Assembly: GCA_963836755.1 (NCBI GenBank)
Contig: CAWIKF010000001.1
Span: forward strand, 32,001-96,000
DNA from: an uncultured Verrucomicrobiae bacterium
GTDB lineage: Bacteria; Verrucomicrobiota; Verrucomicrobiia; Chthoniobacterales; Chthoniobacteraceae
Reading direction: 5' to 3'
Length of the DNA stretch: 64,000 nucleotides
Positions 1 to 64,000 of the stretch are shown here, piece by piece. Below the pieces are notes generated by a model. The model had not been told where the DNA came from, searched no databases, and worked only from the letters and a program-made list of their open reading frames with translations. A program made the position numbers and the translations under genes. Within the stretch, counting starts at the first letter, position 1. Each line of letters opens with the position of its first letter.

Positions 1-2
1 AA

Positions 3-1004
3 ATCGGCCGCGGCATCTGCCAGCATCTCCGCCACAGCTCCGGGTTTTTGCGCGCGGATTTTTTCATCGATCCCGATCTCGTCGAGGCGTGCGGCCTCGC
101 CCACGACATCGGCCATCCGCCCTTCGGCCACGCCGGCGAAACCGCGCTTCACGAATGCATGCGCGCGCACGGCGGATTCGAGGGAAACGCGCAAACGCTG
201 AGGATTTTGACGAGCCTCATTTTCGGCATCGATGGCGGGATGAAGCCGACGCGCGCGCTGCTCGACGGCGTTCTGAAATACAAATGCTTGTTCAGTGAAC
301 AGAAAGCCGAATCCGCGAAGTTTCTCTATCCCGAGCAGGCGGAAATCGTCGCGTGGGTCCTCGACGGCGGCGACGAAAATTTGCGCAGCATCGAATGCCA
401 GATCATGGATTGGGCCGACGACGTCGCCTACGGCCTCATGGACATCGTCGACGGCGTGAACGCAAATTTCATCACGCTCGATCGCATCGAACGCTGGCGC
501 CGCACGCAGCCGACGAGCGATTTCGAGAATGAAATCCTCGATGAACTTTGCACCGTGATGCGCGAGGGGAAACTCGACCGCGTCTTTGCGCGGCGCGTCG
601 GCGATTGCATCTGCGCGACCAAACTTTCACGCCATGAAAATGGGCTGAGCGTCCGCACAAACCGCCACGCATATGCGCTGCAAATCGACGAGGTGCAGCG
701 GACGCGGATCAAATTTTACAAGCGTCTCGCCGTTGAACTGATCTTCCGGACGCCGCAGATCAAACAGCTCGAATTCAAAGGCCGCCGCATTCTCACGGAA
801 CTTTTCCGCGCGCTGCTCGAAAACTATGAGCAGCCGTCGCCGGCGAGTCTGCTGCCGCCGGAGATCGAGGCGAAAGTCGCCGCCGATTCCGCGCCGCGCG
901 AACGCATCCTGTGCGACTATCTTTCGGCGATGACCGACGCCGGCGTCATTCGGATTTATCGCCGCCTTTTCGATCCCGAGTTCGGCTCGATCCTCGATCT
1001 TTAA
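3..1004 (+). CDS. dgt: Deoxyguanosinetriphosphate triphosphohydrolase (HD-domain dGTPase), 5'-truncated by the window edge
   Basis: Motifs LAHDIGHPPFGHAGE, GFEGNAQTLRILT, QIMDWADDVAY and C-terminal CDYLSAMTD; frame is open back to position 3. Confidence 0.9.
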   Translation: MGRGICQHLRHSSGFLRADFFIDPDLVEACGLAHDIGHPPFGHAGETALHECMRAHGGFEGNAQTLRILTSLIFGIDGGMKPTRALLDGVLKYKCLFSEQKAESAKFLYPEQAEIVAWVLDGGDENLRSIECQIMDWADDVAYGLMDIVDGVNANFITLDRIERWRRTQPTSDFENEILDELCTVMREGKLDRVFARRVGDCICATKLSRHENGLSVRTNRHAYALQIDEVQRTRIKFYKRLAVELIFRTPQIKQLEFKGRRILTELFRALLENYEQPSPASLLPPEIEAKVAADSAPRERILCDYLSAMTDAGVIRIYRRLFDPEFGSILDL

Positions 1005-1912
1005 TCAACAGCGCGCCGCAGCCAGATTGATTTCAAATATTGCTCGCCGCGGAAATCCGGCGGCATCGGAGCGCTCCTCATTTTCCACTGCTCCGGGCGC
1101 GCCAATCCCGTGCGGATCAAGCTCTGGAAAGCCTCCGGCGTCAAAGTCCGCTGATTCGTGGAGCAAAAAATCGTGCCGCTCGGCGTGAGATTTTTTTCCG
1201 CGAGCCGCACCAGTTCCGCGAAGTCGGACTCGACGCGAAATACGCGCCCCTTTTCATTGCGTGAGAAAGTCGGCGGGTCGAGAATGATGAGGTCGAAGCG
1301 GCGTCCTTTGCGCGCAAAACGTTCCATCCAGCTTGCGACGTCGCCGTGCAGAAATTGATGCCCGCTCTGCTCAATGTTATTGGAGTCATAGTTTCGCCTG
1401 CCCCACGCGAGATAGTTTTTCGACAGATCGACATTGACCGTTTCCGCTCCACCGAGCGCCGCGCTCACGCCAAAGGCGCAGGTGTAGGCGAAGCAATTCA
1501 AGACGCTCATCCCGCGCGCCATTTCGCGAACCGCCTGGCGGTTGTCGCGCTGGTCGAGAAAAATTCCCTGCGAAGCGCCGGCGGCAAAGTCGATTTCGAA
1601 CTGCGCGCCGTTCTCGCGGATCAAAAACGGCGCATCGATTTTCTCGCCGCCGATCCAGCTCGGCGCAGCATTCTCCCCAAGTTTTTTCCAGTAAATCGCG
1701 AGCGGATCTTTAACGTCGCGCAACCACTCTGGGAATTTCGTTCCGCGCGTTTGCACGAGCCAGCGCCCGGCGAAGTCGTCGATTTCCAAATCTTCAAAAT
1801 CATCCCCGCGTCCGTCCACAATGCGCCAAGCATCGGTATGCGCGCGATTCGCTGCGCGCTTCGCCAAGGCGCGGCCGAGCCGCTCGAACATGGATTGCAA
1901 TCTTTCGGTCAC
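1001..1912 (-). CDS. Class I SAM-dependent rRNA methyltransferase (RlmI/RlmK-like)
   Basis: GIFLDQRDNR, VLNCFAYTCAFGV, VDLSKNYL, FDLIILDPPTFS motifs. Confidence 0.85.
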   Translation of the reverse strand: MTERLQSMFERLGRALAKRAANRAHTDAWRIVDGRGDDFEDLEIDDFAGRWLVQTRGTKFPEWLRDVKDPLAIYWKKLGENAAPSWIGGEKIDAPFLIRENGAQFEIDFAAGASQGIFLDQRDNRQAVREMARGMSVLNCFAYTCAFGVSAALGGAETVNVDLSKNYLAWGRRNYDSNNIEQSGHQFLHGDVASWMERFARKGRRFDLIILDPPTFSRNEKGRVFRVESDFAELVRLAEKNLTPSGTIFCSTNQRTLTPEAFQSLIRTGLARPEQWKMRSAPMPPDFRGEQYLKSIWLRRAVD

Positions 1913-1931
1913 CTCTTAAAATTCGCGACGT

Positions 1932-3893
1932 ATGAGTAATCTCACGCTCGATTTAGACGGCGCGGTCGCGATGGGCAAGCTGCTCGAAAGCAGCGCCAAA
2001 AACATCACGCAGCTTCTCGCGCGCAGCAGCTCGCCGGTGGATCGCGAAAGCATCGACGAGCTCGTCGCCGCGGGCGAGTGGGCCGAACTCAACGACCGTT
2101 TTTTCCGCACGCTTGCGTTTGGCACCGGCGGATTGCGCGGACGCACGATCGGCAAGGTCGTCACCGCCGCCGAGCGCGGCACGCCGCAGGCGCTCGGTCG
2201 TCCGGAGTTTCCATGCGTCGGCACGAACGCGATGAACTATTTCAACATCAGCCGCGCCACGCAGGGCTTGATCGCTTATTTAAAAGAATGGTTCTCTCGC
2301 GAAAATCGCGACGGCATTCCGAAAATCGCCATCGCGCATGACACGCGATATTTTTCGCGCGAGTTCGCGGAGCTCGCTGCAAAAGTCGCCACGGAAAACG
2401 GCTGCGACGCCGCGCTCTTCGAGGCGCCGCGCTCGACGCCGGAGCTTTCCTTCGCGGTCCGGCACATCGGCGCGCACGCCGGCGTGGTGCTGACCGCGAG
2501 CCACAATCCGCCGCATGACAACGGCTTCAAATGCTATTTCGCCGACGGTGCGCAAGTCGTGGAGCCGCACGCGAGCCGCATCATCGCAAAAGTTAACGCC
2601 ATCGAATCCGACCTCTATGAAGCGCTCCCGAAATCGGCACAGGGCGCGCTCGAAGTGCTCGGCGAGAAACTTGACGAAGCCTACATGGCGCGACTCGAGA
2701 CGCTCGTGCTCGACCCGGAGATGGTAAAAAACAACGACTTGCGCATTGTTTACACATCGATTCACGGGACCGGCGGTGTGATCATCAAGCCAATGCTGCG
2801 AAAGCTCGGTTTCGACTCCTCCGTCGTGCCCGAGCAGGACGGCTTCGACGGCCGCTTCCCAACCGTCAAATCTCCGAATCCCGAAAACGCCGAGGCGTTG
2901 AAAATGGCCATCGATCTCGCGAAAAAAGTCGCCGCCGACCTGGTGATCGCGACCGATCCCGATTGCGATCGGATGGGCGTCGCGGTGCGCACGACCTCGG
3001 GCGAAATGAAACTCCTCAGCGGAAACCAAATCGGTTCGCTGATGGCGTATTATCGGGCGCGGACACTTTTCGAGCGCGGAATTTTGACGCGCGAGAATGC
3101 GAGCCGCGGCGTGATTATCAAAACTTTTGTCACCACGGATTTGCAAAAAGCCATCGCGCAAAAGTTGGGATTGCGCTGCGTCGAGACGCTCACCGGTTTC
3201 AAATACATCGGCGAAAAACTTGGCAAATACGAAAGGGCACTTCCGCCGGCGGAGCGTGACAATTACTGCTCGCGCGATGAGGCTGAAACCCGCGCGAATC
3301 GGCTTCAGCACTCGAGTTTTTACGTTTTTGGCGGCGAGGAAAGTTATGGCTACAGCGGCGCCGATTTCGTTCGCGACAAGGATGGAAACGGTGCGGCCGT
3401 GATGTTCGCCGAAGTCGCGGCATACGCAAAATCGCGCGGGCTGACGCTCGATCAATTGCTCGATGAAGTTTTCGCGGAGTTTGGTTTTTACGCGGAAAAA
3501 AACGGAGCGCTCACTTTTGAAGGCGCGGAAGGCGCGGCGAAAATCCAGCAACTCGTGCAATCGTATGCCGCGAATCCGCCGCAGCAGCTCGACGGCGCGA
3601 CGGTGCGCGGCTTGAAAAATTTTGCAGAGGAAAAGTTTTACGATGCGGAGGGCGACGAAATTCCGTCGGAGAAAATGTTGATGATCGAATTGGAAGATGG
3701 CCGCCGCGCCGCGGTTCGGCCGTCGGGCACGGAGCCGAAAATTAAGTTCTACCTTTTCGCGCATCGCGAGCCGCCGGCCGGTCGCAACTTTTCTGCGGAC
3801 GAACTCGTGAATGTGAAGGAGCAGGTGGCGAGCTCGCTCGATTCATTGTGGAGCGCGATTCAATCGGACGCAGACGCGCGCGTGCAGGGCTGA
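1932..3893 (+). CDS. Phosphoglucomutase/phosphomannomutase family protein
   Basis: FGTGGLRG, TASHNP (phosphoserine loop), DPDCDR (metal loop), GEES, RPSGTEPKIK. Confidence 0.95.
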   Translation: MSNLTLDLDGAVAMGKLLESSAKNITQLLARSSSPVDRESIDELVAAGEWAELNDRFFRTLAFGTGGLRGRTIGKVVTAAERGTPQALGRPEFPCVGTNAMNYFNISRATQGLIAYLKEWFSRENRDGIPKIAIAHDTRYFSREFAELAAKVATENGCDAALFEAPRSTPELSFAVRHIGAHAGVVLTASHNPPHDNGFKCYFADGAQVVEPHASRIIAKVNAIESDLYEALPKSAQGALEVLGEKLDEAYMARLETLVLDPEMVKNNDLRIVYTSIHGTGGVIIKPMLRKLGFDSSVVPEQDGFDGRFPTVKSPNPENAEALKMAIDLAKKVAADLVIATDPDCDRMGVAVRTTSGEMKLLSGNQIGSLMAYYRARTLFERGILTRENASRGVIIKTFVTTDLQKAIAQKLGLRCVETLTGFKYIGEKLGKYERALPPAERDNYCSRDEAETRANRLQHSSFYVFGGEESYGYSGADFVRDKDGNGAAVMFAEVAAYAKSRGLTLDQLLDEVFAEFGFYAEKNGALTFEGAEGAAKIQQLVQSYAANPPQQLDGATVRGLKNFAEEKFYDAEGDEIPSEKMLMIELEDGRRAAVRPSGTEPKIKFYLFAHREPPAGRNFSADELVNVKEQVASSLDSLWSAIQSDADARVQG

Positions 3894-3909
3894 GTGCGTT
3901 TGATTTTAC

Positions 3910-4221
3910 ATGTCACTCGAAATCCATCTCGACGGCGGCGAAGTGCAGATGATCAAGGCACTCGGCACGAGCGGCTCAAATGTCGATGGCGAGACGCTGA
4001 TCGAGCGCGTGAGCGGCGTGGAGGAGGCTGAGTTTATCGACACGCTGCAGGGGCTCATCACGATGGGATATGTGCTCACGGACAAAAATTCGCTGCATTC
4101 TTATGAGGACGTGAAGCACGGGACTTTTCACGTCAATTCCGGCTATGCAAAGGCGCTTCGCGAAGCCGTCGATCCGCGTTTTCGCCCGCAGACAAAAAGC
4201 CGGCGCGTGCGTCGCGAATGA
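3910..4221 (+). CDS. Small hypothetical protein, possibly winged-helix-like
   Basis: Clean ORF with host-like codon usage; stop overlaps the lnt start (ATGA). Confidence 0.7.
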   Translation: MSLEIHLDGGEVQMIKALGTSGSNVDGETLIERVSGVEEAEFIDTLQGLITMGYVLTDKNSLHSYEDVKHGTFHVNSGYAKALREAVDPRFRPQTKSRRVRRE

Positions 4222-5849
4222 CCGCCACGGCTGCGGAACGCCGCACGCCGTGGGGACGTTGCAAAGAGCTTTGGCCGTGGCTCGCGGCCACGTTCAGCGG
4301 CGTGTCGCTCGCGCTCTGCTATCCGCGTTTCGACCAATCCTGGCTTTGCTGGATCGCGCTCACGCCGCTCATTTGCGCCGTCTGGTTTTCGCGCCCGCCA
4401 GCGCGTCGTTGCTGGTTGCGCAACGTTGCTCTCGGTCAGCTCACGGGCATGGTTTTTTTTTCGATCACCTTCGGCTGGCTGAGTTCTCTCGGGACTTTAT
4501 TTGAAAATTTCTGGCTGCACCTTTTGCCGGAGCTGCTTTCAGTTTACCTCGCGCTTTTTTTTGCGTTTTGGTCGTGGTTCCTCGGCTTACTGCGCGCGCA
4601 AAATTTCCTGAGTTCCTCGCGAAATTTGGGCATCGGCTTTTTGGGAGCAAGCGGGTGGGTCGCGCAGGAATGGACGCGCGGCTGGCTCTTCAGCGGTTTC
4701 GGCTGGAATGGGCTTGGCGTGGCGCTTCACGCAGATTTGGCGATGATCCAGATCACGGAATTTACCGGCGTCAGCGGCATCTCATTTCTCATCGCGTTTT
4801 CAAACGTGATGGCGGTGATTATCGCGCGGCGCATCATCGCGGAAGCCGGTCCCGGATTCTTAAAAAAGTTCCGCTGGGAGTTCAGCGTTTCCGTCGGACT
4901 CATCGTGCTCGTTTTCGCATTCGGCGTGCGCGCGCTTTTGCATCCAGCGAATGAAAAGACGGTCACGCTGCGCGTCGCTGCCGTGCAGCCGGACATCCCG
5001 CAACTGGTTAAATTCGAGTCGCGTTCGGAGCAAAGTTTCGCGCGCGCCGAGGGCGAAATTTTCCGCCAGCTCGACACGCTCACGATGTTCGCCGCGGCGT
5101 CTCAGCCGCAGCTTTTGCTTTGGCCTGAATCTGCGACGCCGCGCGGCATGTTTGGCGACGAGGTGAATTTTAGTTTCGTGCAAAAAGAAGCGCAGCGTGG
5201 CGATTTCGGTCTTCTGCTCGGCACGCTCGATTCTGATTTGCAACGCCAGGAGGATTACAACGTTGCGACGCTGCTGACGCATCGCGGCGAGGATGTTCAG
5301 ACGTATCGAAAAATGCATCTCGTTCCCTTCGGTGAATACCTGCCGCTGCGGCACGTGTTTCCGCTTTTCGCGCTGGTCGCGGGCCAGCTTGTGCCCGCGG
5401 ATTTCACGCCGGGTCGCGAATACACGTTGCTTCAACTTCCGTCGCCGGATGTAAAACTTGCGGCACTGATTTGTTTTGAGGACACCGTCGGCGACCTCGC
5501 GCGTCGGTTTGTTCGCCGCGGCGCGCAATTGCTCGTAAACATCACGAATGACGGCTGGTTTTTGCGCACGGCCGGAGCGGAGCAGCATCTGGCGAATGCG
5601 GTTTTCCGCGCGGTGGAAAATCGGCGGCCGCTGGTGCGCTGTGCCAATACCGGGGCGACTTGCTCGGTCGATTCGTTCGGCCGCGTTTCGCTTTGGCTGA
5701 AATATTTTGAGCGAGGATTTGCTACGCGCGAAATGCAGGTGCCCGTGCAATCGACGCTGACGTTTTACACGCTTCACGGCGAAGTTTTCGCGGTCTTGTG
5801 TGCCTGTGTGACAGGGGTCTACTTGCTCTCGCGGATCAAAGTTCGATGA
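4218..5849 (+). CDS. lnt: Apolipoprotein N-acyltransferase
   Basis: N-terminal transmembrane segments plus nitrilase triad motifs WPES, YRKMHLVPFGEY, ICFED, and NITNDGWF. Confidence 0.95.
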   Translation: MTATAAERRTPWGRCKELWPWLAATFSGVSLALCYPRFDQSWLCWIALTPLICAVWFSRPPARRCWLRNVALGQLTGMVFFSITFGWLSSLGTLFENFWLHLLPELLSVYLALFFAFWSWFLGLLRAQNFLSSSRNLGIGFLGASGWVAQEWTRGWLFSGFGWNGLGVALHADLAMIQITEFTGVSGISFLIAFSNVMAVIIARRIIAEAGPGFLKKFRWEFSVSVGLIVLVFAFGVRALLHPANEKTVTLRVAAVQPDIPQLVKFESRSEQSFARAEGEIFRQLDTLTMFAAASQPQLLLWPESATPRGMFGDEVNFSFVQKEAQRGDFGLLLGTLDSDLQRQEDYNVATLLTHRGEDVQTYRKMHLVPFGEYLPLRHVFPLFALVAGQLVPADFTPGREYTLLQLPSPDVKLAALICFEDTVGDLARRFVRRGAQLLVNITNDGWFLRTAGAEQHLANAVFRAVENRRPLVRCANTGATCSVDSFGRVSLWLKYFERGFATREMQVPVQSTLTFYTLHGEVFAVLCACVTGVYLLSRIKVR

Positions 5850-6595
5850 AGAGTCTGGTCGTTTCGTTGCACGACGTTTCGCCGCTTTCGCAAGAGGCCT
5901 GCGATAAGATTTTACGGGAATTACACGCGCTCGGCGTGCGGCAGACATCGCTGCTCGTGGTGCCCGATCATCATCATCGCGCGCCTTTTTTGCACCGGCC
6001 GGAATTTTGCTCGTGGCTGGAGGCGCAGCACGCGAAGGGGCATGAAATGGTCATTCACGGTTACTTTCACCAGCGCGCGCGGCGCGGCGGCGAGACAGCG
6101 CGCGCGAAATTTTTCACCCGTTTTTACACGGCGGATGAAGGTGAATTTTACGACATCAGCGAACCCGACGCGCATGAGTTGGTGCGAAAAGCCCGCTACG
6201 AATTTGCGCAGCTCGGACTGCATCCTGTCGGCTTCATCGCGCCGGCGTGGCTTTTAAGCAGCGCCGCGGAGAATGCGCTGCGCGCGCTGCAGCTCGCCTA
6301 CACGACGCGGCTCGGGACGGTGAATGATTTAAAAAACGGCCGCGTTCATCATTCGCAATCGCTCGTCTGGAGCGTGCGCAGCGGCTGGCGGCGCGCAATG
6401 AGCGTGCGTTGGAATGCCGCGCTGCATCAGCGTTTGCGGGCAAATCCGCTTTTGCGCCTGAGCATTCATCCGCCGGATTTTTCGCACGCGAAAATCCGCG
6501 AGCAGATCCGCGCGCTTATTTCCCGCGCGCTTGCAGACCGCAAGGCGATCACCTATCACGACTGGGTCGCCGGGACGCGCGACTCCTCCTCATGA
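5846..6595 (+). CDS. DUF2334 / polysaccharide deacetylase-like protein
   Basis: VVSLHDVSP, IHGYFH, GFIAPAW, RLSIHP motifs; ATG at 5846 overlaps the lnt stop. Confidence 0.8.
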   Translation: MKSLVVSLHDVSPLSQEACDKILRELHALGVRQTSLLVVPDHHHRAPFLHRPEFCSWLEAQHAKGHEMVIHGYFHQRARRGGETARAKFFTRFYTADEGEFYDISEPDAHELVRKARYEFAQLGLHPVGFIAPAWLLSSAAENALRALQLAYTTRLGTVNDLKNGRVHHSQSLVWSVRSGWRRAMSVRWNAALHQRLRANPLLRLSIHPPDFSHAKIREQIRALISRALADRKAITYHDWVAGTRDSSS

Positions 6596-8994
6596 GTAAG
6601 GCCGATCTCCACATTCATTCGCGCTTCAGCGACCGCTCGGCGGAGTGGCTGCTGCGCCGTTTTGAATTTCCCGACAGCTACTCGGAGCCGCGCAAACTTT
6701 ACGCGGACCTGAAGGAGCGCGGCATGGATTTCGTCACGATCACCGACCACAACCGCATCGACGGCTGCCTCGAGATCGCCGAGCTGCCGGGCACGTTCAT
6801 CAGCGAGCAAATCACGACACTTTTTCCCGAGGATCGCTGCCCCGTGCATCTGCTCGTCTGGGGCTTGAGCGAGGCGCAGCACGTTGAGATGCAGGCGCTG
6901 CGCGAAAATATTTACGACCTGCAAAAATATCTCGCCGCCGCCGATCTCGCGCACGCGGTCGCGCATCCGCTTTACCGGCTCGAGGAAAAATTTTCGCGCA
7001 AGCATGTCGAAAAACTCGTGCTGCTTTTCCGCACTTTTGAAGGCGTGAATGGATTGCGCGACGCGCTGCTGAGCGACATCGCGCAGTTCGCTTTTGGAAA
7101 TTTGACGCGCGAAAAAATCGAGCAGCTCGCGGAGATTCATCGGCTCGAGCCGACGCACGCGGAACCGTGGCGAAAGACTTTCATCGGCGGCTCCGACGAC
7201 CATGGCGGGATTTATCCGGCGAGCGCGTGGACGGAGACGAAAAACTGCGCGAGCGCTGCGGAGTTTTTGGCGCGAATCAAGGCGGGGAGCTGTTCTGCGG
7301 GCGGCACGGCTGGAACGCCGCTGGCGCTTTCGCACGGGATTTACCAGACGCTTTACCGCTTCGCGTGCGAAAAGTTTTTGAAGTCGAGCGCGTCGAACTT
7401 TGGCCTCGTGGAAAAAGTTTTCTCGCGCTTCATGGAAGGGCGCGACCCGACAGAATTCAGCTTCACGGAAAAAATCGGTTTCCTCGCGCAGGGAATTGCG
7501 TCGGGGAAAATTTTCGAGCTGGCAAAGCCGGCGAACGTGTCGCTTTGGAAACAGCTCTCGAAGTATTTTTCGCAGACCGATGTGAAGAGCGCGCTGGCCG
7601 CGGAGACGAGCGGCGTGGCCGAGCCGGAGCGGCGCGCGTTCATCATCGCGAACACTTTTGCGAACCAGCTCGCGTTTCGGTTTTTCACGAAGTTCGTGAA
7701 GGAAATTTCGTCCGGGAATGTCATCGAAAGCATCCAGGACTTGAGCACGATCGCTCCGATTCTGGTGCTGCTCGCGCCTTACATTTACGCGTTTCAGAGC
7801 CAGTCGCCGTCGCGCAAATGGCTGCGAGAAATCTGCGACGACCTCGCCGGCTCGACGCCGCCGCAGTTGCAAAATAACAAGCGCGCGTGGTTCACCGACA
7901 CGCTCGAGGATGTCAACGGCGTGGCGAATACGATTCGCAAAATGACGGCGGCCGGCGTCGCGGCGGGGAAGGATCTGGTCGTCGTCACGTCGCGGTCTTC
8001 GATCCAGATCACGGACATTCCGATCAAGAATTTCCAGCCGGTCGGCGAGTTTGAGCTGCCGGAATACGAGCTGCAAAAGCTGAGCTTCCCGCCGATTTTG
8101 CCGATCATTGATTACATTCAGCGCGAAAAGTTCACCGAGGTCATCATCAGCACGCCGGGCCCGATCGGGCTCACGGCGCTGCTCGCGGCGAAGATGCTCG
8201 GCCTGCGCACGAGCGGGATTTACCACACCGATTTCCCGCAATACGTCCGCATCCTGACCGAGGACAGCTCGCTCGAGACGCTGACGTGGAATTACATGAA
8301 ATGGTTTTACGCGCAGCTCGACCTTTTCTACGTGAACTCCGCGCAGTATCGCGACTGCTGGATCGAGCGGGGAATTCCTGCGGAAAAAATCAAGATTTTG
8401 CCGCGCGGTCTCGACAATACTTTGTTCAACCCGGTGCGGCGTGACGAAAAAGTTCGGCGTGAATTCGGCGCGCGCAATGGCGAGGTCGTGCTGCTCTACG
8501 TCGGGCGCGTTTCAAAGGAAAAAGATCTCGCCGTGCTCGCCGCCGCCTACCACAAACTGCGCGAGCGGCAGGCGCATGTCCGGCTCGTGCTCGTCGGCGA
8601 CGGGCCGTATTTGAAAGAGCTGCGTGAAAGTTTGCCGGACGCGGTTTTCACCGGCTACCTGACCGGGCTCGATCTCGCGAAAGCCTTCGCGTCGGCGGAC
8701 GTTTTTGTTTTCCCGAGCACGACCGACACGTTCGGCAACGTGGTGCTCGAGGCGCTGGCGTCGGGCTTGCCGACGGTGGTTTCGGATCAAGGCGGGCCGC
8801 GCGAATTGATTCAGCACGGAGTGAATGGATTCATCACGCGGAGCCTCGATGTGAATGATTTCACGAGCGCGACGGAGCGGCTGATTGACGACGCGGCGCT
8901 GCGGGAAAAAATGCGCGTCAATGCGCGCCGCACGGTGCAGGAGCGCGATTGGTCGGCGGCGTTTGCGCAGTTCTGGCCGATGTCGGCGGAGTGA
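6592..8994 (+). CDS. PHP-domain + GT4 glycosyltransferase fusion
   Basis: N-terminal DLHIHSRFSD, TITDHN, GGSDDH (PHP); C-terminal YVGRVSKEK, FPSTTDTFGNVVLEALASGLP (GT4); ATG at 6592 overlaps the upstream stop. Confidence 0.9.
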   Translation: MSKADLHIHSRFSDRSAEWLLRRFEFPDSYSEPRKLYADLKERGMDFVTITDHNRIDGCLEIAELPGTFISEQITTLFPEDRCPVHLLVWGLSEAQHVEMQALRENIYDLQKYLAAADLAHAVAHPLYRLEEKFSRKHVEKLVLLFRTFEGVNGLRDALLSDIAQFAFGNLTREKIEQLAEIHRLEPTHAEPWRKTFIGGSDDHGGIYPASAWTETKNCASAAEFLARIKAGSCSAGGTAGTPLALSHGIYQTLYRFACEKFLKSSASNFGLVEKVFSRFMEGRDPTEFSFTEKIGFLAQGIASGKIFELAKPANVSLWKQLSKYFSQTDVKSALAAETSGVAEPERRAFIIANTFANQLAFRFFTKFVKEISSGNVIESIQDLSTIAPILVLLAPYIYAFQSQSPSRKWLREICDDLAGSTPPQLQNNKRAWFTDTLEDVNGVANTIRKMTAAGVAAGKDLVVVTSRSSIQITDIPIKNFQPVGEFELPEYELQKLSFPPILPIIDYIQREKFTEVIISTPGPIGLTALLAAKMLGLRTSGIYHTDFPQYVRILTEDSSLETLTWNYMKWFYAQLDLFYVNSAQYRDCWIERGIPAEKIKILPRGLDNTLFNPVRRDEKVRREFGARNGEVVLLYVGRVSKEKDLAVLAAAYHKLRERQAHVRLVLVGDGPYLKELRESLPDAVFTGYLTGLDLAKAFASADVFVFPSTTDTFGNVVLEALASGLPTVVSDQGGPRELIQHGVNGFITRSLDVNDFTSATERLIDDAALREKMRVNARRTVQERDWSAAFAQFWPMSAE

Positions 8995-9054
8995 TTGGGA
9001 GAGGTTTCCAGAGTAAAGTGTCGGCAACTGCGACAGTTTTTGCCTTTTTTCGCC

Positions 9055-9285
9055 CTCAGGAAGCCATTTCCTGAGGTCAGAAAGCCGCTTCGTAAGCCCA
9101 GAAAGTCATTTCCTGAGGACAAAAAGTCGTTGCCTGAGCTCGTGGAACGGCTTCATGAGCCTACGAAATGGTTTCGTAAGCTCAGGAAACCGTTTCCTGT
9201 GGCCATAAAGCCGTTTCGTAAGCCCGAAAACCAGCTGTTTGAGGTCAGGAAACGACTTTATGAGCTCAGGCAATGGCTTTCTGAG
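9055..9285. repeat. Intergenic tandem array of 11 degenerate 21-bp quasi-palindromic units (consensus about CTCAGGAAACCGTTTCCTGAG)
   Basis: Units in exact 21-bp register, e.g. CTCAGGAAGCCATTTCCTGAG (9055), CTCAGGAAACCGTTTCCTGTG (9181), CTCAGGCAATGGCTTTCTGAG (9265); lies between convergent genes. Confidence 0.9.
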
Positions 9286-9354
9286 CCGATCAAGCGGCAC
9301 CCTTTTTTAACAAAAAGCCGCTTTTCAACGACCGGAATGGCGCGAGGAACGGGG

Positions 9355-11295
9355 CTATTCGATCTCGAGGCGGATGTAGTCGTAGAGGACGCCTTGTGTC
9401 CAATCGCGGGCGTGGGTCGTGAGGGCGATGACATTTTTACCGGGGACTAGGAGAGATGTGTCGAAGGTCAGGTCGCGCAGGATCTCCGTGGCGCGGATGC
9501 CGTCGCGGTGCATGACGCCGTTTGACGGCAGCGGGCCGGTGGTGCCGGCGGGTTTGCCGTTGACGGTGAGGTCGATCTGGCTGTCGCGCGTGCCGCAGAG
9601 GGCGAGGCGCAGGGTGGCTTTGCCCTTCGGGACTTGCGGCATGTCAAAGGTGATGCGCCAGGTGGTGCCGGTCCATTTGCCATTGGCGTCCTGGACGGGC
9701 GGCTGGGCGTAATCCCAGTCGCGGTGGTAATCGCTTTTGCCGATGATGAAGTTGACGCCATTCGGGAATTCCTGCGGGTAAAGGTTGTAGAGGCCCCACT
9801 GCCAGTAATGGTCGCCGTGGCGGAATTCCTCGGCGCTGCGGTTCGGGATGCCGATGTCCCAGATCTGGCGGCCGTCGCGGACGGGGGTCCATGTGAGCTG
9901 GCCGAGGTCGTTGGTTTTGCCGGCCTCGACCGTGACGTCGGCTTTGCTGAAGTCGCCGAGGATGCCGTCGTTAAATGCGTAAAGGGTGTAGGTGCCGGGG
10001 CGGGCATTCGGGATGGTGAAGGCGCCGTTTTGATCGGCGTGCGTCCAGTATTGGTAATATTTCCCGTCGGTGTCCCATCCGACCTGAAAAGGTTTGTTGC
10101 CTTGGTCGATGGCGGTGTAAGGCGGGTGCGCGAGGCCGACCCACGCGTGGGCGGCGGTGGCGCTGGGCTGCTGCGGGTCCTGCACGGTGATGCGGCCGCT
10201 GACTGCACCGCGGTCGGCGGCGTTGGCGTAGCCGGGGGCTTTTGCCCATGCGTAAGGCCATTCCTTTTTCTCGATGGCAGCGCGGTCGAGCGCTCCTTTC
10301 CACATCGCATCGGGCGTTGCGGCGCTGTCGCAGTAGAAGAGGAATGGGCCGATGATTTTGTTCCAGGATTCATCCTGCGCGAGCGCGAGGGCGGTGCCGC
10401 CGTAATGGAAGCTGTGCCAGATGAAGAGGAGGGTCGGGTTGGCGTCGGCGTTGTCTTTCAGGTCGATGTGGCCACCGTAATCGACACGGGTGGGGCCGTT
10501 GTTCATATATTCGATGCTGGGGTTGACGATCCAGAGGCCGACGTCTTTCGTGCTGCTGCTCCAGCCCCATGCGGGGGTCTCGGCGAAGAGCATGTTGTAG
10601 TCATACTTGTGCTCGACCTCGCCTTTGTGGATGCCGGTGGTCATGCGGCGGGCTTCCTTCAGGTTGAGCGGCTGGCCGTGCAGCCAATCGTAGCCGGTGA
10701 TCATCTGTTTGTTCCGGCGGCTGTCGATGGTGAGGTGGTCGAAAATCTTCGGGTTGAGTTTCAGGCAGACGGTGGAGGCTTCGATGTCGAAGGCGGGATA
10801 GCCGGGCTTGTGCGTGACGCTGGTCCAGCCGTAAACACCGGAGTCGCCGCGCTTCAACGTGTAGCGGATGGCGATGTCGAGCGGCTCACTGATGCCGGCT
10901 TTGTAGGGAAAAAGAAGTTCGAACTCGCCGATCGCGCCGCCGTTCTTCGCCGGGTCTTGCGTGATCGTGAGCACGGAAGGCATGCCTTTCACCTGCGTTC
11001 TCGGCGCGGTCCGCGCGTCATTGGCCGGCGTGCTGCCATAGACATTCCAATAGCCGGTGCCGCCGCCGAGGAGGTCGAGACCTTTGTAGGTGAGGCTGCG
11101 GATGTCGGCGTTGGAGCGCGCGACTTTGATCGAGACGACGCCGTTTTCCATGGTCACAAAGTCGTCGTCCTGCGTGATGGTGACGGATTTATCAACGTCG
11201 GGATTTGGCGACGTGGCGGGCGCGCTTCGCAAAGGCGACGACGCGAGCAAAAACGACGAGGCGAGCAGAGCGAGAGAACGGAGGGAGCGATTCAT
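9355..11295 (-). CDS. Secreted rhamnogalacturonan lyase (PL4 family)
   Basis: Signal peptide; GEVEHKYDY, YYQYWTHAD...NARPGTYTLYA, IWDIGIPNRSAEEF, C-terminal YDYIRLE. Confidence 0.85.
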   Translation of the reverse strand: MNRSLRSLALLASSFLLASSPLRSAPATSPNPDVDKSVTITQDDDFVTMENGVVSIKVARSNADIRSLTYKGLDLLGGGTGYWNVYGSTPANDARTAPRTQVKGMPSVLTITQDPAKNGGAIGEFELLFPYKAGISEPLDIAIRYTLKRGDSGVYGWTSVTHKPGYPAFDIEASTVCLKLNPKIFDHLTIDSRRNKQMITGYDWLHGQPLNLKEARRMTTGIHKGEVEHKYDYNMLFAETPAWGWSSSTKDVGLWIVNPSIEYMNNGPTRVDYGGHIDLKDNADANPTLLFIWHSFHYGGTALALAQDESWNKIIGPFLFYCDSAATPDAMWKGALDRAAIEKKEWPYAWAKAPGYANAADRGAVSGRITVQDPQQPSATAAHAWVGLAHPPYTAIDQGNKPFQVGWDTDGKYYQYWTHADQNGAFTIPNARPGTYTLYAFNDGILGDFSKADVTVEAGKTNDLGQLTWTPVRDGRQIWDIGIPNRSAEEFRHGDHYWQWGLYNLYPQEFPNGVNFIIGKSDYHRDWDYAQPPVQDANGKWTGTTWRITFDMPQVPKGKATLRLALCGTRDSQIDLTVNGKPAGTTGPLPSNGVMHRDGIRATEILRDLTFDTSLLVPGKNVIALTTHARDWTQGVLYDYIRLEIE

Positions 11296-11470
11296 AAGCG
11301 GGGAGAAAATTCGTAATCGGCGGCGTCTATGAAGTCAAATTTTGACGCGCGCGGAACCGCTGCCGAAGTGTTGGACAACGGCGCCGCAAAGCTTTAAACA
11401 AGCCAAACTTTCCCTGCGGCTCACTCATCACCGGCCGAAGATTGCGCTGAGCGCCGCAGGAAAGATCCTC

Positions 11471-12757
11471 ATGCACCCCACCGATTCCGCCCTGCATCCC
11501 AGAACAAAATACCGCTGGCTCATCTGCTCGCTGCTTTTTTTCGCGACGACGATCAACTACATGGATCGGCAGATTCTTTCGCTGCTGAAGCCGATCCTCG
11601 ACTCGCAGCTCCACTGGACCAGCACCGAGTTTGGCTCGATCAACGCAGCGTTTCAGGCGGCTTACGGCGTAAGCCTTTTTTTCTTCGGCTGGTTCATCGA
11701 TAAATACGGCACCAAGCTCGGCTACGCCGTCTCGATCGCCGGTTGGAGTTTGGCGGCAATGGCGCATGCGGCTGTCGCATCGATCGGCGGGTTCTTCGTG
11801 GCGCGGCTCGCGCTCGGGCTTTGCGAAGGCGGAAATTTTCCCGCAGCGATCAAGGCGACCGCGCAATGGTTTCCGAAAAAAGAGCGCGCCTTCGCCACCA
11901 GCCTGCTCAATTCCGGCGCGAACGTCGGCGCGATCATCGCCCCGGCCATCGTGCCGCCGATTGCTTATGCGCTGGGATGGCAATGGGCTTTCATCGTGAC
12001 CGGTCTCGCCGGATTCCTCTGGATCGCTTTCTGGTGGAAACTTTTCGCGTATCCCGAAAATTCACAGCGCGTTTCTGCGGGCGAGCTTGCCTGGATCGAA
12101 TCCGACGCGCCCGACCCGAGCGATGGCGGCGGCGCGGTCTCGTGGGCATCGGTCTTGAAACATCGCGAGGCGTGGTCGTTCGTCGTCGCAAAATTTCTCA
12201 CCGATCCGATCTGGTGGTTTTTCCTGATCTGGCTGCCCGACTTTTTTAAGAAAACGCGCGGCATGGATATCAAGCAAAGCTGGACGCTGCTCGTCTCGAT
12301 CTACTCGATCATCACCGTGCTGAGCATCCTCGGCGGCTGGGCCACCGGCTATCTCACGACGCGCGGCTGGAGCATCACGCGCGCGCGAAAAACCGGCCTC
12401 TTCGTCTGTGCTCTTTGCGTGGTGCCGATTGCGTTTGCCACTCAAGTCGGCGACTGGACGGCGGTGCTGCTGATCGGTCTCGCCGGCGCCGCGCACCAGG
12501 CATGGTCGGCGAATTTATTCACGACCGTTTCCGACATGTTTCCGAAGCGCGCCGTCGCGCGGCTGACCGGTGTCGGGAGCACCGCGGGCTCGTTCGGCGG
12601 AATACTTTTTCCGATTTTCACCGGCCTGATGCTCGACCATTTTCGCAACGGCTACACCATCGTTTTCTGCTGTTGTCCGGTCGCTTATTTTCTCGCGTTC
12701 GCCATCAATCACGCGCTCGCGCCGCGCTTCGAGCCGGTCAAATTTCCCGTGAAATAG
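11471..12757 (+). CDS. exuT: MFS hexuronate transporter (ExuT-like)
   Basis: RWLICSLLFFATTINYMDRQ, EGGNFPAAIK, WFPKKERA, AAHQAWSANL; adjacent to uxaC. Confidence 0.85.
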   Translation: MHPTDSALHPRTKYRWLICSLLFFATTINYMDRQILSLLKPILDSQLHWTSTEFGSINAAFQAAYGVSLFFFGWFIDKYGTKLGYAVSIAGWSLAAMAHAAVASIGGFFVARLALGLCEGGNFPAAIKATAQWFPKKERAFATSLLNSGANVGAIIAPAIVPPIAYALGWQWAFIVTGLAGFLWIAFWWKLFAYPENSQRVSAGELAWIESDAPDPSDGGGAVSWASVLKHREAWSFVVAKFLTDPIWWFFLIWLPDFFKKTRGMDIKQSWTLLVSIYSIITVLSILGGWATGYLTTRGWSITRARKTGLFVCALCVVPIAFATQVGDWTAVLLIGLAGAAHQAWSANLFTTVSDMFPKRAVARLTGVGSTAGSFGGILFPIFTGLMLDHFRNGYTIVFCCCPVAYFLAFAINHALAPRFEPVKFPVK

Positions 12758-12763
12758 TTTCGC

Positions 12764-14203
12764 ATGAAAACCTTCATCACCGACGATTTTCTTCTCCACT
12801 CCGACGTCGCGCGCGAGCTTTACCACGACCACGCGAAGCTGCAGCCGATTTACGATTTTCACTCGCATCTGCCGCCGCGACAGATCGCCGAAAATCACAC
12901 CTTCGCCGACCTCACGGAAATCTGGCTCGCGGGCGATCATTATAAATGGCGCGCGATGCGCTGGAATGGCGTGCCGGAAAAGTTCTGCACCGGCGACGCG
13001 ACGCCGTGGGAAAAGTTTCTCGCCTTCGCGCGCACCGTCCCGCACACGGTGCGCAATCCGCTTTACCATTGGACGCACCTCGAGCTGGAGCGCTACTTCG
13101 GCATCCGCGAACTGCTCGACGAGACGACGGCAAAATCAATCTGGGAACGCGCGAACGAGCAGCTCAAAAACATGCCAGTGCAAGAAATTTTGCGCCGCTT
13201 CAATGTCGTCGTTTCCTGCACCACCGACGATCCGGTGAGCGAGCTGGCGGAGCATCGGCGCATTCGCGACGAAGGAAAATTGAGCACGCGCGTTTATCCG
13301 ACTTTCCGTCCCGATGGCGCGCTGAATGTTTCGGACATGATCGCTTTCAACAGTTGGGTGGAAAAGCTCGCGAAAGTCAGCGGAATCGCGTGCAAAAACT
13401 TTGACGAATTTCTCGCAGCGTTGCGGCAGCGGCACGATTTTTTTCATGAAATGGGCGGCCGACTTTCGGACCACGGATTGAATGCGCTTTCCGACGGCGG
13501 CCTCGGCGCATGCGACTGGGAAGGAACGAAAGACGAAGCCGCGAAAACTTTTTCCGATTTGCGCGCGGGCAAAAGACCGCCGCACGCCGGGCTCGAGGAA
13601 AATTTTCGCGCATACATGATGCTTTTCTTTGGCTGCCTCGATGCCGAGCGCGGCTGGACAAAGCAATTGCACCTCGGCGCAATCCGCAACAACAACACGA
13701 AGATCATGGCAGCGGTCGGAGCGGATGCCGGTGCCGACTCGATCGGCGACTTCTGCCAAGCCGAGGGACTTTCGCGCTATCTCAACATGCTTTCGAGGGC
13801 TGACAAACTTCCGAAAATGGTGCTCTACAACCTGAATCCGGCGGACAATTACATCTTCGCGGCAATGGCCGGAAATTTTCAGGACGGCAGCATTCCCGGC
13901 AAAATCCAATTCGGCAGCGGCTGGTGGTTTCTCGATCAAAAAGAGGCGATGGAATGGCAGATCAATGCGCTCTCAAACATCGGCCTGCTCAGCCGCTTCG
14001 TCGGAATGCTCACCGACTCGCGCAGTTTTCTCTCGTTCCCGCGCCACGAGTATTTTCGGCGCGTGCTGTGCAATCTCATCGGCCGCGATGTCGTCAACGG
14101 CGAGCTGCCGCACGACATGAAACTGCTCGGCGGCATGGTTGAAAATATTTGCTTCAACAACGCCCGCGATTTTTTCGGGTTAAAGTTGAACCAGCAAGCG
14201 TGA
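12764..14203 (+). CDS. uxaC: Glucuronate isomerase
   Basis: DFHSHL, GDHYKWRAMR, NPLYHWTHLEL, GSGWWFLDQ, GMLTDSRSFLSFPRHEYFRR. Confidence 0.97.
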   Translation: MKTFITDDFLLHSDVARELYHDHAKLQPIYDFHSHLPPRQIAENHTFADLTEIWLAGDHYKWRAMRWNGVPEKFCTGDATPWEKFLAFARTVPHTVRNPLYHWTHLELERYFGIRELLDETTAKSIWERANEQLKNMPVQEILRRFNVVVSCTTDDPVSELAEHRRIRDEGKLSTRVYPTFRPDGALNVSDMIAFNSWVEKLAKVSGIACKNFDEFLAALRQRHDFFHEMGGRLSDHGLNALSDGGLGACDWEGTKDEAAKTFSDLRAGKRPPHAGLEENFRAYMMLFFGCLDAERGWTKQLHLGAIRNNNTKIMAAVGADAGADSIGDFCQAEGLSRYLNMLSRADKLPKMVLYNLNPADNYIFAAMAGNFQDGSIPGKIQFGSGWWFLDQKEAMEWQINALSNIGLLSRFVGMLTDSRSFLSFPRHEYFRRVLCNLIGRDVVNGELPHDMKLLGGMVENICFNNARDFFGLKLNQQA

Positions 14204-14239
14204 GCGAGGTCTTAAGCCGTCCGCGCCTGTTTTACTTCG

Positions 14240-15766
14240 ATGAAATTCCTTTTCCAATTCGTGGCAATCGTGTGCCTGCCGATCTTGTGCCGAAGCGCGC
14301 AATTTCAGCAAAATGACGCATTTCTGAAATCCAGCGGCGGCGAAATTCGGGATCGTGCCGGCGCGGGCGACATCGTCCATTTGCGCGGCGTCAATCTCGG
14401 CGGCTGGCTGGTGATGGAGGGATGGCAGACGCCGATGGACGCGGGGAATCTGAAGGACGATTGGTCGGTTCGCGAGACGCTCACGAAGCGCTTCGGCGAG
14501 AGCGTGAAGGACTCGCTCATGGTGAATTACGAGGAGACATGGATCACGGAGGTTGATCTCGACCACATCGCGGCGATGGGCTTCAACGTGATCCGGCTGC
14601 CGTTTTGGTATTTGAATTTGCAGGACGAAAAAGGCGCGTGGCGGCCGGACGCGTTTCAAAAGCTCGACTGGCTCGTGACGAATGCGTGGAAGCGGCACAT
14701 TTACACCATTCTCGATTTTCACGGCGTTCCCGGCGGCCAGAGCGATGGTGACAGCACCGGCCGCGTGCGCAAAAAAGACGAGACCGGCGTCGAGCCGACG
14801 TTTTGGAAAAACGAGGAAAATCTCCGGCGCACCGCGGATATCTGGACGAGCATCGCGCGGCATTTTGCGGGGAATCCCGCTGTGGCCGCTTACGATTTAA
14901 TCAACGAGCCGACGGGCGCGCCGAGCCGTGACGTTTTGTGGAAGGTCTATGATCGCCTTTATCACGCGATCCGCGCCGTGGACCCCGATCACATGATCGC
15001 GATCGAAGGCTGCTGGGGCGGCCAGGTAAATGGCAAATACATGGGCTGGGGGCTGAACGTGCTGCCGCCGCCGACACATTTCGGCTGGACGAACGTCCTC
15101 TACGAAATCCACGCTTACGAGTGGGCGTGGAATGACCTCGAGAAACAGCGGCGCAACTCCGAAGGCGTCGTCAGCGACATCGCGGCGCACGCGTCGTGGA
15201 AGGTCCCGGTGTTTCTCGGCGAGTTCAATTGCATGGGTCAGGCTTGGGATTACTCGATCGACCTTTACGAGAAAAACAACGTCTCGTGGGCGGTGTGGAC
15301 TTACAAAGCGACACACGGCACCGGCTCCGACAGCTGGGGCGTTTTTAATCCCAAGGATCCGATGCCGCCGAAGCCCGACATCGCGAAAGATTCTGCCGAG
15401 ACCATCCGCGCAAAATGGCGGCACTGGAGCACCAAAACGGAATTCGCGCAAAATCAAAAGCTCGCGCGCGTTCTGACGATGCCGGTGCCGACGGATGATC
15501 AATATGATGCGCATCGCGGTTTCCCGCTAAGCATCGCTGCGCCGGGTGTGCTGGCGAATGACCACAGCGCGAATCCCGACGCGGGAAAATTGACCGCGCG
15601 AAAAGATTCCGATCCAGCGCATGGCACGCTGACGCTGAAAGAGGACGGCTCGTTCACATATTTACCACGCGGAAATTTTCCCACTGTTGACTCCTTTCGC
15701 TATTCCGTTTCTGACGGCAAACACGAATCCGTTTCCGCTGGTGTTGTTTCCATCACGGTGCGCTGA
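14240..15766 (+). CDS. Secreted GH5 glycoside hydrolase with C-terminal Ig-like (Big_9) domain
   Basis: LRGVNLGGWLVME, DLINEP (acid/base), VFLGEF (nucleophile); C-terminal GVLAND...PAHGTLTL..DGSFTY..DSFRY. Confidence 0.85.
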   Translation: MKFLFQFVAIVCLPILCRSAQFQQNDAFLKSSGGEIRDRAGAGDIVHLRGVNLGGWLVMEGWQTPMDAGNLKDDWSVRETLTKRFGESVKDSLMVNYEETWITEVDLDHIAAMGFNVIRLPFWYLNLQDEKGAWRPDAFQKLDWLVTNAWKRHIYTILDFHGVPGGQSDGDSTGRVRKKDETGVEPTFWKNEENLRRTADIWTSIARHFAGNPAVAAYDLINEPTGAPSRDVLWKVYDRLYHAIRAVDPDHMIAIEGCWGGQVNGKYMGWGLNVLPPPTHFGWTNVLYEIHAYEWAWNDLEKQRRNSEGVVSDIAAHASWKVPVFLGEFNCMGQAWDYSIDLYEKNNVSWAVWTYKATHGTGSDSWGVFNPKDPMPPKPDIAKDSAETIRAKWRHWSTKTEFAQNQKLARVLTMPVPTDDQYDAHRGFPLSIAAPGVLANDHSANPDAGKLTARKDSDPAHGTLTLKEDGSFTYLPRGNFPTVDSFRYSVSDGKHESVSAGVVSITVR

Positions 15767-15792
15767 ACGCACTTCCGTTAACGCATCTTTTC

Positions 15793-18700
15793 ATGAAAAA
15801 ATTTCTGCCCTTCATTGTCTTGTTGGTTCCCGTCGTCGCAAAGTCGGCAGCGTGGCAACCCGCTACCGCGCCGCTGATGACCAAATGGTCAAAGGACGTA
15901 TCGCCGGAAAAAACGTTGCCCGAATACCCGCGTCCGCAAATGGTTCGGGAGAGTTGGCTGAATCTCAACGGCCTCTGGGATTACGCTTTGACGCCAAAGG
16001 ATGCGACTGCCGCGCCGGAAAATTTCACCGGTAAAATCCTCGTTCCATTTCCATACGAATCTGCGCTGTCGGGCGTGGGCCAGCCGAGCGTGCCGGACCA
16101 ACGGCTCTGGTATCGTCGCACTTTTACCATTCCAAAAAGCTGGCAGGGCCAGCGCGTGCTGCTGCACTTTGGCGCGGTCAATTGGCAAAGCTCTGTCGCA
16201 GTCAATGGGCACCAGCTCGGCGAGCACAAGGGCGGGTATACTGCCTTCGATTACGACATTACCGACTCTCTCAAAGTAGGTGAAAATGAGCTGGTCGTCT
16301 CGGCTTCAAATCCGTTGAAAGTGGATGTGAAGGACGCACAGGTGACAGGAAAGCAGCGTCTGCACCCGCACGGAATCTTTTACACCGGTGCAACGGGAAT
16401 CTGGCAAACGGTCTGGCTGGAGCCGGTGCCAGCAGTGCACATCGCGGGCTTAAAAATCACTCCCGATGTGGACAACAACGCGGTCAAACTTTTGGTTCAA
16501 GCGGATGGAGATGCCGCGGTAAAAGTTACGGTCATTGATGCGGGAAAGGCCATCGCGACGATGGATGGAAAAGCGAATGCAGAACTAAATTTGCCAATTC
16601 AAAACCCGCATCTCTGGTCGCCGGACGATCCTCATCTTTATGATTTAAAAGTGTCGCTGAATGGCGGTGCGGATTCGGTGGAGAGCTATTTCGGGATGAG
16701 AAAAATTTCCGTCGCCAAGGATGCAAATGGAGTGAATCGCATTTTTCTAAATGGCAAATTCGTTTTTCAGCGCGGCGTGCTCGATCAAGGCTACTGGCCC
16801 GATGGCGTCTATACCGCGCCGACGGATGAAGCTTTGCGTTCCGATTTGGAAATGATCAGGAAGCTCGGCTTCAACCTCAGTCGAAAGCACGCGAAGGTTG
16901 AATCGGATCGCTGGTATTTCTGGGCCGACAAACTCGGCGTTCTTGTCTGGCAGGACATGCCGCAAATGTTTGGTGCGATCGATCCGAACAACAAGGCTGC
17001 TGGACAGCAGATCGACGATGCGACGAAGGAAGAATTTGCGAAGGAGTTGAAGTCGGAAATCGCGGAGTTTTATAACCATCCCTCGATCATCGTCTGGACG
17101 GATTTCAACGAAGGCTGGGGCCAGCACGACACGGAAAAAATCGCAGCGCTGACAAAGGAACTCGATCCCACGCGGCTCGTAAACAGCGCCAGCGGCTGGG
17201 TGGATAAAGGGGTCGGAGACATCCAGGACTCGCATCATTATCAGACGCCGTGGTGCAACAAGCCTTCGGGAAATCGCGCATCGGTCGGCGGCGAATTCGG
17301 CGGCATCGGCATGAGCGTGCCGGACCATTTGTGGTCGAAAAAATCGTGGGGTTATGAAGGAGTTTTGACGCGCCAATACGACCTCGACAAAAAGTATCAG
17401 GAGCTTTTGAAAGAAGCTTACAAGCTCCGCGACGGGCAGGGAATGAGCGCGTTTGTTTACACTCAGCTCACCGACGTGGAGCAGGAAATCAATGGGCTGA
17501 TGACTTATGACCGGAAGGTCGTGAAGCCCGATCTGCAAATAGCTTCCGAGGCGACGCGCGGAACTTTTCTTCCATTGCCATCAGATCTTTCGTCAACACT
17601 TCCGACGGTGAAAGTTGCTCCGAAGGTTTCTCGAAAAGTTGAACCGTTTTCGCTGGCCGACGTGCGCCTTTTGCCGGGACCGTTCCAGCACGCGCAGGAT
17701 CTCGATCGAGATTATTTGCTGTCACTGGAGCCAGACCGTTTTTTGCACAACTTTCGTCTCAACGCCGGGCTTGAGCCAAAGGCGCCGATCTACGGCGGCT
17801 GGGAAAGTCAGGGCGTGGCTGGGCATACGCTCGGGCATTATCTCTCCGCGCTTTCGATGATGTTTCAATCAACCGCCGATCAGCGCCTGAAAGCAAAGCT
17901 CGATTATTGCGTGGATGAGCTCGCGCTTTGCCAGGCGAAAAGTCCCGACGGCTACGTCTCCGCGATCCCGAATGGCCGCGCGATGTTTGATGGCGTCAAA
18001 GACGGCGACCCGAAAGCGACGCAGCGCGGTTGGGTGCCGTGGTATACGATGCACAAACTTTTCGCCGGCCTGCGCGACGCGTATTTGCTCACCGGCAACG
18101 AAAAGGCGAAGGACGTTCTCATCAAGCTTTCCGATTGGGCACTGGCCACCACGAAAAATCTCACTCCCGGCCAATGGGACGTCATGCTTTGGCAGGAACA
18201 AGGCGGCATGAATGAAGCGCTAGCGGATGTTTATTCCATCACCGGCGACGCGAAATACCTCGAGCTCGCGCGCAAATTTTCCATGCGCCCGCTGCTAAAT
18301 GCGATGAGCGAGGGTCGCGACATCCTCGACGGCTGGCACGCCAACACGCAAATCCCGAAAGTGATCGGCTTCGAGCGCATCTATGAATTGACCGACGATC
18401 CGAAGTATCGCGAAGCCGCGCGCTTTTTCTGGAACACCGTCGTCGACAACCGCACCTATGTGACCGGCGGCAATTCGGATCACGAACACTTTTTCAATCC
18501 CGCCAGAACGAGCGAGCATCTCTCCGCGGAGACGGCTGAAAATTGCAACATTTACAACATGCTCAAGCTCACGCGCGATCTCTACGAGGTCGCGCCGGAC
18601 GAGACGCTCGTGGCGTATTATGAGCGCGCGCTCTTCAACCAAATCCTCAGCTCGCAGGATCCGGTGAAAGGCGGCTTCAACTATTTGAATTCGCTCAATC

Positions 18701-19950
18701 CCGGCGGCTTCAAAGTTTACTCCAATCCGACGACCGCGTTTTGGTGCTGCGTCGGCACCGGCATGGAAAATCACGCGAGATACGGCAACTCGATTTACTT
18801 CCACAACGCCGACGCGCTTTTCGTGAACCTCTTCATCGCCTCGCAACTGAAGTGGGCGGAGAAAGGCGTCACGCTCACACAGAAGACGCGTTTTCCGGAT
18901 GACGACGTCAGCGAGTTTACCGTCGGAATTGATAAGCCGACAAAGTTTTTGCTCAAGCTGCGCCAGCCGAACTGGACGAAAAATCCGACGCTCATCGTCA
19001 ATGGCGAACCGCAAAAAGTTACCAGCCAGCCCGGCGGCTACGAGACCATCGAGCGCGAATGGAAAAGCGGCGACGTCGTTTCATGGCGCCTGCCGATGAG
19101 TCTTCACGCCGAGGCGTTGCATAACGATCCTGCGCATCAGGCGATTCTCTTCGGACCCATCGTTATGTCCGGAGCGATGGGCCGCGAAGGCATGGACAAA
19201 ATTTCCGATTACGTGGACGAGCAGACGAAATACTCAAACTTTCCCGCGCCTGAGATGCCCGCCTTTGTCTCCGATGCCGACTCGTTAAAGTTCGACGCAT
19301 GGAGTCAATATTTCACCCGCGTGGCCGGCCCCAGCCTCGCCTTCACAGTGCATGGGCTCGCGCAGATGACTTCCGGCGAGCAAGTGGAAGTGAAGCTCAT
19401 TCCGTTTTTCCGCGCGCAACACATGCGCTACAACGTTTATTGGAAAGTTTACACACCGCAGCAATGGGCGGACGTGCGTGCGAAAGTTGCCGCCGAGCAG
19501 GCGCACGAGCGCGAGATCGCCGCGCGCACAATCGACGAGTTTCGTCCGAACGAGCAGCAATCTGAAGCCGATCACAAACTCCACGGCGACCATTCGCGCT
19601 CCGGAATGGCTTCCGGCAAAAACTGGCGCGACGCGTTTGACGGCGGCTACTTCGCATTCGATTTGAAAGTCACTCCAGACGCGCCGAACGAGCTCGCCGT
19701 GACTTACTGGGGCGCCGAATCGGGAAATCGAATTTTTGACATCGTCGTCGACGCTCAAAAAATCGCGACAGAAACGCTCCTCGGCAAAAATGGTCAACGA
19801 TTTTTTGATGTCAATTACGCCGTGCCAGCGGAGCTGACGAAAGGAAAGTCGACGGTCGAAGTGCGTTTCCAGGCGCATCCCGGAGCGATGGCGGGCGGAG
19901 CTTTTGGGGTCCGCATGCTGCGATCTGAGCCGACAGTCTCCAAACGCTAA
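15793..19950 (+). CDS. Secreted bifunctional glycosidase: GH2 module fused to GH127/GH146 beta-L-arabinofuranosidase module
   Basis: GH2: PEYPRPQ, LLHFGAV, LDQGYWPDG, NHPSI..W..FNEGWGQ, GEFGG. GH127/146: GHTLGHYLSAL, HANTQIPKVIG, ENCNIYNMLKL, FWCCVGTGME. Confidence 0.88.
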   Translation: MKKFLPFIVLLVPVVAKSAAWQPATAPLMTKWSKDVSPEKTLPEYPRPQMVRESWLNLNGLWDYALTPKDATAAPENFTGKILVPFPYESALSGVGQPSVPDQRLWYRRTFTIPKSWQGQRVLLHFGAVNWQSSVAVNGHQLGEHKGGYTAFDYDITDSLKVGENELVVSASNPLKVDVKDAQVTGKQRLHPHGIFYTGATGIWQTVWLEPVPAVHIAGLKITPDVDNNAVKLLVQADGDAAVKVTVIDAGKAIATMDGKANAELNLPIQNPHLWSPDDPHLYDLKVSLNGGADSVESYFGMRKISVAKDANGVNRIFLNGKFVFQRGVLDQGYWPDGVYTAPTDEALRSDLEMIRKLGFNLSRKHAKVESDRWYFWADKLGVLVWQDMPQMFGAIDPNNKAAGQQIDDATKEEFAKELKSEIAEFYNHPSIIVWTDFNEGWGQHDTEKIAALTKELDPTRLVNSASGWVDKGVGDIQDSHHYQTPWCNKPSGNRASVGGEFGGIGMSVPDHLWSKKSWGYEGVLTRQYDLDKKYQELLKEAYKLRDGQGMSAFVYTQLTDVEQEINGLMTYDRKVVKPDLQIASEATRGTFLPLPSDLSSTLPTVKVAPKVSRKVEPFSLADVRLLPGPFQHAQDLDRDYLLSLEPDRFLHNFRLNAGLEPKAPIYGGWESQGVAGHTLGHYLSALSMMFQSTADQRLKAKLDYCVDELALCQAKSPDGYVSAIPNGRAMFDGVKDGDPKATQRGWVPWYTMHKLFAGLRDAYLLTGNEKAKDVLIKLSDWALATTKNLTPGQWDVMLWQEQGGMNEALADVYSITGDAKYLELARKFSMRPLLNAMSEGRDILDGWHANTQIPKVIGFERIYELTDDPKYREAARFFWNTVVDNRTYVTGGNSDHEHFFNPARTSEHLSAETAENCNIYNMLKLTRDLYEVAPDETLVAYYERALFNQILSSQDPVKGGFNYLNSLNPGGFKVYSNPTTAFWCCVGTGMENHARYGNSIYFHNADALFVNLFIASQLKWAEKGVTLTQKTRFPDDDVSEFTVGIDKPTKFLLKLRQPNWTKNPTLIVNGEPQKVTSQPGGYETIEREWKSGDVVSWRLPMSLHAEALHNDPAHQAILFGPIVMSGAMGREGMDKISDYVDEQTKYSNFPAPEMPAFVSDADSLKFDAWSQYFTRVAGPSLAFTVHGLAQMTSGEQVEVKLIPFFRAQHMRYNVYWKVYTPQQWADVRAKVAAEQAHEREIAARTIDEFRPNEQQSEADHKLHGDHSRSGMASGKNWRDAFDGGYFAFDLKVTPDAPNELAVTYWGAESGNRIFDIVVDAQKIATETLLGKNGQRFFDVNYAVPAELTKGKSTVEVRFQAHPGAMAGGAFGVRMLRSEPTVSKR

Positions 19951-20189
19951 TCGTCGCATGGTGAAAAGTTGGTGCGCCGAAGCAGGCACGCCCGCGCGAA
20001 GAGCTCCATGACAGATGCCTCTCCAACTTTTCCATGAACAGTCGCCGCGAATGAAATTTCTCGACCCGTGCTCGAAGCCGAAAATGTCACACTCCCTGCG
20101 TGCGGAGCCGCTCCCACGCGGCGCCGCGCCCGCTTCCAAAGTTTTTCGTGAAGCCGCTGCCCGGTGAATTAGTCTCCAGCGGGGCAACC

Positions 20190-23120
20190 ATGACTTCTTC
20201 GTCAAAACCTTCGCGCTCACGGCTGCGGCCAGTGCATATTTTCGTCTTCGCGATCCTGCTTTTCGCTGCCGCAATCTGCTATCCGCGATCCTTTCGGTTT
20301 TGCGTGGGCGAGCTGCTGAAACTCGAGGCGCACCGCCGCGGCTGGCAGGTCCAGATCGGAAAAATGCGCGGCAGCCTGACGACGCCCCTCGAGTTCGAAG
20401 ACGTTCATCTCGAAAGGAAAAGCGAATCCGGCAGGAGCGCACAGCTCACCGCCGAGAAGATCGGCGCGACATTCTTCTGGAAAAATTTGCTCTGGAAACA
20501 CAGCGAAAACTTTTGGCAGGAACTGCGCATCGAGAGACTCACTGGCAGTGTCGAAATCCCCGAGGCACTGCCGCCGAATCCGAAAAGAACCGAAAGCAAA
20601 TCCGAAGCGAAGCCCGCGCGTTTTGCTTTGCCCGATGCGCTGGAGATGCGCGACTCGTCAATCGTCGTCCGTCAAAACGGCGACTTTATCCGGTTCGACC
20701 ATGTCGATTTTCACGCGAGCAATGTCGAAACCGGAGCGATTCACATCGATGCGCTCGCGGTGCGGCAGCCGTGGCTGACGACGAAGTTTCAGGACCTGCG
20801 CGGCACGATCGCGTTGCAGAATTCCCGGCTCGTCCTTGCTGGGATCACGCTTGAGGATTCGCTGCTGATTCAGAACGCATCGGCCGATCTGCCGGAGCTG
20901 CTGCATGGACGGTTGAAAATGGATTTCGCCCTCGCGGCCTTTAATGGAGCGGTTCGCGGAGAACTGCGCAGCGCCTCGCGCGACCAGCACGTGAACTTTG
21001 AAGGCAGCGGAACTTTTTCCCAAATTTCCATCGCCAAGCTCGCTGCTTTTTTAAATCGCGATGCCGACGGCGTCATCAAGGAAGGAAAATTCACGTTCCA
21101 CGGCTCGCCGCGAAATCTCGCGAAGGCGACATTTTCCACACGTTTCGAAGCGACCGATTTTCGATGGGGCACACGCAAATGGAACTCGCTCGTTCTCGGC
21201 GCCACGCTCGTGAATCACCGGCTCATGATTCCGGAATTCCAGCTCCAGCAGGCACACAATTCTCTCTCGCTCAAAGGCGAAATGCCGGTGCCGAATGATC
21301 GGCCCGACTGGTGGCAGGACGACTTTAATTTCAACATTGACGCGAAAATTGGGAATCTCGCCGAGCTCGCGGCGCTGCTCCCGCGCGGGTTTTCACCAAT
21401 GTCGGGCAAGGCGACGATCGATGGCGCGGTGAGTGGGAAAAAACTTTCCTTTAACGGTCAGTTAACTGTCACGGGTGCCGAACTTTCCTACGGCGCGGTG
21501 CCCATCGACAAACTGCACGCCGAGCTGAAGCTCAACGGAAACGAAGTGCAGCTCACCAGCGCGGAGTTCATCCACGGCGGCGATTTTTTGCGCGGCCACG
21601 GCGTCGTAAACATCCTCGGCGAAAAGCGCTACTGGGGCGAGATGAAGGCGTCGATCGCGGATCTCTCGCTTTATTCCGCGCTCATGCCGTGGGCGCTGCA
21701 AGGCGGGCTTGCGCTCGATTGGTCCGGCGACGGAGTAGCCGCTGCGCATTCGGGCGCGTTCAATGCGCAGTTCAAAAAACTCTCGCGCATCGGCATCGCC
21801 GGTTCGCTTCCGCTTAACCTCGACGCAGAGGGGACCTATTCGCCCGCGAGCATTTTCCTTAGCAAATTTTCGCTCTCAAACAATGAAACGAACCTTGCGG
21901 CAAAAGTCGTCGCCAACCCGCAAACGCTGTCGCTGCAAGGGCTGCGGGTTATTCACAAACAGGAAACGTGGTTTCAGGGCGACGCGCAGTTGCCGTTGAA
22001 CATTTGGCTCGCATGGCAAAATGCGACGAGTGCGAGCTGGTGGAACTTTGCAGCGCCATTCAAAATAAATCTCAGCGCGCAAAATCTTTCGCTCCACGAA
22101 TTGTTGACGCTGACGGGGAGCGATCAGCCCGTGCACGGGCAGGTGAGCGGCAGTTTCACGACCGATGGGCAGCTCGCAAAACTCGACATGGGAGGCGAAT
22201 TGCAATTGCGCAAAATTGACGCCGATATTGCGCCCGTGCAGATCAACGGGGCGGATGCGGATCTTGCATTTCAAGGCGCTACAGTCGTCGTCAAAACTTT
22301 GAGCGCGTCGGTGGACCGCTTGAGTTTTACCACCAAAGGTTTGGTGACGCTCAGCGATGTGCGCACGCCGCAGCTCGCGCTCGCGCTGCATCTTCCGATG
22401 TTCCCGTTGATCTTCAGCCCCGAGTTTCACGCCGAGACGGAGCAGGATTTGGAAATCGACGGAGCGCCCGAAACGGCGCGCGTCAGCGGCAGCGTTCGCA
22501 TCAAGTCGCTCAGTCCGGTTCCACGCACTCTCAACGTTGCATCGCTCTTGAATCCTGACGGCATCGCGCTCGACAAGCCGCTGACGCCATTTTCGTTCGT
22601 GCAAATTCCATTTAAAAAATGGCAGCTGGATTGCAACGTCACCGGGTCGGCACCGCTTCAGCTCGTCAACACCAACGGCATCGTTACGCCGGAGATTCAT
22701 GTTGTTGGCTCGCCTGCCGCGCCGGAAATTCGCGGCCGCGTTGACGTCTCGAAACTTGCAGCGACGTCCGGTGCGACAAAACTCAGGATTGATTCTGGCT
22801 CAGTTTTTTTCGGCGAAGCAGAGCCGCTCCTCGCCTTGAATGTGAATGGCGTTCGCGGCGGCATCGGATTCGACGGATGGATTTTCGGACCGTTGCGAAA
22901 CAAGCGGTATGTCTGGCAATCGAGCAGCGAGGCGGACCCGACCGTCCTCGACGAAACGATCACGCCCGAACCGGCTGCGGCAAAGTTTCGTTCATCGTTT
23001 TCCGCCGCTCCGTTTTCCCTCGCGATCACACGCAGCGCGCGGCAAACCTTGACGCCATCAGCCTCGCCGGGCACTGACGTTCCAATGGTCTGGCCTCCGC
23101 AAACCGCGCCCGCACAATGA
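20190..23120 (+). CDS. Large AsmA/TamB-like envelope protein
   Basis: N-terminal membrane anchor followed by about 900 aa of repetitive beta-strand-rich sequence; C-terminal P.I.G.V segment. Start codon uncertain. Confidence 0.6.
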   Translation: MTSSSKPSRSRLRPVHIFVFAILLFAAAICYPRSFRFCVGELLKLEAHRRGWQVQIGKMRGSLTTPLEFEDVHLERKSESGRSAQLTAEKIGATFFWKNLLWKHSENFWQELRIERLTGSVEIPEALPPNPKRTESKSEAKPARFALPDALEMRDSSIVVRQNGDFIRFDHVDFHASNVETGAIHIDALAVRQPWLTTKFQDLRGTIALQNSRLVLAGITLEDSLLIQNASADLPELLHGRLKMDFALAAFNGAVRGELRSASRDQHVNFEGSGTFSQISIAKLAAFLNRDADGVIKEGKFTFHGSPRNLAKATFSTRFEATDFRWGTRKWNSLVLGATLVNHRLMIPEFQLQQAHNSLSLKGEMPVPNDRPDWWQDDFNFNIDAKIGNLAELAALLPRGFSPMSGKATIDGAVSGKKLSFNGQLTVTGAELSYGAVPIDKLHAELKLNGNEVQLTSAEFIHGGDFLRGHGVVNILGEKRYWGEMKASIADLSLYSALMPWALQGGLALDWSGDGVAAAHSGAFNAQFKKLSRIGIAGSLPLNLDAEGTYSPASIFLSKFSLSNNETNLAAKVVANPQTLSLQGLRVIHKQETWFQGDAQLPLNIWLAWQNATSASWWNFAAPFKINLSAQNLSLHELLTLTGSDQPVHGQVSGSFTTDGQLAKLDMGGELQLRKIDADIAPVQINGADADLAFQGATVVVKTLSASVDRLSFTTKGLVTLSDVRTPQLALALHLPMFPLIFSPEFHAETEQDLEIDGAPETARVSGSVRIKSLSPVPRTLNVASLLNPDGIALDKPLTPFSFVQIPFKKWQLDCNVTGSAPLQLVNTNGIVTPEIHVVGSPAAPEIRGRVDVSKLAATSGATKLRIDSGSVFFGEAEPLLALNVNGVRGGIGFDGWIFGPLRNKRYVWQSSSEADPTVLDETITPEPAAAKFRSSFSAAPFSLAITRSARQTLTPSASPGTDVPMVWPPQTAPAQ

Positions 23121-24253
23121 ATCATCCCCGGCGTGGATTGTTCATCGGGCGATTTTTTGGGATCCGATTTTACCTCGATTACAGCTGGTTTCTCATCGCC
23201 GCAATCGTGGTTTACACGCTCGCGACGAAATATTTTCCACTGGTTTTGCCCGATCGCGAAAGCGGCATTTATCTTTTGATGGGCGTCTTCGCTGCGGGAT
23301 TGTTTTTTCTCAGCATCATCCTGCACGAACTTGGGCACAGCATTGTGAGTCAGCGATGCGGGATTCCGGTGCCGCGCATCACGCTGCTCTTCATCGGCGG
23401 CATCGCTCAAATTTCACGCGAACCCGACGATGCAAAGTCCGAGCTGAAGATCGCGCTTGCGGGTCCGGTCGTCAGTGCTGGGCTGGCGATTGTTTATGAA
23501 ATGTTTGCGCTGATTTTTTCGCGAGTTGGTTTCTCGGAATGCGCGCTGATTTTCAGCTGGCTCGCGTCGGTGAACCTCGCGCTCATCATCTTCAATTCGA
23601 TTCCTGGCTACCCGCTCGACGGGGGGCGCGTGCTCCGCTCGCTTATTTGGGCGAAGACCAAAAACCTCCGCCGCGCCACCTACATCACCACGCGCATCGG
23701 CGTCGGGTTCAGCTGGGTGCTGATGCTGCTCGGAGTGTTCGCGTTGTTCAATCGCGAGTGGAACGCGCTTGTGCTTTTCATCATCGGCATTTTTTTAAAA
23801 ACCGCGGCCGAGAGCGGTTACCAGCAGGTGCTTTATCACGAAATCCTCGGCGGCGTGCTCGTGCGCGACATCATGACGGCGCAGCCGATCTGCATCCCCG
23901 AAATGCTGCCGCTCAACCTAGTCGTCGACGACTTTTTCCTCGCGAAACATCACACTGCTTTTCCTGTCCGCGACGACGTCGGCGGATTCCGCGGTCTGCT
24001 GCGGATCGAGCATTTAAAGGCATTGCCGCGGGAAAAATGGCCATTCACCAGCGCGGGAGACATTGCGGCGGGCAACGGCTCAGCCGCTGAGCTGAGCATC
24101 GCGGCTGATGAATCAGCGACGCGCGCGGTCCGGCGTTTGCTCGCGGGCGGCGAGGGACGGCTCGCGGTGCTCGATGGCGGCAAAGTTGCGGGGATCATCA
24201 CGCGTCACGACGTTTTGAGTTTCATCAAAATCCACACCGAGCTGGAAAATTAG
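23117..24253 (+). CDS. Site-2 protease (peptidase M50) with CBS domains
   Basis: HELGH, NSIPGYPLDGGRVLR, C-terminal CBS pair (VRDIM...GIITRHDV). Confidence 0.92.
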   Translation: MNHPRRGLFIGRFFGIRFYLDYSWFLIAAIVVYTLATKYFPLVLPDRESGIYLLMGVFAAGLFFLSIILHELGHSIVSQRCGIPVPRITLLFIGGIAQISREPDDAKSELKIALAGPVVSAGLAIVYEMFALIFSRVGFSECALIFSWLASVNLALIIFNSIPGYPLDGGRVLRSLIWAKTKNLRRATYITTRIGVGFSWVLMLLGVFALFNREWNALVLFIIGIFLKTAAESGYQQVLYHEILGGVLVRDIMTAQPICIPEMLPLNLVVDDFFLAKHHTAFPVRDDVGGFRGLLRIEHLKALPREKWPFTSAGDIAAGNGSAAELSIAADESATRAVRRLLAGGEGRLAVLDGGKVAGIITRHDVLSFIKIHTELEN

Positions 24254-24858
24254 CGGACGAAATCAATCCAGCCGAAACGCCGCGGAATGTGGAAAAGCGG
24301 CCGGCCCGTGGGCGACCACGCGCTGAGCTCGCGGGCAGAATTTTCCGGTCGATCAATGCGGTAAAAGTTCGCGCGCCATTGCTGCGTCCCCGGCAAATCC
24401 GGGCCGAGACTTCCAAATGGAATCGCAATCTCCACCTCCCAAAACTCCGGCTGCAAATCGACCGAGGTCCGCAGCCCCTCGCAATTCCACGCGAAAGATT
24501 TTCGGTAGCCGTTTTGATTGCGGCGCAGCACCAGATCGCAGACGGCGTTGCGCGGATTGACCTCGATTTCAAAATAGCTTTCAAGATCGCCCACCGGATC
24601 GAGAAAAACTTCCACGATCTCTTCCTCGTAAAGTGGCGCATCCCGCTTCGTCATCGTGGCCCACGCATTTGTGTCGCGGCAGCTAAATAAAACGAAAAGC
24701 TCCTGCTCAGTCCACGCAAGCTTGAGCGAGGTTTGCTGCGACGGCTCGCCGCCGTGCACCGCCTCTTTCAGGAAAACCGCCGGAATCCTCTCCCAATCAG
24801 GCTTCCCGGCAAAAAGACCGCACTCGATTCGCGGCTCTTTTTCCTCTATTGCCGACAC
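24250..24858 (-). CDS. Carbohydrate-binding family 9-like protein
   Basis: EIVEVFLDP, YFEIEVNP, W.VEIAIPF, WRANFYRID, WSPT...FH.P..FG. Confidence 0.75.
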   Translation of the reverse strand: MSAIEEKEPRIECGLFAGKPDWERIPAVFLKEAVHGGEPSQQTSLKLAWTEQELFVLFSCRDTNAWATMTKRDAPLYEEEIVEVFLDPVGDLESYFEIEVNPRNAVCDLVLRRNQNGYRKSFAWNCEGLRTSVDLQPEFWEVEIAIPFGSLGPDLPGTQQWRANFYRIDRPENSARELSAWSPTGRPLFHIPRRFGWIDFVR

Positions 24859-24859
24859 G

Positions 24860-25372
24860 CTACTGCGGCGGTTGCAGCGTGAAAATCTTCGCGATGGCCG
24901 CCCCGAATACTAAAATTGCCACGCCCGAAAATGCGAGGATGGCGCGGCCTTTCGGATCCTTTTTTTTCTTCTTCGTCTTGAAGGGAGACGCGTTTGTGAA
25001 GTCGCTTGGACGATGGCTCGACTCGGCCGGCTTGGTATGATGATCGCCGTCCTCCTCCTCGGGCATCGGATGTGCCTCGCTCGCGACCTCCGATGCATAC
25101 ACAGCCGCGATTTTTCCAAAGCGCACGCGGTCGCCGTCGTGGAGCAAAGCGCCATCGACCGAGCGGTCGTTCACGCGCGTGCCGTTGGTCGAGTTCAAAT
25201 CCTTCAGATGATAATCGCCGCCAGTCAGCAGCAGTTGCGCGTGATGGCTCGAGACCGACGCGTCGTCGATGTGAATCATGTTATCGCCAGTCCGCCCGAC
25301 CGTGATCTGGTCTTCGCCCAGCTCGTGCGTGACTTCCTGGCCATCGGGCATGGTGATGATGAGCTTCGGCAT
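24860..25372 (-). CDS. FHA-domain protein with C-terminal membrane anchor
   Basis: VGR...SVSSHHA...DLNSTNGT..N FHA motifs; hydrophobic C-terminal helix. Confidence 0.9.
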   Translation of the reverse strand: MPKLIITMPDGQEVTHELGEDQITVGRTGDNMIHIDDASVSSHHAQLLLTGGDYHLKDLNSTNGTRVNDRSVDGALLHDGDRVRFGKIAAVYASEVASEAHPMPEEEDGDHHTKPAESSHRPSDFTNASPFKTKKKKKDPKGRAILAFSGVAILVFGAAIAKIFTLQPPQ

Positions 25373-25384
25373 GCTTTTAAAATA

Positions 25385-26560
25385 TCAGCGCGCCTGCGTC
25401 TCCTCAATCAATTTACGGAACTCGCCGAAAAAGTAGTGCGCGTCGTGCGGGCCGGGCGCGGCCTCGGGATGATATTGCACGCTGAAAACCGGATGCTCGC
25501 GATGCCGCATTCCCTCGACCGTCCCGTCGTTGAGATTGATGTGCGACACCTCCACATTCGCCGGCAGCGAATCGGGATCGACCGCGAACCCGTGATTCTG
25601 CGCAGTGATCGCGACCTGTCCCGTTTTCAAATCCTGCACCGGCTGGTTGCCGCCGTGATGGCCGAACTTCAGCTTGAAAGTTTTTCCGCCAAACGCGTAG
25701 CCGAGGATTTGATGGCCGAGACAAATGCCGAAAATCGGCGTCCGCCCGATCAGCTCGCGCAAAGTTGCATGCGCGTAGCCGAGCGCCGCCGGATCGCCCG
25801 GGCCATTCGACAAAAACACGCCGTCGGGTTTCATCGCCAGCACATCGCTAGCGGATGTTTTCGCCGGCACCACGCGCACCTTGAATCCCTGCTGCCGCAG
25901 ATTGCGCAAAATGTTGTGCTTGATGCCGAAATCATACGCGACGATCTCGTGCGTAACCGGCGGCAACTTTTCAAAACTTTCGCCGTTGTCGCCGATCTCG
26001 ATTTTCGAGCTGTCGCCTTTGACGATCGTCCAATTGCGCGAAAGTTTGTCCTCCGGGTCCCAATCATAAGCCGCGCTCGCCGTCACCTCGCCGACGAAAT
26101 CCATGCCGACCATCCCCTCGCCTTGCCGCGCGCGGGCGACAGCTTCGTCCGGCGAAATGTCGTCAGTTGTCAAACACGCTTTCATCGCTCCCTTCTCGCG
26201 CAAATGCCGCGTGAGCGCGCGCGTGTCCACGCCCTGAATGCCGGCGACGTTCCACTTTTTAAAATAATCATCGAGCGACATCTGCGAGCGCCAATTGCTC
26301 GGGATCGCGCTCAGCTCCTCGATTACAAACCCTCGCACATGCGGCGCGGCGCTCTCGGCGTCGAGCGCATTCACGCCGTAATTTCCGATCAGCGGATACG
26401 TCATCGCCACGATCTGGCCGCGATACGACGGATCGGTGAGCACCTCCTGATAACCCGTCATCGAAGTGTTAAACACCATCTCGCCGAGCGCTGTGCCGGC
26501 TGTGCCAAAGGATTCGCCGGTAAAAGTGCGGCCGTCTTCGAGTGCTAAAATCGCGCGCAT
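25385..26560 (-). CDS. carA: Carbamoyl-phosphate synthase small subunit
   Basis: [35 protein letters not shown]. Confidence 0.97.
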
Positions 26561-26594
26561 GGCGACGCCCACTTTCGCGAGCGCGCGTTCGTTT

Positions 26595-27000
26595 TCAAAT
26601 CAATTTCCGTCGAGAATTTTTTTCGCAAGCCGCGAGCGCTTCGGGAAGTTTTGCCGCGTCCTTGCCGCCGCCGCGCGCGCTGTCCGGTTTGCCGCCGCCT
26701 TTGCCGCCGACGATCGGCGCGATCTGCTGGATGATTTTTCCTGCGGAAAACTTTGCGGTGAAATCCGACGAAACGCTCGCGACGAGTCCCACGCTGTGGC
26801 CAGGGTCACGAGACCCCGGCTACAACGACCACGCCTTTGAAAGCCGTGCGACTGTCAGCGCATCGGCAATCGTCTGCAACATCTTCGCCGCTCGCGCCTT
26901 GATTTCGCGATGATCGCCGGCGTGCCGTTGACCGTCGCCGATGATTTCGCGATCAAAGTTTTCGCGCGCCCCGCGGCTTCGCGCTTCTGCGCGGCGCGTT
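26595..27000 (-). other. alaS: C-terminal (C-Ala/DHHA1) part of alaS, split across several reading frames
   Basis: Fragments [34 protein letters not shown] and VGLVASVS...[20 protein letters not shown] lie in successive different frames. Confidence 0.85.
26795..26824 (-). repeat. GTAG-type REP-like hairpin inside the alaS DHHA1 region
   Basis: Minus strand TGTAGCCGGGGTC-TCGT-GACCCTGGCCACA: 13-bp imperfect stem beginning with GTAG. Confidence 0.6.
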
Positions 27001-30000
27001 GAGCGCTTTCTCCAAATCTTTTTGCTGCGCGAGCATCGCATCGAGTTTCTTTTCGATCTCGCCCACCGGCGCGTTGAGCTTCGCGGCAAAGTTTTTCAAA
27101 CGCTCGCTGTCCGCTGCCGCAAAATCGTAGGCATTCAAACCCGCAACCGCCTCGATGCGCCGCACACCCGCCGCGATCGCCGCCTCGCTCACGATTTTGA
27201 AAAGCCCGATCTCGCCCGTGGCGCGCGTGTGCGTGCCGGCGCAGAGCTCCATGCTGTATCCATCGAGCTTCGCGGGCGATCCGCCGATCTGCACCACGCG
27301 CACAACGTCCCCATATTTGTCGCCGAAAAATTGCATCACATCCGGCCGGCCCTTGATCTCGGCGAACGGCACTTCCGTCCATGCCACGCCCGCATTCTCC
27401 ACGATTTTTTCGTTCACCAACTTTTCCATATCGCGCACCTGCGCGGGCGTGAGCGCGGGACTGTTGAAATCAAACGTCAGCTTCTCCGGCCCGACGGACG
27501 ATCCCTTCTGCGTCGCGTCTTTGCTCACCACTTCATGCAGCGCCCAATGCAAAAGATGCGTCACCGTGTGATGCCGCTGGATCGCCGCGCGCCGCGCCGC
27601 ATCGAACTCCACCGTCACATGCTCGCCCGGGCTCGGCGCGTCGCCGCCCTCGATGAAATGCAGCCACGTCGCGCCGCTCTTCTGCGTATTCACGATGCGC
27701 CAAAGTTTCCCCGCGCCCGTCAATTCGCCCGTGTCGCCGACCTGCCCGCCCATCTCCGCGTAGCACACGGAATTATTGAGCACGACCGCCGTCTTCTCCT
27801 TCAGCGCGACCACTTCCTGCACATCGGCGCCGGTGTGATTGTGATCATAGCCAAGAAAATGCGTCGGCTCCTTCGTCTCGATCTGCGAAAGCTCGATCAC
27901 CTGTTTCTTCTGCGCCGCGCGGGCGCGAGAGCGCTGCTCTTCCATCAACTTTTCAAAACCAGCCGTGTCCACGGAAAGCCCGCGCTCGCGAGCCATTAGT
28001 TCCGTGAGGTCGAGCGGAAAGCCCTGTTCATCATAAAGGCGAAAAGCAAACGCGCCCGAGATCACGCGGTCCGTCGCATCGGGAGCGGGCGCATCGGGAG
28101 CGCACGCTTCCAGCGTGCTGTGCTTCGCATCCTGCGGAGCACCTCCGGCAGATCCCGCCGCCCGATCACACCAAGTCCACAACCACGGATAATCCTGACC
28201 CGCCTCGACCGCGCTTTCCGCATTCCCGCAAATGTAAAAAAACTTTTCCTCCACTTCTTCGTCACTGCGCATCAATCGATCATGCGATTCCTTTTCCCAA
28301 ACCGGCGTCCCGCGGTTTCCTTCCAGTTGATTGATCTCGTTTGCCGTGAACGATTTTATGGAATGCGTCAGCTCCGTGAGATTCCAAAAGACCGGCGGGG
28401 TGTCCATATCCGTCGGTTTTATCCACGGCTGCAACAGCACATGGACATGGTCGGGCATGACCACGGCCGCGAACAGATCGTAGCGGATTTGGTCAAAGTG
28501 CAGCAGCGCCTTCAGCACGATATCGCGGGCCGCAGGCGTGAGGATGCGGCGCTGGTGCGTGGTGAAAGTGATATGGTAGATGCCGTGCGGACGCTCGTAG
28601 TGGGGGAGGTTGCGGCGTGAAAAGCGGGCGCCGGGGGCGCGGAGTCTGGTTTGGGTGGTGGGCGTGGGGATGGCATCCGGCAGGATGCCGGATGCGGCAC
28701 GCTGGAAGCGTGCGCTCCCGGTCGCATCCCCGGTCGGACGCTGCGGGAGCGGATCCGTCGGGAGCGCACCCATCTTGGGTGCATCAGCCGGCATCCTGCC
28801 GGCGTCTCCGCTTACCCGCCCAACCTCGCGCTCAAAAAGCTCGATCCCCTTATCCAGCGTCCGATTAAACGCCTCCTCCTCGCGCTTCAGAACTTCCTCA
28901 ATCTGCTTTTGCTTCCCGCGGATCTCGGGGAAGACGTCGCCTATCGTGCGGGCGAGGACGGCGACGAGTTTGTAGAAAAACGGCTCGTGGAAGCCGAGCG
29001 TGCGGCCGTAGCGGACGGCGCGGCGCAGGATGCGGCGCAGGACGTAGTTGCGGTCGGTGTTGCCGGGCTGGATGCCGTCGGCTATCGCAAAACTGAGAGT
29101 GCGGATGTGGTCGGCGATCACGCGAAAGGCGATGTCGAGAGCGATTTGATCGGGAGATACACTGGAAGTCGCATTCTCAGACCCGGTTTTAGGATTCTCA
29201 ACATCCGAACGGGAAACGTCTCTTTGGGGTCGGGAAACGTCTCTTTGGGCTTCGGAAACGTCTCTTTGGGCTTTGGAAACGTCGGCACGGGGTCCGGAAA
29301 CGTCGGTTTGCGGGTGGGAAACGTCTCCTTGGGGTTGGGAAACGTCTGCTTGGGGTTCGGAAACGTCCCGATGCGCTGGAGAAACGTCCGCTTGGGGGTT
29401 GGAAATGCCTTTTTGCCCTGTAGAAACGTCTTTTTCTCCTTCAGAAACCGTTTCCCGCGGGGAACCCGGCGTTTCCGGCGCAGAACCGGTTACTTCGCCT
29501 GTGCCCGGCAACGTGCTGCGGTAGGTTTTCCCGCTCATCCGCTCCAGCTCGTCGAAGATCGGGCGGAAAATGTCGGTTTCGTAGTTGGAAATCTTGGCGT
29601 TGGCGAAGTCGGTGAAGTTTCGCGTCCCCTGGATGATCGACGTCACGCGCTCGAAGCCCATGCCGGTGTCCACATGTTTCTGCGCGAGCGGGACGAATTC
29701 CGTCGGGAGCGCACCCATCTTGGGTGCATCAGCCGGCATCGTGCCGGCGTCTTCGCTTCGGCTGGAAGCCAAAGCGGGCACGCTGGAAGCGTGCGCTCCC
29801 TTTTCCCTCTGCGGCTGCGCGTTGAACTGGATGAAAACCAAATTCCAGATCTCGATGCATCGCGGGTCGCCTTTGTTCACCAAGGAGCCGCGGGTGTCGC
29901 CGGCCGGCGTCAAATCCACATGCAGCTCGCTGCACGGCCCGCACGGACCGGTATCGCCCATCATCCAAAAGTTATCTTTTTTGTTCCCATTGACGATGTG

Positions 30001-30516
30001 AACAGCCGGATCGAGCCCCGCGGCACGAAACTTTTCCGCCAAAAGATCATGCGCCTCCTGGTCGAAATCGCTCGGGTCCCCCGCGCTTTTATCCGGCGAG
30101 TAAACCGTCGCGTAAAGCCGCTCGGCGGGAAATTTCCACCGCTCGACGACCAGCTCCCACGCCCACTCGATCGCTTCCTTTTTGAAGTAATCGCCGAAGC
30201 TCCAGTTGCCGAGCATCTCGAAAAATGTGTGGTGGTAAGTATCGAGCCCGACGTCGTCGAGGTCGTTGTGCTTGCCGCCGGCGCGAATGCACTTTTGCGT
30301 GTCGGCCGCGCGCGTCGGCGAGCCTTTGATCGCGCCGCTCCACGTGTCGACGTCCGGTTTTCTTTCGCCCAAAAAAATCGGCACGAACTGGTTCATCCCC
30401 GCGTTCGTGAAAAGCAAATTCGGCGAGCCGGGCATGAGCGAGCTCGACGGCACGATCGTATGATTTTTCTCGCGGAAAAAATCGAGGAACGACTGGCGGA
30501 TTTGCGCGGAGGTCAT
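26953..30516 (-). CDS. alaS: Alanine--tRNA ligase carrying three in-frame insertions, with a frameshifted C-terminus
   Basis: LLFTNAGMNQF, HHTFFEMLGNWSFGDYFK, EIWNLVF, VDTGMGFER, RVIADHIR, GFPLDLT, YAEMGGQVGD; editing motifs HHTVTHLLH and ELCAGTH. Confidence 0.97.
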   Translation of the reverse strand: MTSAQIRQSFLDFFREKNHTIVPSSSLMPGSPNLLFTNAGMNQFVPIFLGERKPDVDTWSGAIKGSPTRAADTQKCIRAGGKHNDLDDVGLDTYHHTFFEMLGNWSFGDYFKKEAIEWAWELVVERWKFPAERLYATVYSPDKSAGDPSDFDQEAHDLLAEKFRAAGLDPAVHIVNGNKKDNFWMMGDTGPCGPCSELHVDLTPAGDTRGSLVNKGDPRCIEIWNLVFIQFNAQPQREKGAHASSVPALASSRSEDAGTMPADAPKMGALPTEFVPLAQKHVDTGMGFERVTSIIQGTRNFTDFANAKISNYETDIFRPIFDELERMSGKTYRSTLPGTGEVTGSAPETPGSPRETVSEGEKDVSTGQKGISNPQADVSPAHRDVSEPQADVSQPQGDVSHPQTDVSGPRADVSKAQRDVSEAQRDVSRPQRDVSRSDVENPKTGSENATSSVSPDQIALDIAFRVIADHIRTLSFAIADGIQPGNTDRNYVLRRILRRAVRYGRTLGFHEPFFYKLVAVLARTIGDVFPEIRGKQKQIEEVLKREEEAFNRTLDKGIELFEREVGRVSGDAGRMPADAPKMGALPTDPLPQRPTGDATGSARFQRAASGILPDAIPTPTTQTRLRAPGARFSRRNLPHYERPHGIYHITFTTHQRRILTPAARDIVLKALLHFDQIRYDLFAAVVMPDHVHVLLQPWIKPTDMDTPPVFWNLTELTHSIKSFTANEINQLEGNRGTPVWEKESHDRLMRSDEEVEEKFFYICGNAESAVEAGQDYPWLWTWCDRAAGSAGGAPQDAKHSTLEACAPDAPAPDATDRVISGAFAFRLYDEQGFPLDLTELMARERGLSVDTAGFEKLMEEQRSRARAAQKKQVIELSQIETKEPTHFLGYDHNHTGADVQEVVALKEKTAVVLNNSVCYAEMGGQVGDTGELTGAGKLWRIVNTQKSGATWLHFIEGGDAPSPGEHVTVEFDAARRAAIQRHHTVTHLLHWALHEVVSKDATQKGSSVGPEKLTFDFNSPALTPAQVRDMEKLVNEKIVENAGVAWTEVPFAEIKGRPDVMQFFGDKYGDVVRVVQIGGSPAKLDGYSMELCAGTHTRATGEIGLFKIVSEAAIAAGVRRIEAVAGLNAYDFAAADSERLKNFAAKLNAPVGEIEKKLDAMLAQQKDLEKALNAPRRSAKPRGARKL
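28096..28719 (-). mobile_element. REP-flanked RAYT/IS200-like Y1 transposase unit inserted in frame in alaS (624 bp = 208 codons)
   Basis: Perfect 23-bp inverted ends GGGAGCGCACGCTTCCAGCGTGC (28096-28118) and GCACGCTGGAAGCGTGCGCTCCC (28697-28719); internal RRNLPH, YHITFTT, VMPDHVHVLL (HUH), WEKESHDRLMR, YICGN. Confidence 0.88.
28754..28813. repeat. REP variant plus inner palindrome; 60-bp direct repeat of 29699-29758
   Basis: TCCGTCGGGAGCGCACCCATCTTGGGTGCATCAGCCGGCATC(C/G)TGCCGGCGTCT...; 2 mismatches in 60 bp, offset 945 bp, same reading frame. Confidence 0.9.
29212..29463. repeat. Coding 21-bp tandem array (12 core units, degenerate flanks about 29170-29500) inside alaS, encoding QxDVSxP/A heptads
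   Basis: (G/A)GAAAC/T cores at 29212, 29233, 29254 ... 29443 in exact 21-bp register. Confidence 0.92.
29705..29800. mobile_element. Non-autonomous REP doublet (REPIN-like), 96 bp = 32 codons, in frame in alaS
   Basis: Ends GGGAGCGCAC / GTGCGCTCCC; left hairpin GCACCCA-TCT-TGGGTGC, right hairpin GCACGCT-GGA-AGCGTGC, inner palindrome GCCGGCA-TCG-TGCCGGC. Confidence 0.85.
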
Positions 30517-30555
30517 GAAAAAAGGAGGCGAATCTACGCCAGCGCGCGCCGCGCG

Positions 30556-31983
30556 TCACGCCGCGAGTGCGTCGGCGACCATTTTCAGGTCGGCGACAAA
30601 GTGCGCGTATTCGCGCTCGCGAGCCGCCTCGTCCGGCGCGCGGAGGAGCGACGAGGGATGCACGGTGACGAGCGTTTTTTTGGAAAAGTCCGACGTCAAA
30701 AACTGCCCGCGATCCTTCGTCACGCGGATCGCCGGCCCGAGCACCGCGCCCGCCGCCGTCGCGCCGAGGCAGACGAGAATCTCCGGCTGGATGATGCGCA
30801 TCTCGGCCTCGAGCCACGGCTTGCACGCGGCGATCTCACGCGCGCCAGGCTTTTTGTGCAGACGCCGTTTTCCGCGCGGCTCCCACTTGAAATGTTTGAC
30901 GGCATTCGTCACGTAAACCGCCGTCCGATCCACGCCCGCCTCGACCAGCGCGCGGTCGAGCAGCTTCCCCGCCGGGCCGATGAACGGCCTGCCCGCGAGG
31001 TCTTCCTGGTCGCCCGGCTGCTCGCCGACGAAGACGACTTTCGCGCCGGGCGGCCCTTCGCCGAAAACCGTTTGCGTCCCGTTTTTCCAAAGCGGACAGG
31101 CGCGGCAATCCTTCGATGCGGCGCGAACTTTTTCCAGGCTCGTGGTGTTCGGCACCGGCGCGGGCGCAAAGTTTTCCGCGCTCTCGTCGACGTCCGTTTT
31201 ACTTTTGCGAATCATTTTTTCCATTCGCCGGGGCGCTTCACTCAGCAACGCTGGGATCAGCGCCGCCTCGGGCAAATTCTTCCAATACTTTTTCGGCATC
31301 TCCGCCTGCATCGCGTGCACTTTCACGCGCGCGGGATTGAAAATATTCGCGTAATACGTGCGCCACATTTCCTCCATCTCGTCATCGCGCGGCGCGGCGG
31401 CTTTGGTCACGCCAGCGCTGATGGCAAGCCGCTCGCCGTCCCAATGCGCGCAGCGGTCGGGCGTCAAAATCGCCCAGCGCATGTTCGCAAAACGATCGAC
31501 GAAAAATTTCGCGTTCGCCTCGACGATGTGATGCGACGGCTCGAACCACGCGACGTAAAAAGTTTCGCCGTTTTCCTCCGCGCGCACTTCGCGAAAGCGG
31601 ACGAAGGCGCGCATTTTATGGATGTCGTGCCGCACGGACTTTTCCATCTCGGCCAGCTCGCGCACATCGGCATCGACGGCGATGTCGAGGAGCTTCGGCT
31701 CGCCGTGCGTGAGCCGCCAGAGCACGCGATAAAGCAGCGCCCATCGGCGCTCGTCGCGATGCAGCGCAACGGTCTTTGCGAGTTTGAAAAAAGTTTTTGG
31801 CACCAGAAACCTCGCACCATTTTTCTGCGCCGGCTCCTCTGCTTCGTCGAATAAATCAAGTGCCGGCTGCTCCGCGGTCAGTTCCTGCCAATGAACCGTG
31901 TTCGGCTCCAGGCCTTGATTCAGCGCCGATCGCGCCGCGCGCTGCCAGCCGGCAAAAGTCGGCGCGAAGGTGATCTGTTTCAC
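30556..31983 (-). CDS. DUF4130 domain fused to UdgX-family uracil-DNA-binding protein
   Basis: VRHDIHKMRAFVRF, WFEPSHHIVE, W..YY..IFNPAR, MPKKYWKNLPE (DUF4130); CRACPL, GEQPGDQED, KRRLHKKP, HPSSLLR (UdgX). GTG start at 31983 overlaps the radical SAM stop. Confidence 0.9.
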   Translation of the reverse strand: MKQITFAPTFAGWQRAARSALNQGLEPNTVHWQELTAEQPALDLFDEAEEPAQKNGARFLVPKTFFKLAKTVALHRDERRWALLYRVLWRLTHGEPKLLDIAVDADVRELAEMEKSVRHDIHKMRAFVRFREVRAEENGETFYVAWFEPSHHIVEANAKFFVDRFANMRWAILTPDRCAHWDGERLAISAGVTKAAAPRDDEMEEMWRTYYANIFNPARVKVHAMQAEMPKKYWKNLPEAALIPALLSEAPRRMEKMIRKSKTDVDESAENFAPAPVPNTTSLEKVRAASKDCRACPLWKNGTQTVFGEGPPGAKVVFVGEQPGDQEDLAGRPFIGPAGKLLDRALVEAGVDRTAVYVTNAVKHFKWEPRGKRRLHKKPGAREIAACKPWLEAEMRIIQPEILVCLGATAAGAVLGPAIRVTKDRGQFLTSDFSKKTLVTVHPSSLLRAPDEAAREREYAHFVADLKMVADALAA

Positions 31984-33236
31984 AACTCGCCGCTCAACAC
32001 CGACGTCGGCGGCGCGAAAAGATCGAGCTGCTTCGCCGGTCGCAACCGCGCCGCGAGCGCATCGGAATCGAGCGCGAGCACGTGCGGATTGTGATCGGCG
32101 GTGATGATGAACGGGGAAACTTTTTTCATCGGAACTTTGATCCGCGCGAGATCGGCGAGACGGATTTTGTGCCAGCGCCGCGCGCGTAAAAGTCGGTCCA
32201 CATTCCGCACGCCGAGGCCCGGCACGCGCAGCATCAGCGCGCGCGGCGCTTTGTTGATATCGACTGGGAAAACGTGGCGATTGCGGAGCGCCCACGCGAG
32301 CTTCGGATCGATTCGCAGATCGAGATTCGGCGCGTCGGGCGGCGTGATCTCCTCCGCGCGAAATTCGTAAAAGCGCATCAGCCAATCGGCCTGGTAAAGG
32401 CGGTGTTCGCGCACGAGCGGCGGCGCGATCAGCGGCAGCTTGCTCGAGGCGTCCGGGATCGGGCTGAATGCCGAGTAGTAAACGCGACGTAAACGGTGCG
32501 TTTGATAAAGCGCCGACGCCTCCTGTAAAATCGCCGTGTCGTTCGCCTCGGTTGCGCCGACGATCATCTGAGTGCTTTGACCGGCGGGCGCGAACGCGGG
32601 TGCCTTCGCGCTTTGTTTACGTTCTGCTTTCGCCGCGTCGATGCGCGTTTTGATGCCGCTCATCGCGCCGTGGATGTTTGCGTGATTTTTTTCGGGCGCG
32701 AGTTTTTGCAAATCCTCGCGCCGCGGCAGCTCGATATTGATGCTGATCCGATCAGCGTAGCGGCCGGCTTCGGCGATTAATTCCGGCGCAGCCTCGGGGA
32801 TCGTTTTGAGATGGATGTAGCCTTTGAACCGATGCTCGAGGCGCAAAACTTTTGCCACGCGCACGACCTGTTCCATCGTGTAATCGGGGTCGCGGATGAT
32901 GCCGCTGCTGAGAAAAAGTCCCTCGATGTAATTGCGCCGGTAAAAGTCGAGCGTGAGCTGCACCACCTCCTCCGCGGTGAATCGCGCGCGCTGCACACTG
33001 CTCGACGCGCGGTTAATGCAGTATAAACAATCGTAGATGCAGTAATTCGTCAGCAGTATTTTTAACAAGGACACGCAGCGACCATCGGGCGTGTAGCTGT
33101 GGCAAATGCCGGAGCCGGTGGTCGAACCGATGCCGCCTGAGCCGCGCGAATTGCGTTTCGTGGTGCCGCTGCTCGCGCAGGAGGCGTCGTATTTTGCGGC
33201 GTCCGCGAGGATGGCGAGTTTTTGCTGAAGCTCCAC
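31980..33236 (-). CDS. Putative DNA modification/repair radical SAM protein with C-terminal helix-hairpin-helix
   Basis: KLAILADAAKYDASC, GICHSYTPDGRCVSLLK, CIYDCLYC (CxxxCxxC), REHRLYQADWL, LRVPGLG. Confidence 0.92.
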   Translation of the reverse strand: MELQQKLAILADAAKYDASCASSGTTKRNSRGSGGIGSTTGSGICHSYTPDGRCVSLLKILLTNYCIYDCLYCINRASSSVQRARFTAEEVVQLTLDFYRRNYIEGLFLSSGIIRDPDYTMEQVVRVAKVLRLEHRFKGYIHLKTIPEAAPELIAEAGRYADRISINIELPRREDLQKLAPEKNHANIHGAMSGIKTRIDAAKAERKQSAKAPAFAPAGQSTQMIVGATEANDTAILQEASALYQTHRLRRVYYSAFSPIPDASSKLPLIAPPLVREHRLYQADWLMRFYEFRAEEITPPDAPNLDLRIDPKLAWALRNRHVFPVDINKAPRALMLRVPGLGVRNVDRLLRARRWHKIRLADLARIKVPMKKVSPFIITADHNPHVLALDSDALAARLRPAKQLDLFAPPTSVLSGEL

Positions 33237-33328
33237 GGCATGGCATTATCGCGCAGCGACCGGAGCTCGCAAGTCCGGTGCGGCAACCTTTCAATTTTCG
33301 CCGCGTCATTTTAAGATACGCCCTTCCA

Positions 33329-34357
33329 ATGCTGACGACGCGCCGCAAGCCGGTTTATCCGATCCAGCCGCCGCTGCGCGAATATCTCGCGCAATTCGGC
33401 CGCGAGATGAAGCTGCCGATCACGTATAATGACCTGCGCAGTTTCCGCGAATCGGTGCCGCTTTTGGACAAGAACGAAAAGGAAACGCTCTGGACGGCGG
33501 TGATGTATCACTCGTTTGAAATGGAGCGGCTGCACGAGGGCTTGAAGGAAATTTACGCGCTGCTGAAGGCCGGCGGCGATCGCTCGGTGATGTCGCATCT
33601 CTACGTCGATCGCATCGATTTTTGCAGCTTCGGAAACTCGGAGCCGTTCCGGGTGCGCATCGTGAATTCCTACAACGACAACCAAGATTACTTTTACGTG
33701 AAGCGGGCCGATGCGTCGCGCGTTTACGGGCTGGAGCTCGAGCATTTGCTCTCGCCGAACCGGATGCACTTTCTCACGTGCGAAGAGACATTGATCGAGG
33801 AGCATGTGGCGGGAATTCCGGGCGACATTTTCATCAAGGAATGGCTGCACAATCCGCAGGTGAAAATCGTGCGGCTCGCGAAGGAGCTCGTGAAATTCAA
33901 CGAGCGCTGCCTCATCCGGCTGCTCGGCGACATGCGCTCGTGCAACTTCGTGATGGACATGACGCCGGACGTCGAGGAGGTGCAAATCCGCATCCGCCCG
34001 ATGGACTTTGACCAGCAGAGTTACAACGGCCGGAAGAACTTTTACCGGCCGCAATTTTTCAAGTCTAACCGCGCGCTCGTCGCGTATTGCCTCAAGCATT
34101 TGAACGCACACACCGCGCGGCAATATCAGCGCGAGGAGCAATCGCTGATCCTGCGCCGGATGAACGTCACCGGCGATCGGCTCACGCAGCTGATGAACGT
34201 GATGATGAGCGATCCGATCTCGTTTGAGGACAAAGTCGAGCATCTGCGCGCGGACCTCGCGGAGCATTACAAGGACGCCTCTTATGAAAAACTGGAGACG
34301 ATGGGCGCGCTCGTGCAGCACAACCTCCGCTCGCTCAATGATCGGCTCAAACGCTGA
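33329..34357 (+). CDS. Conserved hypothetical protein with atypical-kinase-like motifs
   Basis: Strong host-like codon usage; YVKRAD, GLELEH, LGDMRSCNF, MDFDQQ. Confidence 0.75.
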   Translation: MLTTRRKPVYPIQPPLREYLAQFGREMKLPITYNDLRSFRESVPLLDKNEKETLWTAVMYHSFEMERLHEGLKEIYALLKAGGDRSVMSHLYVDRIDFCSFGNSEPFRVRIVNSYNDNQDYFYVKRADASRVYGLELEHLLSPNRMHFLTCEETLIEEHVAGIPGDIFIKEWLHNPQVKIVRLAKELVKFNERCLIRLLGDMRSCNFVMDMTPDVEEVQIRIRPMDFDQQSYNGRKNFYRPQFFKSNRALVAYCLKHLNAHTARQYQREEQSLILRRMNVTGDRLTQLMNVMMSDPISFEDKVEHLRADLAEHYKDASYEKLETMGALVQHNLRSLNDRLKR

Positions 34358-34359
34358 TC

Positions 34360-35799
34360 CTATGCGGCCTGCAGCCTGAGTGTGATTTCGAGTCCGCCCG
34401 TCTCGCGGTTGTGCGCGGTGACGGTTCCGCCGCACGACTCGACGCATGTTTTGACAATCGCGAGTCCGAGTCCGACGCCTCCGGTTTCGCGGTTACGCGA
34501 AACATCGATTCGGAAAAATGGGTCGAAAATCTGCGCCAGCGAATTCGGTGGAATGCCCGGCCCGCTGTCGGCGATCGCGAGCGAAATTTCGTCGCCCGCG
34601 CGCGTCGCGGAAATCACGATCGGCCCCGCCGCGGCCGCGTAACGAATGGCGTTGCGGATCAGATTTGCAACGGAGCGCAGCAACAATTTCGGCTCGCCCA
34701 TCACGCGTAAATTTTCCGCGATATCGACTCGAATTTTGACGTCATCGGCGGCCTCGCGCGCGACCGCATTTTCCACCAGATCGCGCAGCGCGATCGGCTG
34801 AAGCTTGATTTCGCTGGCATTGAGCGTCGCTTTTGAAAATGAAAGCAACTCATTCACGAGGCTGGAAATGTGCTGCAATTCTTCCTGCACATCGGCGACA
34901 TAGCCGAGTTGATTTTCGGCGGCGCGCGTTTCCAAAATACCAAGCGCCATTTGCATCCGCGCGATCGGCGTGCAGAGCTCGTGCGCCGTGTCGCCGAGAA
35001 ATCTTTTTTGTCCGCTCACAAAACCCGCGAGCCGCGCGGCCATGCGATTGACCGCGGCGCCGAGCGCGCCAAGCTCGTCGCGCCGATTTTCCGGGACGCT
35101 CACATCGAAACGGCCCGCCGCGATTTGTTTCGTCGCCTCGGTCAGCAGCGAAAGCGAGCGCGTGATGCCGCCGACGAGCGGCAGCCAGAATAGGATGGAA
35201 AAAATCAGCGCGCTCGCCGCCGCAATGAGCAGCGGTTTCGGATCAAAAAAGAGTCCGCCGCCGCTCAGCGACTCGGACGCGATGACGAGCGCGAGCGGGC
35301 CGCGGTGCTCACCGTCCGGCAGTCGGAGATCCTCGATCATCCAATAGCGAGTCGGATGCGAGGAATGTAAAATTTTTTGAAAGTGCGGATCGGGTGGAGG
35401 CGGCGGACGCGGAGCCTCTGGTGGGGGCTCGAACCGCGGATCGTCTAGCGGCGGGCGCGGCGGCGGCATTGCAAGTTTTGCGCGAATCTCCTCCGGAAGC
35501 GCAATCTGCGCGCCCGCGAGCTGTGTGCCGTCTCTCCGAAAAATGAAAAACTGGAGGTGATACGCGTTGTCGAACCGCGTGAGCACCGCGTTCCATTTTG
35601 GCCGCACGGCGCCCCGCAATTCGCTCGCGATGACATCGCGCACCGCTTCGATGCGGGCGTTCGGGCCGCCGGCGATCAGCGTGTCGAGCCCGAAGCGCAG
35701 CTGCGCGTGGAAAATCGCGAAGAATGCGGCTGCGATGAGCAGAAGGTTCGCGAAAAACCAAAGCAAGATTTTTGCATAAAGCGGGAAGCGAATTTTCAC
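34360..35799 (-). CDS. HAMP-domain sensor histidine kinase
   Basis: Two transmembrane segments, HAMP, AHELCTPI, NLIRNAIRY, DSGPG, GGVGLGLAI. Confidence 0.95.
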   Translation of the reverse strand: MKIRFPLYAKILLWFFANLLLIAAAFFAIFHAQLRFGLDTLIAGGPNARIEAVRDVIASELRGAVRPKWNAVLTRFDNAYHLQFFIFRRDGTQLAGAQIALPEEIRAKLAMPPPRPPLDDPRFEPPPEAPRPPPPPDPHFQKILHSSHPTRYWMIEDLRLPDGEHRGPLALVIASESLSGGGLFFDPKPLLIAAASALIFSILFWLPLVGGITRSLSLLTEATKQIAAGRFDVSVPENRRDELGALGAAVNRMAARLAGFVSGQKRFLGDTAHELCTPIARMQMALGILETRAAENQLGYVADVQEELQHISSLVNELLSFSKATLNASEIKLQPIALRDLVENAVAREAADDVKIRVDIAENLRVMGEPKLLLRSVANLIRNAIRYAAAAGPIVISATRAGDEISLAIADSGPGIPPNSLAQIFDPFFRIDVSRNRETGGVGLGLAIVKTCVESCGGTVTAHNRETGGLEITLRLQAA

Positions 35800-36527
35800 G
35801 CGCGCGCGGGATCGAAAAACATGTAGCCTGCGCTACGGACGGTGCGGATGAAGTGCGGCGCCTTCGCGTCGTCGCCCAATTTTTTTCGAAGCGTGGAAAT
35901 GTGGACATCGATCGAGCGATCAAAAACTTCGTAATCGCGATCGCGGATTTCCTCGAGCAACTGCTCGCGCGTTTTGATGCGGCCGCGTGCGCGGGCGAGC
36001 GAGACGAGCAGGTCAAACTCGACCGGCGTGAGTGCGAGCGGCACGTCGCCGAGCACTGCGACGCGAGAGGAGATTTGCAGGCGAAGCTGATCGAAAACCA
36101 ATTCGTCGGCAGGCCCGGAAGCGGCTTCATTACTTGATCGGCGAACAGTGCGGCGCGTGACAGCGCGCAGTCGCGCGAGCAATTCGCGTGGCGAAAACGT
36201 TTTCGGCAAATAATCATCGGCGCCAATTTCAAGACCGACGATACGATCGGCTTCCTCGCCGCGCGCGGTGAGCATGAGCACCGGCACATCGCTCGCGGTG
36301 CGGATTTTTTTCAAGATCTCGAAGCCGTCGAGACCCGGCAGCATGAGATCAAGGATGATCGCGTGCCACGGCTCCGCGACTGCTCGCTCCGCTCCTTCGC
36401 CGCCGTGATGCACGGCCTCCACCTCGTATCCCATCGGATCGAGATAGTCGCGGATCAGCCGGCAGAGTTTGCGATCATCATCGATGACGAGCAAACGCGG
36501 GCGCTGTGGGCGGGAGGGAGAATTCAT
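35796..36527 (-). CDS. OmpR/CpxR-family response regulator
   Basis: VIDDD, LDLMLP, GADDYLPK, RSIDVHISTLRKK, IRTVRSAGY. Confidence 0.95.
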   Translation of the reverse strand: MNSPSRPQRPRLLVIDDDRKLCRLIRDYLDPMGYEVEAVHHGGEGAERAVAEPWHAIILDLMLPGLDGFEILKKIRTASDVPVLMLTARGEEADRIVGLEIGADDYLPKTFSPRELLARLRAVTRRTVRRSSNEAASGPADELVFDQLRLQISSRVAVLGDVPLALTPVEFDLLVSLARARGRIKTREQLLEEIRDRDYEVFDRSIDVHISTLRKKLGDDAKAPHFIRTVRSAGYMFFDPARA

Positions 36528-36570
36528 GCGCGGTCGAAAGTAGGCGACTCGTTCGCTGCAGGCACAAACT

Positions 36571-36620
36571 TTTACACTTCTTTAACAAATTTCCGCGCGC
36601 GCACACATCATCTCTTAACA
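36571..36620. promoter_or_regulatory. Possible OmpR/CpxR-type direct-repeat binding site(s)
   Basis: TTTAC-ACTTC-TTTAAC at 36571 and a second TTAACA near 36615, in the divergent intergenic region. Confidence 0.35.
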
Positions 36621-36682
36621 CAGCGGCGCTAGGTTTTTGCCCAGACAGCGCAGTATGTGCGGTCGTTTAAACAAACATAACT

Positions 36683-37369
36683 ATGAAATTAAAATCGATC
36701 CTTCGTTCCGGTCTCGGCGCCGCGGCTCTGCTCGCGGCCGGCACCGGCTTCACCGCTCCTCAATCGAGCAACAGTCAACCTCCGCCACCTCCGCCGTTGC
36801 CGCCAATTCTGTCCGCACTTGACGCCAACAACGACGGCGTGATCGACGCGGACGAAATCGCCGCCGCGAGCAAAGTGCTGGCGGCGCTCGACACGAACAG
36901 CGACGGGGCATTGAGCCTTTACGAGCTGCTGCTGCCGCCGCTCGCCGGCGGAAAAGATCCGTCATCCACGCCAGATGCGAGCCCCAGCGCCAATGCCAGC
37001 CCCAGCGCGACGCCGGATGCGTGGAGCCAGGGAGTCGGTTCCGGACACAAATCGAAGTCGCACAGCCGCAGTCAAAATGGTCCGCCACCGCCGCAGCTTT
37101 CGATGATGGCGGCGCTGCGCCTCGTCGCCGCGCTTGACGTGAACCAGGATTATTTTGTCGACGCCGATGAAATCAAAAACGCCAGCCAGGCGTTGCTGAA
37201 GCTCGACAAAAACGGAGACGGAAAGCTGACTGCCGAAGAGTTGCAAAACCCGCCGCCAATGCCGCCGGATGGCGGGCAACAGCGCGGCCAAAACACCATA
37301 AATATAATGCCGGGCGGCCTTGCGCCGGGAAACATGCCTCCGCCACCTCCGCCGGGCGGCCGACGCTAA
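36683..37369 (+). CDS. Secreted proline-rich EF-hand protein
   Basis: Signal peptide; four EF-hand-like loops DANNDGVIDADE, DTNSDGALSLYE, DVNQDYFVDADE, DKNGDGKLTAEE. Confidence 0.88.
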   Translation: MKLKSILRSGLGAAALLAAGTGFTAPQSSNSQPPPPPPLPPILSALDANNDGVIDADEIAAASKVLAALDTNSDGALSLYELLLPPLAGGKDPSSTPDASPSANASPSATPDAWSQGVGSGHKSKSHSRSQNGPPPPQLSMMAALRLVAALDVNQDYFVDADEIKNASQALLKLDKNGDGKLTAEELQNPPPMPPDGGQQRGQNTINIMPGGLAPGNMPPPPPPGGRR

Positions 37370-37376
37370 AAAACCG

Positions 37377-37415
37377 GGCTGGGCTTCAAAGGCGATTTGG
37401 GGCCCGGCCTTTTTA
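37377..37415 (+). terminator. Probable intrinsic terminator after the EF-hand gene
   Basis: GGCTGGGCTTCAAA/TTTGGGGCCCGGCC stem (with G-U pairs) followed by a T run. Confidence 0.55.
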
Positions 37416-37430
37416 TGCGAAAAAACGCCG

Positions 37431-38468
37431 CTACTTTTTGTCCGCGTCGAGCGCAGCTTTCACAGCGACTTCAATTTCCTCGTAAAGCGCGCGATCCGTT
37501 TTTAGAACTTCCTTGGCGGCGTCGCGACCTTGGGCGAGCTGGTTGCCCTTGTAGCTGAGCCAAGAGCCTCGTTTTTCCACGATGTTCTTTTCAAGCGCGA
37601 GATCGAGCAGCGAGCCGGTGGTCGAGATGCCTTCGTTATACATGATGTCGAACTCCGCCTCGGTGAACGGAGGTGCGACTTTGTTTTTAACAACCTTTAT
37701 CTTTGTGCGGTTGCCGACGACTGTGCCATCCGGCTGCTTGATCGCGCCGATGCGCCGAATATCCATGCGCACGCTGGAGTAAAATTTCAGCGCCTTGCCG
37801 CCGGGCGTCGTTTCGGGATTGCCAAACATCACGCCGATTTTTTCCCGAATCTGGTTGGTGAAAATGCACGTCGTCCGCGCTTTCGAGATCAGCGCCGTCA
37901 ATTTCCGCAAAGCCGCGCTCATCAACCGCGCCTGGGCACCGACTGTGACATCACCGATCTCGCCCTCGAGTTCCGCTTTGGTCACGAGAGCCGCGACGGA
38001 ATCGATGACGATGACATCGAGCGCGTTTGATCGCACAAGTGTTTCACAAATGCGGAGCGCTTCTTCGCCGGAGCTGGGCTGTGAGACGAGCAACTCGTCG
38101 AGATTCACGCCGAGCTTGCGCGCGTATTGCGGGTCGAGCGCGTGCTCGACATCGATGAACGCCGCGAGACCGCCGCGCTTCTGCGCCTGCGCAATCACGG
38201 TCAAAGTGAGCGTCGTTTTGCCAGAAGATTCCGGGCCGAAAATTTCGACGACACGGCCGCGTGGAACGCCGCCAACGCCGAGCGCGCGGTCAATCAAAAT
38301 ATTGCCGGTGGGAATCACGTCGATATCGACGACCTGCGCGTCGCCGAGTTTCATGATCGCGCCTTCGCCGTAGTCTTTCGCGATTTGTTGAATCGCAAGA
38401 TCGAGATTTTTGTTACGAGCGGCGGTGACTTTGTCTTCCTGGGGTTTTTCTTCGAGTTTGGCGGCCAT
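37431..38468 (-). CDS. recA: Recombinase RecA
   Basis: [52 protein letters not shown]. Confidence 0.99.
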
Positions 38469-38524
38469 AATTTTCCGGATTTAGATGCGAGCGGCGACGC
38501 TAACAGAGCCGGTGCGCATTGCAC

Positions 38525-38564
38525 AAAAAAAATAACCCGCGCACTTTGTCATGCGCGGGTTATT
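38525..38564 (-). terminator. Intrinsic terminator of the hsp20 pair
   Basis: Perfect 13-bp stem AATAACCCGCGCA/TGCGCGGGTTATT followed by a T run on the minus strand. Confidence 0.85.
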
Positions 38565-38586
38565 CGTCGTTGTCTAACTGGTTGTT

Positions 38587-38964
38587 TTAGTCGGTGACCG
38601 CAATTTTGCGCGGCTTCACGCGTTCTGCCTTCGGCAGCGTCAGCGTCAGGATTCCCTGTTCCATTTTGGCGGTAATTTTTGCCGCATCAATGTCAGGATC
38701 GAGATCGAAAACGCGCTTGTAATCGAGCTGCCGTGATTCGCGATAAACTGGCTCGCCCGGCAGCGCGGAATCGCCGCGCCGGCCGACGATCATCAGTTCA
38801 TTGTTCTCGACAGTGACTTCCAAACCATCCTTGCCGACGCCCGGCATTTCGGCCTCCATCACGTAGCCATCTTCGGTTTCGAGGATGTTCGCAGGCGGCG
38901 TCGCATAACTCACCTGTCGCGCCGATGCGTCGCTGCGATCTTCTTTTTTCGTCAGTGTATTCAT
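38587..38964 (-). CDS. Hsp20/alpha-crystallin small heat-shock protein
   Basis: AEMPGV, AKMEQGILTLTLPK. Confidence 0.92.
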   Translation of the reverse strand: MNTLTKKEDRSDASARQVSYATPPANILETEDGYVMEAEMPGVGKDGLEVTVENNELMIVGRRGDSALPGEPVYRESRQLDYKRVFDLDPDIDAAKITAKMEQGILTLTLPKAERVKPRKIAVTD

Positions 38965-39022
38965 TTTGCTAAACTCCCTTTGTTTTGTTTGCCGAGCGGA
39001 CGTTAATCCGCCCGAAGTTGTT

Positions 39023-39490
39023 TCAGGAAACGTTGACTTCGATTTGTTTCGGTTTCGCTTCCTCGGCCTTCGACAAGGTGATTGCGAGGACGCCGTCTTT
39101 GTAAACAGCTTTCACGTTTTGCCCGTCGACGGCGGTCGGAAGCGTGAGGCTGCGCTGGAATTTCCCAAAGTAGCGCTCGCTGCGAAACGCCTCTCCCTCC
39201 TTTTCCTTCGATTCGCGTTTGCGCTCGCCGGAAATGCTTAGCGTCCGATCATGCAGCGAGATATCGATCTCTTCTTTTTTGAGGCCTGGCAGCTCGAACT
39301 TCACGAAGACATGGTCTTTGTCCTGGCTGACATCGAGCGCCGGCGTCCAGCCGCTGAAGAGGCCGTTTTCGCCGCTGAAATCCGGGAGCGCAGAATCGAA
39401 GAGTCGATTCAAGTCGTCCCGCAGCGAAAATAGACGATCAAACGGCGTCCAGCTTGGTGACTCAGGTCGGTTATATCTGATGATGTTCAT
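39023..39490 (-). CDS. Hsp20/alpha-crystallin small heat-shock protein
   Basis: ELPGL, ERYFGKFQRSLTLP, AVYKDGVLAITLSK. Confidence 0.95.
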   Translation of the reverse strand: MNIIRYNRPESPSWTPFDRLFSLRDDLNRLFDSALPDFSGENGLFSGWTPALDVSQDKDHVFVKFELPGLKKEEIDISLHDRTLSISGERKRESKEKEGEAFRSERYFGKFQRSLTLPTAVDGQNVKAVYKDGVLAITLSKAEEAKPKQIEVNVS

Positions 39491-39698
39491 GATGATTCCT
39501 TTCTTGTAAAAAGTTCAAATCTTGGATCAGCTTTAGACGTGCCCGCTAAATGTCTGAAACTGAAAAATTCTCAAGTCGATCATAACAAGCGAGTTAGGTT
39601 TATTCGGCCAAATTGCCCGAGTTTTCAGACGTGCCATTGCGACACAAGCGAATGTTCGGCTGTTTTTGTCCAGCGCGCCAAAATGACGCATGGCGGCG

Positions 39699-40760
39699 CT
39701 AGCTCGTTTTGGGATAGCTGCCCAAAATTTTGACGAACGTGCAGTGCTTTTCGAGGTCCGCCAATGCCTCAATCAAAGTCGGGTCTTGCTCGTGTCCGTC
39801 TACATCGACGAAGAAAAAATACTCCCACGCGCGCCGCTTCGATGGGCGGCTCTCGATTTTGCTCATGTTGATTTTGAGCCGCTGAAACGGCTCCAGCGCG
39901 GAAAACAGCGCCCCAGGTTTGTCTTGCACGCAAAACATCAGGGAGGTTTTGTCGTCGCCCGTTGGCGGACAGGTTTTGTGACCGATCACGAGAAAGCGTG
40001 TGGTGTTTTCCGGATTATCCTGAACGGAGCGGTCGACGATGTCTAAACCGTAGACATCGGCGGCCATCTGACCGGCGATCGCTGCGGCATCGGTTTCACG
40101 CGCGGCGAGCTCGGCCGCATGCGTCGTGCTCGCGACCTCGATCAAATCTGCATGCGGCAGATTATGACGAAGCCATTGCCGGCATTGGCCGAAAACCTGC
40201 GGATGCGAATACACTTTCCGAATCTGCTCGCGTGGAATTTTCGCGAGGAGATTGTTCTCGATCTTCAGCAAAAACGCCGCGCAGATTTTTAGCTCCGAAT
40301 CGATGAAAACATCGAGCGTGTAATTGACCGCTCCTTCCGTGGAATTCTCGATCGGCACGACGCCGTAATCCGCTTTGCCGCGTGAAACAACATTAAACAC
40401 TTCGGCAATGCTCGACTGCGCCGCGTATTCGACGCTCGCGCCGAATTTTTGACGCGCGGCTTGATGCGACCATGTCGCCGCCGGCCCGAGGTAGGCGATG
40501 GACAAATGTTTTTCGAGCGCGAGAGATGCCGACATGATCTCGCGATAAATCGCGCGCACCGATGCCTCCGGAAGCCGGCCGTGATTGCGCTTGAGCAGCG
40601 ATTGCAGCAACTGCTCTTCGCGTTCCGGCGCGTAAATCGCCATGCCGTCGCGCTTTTTTACGAGGCCGACTTCATGCACCAAATCGGCGCGTTCATTGAG
40701 CAGCGCGATTAACTTTGAATCGAGCTCATCGATTTTTTTCCGAATGTCGGAAAGTGTCAT
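39699..40760 (-). CDS. pheA: Chorismate mutase / prephenate dehydratase
   Basis: IRKKIDELD (CM), VVPIENSTEG, NTTRFLVIG, KIESRPS (ACT); ATG at 40760. Confidence 0.95.
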   Translation of the reverse strand: MTLSDIRKKIDELDSKLIALLNERADLVHEVGLVKKRDGMAIYAPEREEQLLQSLLKRNHGRLPEASVRAIYREIMSASLALEKHLSIAYLGPAATWSHQAARQKFGASVEYAAQSSIAEVFNVVSRGKADYGVVPIENSTEGAVNYTLDVFIDSELKICAAFLLKIENNLLAKIPREQIRKVYSHPQVFGQCRQWLRHNLPHADLIEVASTTHAAELAARETDAAAIAGQMAADVYGLDIVDRSVQDNPENTTRFLVIGHKTCPPTGDDKTSLMFCVQDKPGALFSALEPFQRLKINMSKIESRPSKRRAWEYFFFVDVDGHEQDPTLIEALADLEKHCTFVKILGSYPKTS

Positions 40761-41434
40761 GCGTTTTCCCCGTGCGGCTCGTGAGTCGGCTCCGTTACAC
40801 GTTCCGCGGGCGATGGTGCAGTTTCGCCGAGCGCCATTTGCGCGGTTGGTTTCGCCTCTTCGGCCGCCGGCAGATTCATGCGGCGCAGCTCGGTGGCGTT
40901 TGGAAGTTCGTCGAGATTTTTTAATCCGAAATGCTCCATGAAAAATTGCGTCGTCTCGTAAAGCAGCGGACGGCCGGGCACTTCCGCGCGGCCGGCGATG
41001 CGGATCAGCCCGCGCTCGAGCAACGAATTTACCATGCCGTCCACGGCCACTCCGCGCACGGCCTCGATGTCCGCGCGCGTGATCGGCTGGCGATATGCGA
41101 TGATCGCGAGCGTCTCGAGCGCCGGGCCGCTCAGCCGCGCCGGCTTGCTCTCGGGATAAAGTTGGCGCACCCATTTTCCGAACGCCGGATCGGTGACGAA
41201 GTGCCAGCCGTTCACTTGTTCAACGAGTTGAAAGCCCCGCTGCGCCTGGATTCCCTCGATTTTTAATTCCTCGATCAGCGCCGCAATCTGCGCCTCCTTC
41301 GCCTTCGCAAAATCGTGCATCTCCGCACCGTCGGTCTCCTGCGCCGCGCCCTTGAGCGCCGCGACGATCTCGCCGGGCTGCAGCGGTTTTTGCGAAGCGA
41401 AAAGGAGAGCCTCGACGACTTGCTTCAACAACAT
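40757..41434 (-). CDS. scpB: SMC-Scp complex subunit ScpB
   Basis: VEALLFAS, LSGPALETLAIIAYRQPITRADIEAVRGV, GRPLLYETT. Confidence 0.95.
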   Translation of the reverse strand: MLLKQVVEALLFASQKPLQPGEIVAALKGAAQETDGAEMHDFAKAKEAQIAALIEELKIEGIQAQRGFQLVEQVNGWHFVTDPAFGKWVRQLYPESKPARLSGPALETLAIIAYRQPITRADIEAVRGVAVDGMVNSLLERGLIRIAGRAEVPGRPLLYETTQFFMEHFGLKNLDELPNATELRRMNLPAAEEAKPTAQMALGETAPSPAERVTEPTHEPHGENA

Positions 41435-41528
41435 GGGAGCAAATTTTCGATTTTCATCCGCTTCGCGCAACCACGAATTATGCGGACGGTGGCGGCACGA
41501 CGCGGCCTCTGGTGCGATTGCAGAGCAA

Positions 41529-42836
41529 ATGAAAAAACCGCCGCACGCCTTTGAAGTGCCGCGCAGCGACCGGCCCACCTCTGCGGAGCCGACCGAGCCG
41601 GAGCTGCACGAGCGGCGTGATCCCTATGCGGCTTTTCGCTTTCGCTCGTATTGGTTTTTCGCCATTGGGAATTTCGCCTCGGTCGTCGGGCGGCAGATGC
41701 TCGCGGTCGCGGTCGAGTGGGAAATTTACCAGCGAACGCATTCGGCGACGGCGCTCGGATTTGTCGGGCTCACGCTCGCGATCCCGGTAATTTTGTTCGC
41801 GATTCCTGCCGGTCATCTCGCGGATCGCTTTTCGCGCAAAAGTATTTTGCTCATCACGCAAGCGATCACTGCTTCGACTTCTGTCGGGCTCGCGCTGCTT
41901 TCGATCCATCACGCCGACATCCGTTTTTTCTACGGGCTGCTGTTGATTTCCGGCACGTCGCGCGCGTTCGGCTGGGCGGCGCGCGGCGCGTTTCTGCCGA
42001 ACCTTGTTCCCGCAAAACATTTTGGAAACGCGGTCACATGGAACAGCAGCACTTTCCAATTTGCCTCGGTCGCTGGTCCGGCGCTCGGCGGCTTTCTGAT
42101 CTACCGCTTCGGATTTCCGTTCATCTACTTTTTCGACACCTGCACGGCACTTTTATTTTTCACGCTGCTGCTCCCGGTCCGCACCGCCCGCCGCGCGCGC
42201 TCGTCGGCTGCAGCGGGGCTTGGCAGCTTGTTTTCCGGGATTCGCTTCGTGCGTGAAAATCCAATCGTCCTCGCAACCATCACGCTCGATCTTTTCGCCG
42301 TGCTCTTCGGTGGAGCTACCGCGCTGCTGCCGATTTTTGCCGATCGCATTTTGCATTGTGGTCCAGTCGGGCTCGGCTGGATGCGCGCTTCTCCGTCGGT
42401 CGGCTCGCTCGCCACCGGAGTGATCCTCGCGCATTTGCCGCCGTTGCAACGGCCCGGCAGGACGATGCTCCGCGCAGTCGCCGGCTTTGGGCTGACCACG
42501 CTGCTTTTTGGTTTGTCAAAATGGTTCGCGCTTTCCGTCGTGCTCCTTTGCGCGACCGGCGCATTCGATGCCATCAGCGTCGTCGTCCGGCACACGCTTG
42601 TCCAACTCCTCACGCCGGACGCGATGCGCGGTCGCGTCTCCGCCGTGAACAACGTCTTCATCGGCACCTCCAATGAGCTCGGCGCCTTTGAATCCGGGAT
42701 GACTGCCGCGTGGCTTGGGCCGATCGTCTCCGTCGTTGGCGGCGGCATCATCACCGTCGCCATCGTCGAATTTGTCCGGCGCGCGTGGCCGCAAATTTGT
42801 GAGCTCGGGCCCTTCGCCTCGATTGAAATCAAATGA
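41529..42836 (+). CDS. MFS transporter (H+ antiporter/EntS-like)
   Basis: About 12 hydrophobic segments; GHLADRFSRK, LDLFAVLFGG, MRGRVSAVN. Confidence 0.88.
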   Translation: MKKPPHAFEVPRSDRPTSAEPTEPELHERRDPYAAFRFRSYWFFAIGNFASVVGRQMLAVAVEWEIYQRTHSATALGFVGLTLAIPVILFAIPAGHLADRFSRKSILLITQAITASTSVGLALLSIHHADIRFFYGLLLISGTSRAFGWAARGAFLPNLVPAKHFGNAVTWNSSTFQFASVAGPALGGFLIYRFGFPFIYFFDTCTALLFFTLLLPVRTARRARSSAAAGLGSLFSGIRFVRENPIVLATITLDLFAVLFGGATALLPIFADRILHCGPVGLGWMRASPSVGSLATGVILAHLPPLQRPGRTMLRAVAGFGLTTLLFGLSKWFALSVVLLCATGAFDAISVVVRHTLVQLLTPDAMRGRVSAVNNVFIGTSNELGAFESGMTAAWLGPIVSVVGGGIITVAIVEFVRRAWPQICELGPFASIEIK

Positions 42837-42845
42837 GTCTGGCCG

Positions 42846-43763
42846 CTACTCCACCGACTCGAAGTGGCTCATCGTTTTAAACATCGCGTAGCGCGCATCG
42901 ATTTCCTCCTGAGTCAGCTTCCGCAGCCGCTCCAGAGAAAACGCCTCCACGTTGAAACTTGCCAGCACACTACCATAGACAACCGCCTTGCGCAGTTGGC
43001 CAAAAGTGATCGTCCCCTGATCCACGCTCGCCAGGTAACCCGCAAAACCGCCCGCGAAAGTATCGCCCGCGCCCGTCGGATCGTGAATATCCTCCAGCGG
43101 AAACGCCCCGCAGCTAAAGAAAACCCCGTCGCCGAAAAGCAGGCAGCCGTGCTCCCCTTTCTTGATCGCCAGATACGACGGCCCCAGCCTGCGAATCGCA
43201 TTCCCGGCCTTCACCAGACTCGTCTCGCCCGTCAACTGCCGCGCCTCGCCATCATTGAGGATCAATAAATCGACCCGCTTCAGCAGCGCCAGCAAATCGC
43301 CTTTCGCGATATCGATCCAGAGATCCATCGTATCCGCGATCACGAACCGCGGCCGCTCCATCTGATCCAGCACATGGCTTTGCAGCGCCGGCGCGATATT
43401 TGCCAGCAGCACGATCGGCGTCCCCACATAACTCGGCGGCAGCACCGGATTGAAATGCTCGAAAACATTCAGCTCCACACTCCGCGTCTCGCGAGTGTTG
43501 AGATCCCAATGATACTCACCGCTCCAGCGGAAGGTTTTACCCGGCACCGTCTGCAACCCCGCCAGATCGATCCTGCGCGTCGCGAAATAATCGACATGCG
43601 CCTTTGGAAAATCCTCCCCGACCACGCCCACCAGATTCACCTGCGAGAAAAAACTCGCCCCCACCGCCGCATAACTGGCCGAGCCGCCCAGCAAATCCGC
43701 ATGCTCCTCCACGGGAGTTTTCACAGTATCGAGCGCGATGGAACCGACGACGAGGACAGACAT
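42846..43763 (-). CDS. PfkB-family carbohydrate kinase
   Basis: GGSASYAA, KKGEHG, DPTGAGDTFAGG. Confidence 0.92.
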   Translation of the reverse strand: MSVLVVGSIALDTVKTPVEEHADLLGGSASYAAVGASFFSQVNLVGVVGEDFPKAHVDYFATRRIDLAGLQTVPGKTFRWSGEYHWDLNTRETRSVELNVFEHFNPVLPPSYVGTPIVLLANIAPALQSHVLDQMERPRFVIADTMDLWIDIAKGDLLALLKRVDLLILNDGEARQLTGETSLVKAGNAIRRLGPSYLAIKKGEHGCLLFGDGVFFSCGAFPLEDIHDPTGAGDTFAGGFAGYLASVDQGTITFGQLRKAVVYGSVLASFNVEAFSLERLRKLTQEEIDARYAMFKTMSHFESVE

Positions 43764-43767
43764 GGCG

Positions 43768-43802
43768 AGAGTTAAGAATTAAGATTTGAGATTTAGGAAG
43801 TA
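43768..43802. repeat. Five degenerate AT-rich 7-bp tandem units
   Basis: AGAGTTA AGAATTA AGATTTG AGATTTA GGAAGTA. Confidence 0.6.
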
Positions 43803-43884
43803 AAATCACGCCGGCGCGCCGTATTTACCGCTTGGAAGCTGTAAAACCGCAGGACGGTTAGGACTTCGAAGTCGTGGATGAAAC

Positions 43885-44520
43885 TCAGCCGCGATGCGCG
43901 GTGAGGAGCGCTTTGACGTCGCGGGTGTAAGCGGTGATGTCGGGCGCTTTTAAGATGCCGGTGACGAGGACGACTCGGCGCGCGCCGGCGGCGAGGATGC
44001 GCTCGAGGTTTTCAACTTTGATCCCACCGATGCAGAAGATGGGGATGCGGATGAGTTCGTGGACACGGGCGATGTCGTCGAGGCCGATGGGCGGGTAATC
44101 GGGTTTGGTCGGGGTGGCGAATAGAGGGCCGAAGCCGATGTAGTCCGCGCCTTCCTCCTGCGCGGTGAGGGCTTGGGCGATGCTGTGAGTCGATTTGCCC
44201 ACGATGGAGTTTTTACCCGCGAGCATGCGGGCGGGGCTGGCCGCGATGTCGTCCTGGCCAACGTGGACGCCTTGGGCGGCGATTTCGGCGGCGACTTCGG
44301 GGTGGTCGTTGATGATGAGCGGGATTTCGGCGGCGCGGGTGATGGGGTCGATTTGCTCGGCGAGCCAGTGGATGTCCTTCGCGGCAAAGTTCTTGGCGCG
44401 GAGCTGGAGGATGTCGACGCCGCCGGCGATCATTTTCTCGGCCGTTTCAGCGAGTGCGGCGGGGGCGACGCAGGCGAGGTCGAGGATGCCGTAGAGGAGG
44501 CAGTCGGCGATTTTTTTCAA
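43885..44520 (-). CDS. thiE: Thiamine-phosphate synthase
   Basis: QLRAK, IIND, GVHVGQDD, GKSTHS, ADYIGFGPLFATPTK, IGGI. Confidence 0.93.
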   Translation of the reverse strand: MKKIADCLLYGILDLACVAPAALAETAEKMIAGGVDILQLRAKNFAAKDIHWLAEQIDPITRAAEIPLIINDHPEVAAEIAAQGVHVGQDDIAASPARMLAGKNSIVGKSTHSIAQALTAQEEGADYIGFGPLFATPTKPDYPPIGLDDIARVHELIRIPIFCIGGIKVENLERILAAGARRVVLVTGILKAPDITAYTRDVKALLTAHRG

Positions 44521-44562
44521 TGCAAGACTGAAACGCGGCTCGCGGTCCGCACGCGTGGCGGG

Positions 44563-45927
44563 TCAGCGGCCAAACTCGGCGCTGCGGGAGGCGATCATCT
44601 TTTCGACGAAGCCAGTGTTGTAGTTGCCGCGAAGGAAGTCCGGGTTCCGCATGATGGCTTGCTGGAAAGGGATGGTGGTTTTGATGCCGGTGACGAGGTA
44701 TTCGCCGAGAGCGCGGTCCATGCGGGCGATGGCATTGGCGCGGGTGGTGCCCATGCCGATGACTTTGGCGATCATGGAGTCGTAATGCGGCGGGACGGTG
44801 TAGCCGGCATAGGCGTGGGAGTCGATGCGGATGCCGCGGCCGCCGGGCGCGTAGTAGAGCTCGATCTTCCCGGGGCTGGGCTGGAAGTTGTTGAAGGGGT
44901 CCTCGGCGTTGACGCGGCATTGGATGGCGTGGTAGCGGAGGACGGGGTCGCGGACGAAGTGCGAAAGCGGCAGGCCGGCGGCGATTTTGATCTGCTCTTT
45001 GACGAGGTCGATGCCATACGCTTCCTCGGTGATGGTGTGCTCGACCTGGATGCGAGTGTTCATTTCCATGAAGTAAAAGTTCCCGTCGTCGTCGACGAGG
45101 TATTCCATGGTGCCGGCGCCTTCGTAAGCGACGGATTCGGCGAGTTTGACGGAGGCTTTGCCCATCTTTTCGCGGAGTTTCGCGTCGAGGAGCGGCGAAG
45201 GGGCTTCCTCGATGATTTTCTGATTGCGGCGCTGCAGCGAGCAATCGCGCTCGCCGATGTGAACGACGTCGCCTTTGCGATCGGCCATGACCTGGAACTC
45301 GATGTGGTGCGGGTTTTCGATCAGCTTCTCAATGTAGACGCCGGCGTTGCCAAAAGCTTTCTCGGCTTCCATGCGCGCGCCGTGGAAGCCCTGGACGAGG
45401 CTGACGTCGTTGTGCGCTGGTCGCATCCCTTTGCCACCGCCGCCGGCGACGGCTTTGATCATGACGGGGTAGCCGATTTTTTTGGCGATCTTGAGCGCCT
45501 CGGCTTCGGTCGCGACGATGCCGTCGCTGCCGGGGGTGATCGGCACGCCGGCTTTCTGCGCGGTGTCGCGTGCGGTGTTTTTGTCGCCCATCGCGCGGAT
45601 GGCGTCGGGGGATGGGCCGATGAATTTGATGTTGCAGCTGGCGCAGACCTCGGCGAAGTGCGCGTTCTCGGCGAGGAAGCCGTAGCCGGGATGAATGGCG
45701 TCAACGTCGCCGATTTCGGCGGCGCTGATGATGCGGTCGATTTTTAAATAGCTTTGCGCGCTCGAGGCGGGCCCGATGCAGATGGCTTCATCGGCGAGCT
45801 GGACGTGGAGGGAATCGATGTCGGCTTCGGAATAAACGGCGAGCGTGCGGATGCCGAGTTCCTTGCAGGCGCGGATGACGCGGAGGGCGATCTCGCCGCG
45901 GTTGGCGATGAGGATTTTGTTAAACAT
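44563..45927 (-). CDS. accC: Acetyl-CoA carboxylase biotin carboxylase subunit
   Basis: [51 protein letters not shown]. Confidence 0.97.
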
Positions 45928-45960
45928 CAGGGAAAGCGGAGGTCGGCCGCGGAACGGAAG

Positions 45961-46407
45961 TCACTTCAGCCGAAAGAGCGGCTGGCCGAATTGCACCGAG
46001 CCGCCATTCTCGGCGAGCAGTTCGGTGATCACGCCACTTTGCTCCGCTTTGATTTCATTCATCACTTTCATCGCCTCGATGATGCAGACGACGGTGTCGG
46101 GATTGACCTCCTGCCCGATCTCCACGAACGGCGCTGACTCCGGCGATGCGGCAGAGTAAAAAGTGCCGACCATCGGCGAGACAATCTCCTTGCCCGGCTC
46201 CTTCGGCGCGGCAGCGGGCTCGGGCTCGGGTGCGGCGTGCGCCATCGGCTGCGGCGCGGCCTGGAGTGGCGGCGCGATGGGCAGGACCTGCTGGAAATCG
46301 ACCCCTTTCTTGAGTTTGATTTTGAACCCCTCCTTTTCCATTTTGAAAACGGAGAGGTCGTTTTTTTTCATCAACGCGATGAGTTCTTTGATTTCTTTTA
46401 AGTCCAA
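45961..46407 (-). CDS. accB: Biotin carboxyl carrier protein
   Basis: [17 protein letters not shown] biotinylation motif. Confidence 0.97.
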
Positions 46408-46577
46408 GCGGTGCTCCTGGGTGAAGTTTCGCGCACTGTAGGAACCGCTGCGGCAATGCGCAAGCGCGTTCGTGCCGCGAAAAAGCAGCTGCGAGTGGCG
46501 TCAAAGTTCGCGCCGCTGGCGCAAACCCCGGCCGCTTTTTCGCTGCGTGCCCGCGAGGTTCAGCTATGTTTTTCGCG

Positions 46578-47924
46578 ATGGCTGATCTTTTTGAAAAAAC
46601 GGCGGAGCCCGCGGTGGAAAGCGCGCGCGCGATGCCGCTGGCCACGCGGATGCGGCCGCGCACGCTGGAGGAATATGCGGGGCAGCAGCACATCCTCGGG
46701 CCGGGAAAATTGCTGCGCCGCGCCATCGAGGCGGATCGGATTTCATCGATCATTTTGTTCGGCCCGCCGGGGGCTGGAAAGACGACGCTCGCGCAGATCA
46801 TCGCGAACACGACCGACTCGAAATTTGAAAGACTCAGCGGCGTGGAATCGAGCGTGGCCGACATGCGGCGCGTGATCGCGACGGCGTCGAACCGGCTCCA
46901 GACCAGTGGCGCGAAGACGATTCTCTTCATCGACGAAATTCATCGTTTTAACAAAGCGCAGCAGGATGTTTTGCTGCCGGATGTCGAGAGCGGCGTCGTC
47001 CGGCTGATCGGCGCGACGACGCACAACCCGTTTTTTTACATCAATTCGCCGCTGGTATCGCGCTCGCAGGTTTTCCAGCTCGAGCCGCTCGCGCCCGAGG
47101 ATTTGGAAAAAGTTCTCCGGCGCGCGCTCGCCGATGAGGAGCGAGGCCTCGGGAAATATAAAGTCGAGATGGACGATGACGCGCTGCGGCATCTGGCGAC
47201 GGTGAGCGATGGCGATGCGCGCAAATGTTTAAACGCGCTGGAGATCGGCGTGCTGACGACGCCGGCCGATGAAAAAAGCGTCGTGCATTTCACGCGCGCG
47301 GTCGCGGAGGAATCGATCCAGCGCAAGGCCGTGGTGTATGACGCGGACGAGGATCAGCACTACGACACGATTTCCGCTTTCATAAAAAGCATGCGCGGCA
47401 GCGACCCCGACGCCGCGATTTACTGGCTCGCGAAAATGCTCTACGCAGGCGAGGACATCCGCTTCATCGCGCGCCGCATCGTCATTTGCGCGAGCGAAGA
47501 CATCGGCATGGCCGACTCGAATGCGCTCGTCGTCGCCGTCGCCGCGCAGCACGCGGTGGAATTCGTCGGCATGCCGGAGGCGCAGCTGGTTTTGGCGCAC
47601 GCGGCCGTTTATCTCGCGACCGCGCCGAAGAGCAACCGGACGACGATCGCGATTGGCAAAGCGTCAAAGGATGTAAAACAAGGCGTGACGCTGGCCGTGC
47701 CGAAGCATTTGCGCGACAGCCATTATAAAAGCGCGCGAAAACTCGGGCACGGCGAGGGCTACAAATATGCGCACGATTACGAGGGCGGCTACGTGCCGCA
47801 GGCGTATTTGCCGGAAGGCCGCGTGTATTACGAGCCGACGGGAATCGGCCAGGAAAAGCGCGTGAAGGAAAGGCTCGATTTTTGGCGCGCGCAGTTTGAG
47901 AAAGCGGACGCCGCGAAAAGCTGA
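46578..47924 (+). CDS. rarA: Replication-associated recombination protein A (RarA/MgsA)
   Basis: PLATRMRP, GPPGAGKTT, FIDEIHRFNKAQQD, ISAFIKSMRGSDPDAA. Confidence 0.95.
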   Translation: MADLFEKTAEPAVESARAMPLATRMRPRTLEEYAGQQHILGPGKLLRRAIEADRISSIILFGPPGAGKTTLAQIIANTTDSKFERLSGVESSVADMRRVIATASNRLQTSGAKTILFIDEIHRFNKAQQDVLLPDVESGVVRLIGATTHNPFFYINSPLVSRSQVFQLEPLAPEDLEKVLRRALADEERGLGKYKVEMDDDALRHLATVSDGDARKCLNALEIGVLTTPADEKSVVHFTRAVAEESIQRKAVVYDADEDQHYDTISAFIKSMRGSDPDAAIYWLAKMLYAGEDIRFIARRIVICASEDIGMADSNALVVAVAAQHAVEFVGMPEAQLVLAHAAVYLATAPKSNRTTIAIGKASKDVKQGVTLAVPKHLRDSHYKSARKLGHGEGYKYAHDYEGGYVPQAYLPEGRVYYEPTGIGQEKRVKERLDFWRAQFEKADAAKS

Positions 47925-47933
47925 CCGCGCGAT

Positions 47934-49928
47934 TTATTCGATGGCGATTTTCCGCTCGCGCAAAAGTTTCGTCACGCGCGCCAGCAGCTCGGTCTCATCG
48001 AGAGTCGCATCTTTTTCCGCTGTGATCAGCGCCTTGTCCAGGTGCGCATCTTTCAGCGCGACGAGTGCATCGAGCGCCGCGCCGCGAGCGGATTGATTCG
48101 CGGCGTTGTCTTCCAAAAGCGCTGCCAACTGCGCGCGCACGGCTTCTCCCGGATCGAGTTTTCCCGCGGCGCGCGCGCCAGCGATGACGACGAAATCGCT
48201 GCGCGATGCGAGCGCATCGGCGAGCAGCGGCACAGTTTTTTTCTCATGCAAATCTCCGAGCGCGATCAACGCCGCGGGCGCGAGCGGATTTTTAAAATCA
48301 GACGCCATCTGCAAAAACTTTGACGCAAACTCTTGCGCGCCTACCGCACCGAGCACGCGGATCGCCGCCGTGTCCCATTCCACATCATTGCTCGTCTCAA
48401 AAATCTTTTTGCACTCGCCGACCGTGCGCGGATCGCGGATCGCCGCGAGCGCTTTTACCGCCGCCTCCAGCAACTGCGGCTCGGACATGTGCTCGATCGC
48501 GTAAGCATAACCGTCGGCCAATCCGTTGCGGCCGAGGCATTCCGCGATAGCGAGCTTGCGCGAGAGCTCGCGCTCATCCGCGAGGTGCGGGCGCAATGCG
48601 CGCGCGGCGTCCGCCGTGCCGAGGTGGAGCAGAGCATCGACCGCGTAGACCCGCGTCTCGCCGAGGTCGGCATCAAGCCAGTTCGCGAGCGGCGCGACCA
48701 GCCGGTCATCGGGAGTCGTCTTGGAAATTATTGAGCAGACGCGCGCGAAAGTTTCCTTCTCCTCGCCATTCAAATTGAGCGCGGAAATCTTCAGCAAAAT
48801 CGGAATCGCCGAGTGCGGCTCGATTTTTTCCAGCGCGGAAATTTCATCGGTGATGGAAAGTCCTGCTGCGATTTTCTCGTGTGCGCGCGAGAGGATTTCT
48901 TCCGACGCAGAGGCCGCGTCCAATTGGCCCAGCGAGGTTTCGGCGACGCGCGCGAGATCGCCATCCGCATCGAGCGGCCATTGCTGCAAAAAAGTCTGCA
49001 TCGGCTGCGCCATCGCCTTGAGTTGCAATTTGCCGATGGCGGCAATTTTCGCGCGCTCGACTTCTCGCGATTCGCCGGCAAGGCCGATGGATAAAGCATC
49101 CGCGCCGATTTCCTGATGATCGAGCGCGCCCACGGCATCGATCATCGCGGCCCGCGCGGCCAGATTTGCGCCCGGATTTTTCAACGCGGCGAGCAGCGCG
49201 TCGGCGGAACTTTTTTGCAGACTTGTTGAATGCAGATAATCGTTCTCCAAAGTCGCCTGCAACGCACTCGCTGCGGCGATGCGAACGGACGGCGATTCCG
49301 CGTTGAGAAATTTCGCGAGCGCTTTTCCGGCGTCCGGATTTTGCGCGGCGAGGAATGCCCGGCGTCGCAACGCTTCCAGCAGCGGAACTGCCGGCGCGCC
49401 CTCGGTATTGTCGAGCCGCGACAGCAGCAGCGCGACGCGTTTTGTGCGATCCGGCTCAGCCGCGAGGGCGATCAGCGCCGTCACGCTTTGAAGCAGCGGA
49501 TCGTGCTCATCGGCGAGCGGCGGCATCGAGAGATCCATTTGCGAGACAAAGTTGTTGCTGTTCGCGTAGCCGACTTCCGAGCGGCGGAAAAATAGGAGCC
49601 GCATCTGCCCGGCCTTGAGCGTTCGCATTTCTGCGCCGAAGCGGTAACCGCCGAGATCGCCGCTCGTGAGCGAAAGATTGTCGCGCGCGAAAACGCCTTT
49701 CAAAACGCGCACCGGCTTGAAGGTAAATTGCTCCATCGCGCTTTCGCCTTTGCCGCCAAAGACGAGATGGATTTCCTCCACTTTTTCCACGCGCGCCGCG
49801 ACGATCAGTTCCGCATCGCGCGTCGCAGCTTCGAGATTGAGGCCGCGGAACCATTCGTTGCGCGAGTCTGCGGCAAAAGCGCGGCTCGCAATCAAAAGGT
49901 AAATCAACAATCCGCGGAGTGATTTCAT
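47934..49928 (-). CDS. Secreted HEAT-repeat protein
   Basis: Signal peptide; N-terminal beta domain followed by repeated helical units (VRIAAASAL, ARAAMIDAV, ARGAALDAL). Confidence 0.7.
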   Translation of the reverse strand: MKSLRGLLIYLLIASRAFAADSRNEWFRGLNLEAATRDAELIVAARVEKVEEIHLVFGGKGESAMEQFTFKPVRVLKGVFARDNLSLTSGDLGGYRFGAEMRTLKAGQMRLLFFRRSEVGYANSNNFVSQMDLSMPPLADEHDPLLQSVTALIALAAEPDRTKRVALLLSRLDNTEGAPAVPLLEALRRRAFLAAQNPDAGKALAKFLNAESPSVRIAAASALQATLENDYLHSTSLQKSSADALLAALKNPGANLAARAAMIDAVGALDHQEIGADALSIGLAGESREVERAKIAAIGKLQLKAMAQPMQTFLQQWPLDADGDLARVAETSLGQLDAASASEEILSRAHEKIAAGLSITDEISALEKIEPHSAIPILLKISALNLNGEEKETFARVCSIISKTTPDDRLVAPLANWLDADLGETRVYAVDALLHLGTADAARALRPHLADERELSRKLAIAECLGRNGLADGYAYAIEHMSEPQLLEAAVKALAAIRDPRTVGECKKIFETSNDVEWDTAAIRVLGAVGAQEFASKFLQMASDFKNPLAPAALIALGDLHEKKTVPLLADALASRSDFVVIAGARAAGKLDPGEAVRAQLAALLEDNAANQSARGAALDALVALKDAHLDKALITAEKDATLDETELLARVTKLLRERKIAIE

Positions 49929-49966
49929 TTGGCGCGCGAGAATAACGGACTTTTAAAAATCTGCGA

Positions 49967-50740
49967 TCACAGAATCGCGAGCAGCGATTGCACTGCGGCA
50001 TGCACATCCTCCGCGCGCATCAGCGTCTCGCCGACGAGGATCGCGTCGGCGCCAGCCGCATGGACGCGGCGCGCATCGGCGCTCGTTTTGACGCCGCTCT
50101 CGCTCACCAGCACGATGTCGTCTGGGACCTGCTCCGCGATTTCCTCCGTCGTCTGCAGATCGACTTCGAAGCTCGCGAGATTGCGGTTATTGATGCCGAT
50201 CAATTCCGCGCCGCAATCGAGCGCGCGGTCGAGCTCGGCGAGCGTGTGGACCTCGACGAGCACGTCGAGCTGCAGGTCGCGGGCCGTCTCGTGAAGATTG
50301 ACGAGTTCCGGCTGCTCGAGCGCGGCGACGATGAGCAAAATCGCGTCGGCCCCTGCGCAAACGGCCTCAAAAATTTGCGCTTCGTGCAGGATGAAATCCT
50401 TTCGCAAAACCGGCAGCGTGATCGCGTCGCGCACTTGCGTCAAAAACCGGAGATGACCTTGGAAAAAACGTTCATCGGTCAGGACGGAAATCGCGTGGGC
50501 GCCGGCGGACTCGTAGCTTTTCGCGATCAGCACCGGATCGAATTCCTCGACGATCGCGCCAGCGGAAGGAGAAGCTTTTTTGACCTCGGCGATCAGTCCG
50601 AGCCCAGCGTGCCGCATCGCCGATGTAAAGCCGCGAAAGTCATTCCGCTGCAACGCTGCCGCGCGCAGATGGGCGGCGCGCGGAACGAGCCGGGCGATCT
50701 CTATGCGCTTGTGATCGAGAATTTCGCGAAGGCGATCCAT
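49967..50740 (-). CDS. trpC: Indole-3-glycerol-phosphate synthase
   Basis: IAEVKKASPS, LRKDFI, LVEVH, IGINNRNL, VSESG. Confidence 0.97.
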   Translation of the reverse strand: MDRLREILDHKRIEIARLVPRAAHLRAAALQRNDFRGFTSAMRHAGLGLIAEVKKASPSAGAIVEEFDPVLIAKSYESAGAHAISVLTDERFFQGHLRFLTQVRDAITLPVLRKDFILHEAQIFEAVCAGADAILLIVAALEQPELVNLHETARDLQLDVLVEVHTLAELDRALDCGAELIGINNRNLASFEVDLQTTEEIAEQVPDDIVLVSESGVKTSADARRVHAAGADAILVGETLMRAEDVHAAVQSLLAIL

Positions 50741-50819
50741 CGCGCGGCTTTATACCAGCGGATTCGCTACGTCAAAACGGAAGTGCGGCGACTTTCACGC
50801 TTAAAAATTCTAGAAATTA

Positions 50820-50848
50820 TTGACAAATTCTCAGGGCGCTGTTATCTG
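50820..50848 (+). promoter_or_regulatory. Candidate sigma70 promoter for the exopolysaccharide operon
   Basis: TTGACA at 50820, 17-bp spacer, TG-n-TATCTG at 50840-50848. Confidence 0.5.
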
Positions 50849-50915
50849 CCCGCTGCCAAAACGGCACCGGGAACTTTTTTGTTTAGGGAACATTTTAGTC
50901 AAAGGGAAATAGTCC

Positions 50916-52376
50916 ATGCGCCATTTCAACTTTTCGCCAAATCCAGAGCAGCCTGAGCGCATCGTTGGCTCGGCTCTTCGTCGAACGATGCGGAGAGGTT
51001 GGATCGGCTGGCGTGGCACCGTGGGCAAGGCTTTCTGCTTGCTGGCTTTTCTCATTGCCTGCGCCGGTAAGGCGGCTGACCTCGTAAGTGGGACCGACTC
51101 GATAAATCTCGAGACGATGGACGGGCAAGGCCGCCAGTCCGCCGAGCCAGCCGTGCCGGCAGTCGCACCGCAGCCCGTCGTGGAAACTAATCCGATTCCG
51201 ATGCCTGCGGCTAAACCATCGGTGGAAATGGATGGCTTGAGGCAATTCATCAGCCGCATGCAGGTCGTGCCGATGGCGCAGGCGCGGGTCGTTTACGACG
51301 ACAACATTTTTCTGAGGAATAAAAAGACCGGCGATGTCTATTACGCCCTTGCGGCTGGACTTGCCGTCGGGGCAGGGGATTTCCGTGAGCAGGTCGATCC
51401 CATTGGTGGGTTTCAACAAGCTTACGAGCAACTGCGATCGCGCGCGTTTGACGATCGGAACTATTTCTTCGTCGGCTACAAGCCCAGCGTCACGATTTTC
51501 ACCCAACACGGCGAACAAAACACTTTTGATCACGATGCGTCGATCGGCGCGCAGTGGCGTTTCGGCAGCTTGATCATGGGAGCCCGCGCTGGCGTGCGGA
51601 CTTTTTCCGATGGAGACGCTGAGGTTGGCGACCGTGTCCGCACCAGGATTATCTCGGAAGGCATAACCTTGCGCTACGAGGTAAGTGACAGGACTACTGT
51701 CGAAAGCGATTTCTACCATATCGACAATCACTACGATGCCTCTGCGCGCGTGAATTCGACGGAATGGGTGAATGAAGATTTCCTGAACTACCAGTTATAT
51801 CCCAAGTCCAATGTGGGACTCGGAACTACACTGGGCTACCTTCAGGTGAGCGAAGGTGCGGACCAGACTTATGAACAAATCCTGGGCCGATTGACCTATG
51901 ACACGACGCATAAACTGAAGTTCACTACGCAGGGCGGCGTCGAGTTTCGTCAAATCGATTCAGATCAGGCCAATGATTCAGTTAACCCCGTCTTTAACAT
52001 CGAGGCCGACTATCTTCCTTTCGATGGAACTGCATTGATTCTTTCCGGCCACCGGACGGTTCGAAATTCTATCCGCTACCTTGGCGAAAATGTAATCGGC
52101 ACCGGCGTCGGCGCCGCCGTAACTCAGCGGCTTTTTCACAAGGTAAGCCTCACGGTAACAGCTGGATATGAGCACGATGAATACGACGCCGTCGATGGCA
52201 CAGCGGACGCCCACCGCTCCGACGACATCTTTTCCATCCAGGCTGGAGTGGCTTTTCATGTCACGAAAAGGGTCCAGATCGCTCCTACCTATACTTATCG
52301 GAAAGATTCGTCTTCTCTACAACAATTCACCTTCAGCGACAATCTAGTAAGTCTGCAAATGGACGTTCTTTTTTAG
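50916..52376 (+). CDS. Outer-membrane beta-barrel protein associated with polysaccharide export
   Basis: YDDNIF start motif, alternating amphipathic strands, C-terminal Phe; first gene of the EPS locus. Start codon uncertain. Confidence 0.8.
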   Translation: MRHFNFSPNPEQPERIVGSALRRTMRRGWIGWRGTVGKAFCLLAFLIACAGKAADLVSGTDSINLETMDGQGRQSAEPAVPAVAPQPVVETNPIPMPAAKPSVEMDGLRQFISRMQVVPMAQARVVYDDNIFLRNKKTGDVYYALAAGLAVGAGDFREQVDPIGGFQQAYEQLRSRAFDDRNYFFVGYKPSVTIFTQHGEQNTFDHDASIGAQWRFGSLIMGARAGVRTFSDGDAEVGDRVRTRIISEGITLRYEVSDRTTVESDFYHIDNHYDASARVNSTEWVNEDFLNYQLYPKSNVGLGTTLGYLQVSEGADQTYEQILGRLTYDTTHKLKFTTQGGVEFRQIDSDQANDSVNPVFNIEADYLPFDGTALILSGHRTVRNSIRYLGENVIGTGVGAAVTQRLFHKVSLTVTAGYEHDEYDAVDGTADAHRSDDIFSIQAGVAFHVTKRVQIAPTYTYRKDSSSLQQFTFSDNLVSLQMDVLF

Positions 52377-52384
52377 CCAAACCT

Positions 52385-53137
52385 ATGCGCATTTGTTCCA
52401 AGCTTTCCTACTTCTTGCTAATCGCGGTCATGCCGCTATCCGTTGCTCATGCCCAAAGGAGTTTTGATCTCGACGGCGTCGCACCCCGCGCGACTTTTTC
52501 AACTTCTACTGCCGCTCAAAAACCAGCAAACCCGCCTGCACGGACGGAGGTCCGCGCTGCCATTCCCGTTGCTTCCGCAGGTTCGGTTGCCGTTACTCCA
52601 TCGACTGCGCAAATACTTCAACCTCCCGCAGTCACCCCGGAGGATTACGTTTTGTCGCCGGGTGATATCGTGGAAGTGAAGGTGTTTCAAGAGAACGATT
52701 TGGACACCGTTGCACGCATCTCACAAGATGGTGTGATTGTCTTCCCGTTGATAGGCCGCGTTAGCATCGGAGGACAAACTCCTCAGAACGCCGCTGGTTT
52801 GATTCAAAGTCTTCTAGGCAAAGACTATCTTGTGAATCCGCATGTGAATATCAACGTCACGGAATATACAAAGCGCCGCATCACCATCCTTGGTGAAGTG
52901 CAGAAGCCAGGTTCTTACGATCTCCCGGATCGGGTTACCATTCCTCTTCTGGAAGCGATTGGAATGGCTGGCGGCTACACCCGCGTCGCGGACCCTTCGA
53001 AAATTACGGTGAAGCGGCTAGTCAACAACCGAACTAGTGTCATGAGAGTCAACGGGAAAAAAATGGCGGGAAGCTCAACGGCTTCGTTCGAAGTCCTGCC
53101 TGGCGATATCATTAACGTGGGAGAAAGCTTGTTCTAA
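52385..53137 (+). CDS. Polysaccharide export protein (OPX/Wza-like, Poly_export + SLBB)
   Basis: YVLSPGD, DGVIVFPLIG, LGEVQKPGSY, AIGMAGG, PGDIINV. Confidence 0.9.
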   Translation: MRICSKLSYFLLIAVMPLSVAHAQRSFDLDGVAPRATFSTSTAAQKPANPPARTEVRAAIPVASAGSVAVTPSTAQILQPPAVTPEDYVLSPGDIVEVKVFQENDLDTVARISQDGVIVFPLIGRVSIGGQTPQNAAGLIQSLLGKDYLVNPHVNINVTEYTKRRITILGEVQKPGSYDLPDRVTIPLLEAIGMAGGYTRVADPSKITVKRLVNNRTSVMRVNGKKMAGSSTASFEVLPGDIINVGESLF

Positions 53138-53140
53138 GTC

Positions 53141-55294
53141 ATGAATCAAAGACCTCAAACTATTAACGGCCGTCCTGAACAATCGGACTTTGATTTCCTG
53201 AAGCTTTACCATTCCTTGATGGAAAGGAAGTGGATCTTGCTCGCTTGCATATGCCTTACGGTGATGTTGGGAGTGATCTATATCATCAAAACTCCGAAGA
53301 CCTATGCCGCGACGACAGTCGTGCAGGTCGAGCAATCTGAAAGTAAGTTCGTCAACATCCAAGACATTACGACTCAGGATCTGAAGCAAACCGAGATTCT
53401 AAAGACCATCGAGACCAACCTGGTTGGCTCGGCGGTATTACTGAGCGTTATTGAAGATCTAAAGCTTTCGGATGAGCAGCTTCGCCTTCCTCCGCGTCCT
53501 CTGCCTTATACAAATAACGAGCGCGTTGACGCCTTCAGCCGAACTGTTTCGGCAAAGCTCATCCGCGGCACGCGCTTGATTAGTATCGTCGCCGAAAATC
53601 AAAGTCCCGCGTGGGCGCAGCAGATTTCCGACGACATCGTGCGGCAATACATTCGCGGCAACACTGCACAGCGCATCGGTATCTCCGGCGAAGCAAATCG
53701 TTTTCTTCTCGAAGAAGCCGACCGGCTCAAGCACCAGTTGGAAGCTGCCGAGGCGCAGGAGCAGGAGTTCAAAGATCAACATCCAAATGTAGCTCTTGGC
53801 GACAGTCAGAATTTCATCGACCAGAAACTTCTCGCTCTAACAGGGAAGCTCAACGAAGCGCGCGAAAATCGCTTCAAGATAGAATCCGATTACGCCCAGG
53901 TCCGGAGCTTGCTTGCTGGACCTTTGGATGAGTCGAAAGCGAACCAGTTGCTTGCGCTTTCCAGCGTCAATACCGATCCCGCTGTTCTGCAACTTCAAAA
54001 GAGCGTCAACGACGAAGAGGCCAACATGCAGAACCTCGCTCAACGCTATAAGCCCAAGCATCCCAAATACATCCAGGAGCAAGCCCAGCTTAATGAGTTA
54101 AAAGTCGCCTTGTCGCGCACCATTGTAAAAGCAGCGGAAGGTCTTGGGACAGCTTTGGAAACGGCGAAGCAGACGGAGTCAAAGTTTGAGTCGGTCTTAA
54201 AGGATCTCGAGCAGATGAAACTAGAGAACGACAAGCTCGCCCTTCCCTTCAATGCATTGATGCGCGAGGTCAATGCCAATCGGGACCTCTATGAAGGAGT
54301 GAGGCTCCGGTTGAAGGAAACCGAGGTGACGCGTGATGTTGAAACCAACGACATCCGGATTGTGACTCCGGCTTTGCTGCCGAACAAACCAGTGAAGCCA
54401 AAGGTTGGGCTCGTCATCGTCGCCTCCATTTTCGGGGGAGTATTACTTGGAGTTTGCGCATGCTTCGCACTTTCCGCCGCCGATAACTCTTACAAGACGG
54501 TGGATGAAGCAGAACTTTCACTTGGCCTTCCCGCGCTGGCATCGGTGCCACTAGGTGAGAATGCACCGAGCGACAAGTCTCTATTGATTTTACGCGAACC
54601 TCAGGGAGCAGTCGCGGAAGCGTTTCGCACGCTACGCACGTCACTATCTTTGCTAGGCAAGGAATCGGAGCGAAGCACATTTCTCTTTACGAGCGCAGTG
54701 CCGGGCGAGGGCAAAAGTTTTTGCTCCGTTAATTACGCCGTCTCGTTGGCGCAGCTAGGTCTTCGCACACTTTTGATCGACGGCGATCTGCGTCTTCCCA
54801 CCGTCGGCAAAATTCTTTTCGAAAAGGAGTCGCGCGATGGCGTTTCTGCCGTTTTGACTGGAAAGGCGAGGCTCGAGCAGGCTGTGATGACGGTTCCTGG
54901 GATTGAAAATCTCCATGTGCTTACCGCCGGCGAGCGCACGCCAAATCCCGCTGAGTTACTTGCCGGCTCGGCCTTTCAAGAGATGGTTCGCGACGCCGCG
55001 ACGAAATATGATCGTGTTGTCATTGATAGCGCACCCGTGCATGCGGTGAGCGACACACTCCTATTGAGCAAACACGTCCAGTCGGTTTGTCTCGTGATCT
55101 ACGCCGGTAAAACTCCCGCGCGCGCTGTGCAGCGCGCCTGCCACATCCTTGAAAGCGCTGGCTCAAAACCGGTCGGGATAATACTGAATCGAATGTCATC
55201 GCGCGGGCATGGCTACTATTACTACTACTCGTCTGGAGAATACGGCAAAGGTGTCTATGGAGCGCCGAAGCAACGCGAGCCGGTTAATAGTTAA
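53141..55294 (+). CDS. wzc: Polysaccharide co-polymerase / BY-kinase (Wzc-like)
   Basis: Two transmembrane segments around a coiled coil; AEAFRTLRT, GEGKS, IDGDLR, IDSAP, C-terminal Tyr cluster. Confidence 0.92.
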   Translation: MNQRPQTINGRPEQSDFDFLKLYHSLMERKWILLACICLTVMLGVIYIIKTPKTYAATTVVQVEQSESKFVNIQDITTQDLKQTEILKTIETNLVGSAVLLSVIEDLKLSDEQLRLPPRPLPYTNNERVDAFSRTVSAKLIRGTRLISIVAENQSPAWAQQISDDIVRQYIRGNTAQRIGISGEANRFLLEEADRLKHQLEAAEAQEQEFKDQHPNVALGDSQNFIDQKLLALTGKLNEARENRFKIESDYAQVRSLLAGPLDESKANQLLALSSVNTDPAVLQLQKSVNDEEANMQNLAQRYKPKHPKYIQEQAQLNELKVALSRTIVKAAEGLGTALETAKQTESKFESVLKDLEQMKLENDKLALPFNALMREVNANRDLYEGVRLRLKETEVTRDVETNDIRIVTPALLPNKPVKPKVGLVIVASIFGGVLLGVCACFALSAADNSYKTVDEAELSLGLPALASVPLGENAPSDKSLLILREPQGAVAEAFRTLRTSLSLLGKESERSTFLFTSAVPGEGKSFCSVNYAVSLAQLGLRTLLIDGDLRLPTVGKILFEKESRDGVSAVLTGKARLEQAVMTVPGIENLHVLTAGERTPNPAELLAGSAFQEMVRDAATKYDRVVIDSAPVHAVSDTLLLSKHVQSVCLVIYAGKTPARAVQRACHILESAGSKPVGIILNRMSSRGHGYYYYYSSGEYGKGVYGAPKQREPVNS

Positions 55295-55329
55295 AGCTAT
55301 AGGTCCACGTTTGGTCTGAAAAACAGCCT

Positions 55330-56766
55330 ATGTCACTGAAGAGACGGCTCATCGACAATGTTGGTGCGAACTTATACGGCCAGTTCGTGACGATTGTTGC
55401 GCAACTGGTGCAGGTGCCTTTGTTCCTGCACTTTTGGGGAAAGCTCGCGTATGGGCAGTGGCTGGTCTTATCAGCCATACCTACTTACATTGCGCTTGCT
55501 GATGCCGGCTTCGGGACGGTCGCCGGGAATGAAATGGCAATGCGGGTCGCCAATGGTCAGCAGCAAGAAGCAAAAAAAGTGCTTCATACTTTGACGGGAT
55601 TCGTTTTGGGAATTAGCGCCTTCTCGCTGGTTTTCATTGTGTTGGGCGCCTTTCTACTTCCATGGGGCACATGGCTGAGACTTCAAGGAACCCCGGACAG
55701 CCAGGTGCATTGGACTTTGCTATGGTTGGGGATAGCTACTCTGGCGACATTGCATTCTACGATCTATGGAGCTGTCTATCGCGCGGGCTATCGCAACGCG
55801 AGGTTTGTTTTTGTCGCTAATACATCGCGGCTTGTCCTTTTCGTCGCCACGGCTGCCAGTCTGCCTTTCGTTCATTCGATGATGCGACTCGCGTTCATTC
55901 TCGCCAGCTTTAACGTCCTGACCTTGGCGTTGATTTACTTGGATGTCTGGCGCGGGATGCCTGATCTGCGCATGGGTATTCAGGAGTTTGATATGCGGAA
56001 GTTGCGCGAGCTACTCCGTCCATCATTGTCCTTTATGTTGTTTCCAATCGGAAACGCCGTTTATTACCAAGGGTTTACTATAGCGGTAAATTCCTTGCTG
56101 GGCCCAGTAGCTGTGGTCGGATTCAACACTTTGCGCACACTTACTCGCATCATCACTCAAGGAGTGACTGTGATCAAACATTCGGTCTGGCCTGAGCTAT
56201 CCTACCTCATCGGCAGCGGCAGGGTCATGGCGGCGCGGAGGCTGCACCGTATCTCCATGCAAAGCGCGTTTTTGATCGCGCTCGCAGCGGTCGCTTTCAT
56301 TCTTTATTTCGGCAAAGTTATGCTCAGGTTCTGGACACATGGACAGGTAAGCACCGATTACCTGACGCTGTCGCTCTTTCTCGCGGGAGTCTTCGTCAAC
56401 GGACTTTGGTTTACCTCCTCTGGGCTGCTCCAGGCCGTCAACAAACACGAAGGCTTGGCGGTTCGTTACCTTCTTTCCGCATGTTTCGGCATAGCTTTGA
56501 CTGTTTTCGCGAGTAATCGCTTGGGAGTGAAGGGCGCGGCGCTTGGTATGCTCGTCGTGGAATGTTATCTCCTTCCATACACACTGCGCGCCGCGGCAGG
56601 CATTCTCAACACCGACGTATCCACGCTCTTTCGCGAGGTCTGGCGTTTCGATCTTTTGCGGAATGACTTCTTGGTTTGGCTGACAGCGCGAAAGGCCAAG
56701 GCACAGGAAGTGATCTCACTTGAGCAACAGTCGTCTGCCTCCGCTGAAATAGCCTCCCACGTATGA
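55330..56766 (+). CDS. Oligosaccharide flippase (Wzx/MOP family)
   Basis: Multi-transmembrane; VPLFLHFWG...YGQWL...DAGFG; EPS context. Confidence 0.8.
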   Translation: MSLKRRLIDNVGANLYGQFVTIVAQLVQVPLFLHFWGKLAYGQWLVLSAIPTYIALADAGFGTVAGNEMAMRVANGQQQEAKKVLHTLTGFVLGISAFSLVFIVLGAFLLPWGTWLRLQGTPDSQVHWTLLWLGIATLATLHSTIYGAVYRAGYRNARFVFVANTSRLVLFVATAASLPFVHSMMRLAFILASFNVLTLALIYLDVWRGMPDLRMGIQEFDMRKLRELLRPSLSFMLFPIGNAVYYQGFTIAVNSLLGPVAVVGFNTLRTLTRIITQGVTVIKHSVWPELSYLIGSGRVMAARRLHRISMQSAFLIALAAVAFILYFGKVMLRFWTHGQVSTDYLTLSLFLAGVFVNGLWFTSSGLLQAVNKHEGLAVRYLLSACFGIALTVFASNRLGVKGAALGMLVVECYLLPYTLRAAAGILNTDVSTLFREVWRFDLLRNDFLVWLTARKAKAQEVISLEQQSSASAEIASHV

Positions 56767-56800
56767 GCGGCGCGATAATGGTGAACCTCGTAAGACTACC

Positions 56801-57235
56801 ATGAACCTGGTCAGGAAGTTACTTTGCGCCGATGAGTGCCGTAAATCCCATTTTCACGATGAGAAAGGCAACCTTGTCAGCGCACCCAACCTATTACTGA
56901 ACGGTCCAAGAGCTTTCTTGACCTTTGCTTTAAATTCGCTGATCAACTTCCGTTCGGAAGTGCCTCGGGAGAAACTGCTCTTCGGTTTCATCGTGATTGA
57001 CGAGGTGATGCGCTCCCGATGTTTGAAGAACGCGCTTTCCCGGCTGCGTCCTGGAGGATCGGTCTACTTGGACAACTCGGATAAAGACAGCAAGCCCGAA
57101 GGTGGAGACATGCGACTAGCCGAGAAGTTCCTGACCGAAGAAGTGCTTAAGCGCAATAGCTGGTGCAAAGTATTTACGGACTTCGCTGTGGCGCAGCTTA
57201 CTCCGAACCAGGGAATGTTGGCGATGCTTCCCTGA
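56801..57235 (+). pseudogene. Probable internally deleted class I SAM-methyltransferase remnant
   Basis: Keeps the C-terminal half (FIVIDE..RSRC...LRPGGSVYLDNSD) but has no glycine-rich motif I; only 144 aa. Confidence 0.5.
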
Positions 57236-57247
57236 GCTGAAGCGTTT

Positions 57248-58477
57248 ATGAAAGTAGGCGTTTTTCATCCAGGCACGCAGCATTCCTGGCAGACGGCGCT
57301 GGCATTCCAGGAGACTAAGGAGCTAGGTTGGTATGCTACTTCCGTTTTCTACGATCCGAAGCAGTGGCCTTATAAGATCGAGAAGTGGATGCCTGCTCGG
57401 GCTGCGAATCGGATTCATCGTGAATTCAGCCGCCGCCATCATCCGGAGCTTGATCCTTCTTTAGTGAGGCATCTCGGACTCTGGGAATGGCTGGAATCCG
57501 CGGCCTTTCGACTTCGGTTCAACGAGGCTGCGCGTTGGGCGAATCAGCGTGGAAATGCGGCCTTTTGCCAGGACTTAATTCGGCTGATAGGTCGCGAACC
57601 GGTTGACCTACTTTGGGGATATAATACTTCTTCTTTGGAAGTATTCCGCTGGGCGAAAAAGAGAGGCATTCGCTGCGTGCTCGACCAGACGATCGGCCAT
57701 CCCGTCTCAAGAGACAAAGTGATGCTTCAAGAATACTCCAGGCACGGGGAATTCTTTGAGACAGATTACAAGCCGTTCGCACAGGAACTGGTCGATCGAC
57801 AAAACGAGGAGCTCTCGCTGGCGGACTTGGTGCTTGTCGGGTCATCCTATTGCAAGCAGACCTTGATTGAAAATGGCTGCGCAGAAGCGAAGATCAAAGT
57901 AGCGCCATATGGTTATGACGAAACCTTTTTCCCGAAAGTTCCTCCGGCGCGCCAACAGCTAAAGGGGCGAAAGTTGAACATTGTCTTTGTTGGCACCGTT
58001 GAGCCGCGCAAAGGAGTGGCACATATCTTGAAGGCCTGTCGTGAGATCAACTTTGAAAAGGTCAACATTTGCTTTGTCGGCAAACTTCGTATTCAGAGAG
58101 CGACGATGGAAAAGTATGGAAGCCGGATTGAATATATTCCTTCTGTCCCAAGACACGAAGTAGCCGACTACTTTTCACGTGCGGACTGCTTTCTGTTCCC
58201 GACACTCTTCGAAGGTGGTGGAATAGTCCTTTATGAAGGAGCCGCGTGCGCCCTTGGCCTTATTCAATCCACCAAGTGTGCCTCCTGCGTGGAAAACGAT
58301 CTCAACGGAATTGTTCTCTCGGAAGTTTCTCCCGAAGCTGTGGCAGCCGCCGTCAACTTTGCTGGCGACCGCCCCGAAGCTGTGAGTGAATGGCAGAAGC
58401 ATTCATGGGAAATGCGTCCTCGGTTTGGCTGGCGGGAATACCGAAAGAATATCCGCTCTCTCTTCTCCAATGATTGA
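57248..58477 (+). CDS. GT4 glycosyltransferase
   Basis: FVGTVEPRKG, FLFPTLFEGGGIVLYEG. Confidence 0.9.
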   Translation: MKVGVFHPGTQHSWQTALAFQETKELGWYATSVFYDPKQWPYKIEKWMPARAANRIHREFSRRHHPELDPSLVRHLGLWEWLESAAFRLRFNEAARWANQRGNAAFCQDLIRLIGREPVDLLWGYNTSSLEVFRWAKKRGIRCVLDQTIGHPVSRDKVMLQEYSRHGEFFETDYKPFAQELVDRQNEELSLADLVLVGSSYCKQTLIENGCAEAKIKVAPYGYDETFFPKVPPARQQLKGRKLNIVFVGTVEPRKGVAHILKACREINFEKVNICFVGKLRIQRATMEKYGSRIEYIPSVPRHEVADYFSRADCFLFPTLFEGGGIVLYEGAACALGLIQSTKCASCVENDLNGIVLSEVSPEAVAAAVNFAGDRPEAVSEWQKHSWEMRPRFGWREYRKNIRSLFSND

Positions 58478-59816
58478 CCTGTTTCTTGTCTTGCAAGTCG
58501 CGATATGGATCGCCGCAACGGTTGCGATCTTCGTGCGCGGCAAGGCCTCGATTTTCCACCCCGCTTGCATCTATCTTGTATTCCACCTGATCGTTTTCGT
58601 TGTCCGACCGATCGAAGTGCATTACCTGAACTTTGATCTGATCTGGACCTACATGAAATTTGAGCCAAGCGAAGAGCAGTTCGTCCTGACTCTGCTGGCA
58701 AGCTCGCTCGGACTTGTCATCTTCGTTGGTGCCTGTCTTTTCGCGGCGCGTGGTGCGCAGTCGGTCACGGAACCATTTTATTTGGACATAAGTCGCAACC
58801 AGATTGTCGCATTCGGCATCGTTAGCGCGGTGCTGTTTCCTGTTGCGATCTACTCGATCATTGAAGTCGGCGGTGCAGTCAAAGGAGAACGAGTCGGAGG
58901 AACCTACGTGATGACGGAGGGCAACGGCTACATCAACGATGCTCAGAACGTTCTTACTACGCTGCTGGTAGTCTTCATCTACGTTTGCAGGTTTAGGCTC
59001 TTCTCGATGATTCCGCTTCTCGGATACTTCTCCTACCGCGCCATCATGGGAAGAAATCGGTGGACGATCGTTTTGACCTTTTTTCTGCTCGTGTTGGTCT
59101 ATTGTTGGGATCGGCGCATCAGGATGATTCCGCGCCGAGCATTGATATTTGTTCCAGTCATTTTCGTTCTCTTCGCAACCCTTGGAAGTAATCGCGAATT
59201 TTTTAAAAATATCCTGCTTGGGCGTCCGCAGGACAACCACGCATGGACGGCCGGAGATCGCGACTTCAAACAAAGGTTCGACACGATGGATTTCGCGAAC
59301 TTCGACTATCTCGCTTATATCATTTCTACGGTGCCGGATCTAACAGGCACCTACACTTATGGAACACAATATCTGCAGCTTTTCACGGAGCCGATTCCAC
59401 GCGAGCTCTGGAAAAATAAGCCCATCGGTGCGCCCATCCAATTTTTCGATTTGAATGACTACGGAAACTTCATCGGACTGACTCCTTCCATGGTTGGCGA
59501 CGGTTGGATGTCGGGAGGCTGGACTGGCCTAATTCTTACAGCAGCGCTGTCGGGCTATCTTCTGGGAAGATTGTTCCTCTGGTTTAGCTTCAATCAGGCG
59601 GACGTTTATAAGGCAATGACTTACCTTGTTACTGTTACTTTCACGATCCAATACTATCGGGACGGAGCGATCTCTATCTTCCACTTTTTAATGTTCACGC
59701 TGCCCCCGATCTATTTTTGGAAATGGATCACATCCGCGCTCTCCCATTCGTCATCCTTTGCGCGGTTCGAAGGAGGCTTCACACGAGCGCTCGAAGGTAA
59801 GGTGATTGAACGATGA
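58470..59816 (+). CDS. Polysaccharide polymerase (Wzy-like)
   Basis: About 10 transmembrane segments with a large late periplasmic loop (IPRELWKNKP); EPS context. Confidence 0.75.
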   Translation: MIDLFLVLQVAIWIAATVAIFVRGKASIFHPACIYLVFHLIVFVVRPIEVHYLNFDLIWTYMKFEPSEEQFVLTLLASSLGLVIFVGACLFAARGAQSVTEPFYLDISRNQIVAFGIVSAVLFPVAIYSIIEVGGAVKGERVGGTYVMTEGNGYINDAQNVLTTLLVVFIYVCRFRLFSMIPLLGYFSYRAIMGRNRWTIVLTFFLLVLVYCWDRRIRMIPRRALIFVPVIFVLFATLGSNREFFKNILLGRPQDNHAWTAGDRDFKQRFDTMDFANFDYLAYIISTVPDLTGTYTYGTQYLQLFTEPIPRELWKNKPIGAPIQFFDLNDYGNFIGLTPSMVGDGWMSGGWTGLILTAALSGYLLGRLFLWFSFNQADVYKAMTYLVTVTFTIQYYRDGAISIFHFLMFTLPPIYFWKWITSALSHSSSFARFEGGFTRALEGKVIER

Positions 59817-61525
59817 GGGACTTTGTTTTCATTTCCTGTCTATGCCTTCTGAGTGCATTTAAGGCCCAAGCTACCGATCCTACGATGGATCTAGTGGCAT
59901 TGGTTAAGGCAGCCCAGACAGGCGGAGCTTCGGTCGTCGACTTACCTCAAGGTCGTTATCACATCGAGCCGACGGTGCTCAATAATCTAAACAACATTGT
60001 CTTGGATGGGCATGGCGCCGTCCTCGTCGGATCGAACTTTGAAAAGGATCTGCTGATCTTAAACCGCTGCAAGAACGTAACGTTAAAGAACTTTTCCATC
60101 GATTATGATCCGCTTCCCTTTACTCAGGGAACGGTGGTATCCAAGGCAACTGATGGAGTTACATTCGATGTAGAGTTACAAAAGGGCTATCCCGAATTCA
60201 CGCAACCTTACTTCGCGCAGATTCACCTTTTTGATCCGAAGACGAAGTCGTGGAAAGCGCGCACTCAGGATCTTTATACAAAGATGATCCTCATCCAGGA
60301 CTCGAAGCATGTGCGACTCGGATTTCCTGGCATGCCCGCTGAAACGAGAAACCGTATCGCCGTTGGCGACTATATGGTGTTTAATCAACGCCGCGGATCA
60401 GCGGTTGTCATAAAAGATCTGTCTGAGAAGATTCGAGTCGAAAACATCACAATCCTCACCTCTCCTGGCGGAGGAGTGATCGAGCGTTACGCTCTGGGCA
60501 ACGACTACTTCCAGTTCGTTGTAAGGCCAGGTCCACGGCCCGCCGGCGCCGAAGTGGATCGGTTGCTTTCAACTGGAGGCGATGCTTTGAATATTGCTGC
60601 CGTTAGACAAGGGCCAACCATCGAAAAGTGCGATTTTTCATGCATGGGAGATGACTCTGTAAATCTGCACGGGCCATTGCTGGATGTTGAGAAGGTCGAA
60701 GGTCCTCGCACCTTGTGCGTAGCTTATCGAGCAGCGCCCAACGTTTTTCCTTTTGAACCACTCGTTAAAGTAGGAGACAAGGTGCGCCTTCTGCGACACG
60801 GCGACTACTCGATCAAAGCGGAGTCGAAAATTGTGTCCTTTAAATCTGTTAAGTTGGCACCCGAAGAAGCGCAGGCTTATATGAATACTTGGCTGGCGAC
60901 GAGCACGGTTTACAAGCCTATCGCAGGCATACCGGCGGCTTTCGAGGTGCAACTGGACACGGATGTCCCTGCCGAAGCCGGTGATACTTGTGATTTTCCC
61001 GCCTCCCTCGGTTCTGGGTTTGTCATTCGCGATAACTACTTCCACGACCACCGATCGCGCGGGATTCGCATCGCCAGCACTGACGGTATCATAGAAAATA
61101 ATCGTTTTGAACGCCTGCGCGATGCGGCGATCAGTTTGGGCCCGCAGTATGGTCATTGGCGTGAGGCCGGTTGGTGTTCCAACATCACGATCCGAGGGAA
61201 CACTATCCATGACGTCGCCTTGGGCGATGACATTTTGCGCAATCCTGGGTGGGCTGCCATTTGCACCATCGTTCGGGCGGACAAGGATCTATCTCCGGCG
61301 GCGGGCCTGCCGGCAGACAACACTGATCTCGTCATTGAAAACAATCACATTGATGGTTGTAGCGTCGAAGGAATAGCTCTCACGGCGGCGAGGAACACGA
61401 TCATCCGCAACAATGATATGTCGCACCTTTGTTCCGTTCACGCGCCGGAATCAAAGACAGACCACTCAGGCATCAAACTGAGCAACACTACGAATATCAA
61501 GCTGGAGAACAACCGCGCGAAATGA
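59813..61525 (+). CDS. Secreted right-handed parallel beta-helix protein (glycosidase/lyase-like)
   Basis: Signal peptide; IDYDPLPFTQG, GDDSVNLHG, repeated I.NN motifs. Confidence 0.8.
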   Translation: MRDFVFISCLCLLSAFKAQATDPTMDLVALVKAAQTGGASVVDLPQGRYHIEPTVLNNLNNIVLDGHGAVLVGSNFEKDLLILNRCKNVTLKNFSIDYDPLPFTQGTVVSKATDGVTFDVELQKGYPEFTQPYFAQIHLFDPKTKSWKARTQDLYTKMILIQDSKHVRLGFPGMPAETRNRIAVGDYMVFNQRRGSAVVIKDLSEKIRVENITILTSPGGGVIERYALGNDYFQFVVRPGPRPAGAEVDRLLSTGGDALNIAAVRQGPTIEKCDFSCMGDDSVNLHGPLLDVEKVEGPRTLCVAYRAAPNVFPFEPLVKVGDKVRLLRHGDYSIKAESKIVSFKSVKLAPEEAQAYMNTWLATSTVYKPIAGIPAAFEVQLDTDVPAEAGDTCDFPASLGSGFVIRDNYFHDHRSRGIRIASTDGIIENNRFERLRDAAISLGPQYGHWREAGWCSNITIRGNTIHDVALGDDILRNPGWAAICTIVRADKDLSPAAGLPADNTDLVIENNHIDGCSVEGIALTAARNTIIRNNDMSHLCSVHAPESKTDHSGIKLSNTTNIKLENNRAK

Positions 61526-61534
61526 AGGGGGCAA

Positions 61535-62653
61535 GTGATCTCCAGCGATAGTGTGCTACATCCCGAACATCCACCCAAGATAGTCATGTTGCAAACCTGC
61601 CTTCCAGATTATCGACTGCCCTTCTTTCGGTTGTTGCTCGATGAACTGGGGACAAGCTTCTCGCTATGGACGGGCGAAGACTACTTTGATTCCACTATCC
61701 GAAGCATCGACGTTAGCGAATCCTGGATACATCGGATTCAAAACTGCTTTCTACTGGGGCGACGGCTACTCTGGCAAAGGGGCGCTCTTCAGCTTCGCCG
61801 CGCTGACTTGCTCTTTGTAGAAATGAACCCGAGGACACTGACGACATGGATTCTCCTGATTTATCGCCGGCTTTCAGCGAGACGGAGCATTGTGTGGGGG
61901 CACGCATGGTCTCGCAAGGGACGATCCTCGCCGATGAATAGGCTGCGCCTTTGCATGATGAGACTATCCGACGGCGTCATCACGTATACTCAATCCCATT
62001 GCACCGAAGTGGGCGCGATTTTGAGGAAGAAAAGCATTCAAGCAGCTCCAAATGCAGTGGTAGGCCGGCGTGAGTGCTATCCGGCCTCGAATGAGCACGG
62101 AGTGAAGGAAGACCTGATCTATGTTGGCAGGTTGGTCGCGGCCAAAAAGCCCAGGCTTCTTGTGGAAGGCTTTCGACTTGCGCGGCAAAGACTACAATTC
62201 AACGGAAACTTAATGATCGTCGGGGAAGGTCCTGAACGTGCGGCGCTCGAGGATTTGGTGAGCGAATACAACTTGAAAGACTGTGTATTCTTCTACGGAC
62301 AAATATCGGACACCGCTAAGCTCCGCCAGCTATATGCCGACGCTTTATGTTCCGTGTCGCCTGGATACGCCGGCTTATCAGTGATCCAATCGTTCGCCTT
62401 CGGCGTTCCTATGCTTGTTGCCGACTCCGAACCCCATTCCCCGGAGATCGAAGCATGTCATCCGGATTTCAATTGCGTGTATTTCAAATCGGACTCGGAA
62501 GCCGATCTGGCGGACAAGATTGGAGACTTCCAAAGATGCCGTCAAAAGTGGATCAATCTAAACGGTGAGATAAGCTCCTGGACTGCGGATAACTATACCT
62601 TCGAAGCCATGGCTCAACCATTTTTGCGCTTTGCGAGATCAGCCAAAACCTAG
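61535..62653 (+). CDS. GT4 glycosyltransferase
   Basis: WGH, YVGRLVAAKK, GEGPE, SPGYAGLSVIQSFAFGVP. Confidence 0.88.
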   Translation: MISSDSVLHPEHPPKIVMLQTCLPDYRLPFFRLLLDELGTSFSLWTGEDYFDSTIRSIDVSESWIHRIQNCFLLGRRLLWQRGALQLRRADLLFVEMNPRTLTTWILLIYRRLSARRSIVWGHAWSRKGRSSPMNRLRLCMMRLSDGVITYTQSHCTEVGAILRKKSIQAAPNAVVGRRECYPASNEHGVKEDLIYVGRLVAAKKPRLLVEGFRLARQRLQFNGNLMIVGEGPERAALEDLVSEYNLKDCVFFYGQISDTAKLRQLYADALCSVSPGYAGLSVIQSFAFGVPMLVADSEPHSPEIEACHPDFNCVYFKSDSEADLADKIGDFQRCRQKWINLNGEISSWTADNYTFEAMAQPFLRFARSAKT

Positions 62654-62656
62654 CTT

Positions 62657-63775
62657 ATGCGACATCTTCACTTCGTCCAGTCTCTTGAACCGCAGCAGGG
62701 TGGCGGCTTAGGTCGCGCGGCGCTGGAACTGCATTCGCAGTTTTTGGCCGACGGTGAGAAATCAACTTTGGTAGCTACTCGCGCTGCCGATTTCCATGAG
62801 ACATGGCCTGACGTCGTGCAGCACGCCAGGATCGGACTGCAGAAGTTCTATTATACCCCGAGGTTGCATGCCACGGCAGCACAGACATTTCCTAACATCG
62901 ACATCGTGCATGGTCATGGATTTTACGTTGGGCCTAATTATGTATTTGGGAAGAAAGCTCGCGCGACGCAGAAGCCTCTCGTCTACCATGTTCAGGGTAT
63001 ATTCGAGCCATGGATTCTGCACCGGTCTCCTGTGAAAAAACGGATCGCCAGGTGGTGGTTCGAAGATGCCAACATTCGCCACGCCTCGCTATGGCGCGCG
63101 CTTACCCAAAAGGAGGCAGACCAGATTCGCGCGGTAGGAATCACTGCGCCGATTGTAATCGCGCCAAACGGAATCGACCTCACTTCGTTCGATTCCTTCG
63201 AGGAAGAATCCGCGAGCAAATCGAAACGGAGACGGCGATGCCTATTTCTAGGAAGACTTCATCCTAAAAAAGGTGTCGACCTGTTGCTGAAGGCTTGGAG
63301 TAAAGTTGGGAAGATCAAGGATGAATGGGAGCTGCTGATCGTAGGTCCGAATGAAGACGGTTATAAAAGCGAGCTCGAGCGACTTATACGCGTTTTGGAT
63401 CTGCAATCTTGTGCATCAATCGCGGGCACGGTCACAGGAAAAGAGAAGACGCGCGTGCTGAAAGAATCTGATCTTTTCATACTACCTTCTTACTCAGAGG
63501 GCTTCTCAGTGGCGATTCTGGAGGCGCTCGCCTGCAGAATCCCCGTCATCGCGACAACAGCTTGCAACTTTCCTGAACTGGCGAAGAGCGGAGGCGGTTG
63601 GGAGTGTGAACCATCGGTCGAATCAGTCAGCGTCGCACTTTCGAGCGCAATGGCATGCTCAAGCGCGGAAAGGAAGGATCGCGGCGAACTCGGACGCAAG
63701 TTAGCCGAAAGCTCCTACACATGGCCCAGCGTCGCTGGAACCATTCTGCAAGCATGCAAGGGCTTGATTAGCTAA
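62657..63775 (+). CDS. GT4 glycosyltransferase
   Basis: FLGRLHPKKG, LPSYSEGFSVAILEALAC. Confidence 0.92.
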   Translation: MRHLHFVQSLEPQQGGGLGRAALELHSQFLADGEKSTLVATRAADFHETWPDVVQHARIGLQKFYYTPRLHATAAQTFPNIDIVHGHGFYVGPNYVFGKKARATQKPLVYHVQGIFEPWILHRSPVKKRIARWWFEDANIRHASLWRALTQKEADQIRAVGITAPIVIAPNGIDLTSFDSFEEESASKSKRRRRCLFLGRLHPKKGVDLLLKAWSKVGKIKDEWELLIVGPNEDGYKSELERLIRVLDLQSCASIAGTVTGKEKTRVLKESDLFILPSYSEGFSVAILEALACRIPVIATTACNFPELAKSGGGWECEPSVESVSVALSSAMACSSAERKDRGELGRKLAESSYTWPSVAGTILQACKGLIS

Positions 63776-63795
63776 CGGACAGTGTTGAAACGGGT

Positions 63796-64000
63796 ATGGC
63801 AACTTCTTTCAAACTCAGATGCAGATCACATCCTGGTGAGGATCGTCGTGCTTTCACGCTTTTGGAGCTGCTGCTTTGTATTGCGATTATTGCGATCTTG
63901 ATCGCTCTGCTACTTATGGGTTCGGCCAAGGCAATTGCTGCATCGCGGAAAGTGGCCTGTTCAACAAACCTTCGTCAAATAAGTGTGGCTATTGTGTCCT
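63796..64000 (+). CDS. Prepilin-type N-terminal cleavage/methylation protein (DUF1559-like), truncated by the window edge; absent from the ORF track
   Basis: Own translation: MATSFKLRCRSHPGEDRRAFTLLELLLCIAIIAILIALLL...ACSTNLRQI. Confidence 0.85.
   Translation, partial: MATSFKLRCRSHPGEDRRAFTLLELLLCIAIIAILIALLLMGSAKAIAASRKVACSTNLRQISVAIVS

Follow-up and report, generated by a model that had tools for sequence, protein, structure and literature searches.

In the 64,000-nucleotide stretch of DNA analysed here (the window), from a soil Verrucomicrobium, the gene for alanyl-tRNA synthetase (alaS) carries, in sense and in frame, a REP-associated tyrosine transposase (RAYT) together with its REP hairpins. 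We consider it probable that this is an in-frame REPtron, a mobile element kept in essential genes as an insert that is translated but not spliced out. REPs and RAYTs are familiar from the textbooks as bacterial repeats; the purpose of RAYTs and their present mobility are debated questions, and the current view is that they are immobile, domesticated genes. If our reading is true, whole RAYT cassettes are mobile, contrary to that view, and a transposase is made only within an essential enzyme, with its catalytic residues under selection. It would also be a third way of living inside an essential gene: introns and inteins splice, while this cassette would not, a "non-splicing intein" strategy powered by an HUH single-strand transposase.

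A RAYT cassette in the alaS gene

The features on which the argument rests are the following.

26953..30516, minus strand: alaS as assembled, 1187 amino acids, one open frame in the ORF list
26595..27000, minus strand: actual 3' end of alaS with the C-Ala/DHHA1 part, not in frame with the rest as assembled
29704..29800, no strand assigned: insert 1, an in-frame REP doublet with tags outward (REP-D and REP-E), from repeat search and folds
29190..29462, minus strand: insert 2, an in-frame 21-nt tandem repeat, from repeat search and TRF
28063..28821, minus strand: insert 3, whole, about codons 566-818, by comparison with the short-loop relatives G034 and G010
28759..28807, plus strand: REP-C, a single REP whose stem is of a second type, with two in-frame ATG codons inside, from repeat search
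28672..28720, minus strand: REP-B, the cassette's 5' REP and perfect 24-bp inverted partner of REP-A, from repeat search
28168..28632, minus strand: RAYT (HUH/Y1) domain, codons 629-783
28441-28449, minus strand: HVH motif of the RAYT
28234-28236, minus strand: catalytic Tyr of the RAYT
28095..28143, plus strand: REP-A, the cassette's 3' REP in the sense of the gene, a GGGAGCGC tag followed by two hairpins, from repeat search
28069..28102, no strand assigned: 15-nt direct duplication at the outer edge of REP-A, from repeat search

The alaS product has the Pfam domains tRNA-synt_2c (E 1.6e-164) and tRNA_SAD. The original prediction had named a second, intact alaS as the case in which this copy could be decaying, and a PF01411 search of the source genome (96% complete) finds the 26953-30516 locus only. 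As assembled, the final approximately 115 codons are off-frame in several places (three-frame translations), most likely owing to assembly errors, indels between about 26800 and 27000. At the 3' end of alaS, 11 indels separate a short-read contig (run X1, record 2) from the window; once the indels listed for the contig are applied, a single frame of 1302-1304 amino acids results, and the corrected tail can be aligned with the whole of the last 171 residues of the AlaRS of G033 (score 546 vs 225 uncorrected). The remaining 3561 nt of the gene are open. Because the genome has one alaS and read-supported indels restore its frame, the host gene is both needed and whole.

This gene holds three in-frame inserts. 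The REP doublet of insert 1 corresponds to AlaRS residues 237-272, which are unmatched in relatives; REP-D is of the REP-C type and REP-E of the REP-A/B type, and they fold as DNA with z-scores of -4.43 and -3.70 (doublet: -5.41). A REP doublet of the same kind is also present in ispG. Insert 2 consists of about 9-13 units, translated as DVSxPQx heptads, and has no counterpart in relatives. Insert 3 is the cassette. In an alignment with human AlaRS (4XEM) its site falls at the loop of residues about 416-424; this loop joins two helices close to the end of the N-terminal part that serves catalysis and tRNA recognition. As predicted, AlaRS reads without a break through the extra residues between LDKGIELFE and ISGAFAFRLYD; there are about 250 of them, and they are missing in the short-loop G034 and G010.

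The region 28063-28821 is a complete REPtron, with a 5' REP, a RAYT coding sequence and a 3' REP, plus one extra REP, and neither hairpin end interrupts the reading frame. The inverted pair described earlier as 23 bp is indeed perfect but measures 24 bp (28095-28118 / 28697-28720). The inverted REPs bracket the RAYT as claimed; the insert, however, exceeds the proposed 624-bp unit and includes a third REP of a second type. The equation of 624 bp with 208 codons has no special meaning, the enclosed length being 626 or 624 bp according to the counting point. Among 41 related cassettes, the hairpin-to-hairpin lengths (anchored by eye on the GGG(T/G)AG tag) cover all three residue classes modulo 3, and we reject the idea of a frame-neutral unit whose length is always a multiple of 3. 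Each end was said to be a hairpin with a second palindrome, and we find a single-stranded GGGAGC tag followed by two DNA hairpins in tandem. The DNA folds of REP-A (-17.2 kcal/mol, z -3.45), REP-B (-20.5 kcal/mol, z -4.79) and REP-C (z -3.97) are stable; for the cassette ends (z -3.5 to -4.8), 0 of 200 shuffles fold as well. One copy of the 15-nt duplication at the edge of REP-A is missing, in frame, in two short-read contigs (deletion at 28075; X2 record 12 and X3 record 21). The genome has 11 REP units of the cassette's architecture, five of them inside alaS, with three doublets elsewhere, and since there are so few, current activity of the cassette in this genome may be low or nil.

The motifs quoted in the original prediction (RRNLPH, YHITFTT, VMPDHVH, WEKESHDRLMR, YICGN) are all present, and profile searches bear out the assignment to the RAYT/Y1 family. 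The domain matches NCBIfam NF047646 (REP_Tyr_transpos) at E 6e-19 over profile positions 4-145 of 146, with 68.4 bits, under the 80-bit cut-off of that profile, and Pfam Y1_Tnp (PF01797) with 21.1 bits, just under its cut-off of 23 bits; these scores point to a divergent subfamily and not an equivalog. A profile search of the PDB returns 4ER8 first (E 7.7e-5). The AF2 model of the domain (pLDDT 85.8, pTM 0.81) has 4ER8_A as its top Foldseek match (E 6.4e-6, prob 1.0, TM 0.58), followed at ranks 2-29 by IS200, ISDra2 and IS608 transposases. Membership of IS200/IS605 itself is rejected: NF033573 (TnpA_IS200) scores 23.9 bits vs a 55-bit cut-off, and the domain is the only copy in the source genome. 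In an 18-row alignment, H65 of the HUH motif (MPDHVHVLL) is invariant and H67 nearly so, as are, respectively, Y136 and N140 in the Y-x3-N-P context of the C-terminal helix. HxH is found in 40/40 embedded RAYT copies and NP after the catalytic Tyr in 38; the NA noted earlier in place of NP is genuine and is common to the window copy and L072, the other two. Neither the 72,556 plasmids nor the 50,697 phage records searched with the domain by tblastn gave a match at E <= 1e-10.

Recurrence and movement among host genes

A RAYT profile was searched against 301 genomes of the order, giving 84 matches at E <= 3.1e-58; with the source genome and the unpublished G198 set aside, 82 close homologues were counted. 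Of these, 77 lie in open frames of at least 646 amino acids and five in frames of 219-274 amino acids. The suggested survey of other housekeeping genes for in-frame RAYT fusions was fruitful, 39 of the 42 homologues examined being embedded. By Pfam, the hosts of the 42 close copies are RecG (16), AlaRS (12), ThrRS (8), PriA (1), MetH (1) and CarB (1), and three are free-standing. The rows left out were L021 (degenerate, HUH region out of frame), L049, L062 and L064 (same places as L011, L005 and L019), L023 (a near-copy of L022) and L026, L029 and L031 (no HUH pattern found by the script). The insertion loop is constant for each host (AlaRS 13/13, ThrRS 8/8, RecG 16/16). In the global protein database, 267 proteins of 652-2078 amino acids match the RAYT domain at E <= 1e-10, mostly AlaRS, with MetH, RecG, ThrRS and pyruvate formate-lyase also among them.

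An alignment of alaS from relatives had been proposed as a way to find empty alleles. G010 and G034 do have the short loop; the same-genus G001 and G002 lack the RAYT but are not clean empty sites, because unrelated inserts of 55-75 amino acids occupy the cassette loop of their AlaRS.

On the RAYT tree the host labels require 16 changes, where the minimum is 7. Several supported sister pairs cross hosts (AlaRS and CarB, 99/92; ThrRS and PriA, 99/88; free-standing and RecG, 99/92), and an AU test, run after the tree had been seen, rejects a single AlaRS clade (delta lnL 102, p-AU 7e-8). The REP peptide type tracks the RAYT lineage and not the host, and cognate REP ends are kept with the cassette in every host. 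Movement of the whole cassette has reached at least six host genes, and free-standing forms exist as well. The sister of the window RAYT is in G095, from another family (support 100/97, 77% identity), and the window host gene groups with that of the RAYT-less same-genus G001. These sequence relationships indicate that the same loops have been entered more than once. What looks like repeated entry into one loop could also stem from lineages exchanging alaS segments; the alaS tree is itself at odds with the taxonomy. The RAYT domain is under purifying selection, with dN/dS of 0.098 (G000-L068), 0.149 and 0.187 in the pairs with usable dS (dS is near saturation in several pairs).

Proposed expression of the embedded transposase and alternative explanations

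In the mechanism that we propose, transcription and translation of alaS would yield an AlaRS bearing a folded HUH/Y1 domain on REP-encoded, probably disordered linkers. Produced as part of AlaRS, the transposase would need no promoter, start codon or stop codon of its own. The RAYT domain would still bind and cut REP hairpins in single-stranded DNA, and this cutting, along the single-strand pathway of IS200/IS605-type enzymes, would mobilise REP doublets and, on rare occasions, the complete cassette. Residence in an essential gene would shield the cassette from loss, because only a precise in-frame loss would be viable. Either only insertions in permissive loops survive selection or, alternatively, the element targets those loops. 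We infer the AlaRS-RAYT fusion protein and RAYT catalysis from sequence; the original prediction of a frame-preserving element that would borrow the expression of alaS is supported, none of the refuting conditions that it named having been borne out and 39 of the 42 homologues being embedded. The AF2 model of the whole AlaRS (17-row alignment; mean pLDDT 54.5, pTM 0.35) is of too low quality for the domain to be positioned on AlaRS. Its pLDDT is below 50 in residues 227-287, 334-452, 571-640 and 789-815 (inserts and linkers) and 58-88 in residues 641-788; host residues 18-110 are also below 50, and the model gives a weak hint that the REP-encoded linkers are disordered.

Might the RAYT be a separate product, started internally at an ATG of REP-C or at a GTG or TTG, with read-through merely keeping alaS intact? 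The claim that the unit has no start holds for the inverted-repeat unit itself, inside which there is no ATG, but not for the whole insert, where the two in-frame ATG codons of REP-C lie 47 and 54 codons ahead of the domain. There is also a promoter-like site on the minus strand at 29201-29173. Against this, the 60 codons ahead of the domain are free of ATG in 27 of the 40 embedded copies, and where ATGs are present they are mostly host residues. The promoter scan is near chance (two sites vs 0.6 expected; 9 of 12 matches), and we take its sites as background. Since there is no stop, an internally started protein would continue into the C-terminal half of AlaRS; in the free-standing siblings, too, the frame is open through the cassette ends, because the start precedes the 5' REP and the stop lies beyond the 3' REP. 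We regard a separate product as improbable. Removal of the cassette as RNA or protein, leaving a mature AlaRS without the insert, would be suggested only by analogy with inteins and introns in essential genes, and we think it very improbable. Pfam at E <= 0.01 finds no Hint/intein domain in the alaS product (tRNA-synt_2c, tRNA_SAD and Y1_Tnp are the only families found), the Cys/Ser/Thr and His-Asn that inteins have are missing at the junctions (…GRV|SGD… and …DRV|ISG…), and Rfam, run over 26400-30700 at E <= 1, gives no intron, its sole match being a chance one to rpfG RNA (21.4 bits vs 75.9). The description "intein-like without intein chemistry" is supported by these results and by the in-frame position of the cassette in the relatives.

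A different possibility is that the HUH/Y1 domain has been domesticated, co-opted by its hosts for a role such as single-strand nucleic-acid binding or tethering and kept for their benefit. The purifying selection, the single RAYT copy with its tiny population of 11 REPs and the fact that most hosts bind nucleic acids (AlaRS, ThrRS, ValRS, RecG, PriA) would all fit, and Bertels et al. 2017 argue, in the accessible part of their paper (PMC5581495), for housekeeping-like behaviour of RAYTs. We nevertheless judge it unlikely: MetH, CarB and pyruvate formate-lyase are hosts too, the cassette retains cognate REP ends wherever it is located, host switches are frequent on the tree with free-standing siblings interleaved among embedded copies, and the same-genus relatives as well as G010 and G034 manage without the cassette. 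That the locus is a decaying relic, either an inert cassette or an alaS pseudogene, might be read from the off-frame 3' end as assembled, the change of NP to NA and the few REPs in the genome. The absence of another alaS, the frame of 1302-1304 amino acids restored by the listed indels of the short-read contig with the other 3561 nt open, the dN/dS of 0.098 vs the nearest RAYT and the intact HUH and Tyr make this highly doubtful.

Least credible of all is an assembly chimera, in which the cassette was joined into alaS by repeat misassembly. REPs are repeated sequence and the window does have local assembly errors, but short-read metagenome contigs from three runs (27948-28190, 28012-28177, 28142-28374, 28501-28651 and 28705-28889) bridge both host-cassette junctions, as the original prediction required of the DNA reads. 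The contigs covering the insert differ from the window by 0-7 bases and one in-frame 15-nt indel, and a like arrangement occurs at 12 other AlaRS loci of other genomes and in the 267 database proteins. Five joints were found among the contigs of four runs, none of them spanning the cassette, in contigs that drop rare variants; the joints 29046>29648 and 29679>29819 probably come from other organisms, judging by their short sides.

Relation to known mobile elements

The in-frame REPtron also admits a wider reading, for and against which we see equal chances: that this REPtron lineage of the Verrucomicrobiota, Chthoniobacterales-like by the names of its nearest database proteins, would be a new kind of selfish element, with an open-ended frame, unspliced and re-invading fixed loops of AlaRS, ThrRS, RecG, PriA, MetH and CarB across families. 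Its insertions would be a natural map of permissive loops, those of AlaRS, ThrRS and RecG tolerating an insert of approximately 250 residues. Surveys that discard "too long" proteins as fusions or annotation errors would miss embedded RAYTs, a blind spot suggested by the accessible part of PMC6006769. The accessible parts of the literature, including PMC3733652, PMC6006769 and PMC5581495, describe no RAYT in frame inside a host gene, and supplementary tables could list such ORFs.

Like known REPtrons (E. coli TnpA_REP, 4ER8; NF047646), the cassette has an HUH and Tyr domain in one copy per genome, flanking REP hairpins that are inverted and carry a conserved 5' tag, and REP doublets elsewhere in the genome. 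The tag, GGGAGCGC here and GGGTAGCGC in relatives, is the GTAG type as given in the accessible part of Di Nocera et al. 2013 (PMC3733652). Unlike them, the alaS cassette lacks its own promoter and its own start and stop codons, is embedded in an essential gene in sense and in frame and has REPs that are translated, and its RAYT scores below both curated profile cut-offs. The same source, as far as accessible, describes Rickettsia RPEs and intragenic GTAG/CGTC REPs as translated hairpin loops in conserved genes, including those of tRNA synthetases and repair genes, with more intragenic GTAG REPs in Opitutus terrae (Verrucomicrobia) than in any other organism of its survey. Insert 1 of alaS and the ispG doublet are of that kind. 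However, those elements are of 20-80 amino acids and consist of the repeat only (PMC3733652, accessible part), whereas here a transposase gene is carried and translated.

The cassette resembles IS200/IS605 elements (TnpA Y1; IS608, ISDra2) in its fold, in the subterminal hairpins at either end and in the single-strand mechanism presumed for it, but it is single copy, has no tnpB and does not disrupt its target gene. The likeness to inteins is one of lifestyle: a selfish element that lies in frame at conserved positions of essential proteins, which often handle nucleic acids, and that is expressed together with its host gene, recurs at the same sites across lineages and is patchy among close relatives. 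In contrast to inteins, the cassette has neither a Hint domain nor splicing residues and presumably stays in the mature protein, and its enzyme is a single-strand HUH transposase instead of a double-strand homing endonuclease.

The RAYT cassette and its host gene

The single open frame at 26953-30516 (minus strand, 1187 aa in the ORF list) is an alanyl-tRNA synthetase gene, alaS (Pfam tRNA-synt_2c, E 1.6e-164, and tRNA_SAD), within which Pfam also gives a weak match to Y1_Tnp. Counterparts in relatives cover only residues 1-236, 273-370, 450-568 and 819-1180 of this AlaRS, which means that alaS carries three in-frame inserts.

Inserts in alaS and the REP-associated tyrosine transposase (RAYT) domain
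29704-29800: insert 1, REP doublet, in frame
29190-29462: insert 2, 21-nt tandem repeat, in frame
28063-28821, about codons 566-818: insert 3, RAYT cassette, in frame
28168-28632, minus strand, codons 629-783: RAYT domain

In the sense of the gene, the cassette reads host, REP-C (reverse, second stem type), REP-B, RAYT, REP-A (reverse), host. In each REP a single-stranded GGGAGC tag precedes two hairpins in tandem (stems of 7 and 7-10 bp, loops of 3 nt); the z-scores of the folds are -3.5 to -4.8, and none of 200 shuffled sequences folds equally well. REP-B pairs perfectly with REP-A as an inverted repeat of 24 bp (28095-28118 / 28697-28720). The original prediction, a 23-bp pair enclosing 624 bp or 208 codons, was one base short on each side, and the multiple of three has no meaning because hairpin-to-hairpin lengths of related cassettes occur in all three classes. 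A 15-nt direct duplication (28069-28102) lies directly against the REP-A tag, part of which it copies; it could be slippage or the footprint of cleavage and rejoining. Degenerate tag copies also lie 15-17 nt outside the tag at REP-C and at REP-D, a REP of insert 1.

Of the 11 REP units in the genome, five lie in alaS, and ispG contains one doublet in frame. This ispG (C2:1020288-1022474, locus L073, outside the window; 729-aa frame, Pfam GcpE E 4e-125) has a doublet of the same family as the alaS REPs, with compensatory stem changes, and an in-frame 21-nt repeat that encodes some 10 units of NGPTVPS. TRF detected 154 tandem-repeat arrays across the genome, and in 116 of them the period is 21 or a multiple of it (21: 65; 42: 36; 63: 8; 84: 7). 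Their unit sequence varies by locus, with a short palindrome in many; one is in frame in alaS (insert 2) and one in ispG, and arrays also adjoin REP doublets at C1:273729-273928 and C1:615883-616131. In the same-genus genome G002, the alaS loop of insert 2 contains a heptad repeat of another kind.

Assignment of the domain to the RAYTs, as originally predicted from its motifs, agrees with profile and fold searches. The domain matches NCBIfam REP_Tyr_transpos (E 6e-19, profile positions 4-145 of 146) at 68.4 bits, short of the 80-bit cut-off, and the IS200 transposase model scores 23.9 bits against a cut-off of 55. The best solved relative is E. coli TnpA_REP (4ER8; E 7.7e-5 with a profile of 18 homologues). 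An AF2 model of the domain (pLDDT 85.8, pTM 0.81) also has 4ER8 as its top Foldseek match (E 6.4e-6, probability 1.0, TM 0.58), followed by the IS200, ISDra2 and IS608 transposases. This RAYT, the only copy in the genome, has both the HVH motif and the Tyr.

Could the arrangement be a misassembly, or this alaS a decaying second copy? No second alaS turned up when the whole genome (3.18 Mb in 4 contigs, 96% complete) was searched for the family. Parts of the stretch occur in four metagenome runs from soil or permafrost, in every case as contigs, and no run is recorded as RNA. Contigs cover the host/REP-A/RAYT junction (27948-28190 and 28012-28177), the RAYT (28142-28374 and 28501-28651) and REP-B, REP-C and host (28705-28889). 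They come from three runs, bridge both junctions and have 0-7 base differences to the window. Both contigs over the 3' junction, from two of these runs, lack one copy of the 15-nt duplication, in frame. As assembled, three-frame translations spread the C-terminal C-Ala part of alaS over other frames. A short-read contig (26648-27088) has 11 indels relative to the window in this out-of-frame 3' stretch, clustered at 26800-27000. When the indels listed for this contig were applied by script, a single alaS frame of 1302-1304 aa resulted; in an alignment of its tail with a relative's AlaRS, all 171 C-terminal residues of the latter are covered (score 546, versus 225 uncorrected). Local errors of assembly, rather than decay, thus most likely explain the frameshifts, and the same indel errors may affect other genes of this assembly. 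The best-matching run may be the genome's own source sample, so the support lies in a second type of data and not in a second organism.

Recurrence in other genomes and host genes

Close homologues of the domain in 60 relatives almost all lie within very long open frames. When 301 genomes of the order were searched with a profile, 84 matches reached E <= 3.1e-58; 77 of 82 (own genome and G198, flagged as unpublished, left out) lie in open frames of 646-1522 aa and five in frames of 219-274 aa. By Pfam, the hosts of 42 close copies are RecG (16), AlaRS (12), ThrRS (8), PriA, MetH and CarB (one each), and three copies are free-standing. Members of a more distant RAYT group sit inside ValRS and an adenosine deaminase protein, and others are joined to the termini of a cation-efflux protein and of RecF. 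One of this group (L024) lies in an 896-aa frame with a Cas_NE0113-like N-terminal part and an adenosine deaminase domain. In a collection of 5.8 billion proteins, 267 of 652-2078 aa match the window's RAYT domain at E <= 1e-10, labeled Chthoniobacterales and other Verrucomicrobiota. Their hosts are mostly AlaRS, and also MetH, RecG, ThrRS and pyruvate formate-lyase; automatic names include [quoted passage not shown] (JGI) and "alanine--tRNA ligase-related protein" (NCBI).

The insertion loop is constant within each of the three host genes compared.

Insertion loops of embedded RAYTs
AlaRS, 13 of 13 copies: between LFExE… and ISGxFAFRLYD
ThrRS, 8 of 8 copies: between YYAESMFPPM and DRYYLKAMNCPHHH
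RecG, 16 of 16 copies: between LPLF and IGTHALLY

By alignment, the loop in AlaRS corresponds to about residues 416-424 of the human enzyme (4XEM), flanked by two helices close to where the N-terminal catalytic fragment ends. One RAYT-bearing ThrRS frame (L010) continues into a C-terminal HicA_toxin domain (residues 839-889 of 897), which may reflect a lost stop codon or a sequencing error.

Probable movement of the cassette

Host labels cluster in a tree built from 46 RAYT domains, yet 16 changes are needed (minimum 7). The starred branches of this tree force at least four AlaRS, three RecG and three ThrRS groups, and supported sister pairs cross hosts (AlaRS with CarB, 99/92; ThrRS with PriA, 99/88; free-standing with RecG, 99/92). 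A single AlaRS clade is rejected by an AU test run after the tree had been seen (delta lnL 102, p 7e-8). The peptides encoded by the REPs (GSARFQRA…, GRVGVPPA…, GSARGSRA…, GSARVPRV…) track RAYT lineage, not host gene, which indicates that whole REP-RAYT-REP units moved. The free-standing siblings L045 and L065 lie between other genes; their ORFs begin before the 5' REP and stop after the 3' REP, so that even there the frame is open through both ends.

The sister of the window's RAYT is that of G095, from another family (100/97, 77% identity), while its alaS groups with that of same-genus G001, which has no RAYT (92/96, 82% identity). Exchange of alaS segments between lineages is an alternative to re-invasion by the cassette, since the alaS tree (17 genomes) itself conflicts with genome taxonomy: same-genus G002 groups with genomes of family f14 (97/91), a hint that alaS, whole or in part, was exchanged horizontally. 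At the RAYT site, G001 and G002 lack a RAYT but have unrelated inserts of 55-75 aa, and G010 and G034 a short loop; such loops of AlaRS are insertion hot spots in general. A second variable loop in G001 alaS has about 80 aa with a weak Sigma70_r4 match (E 0.011, under cut-off). In four pairs (L056/L059, L009/L053, L012/L018, L050/L063) the RAYT has a higher synonymous divergence than the flanking host gene (for example 2.14 versus 0.68-0.85 and 1.73 versus 0.57-0.80; NG86, noisy at such distances), as would be expected if cassettes were replaced or mutating faster than their hosts.

Expression, function and known elements

The RAYT dN/dS is 0.098 between the window and G095 (dS 1.69, near saturation) and 0.149 (dS 0.93) and 0.187 (dS 0.77) in other pairs. 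HxH and the Tyr are kept in all 40 embedded copies, indicating that the domain is maintained as a protein. No ATG occurs in the 60 codons ahead of the domain in 27 of these 40, and the cassette contains no stop codon, intein signature or match to an intron model. The simplest reading of these sequences is that the domain would be made as part of the host enzyme. The putative transposase would cut the REPs and, by analogy with its IS200/IS605 relatives, move the cassette by their single-strand route; nesting in an essential gene would protect the cassette from loss. Present-day activity in this genome is uncertain because the REP population is tiny and the usual NP after the Tyr is NA, a change already noted in the original prediction and shared by one other of the 40 embedded copies.

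REPtrons (RAYT genes with REPs on both sides) and RAYTs are known elements. Our literature searches found no paper on a RAYT gene translated inside a host gene, and passages of Bertels et al. 2017 (PMC5581495) make no mention of fusions. In-frame REPs within genes have precedents in the RPEs of Rickettsia and in intragenic GTAG REPs; according to passages of PMC3733652, the latter are most numerous in Opitutus terrae.
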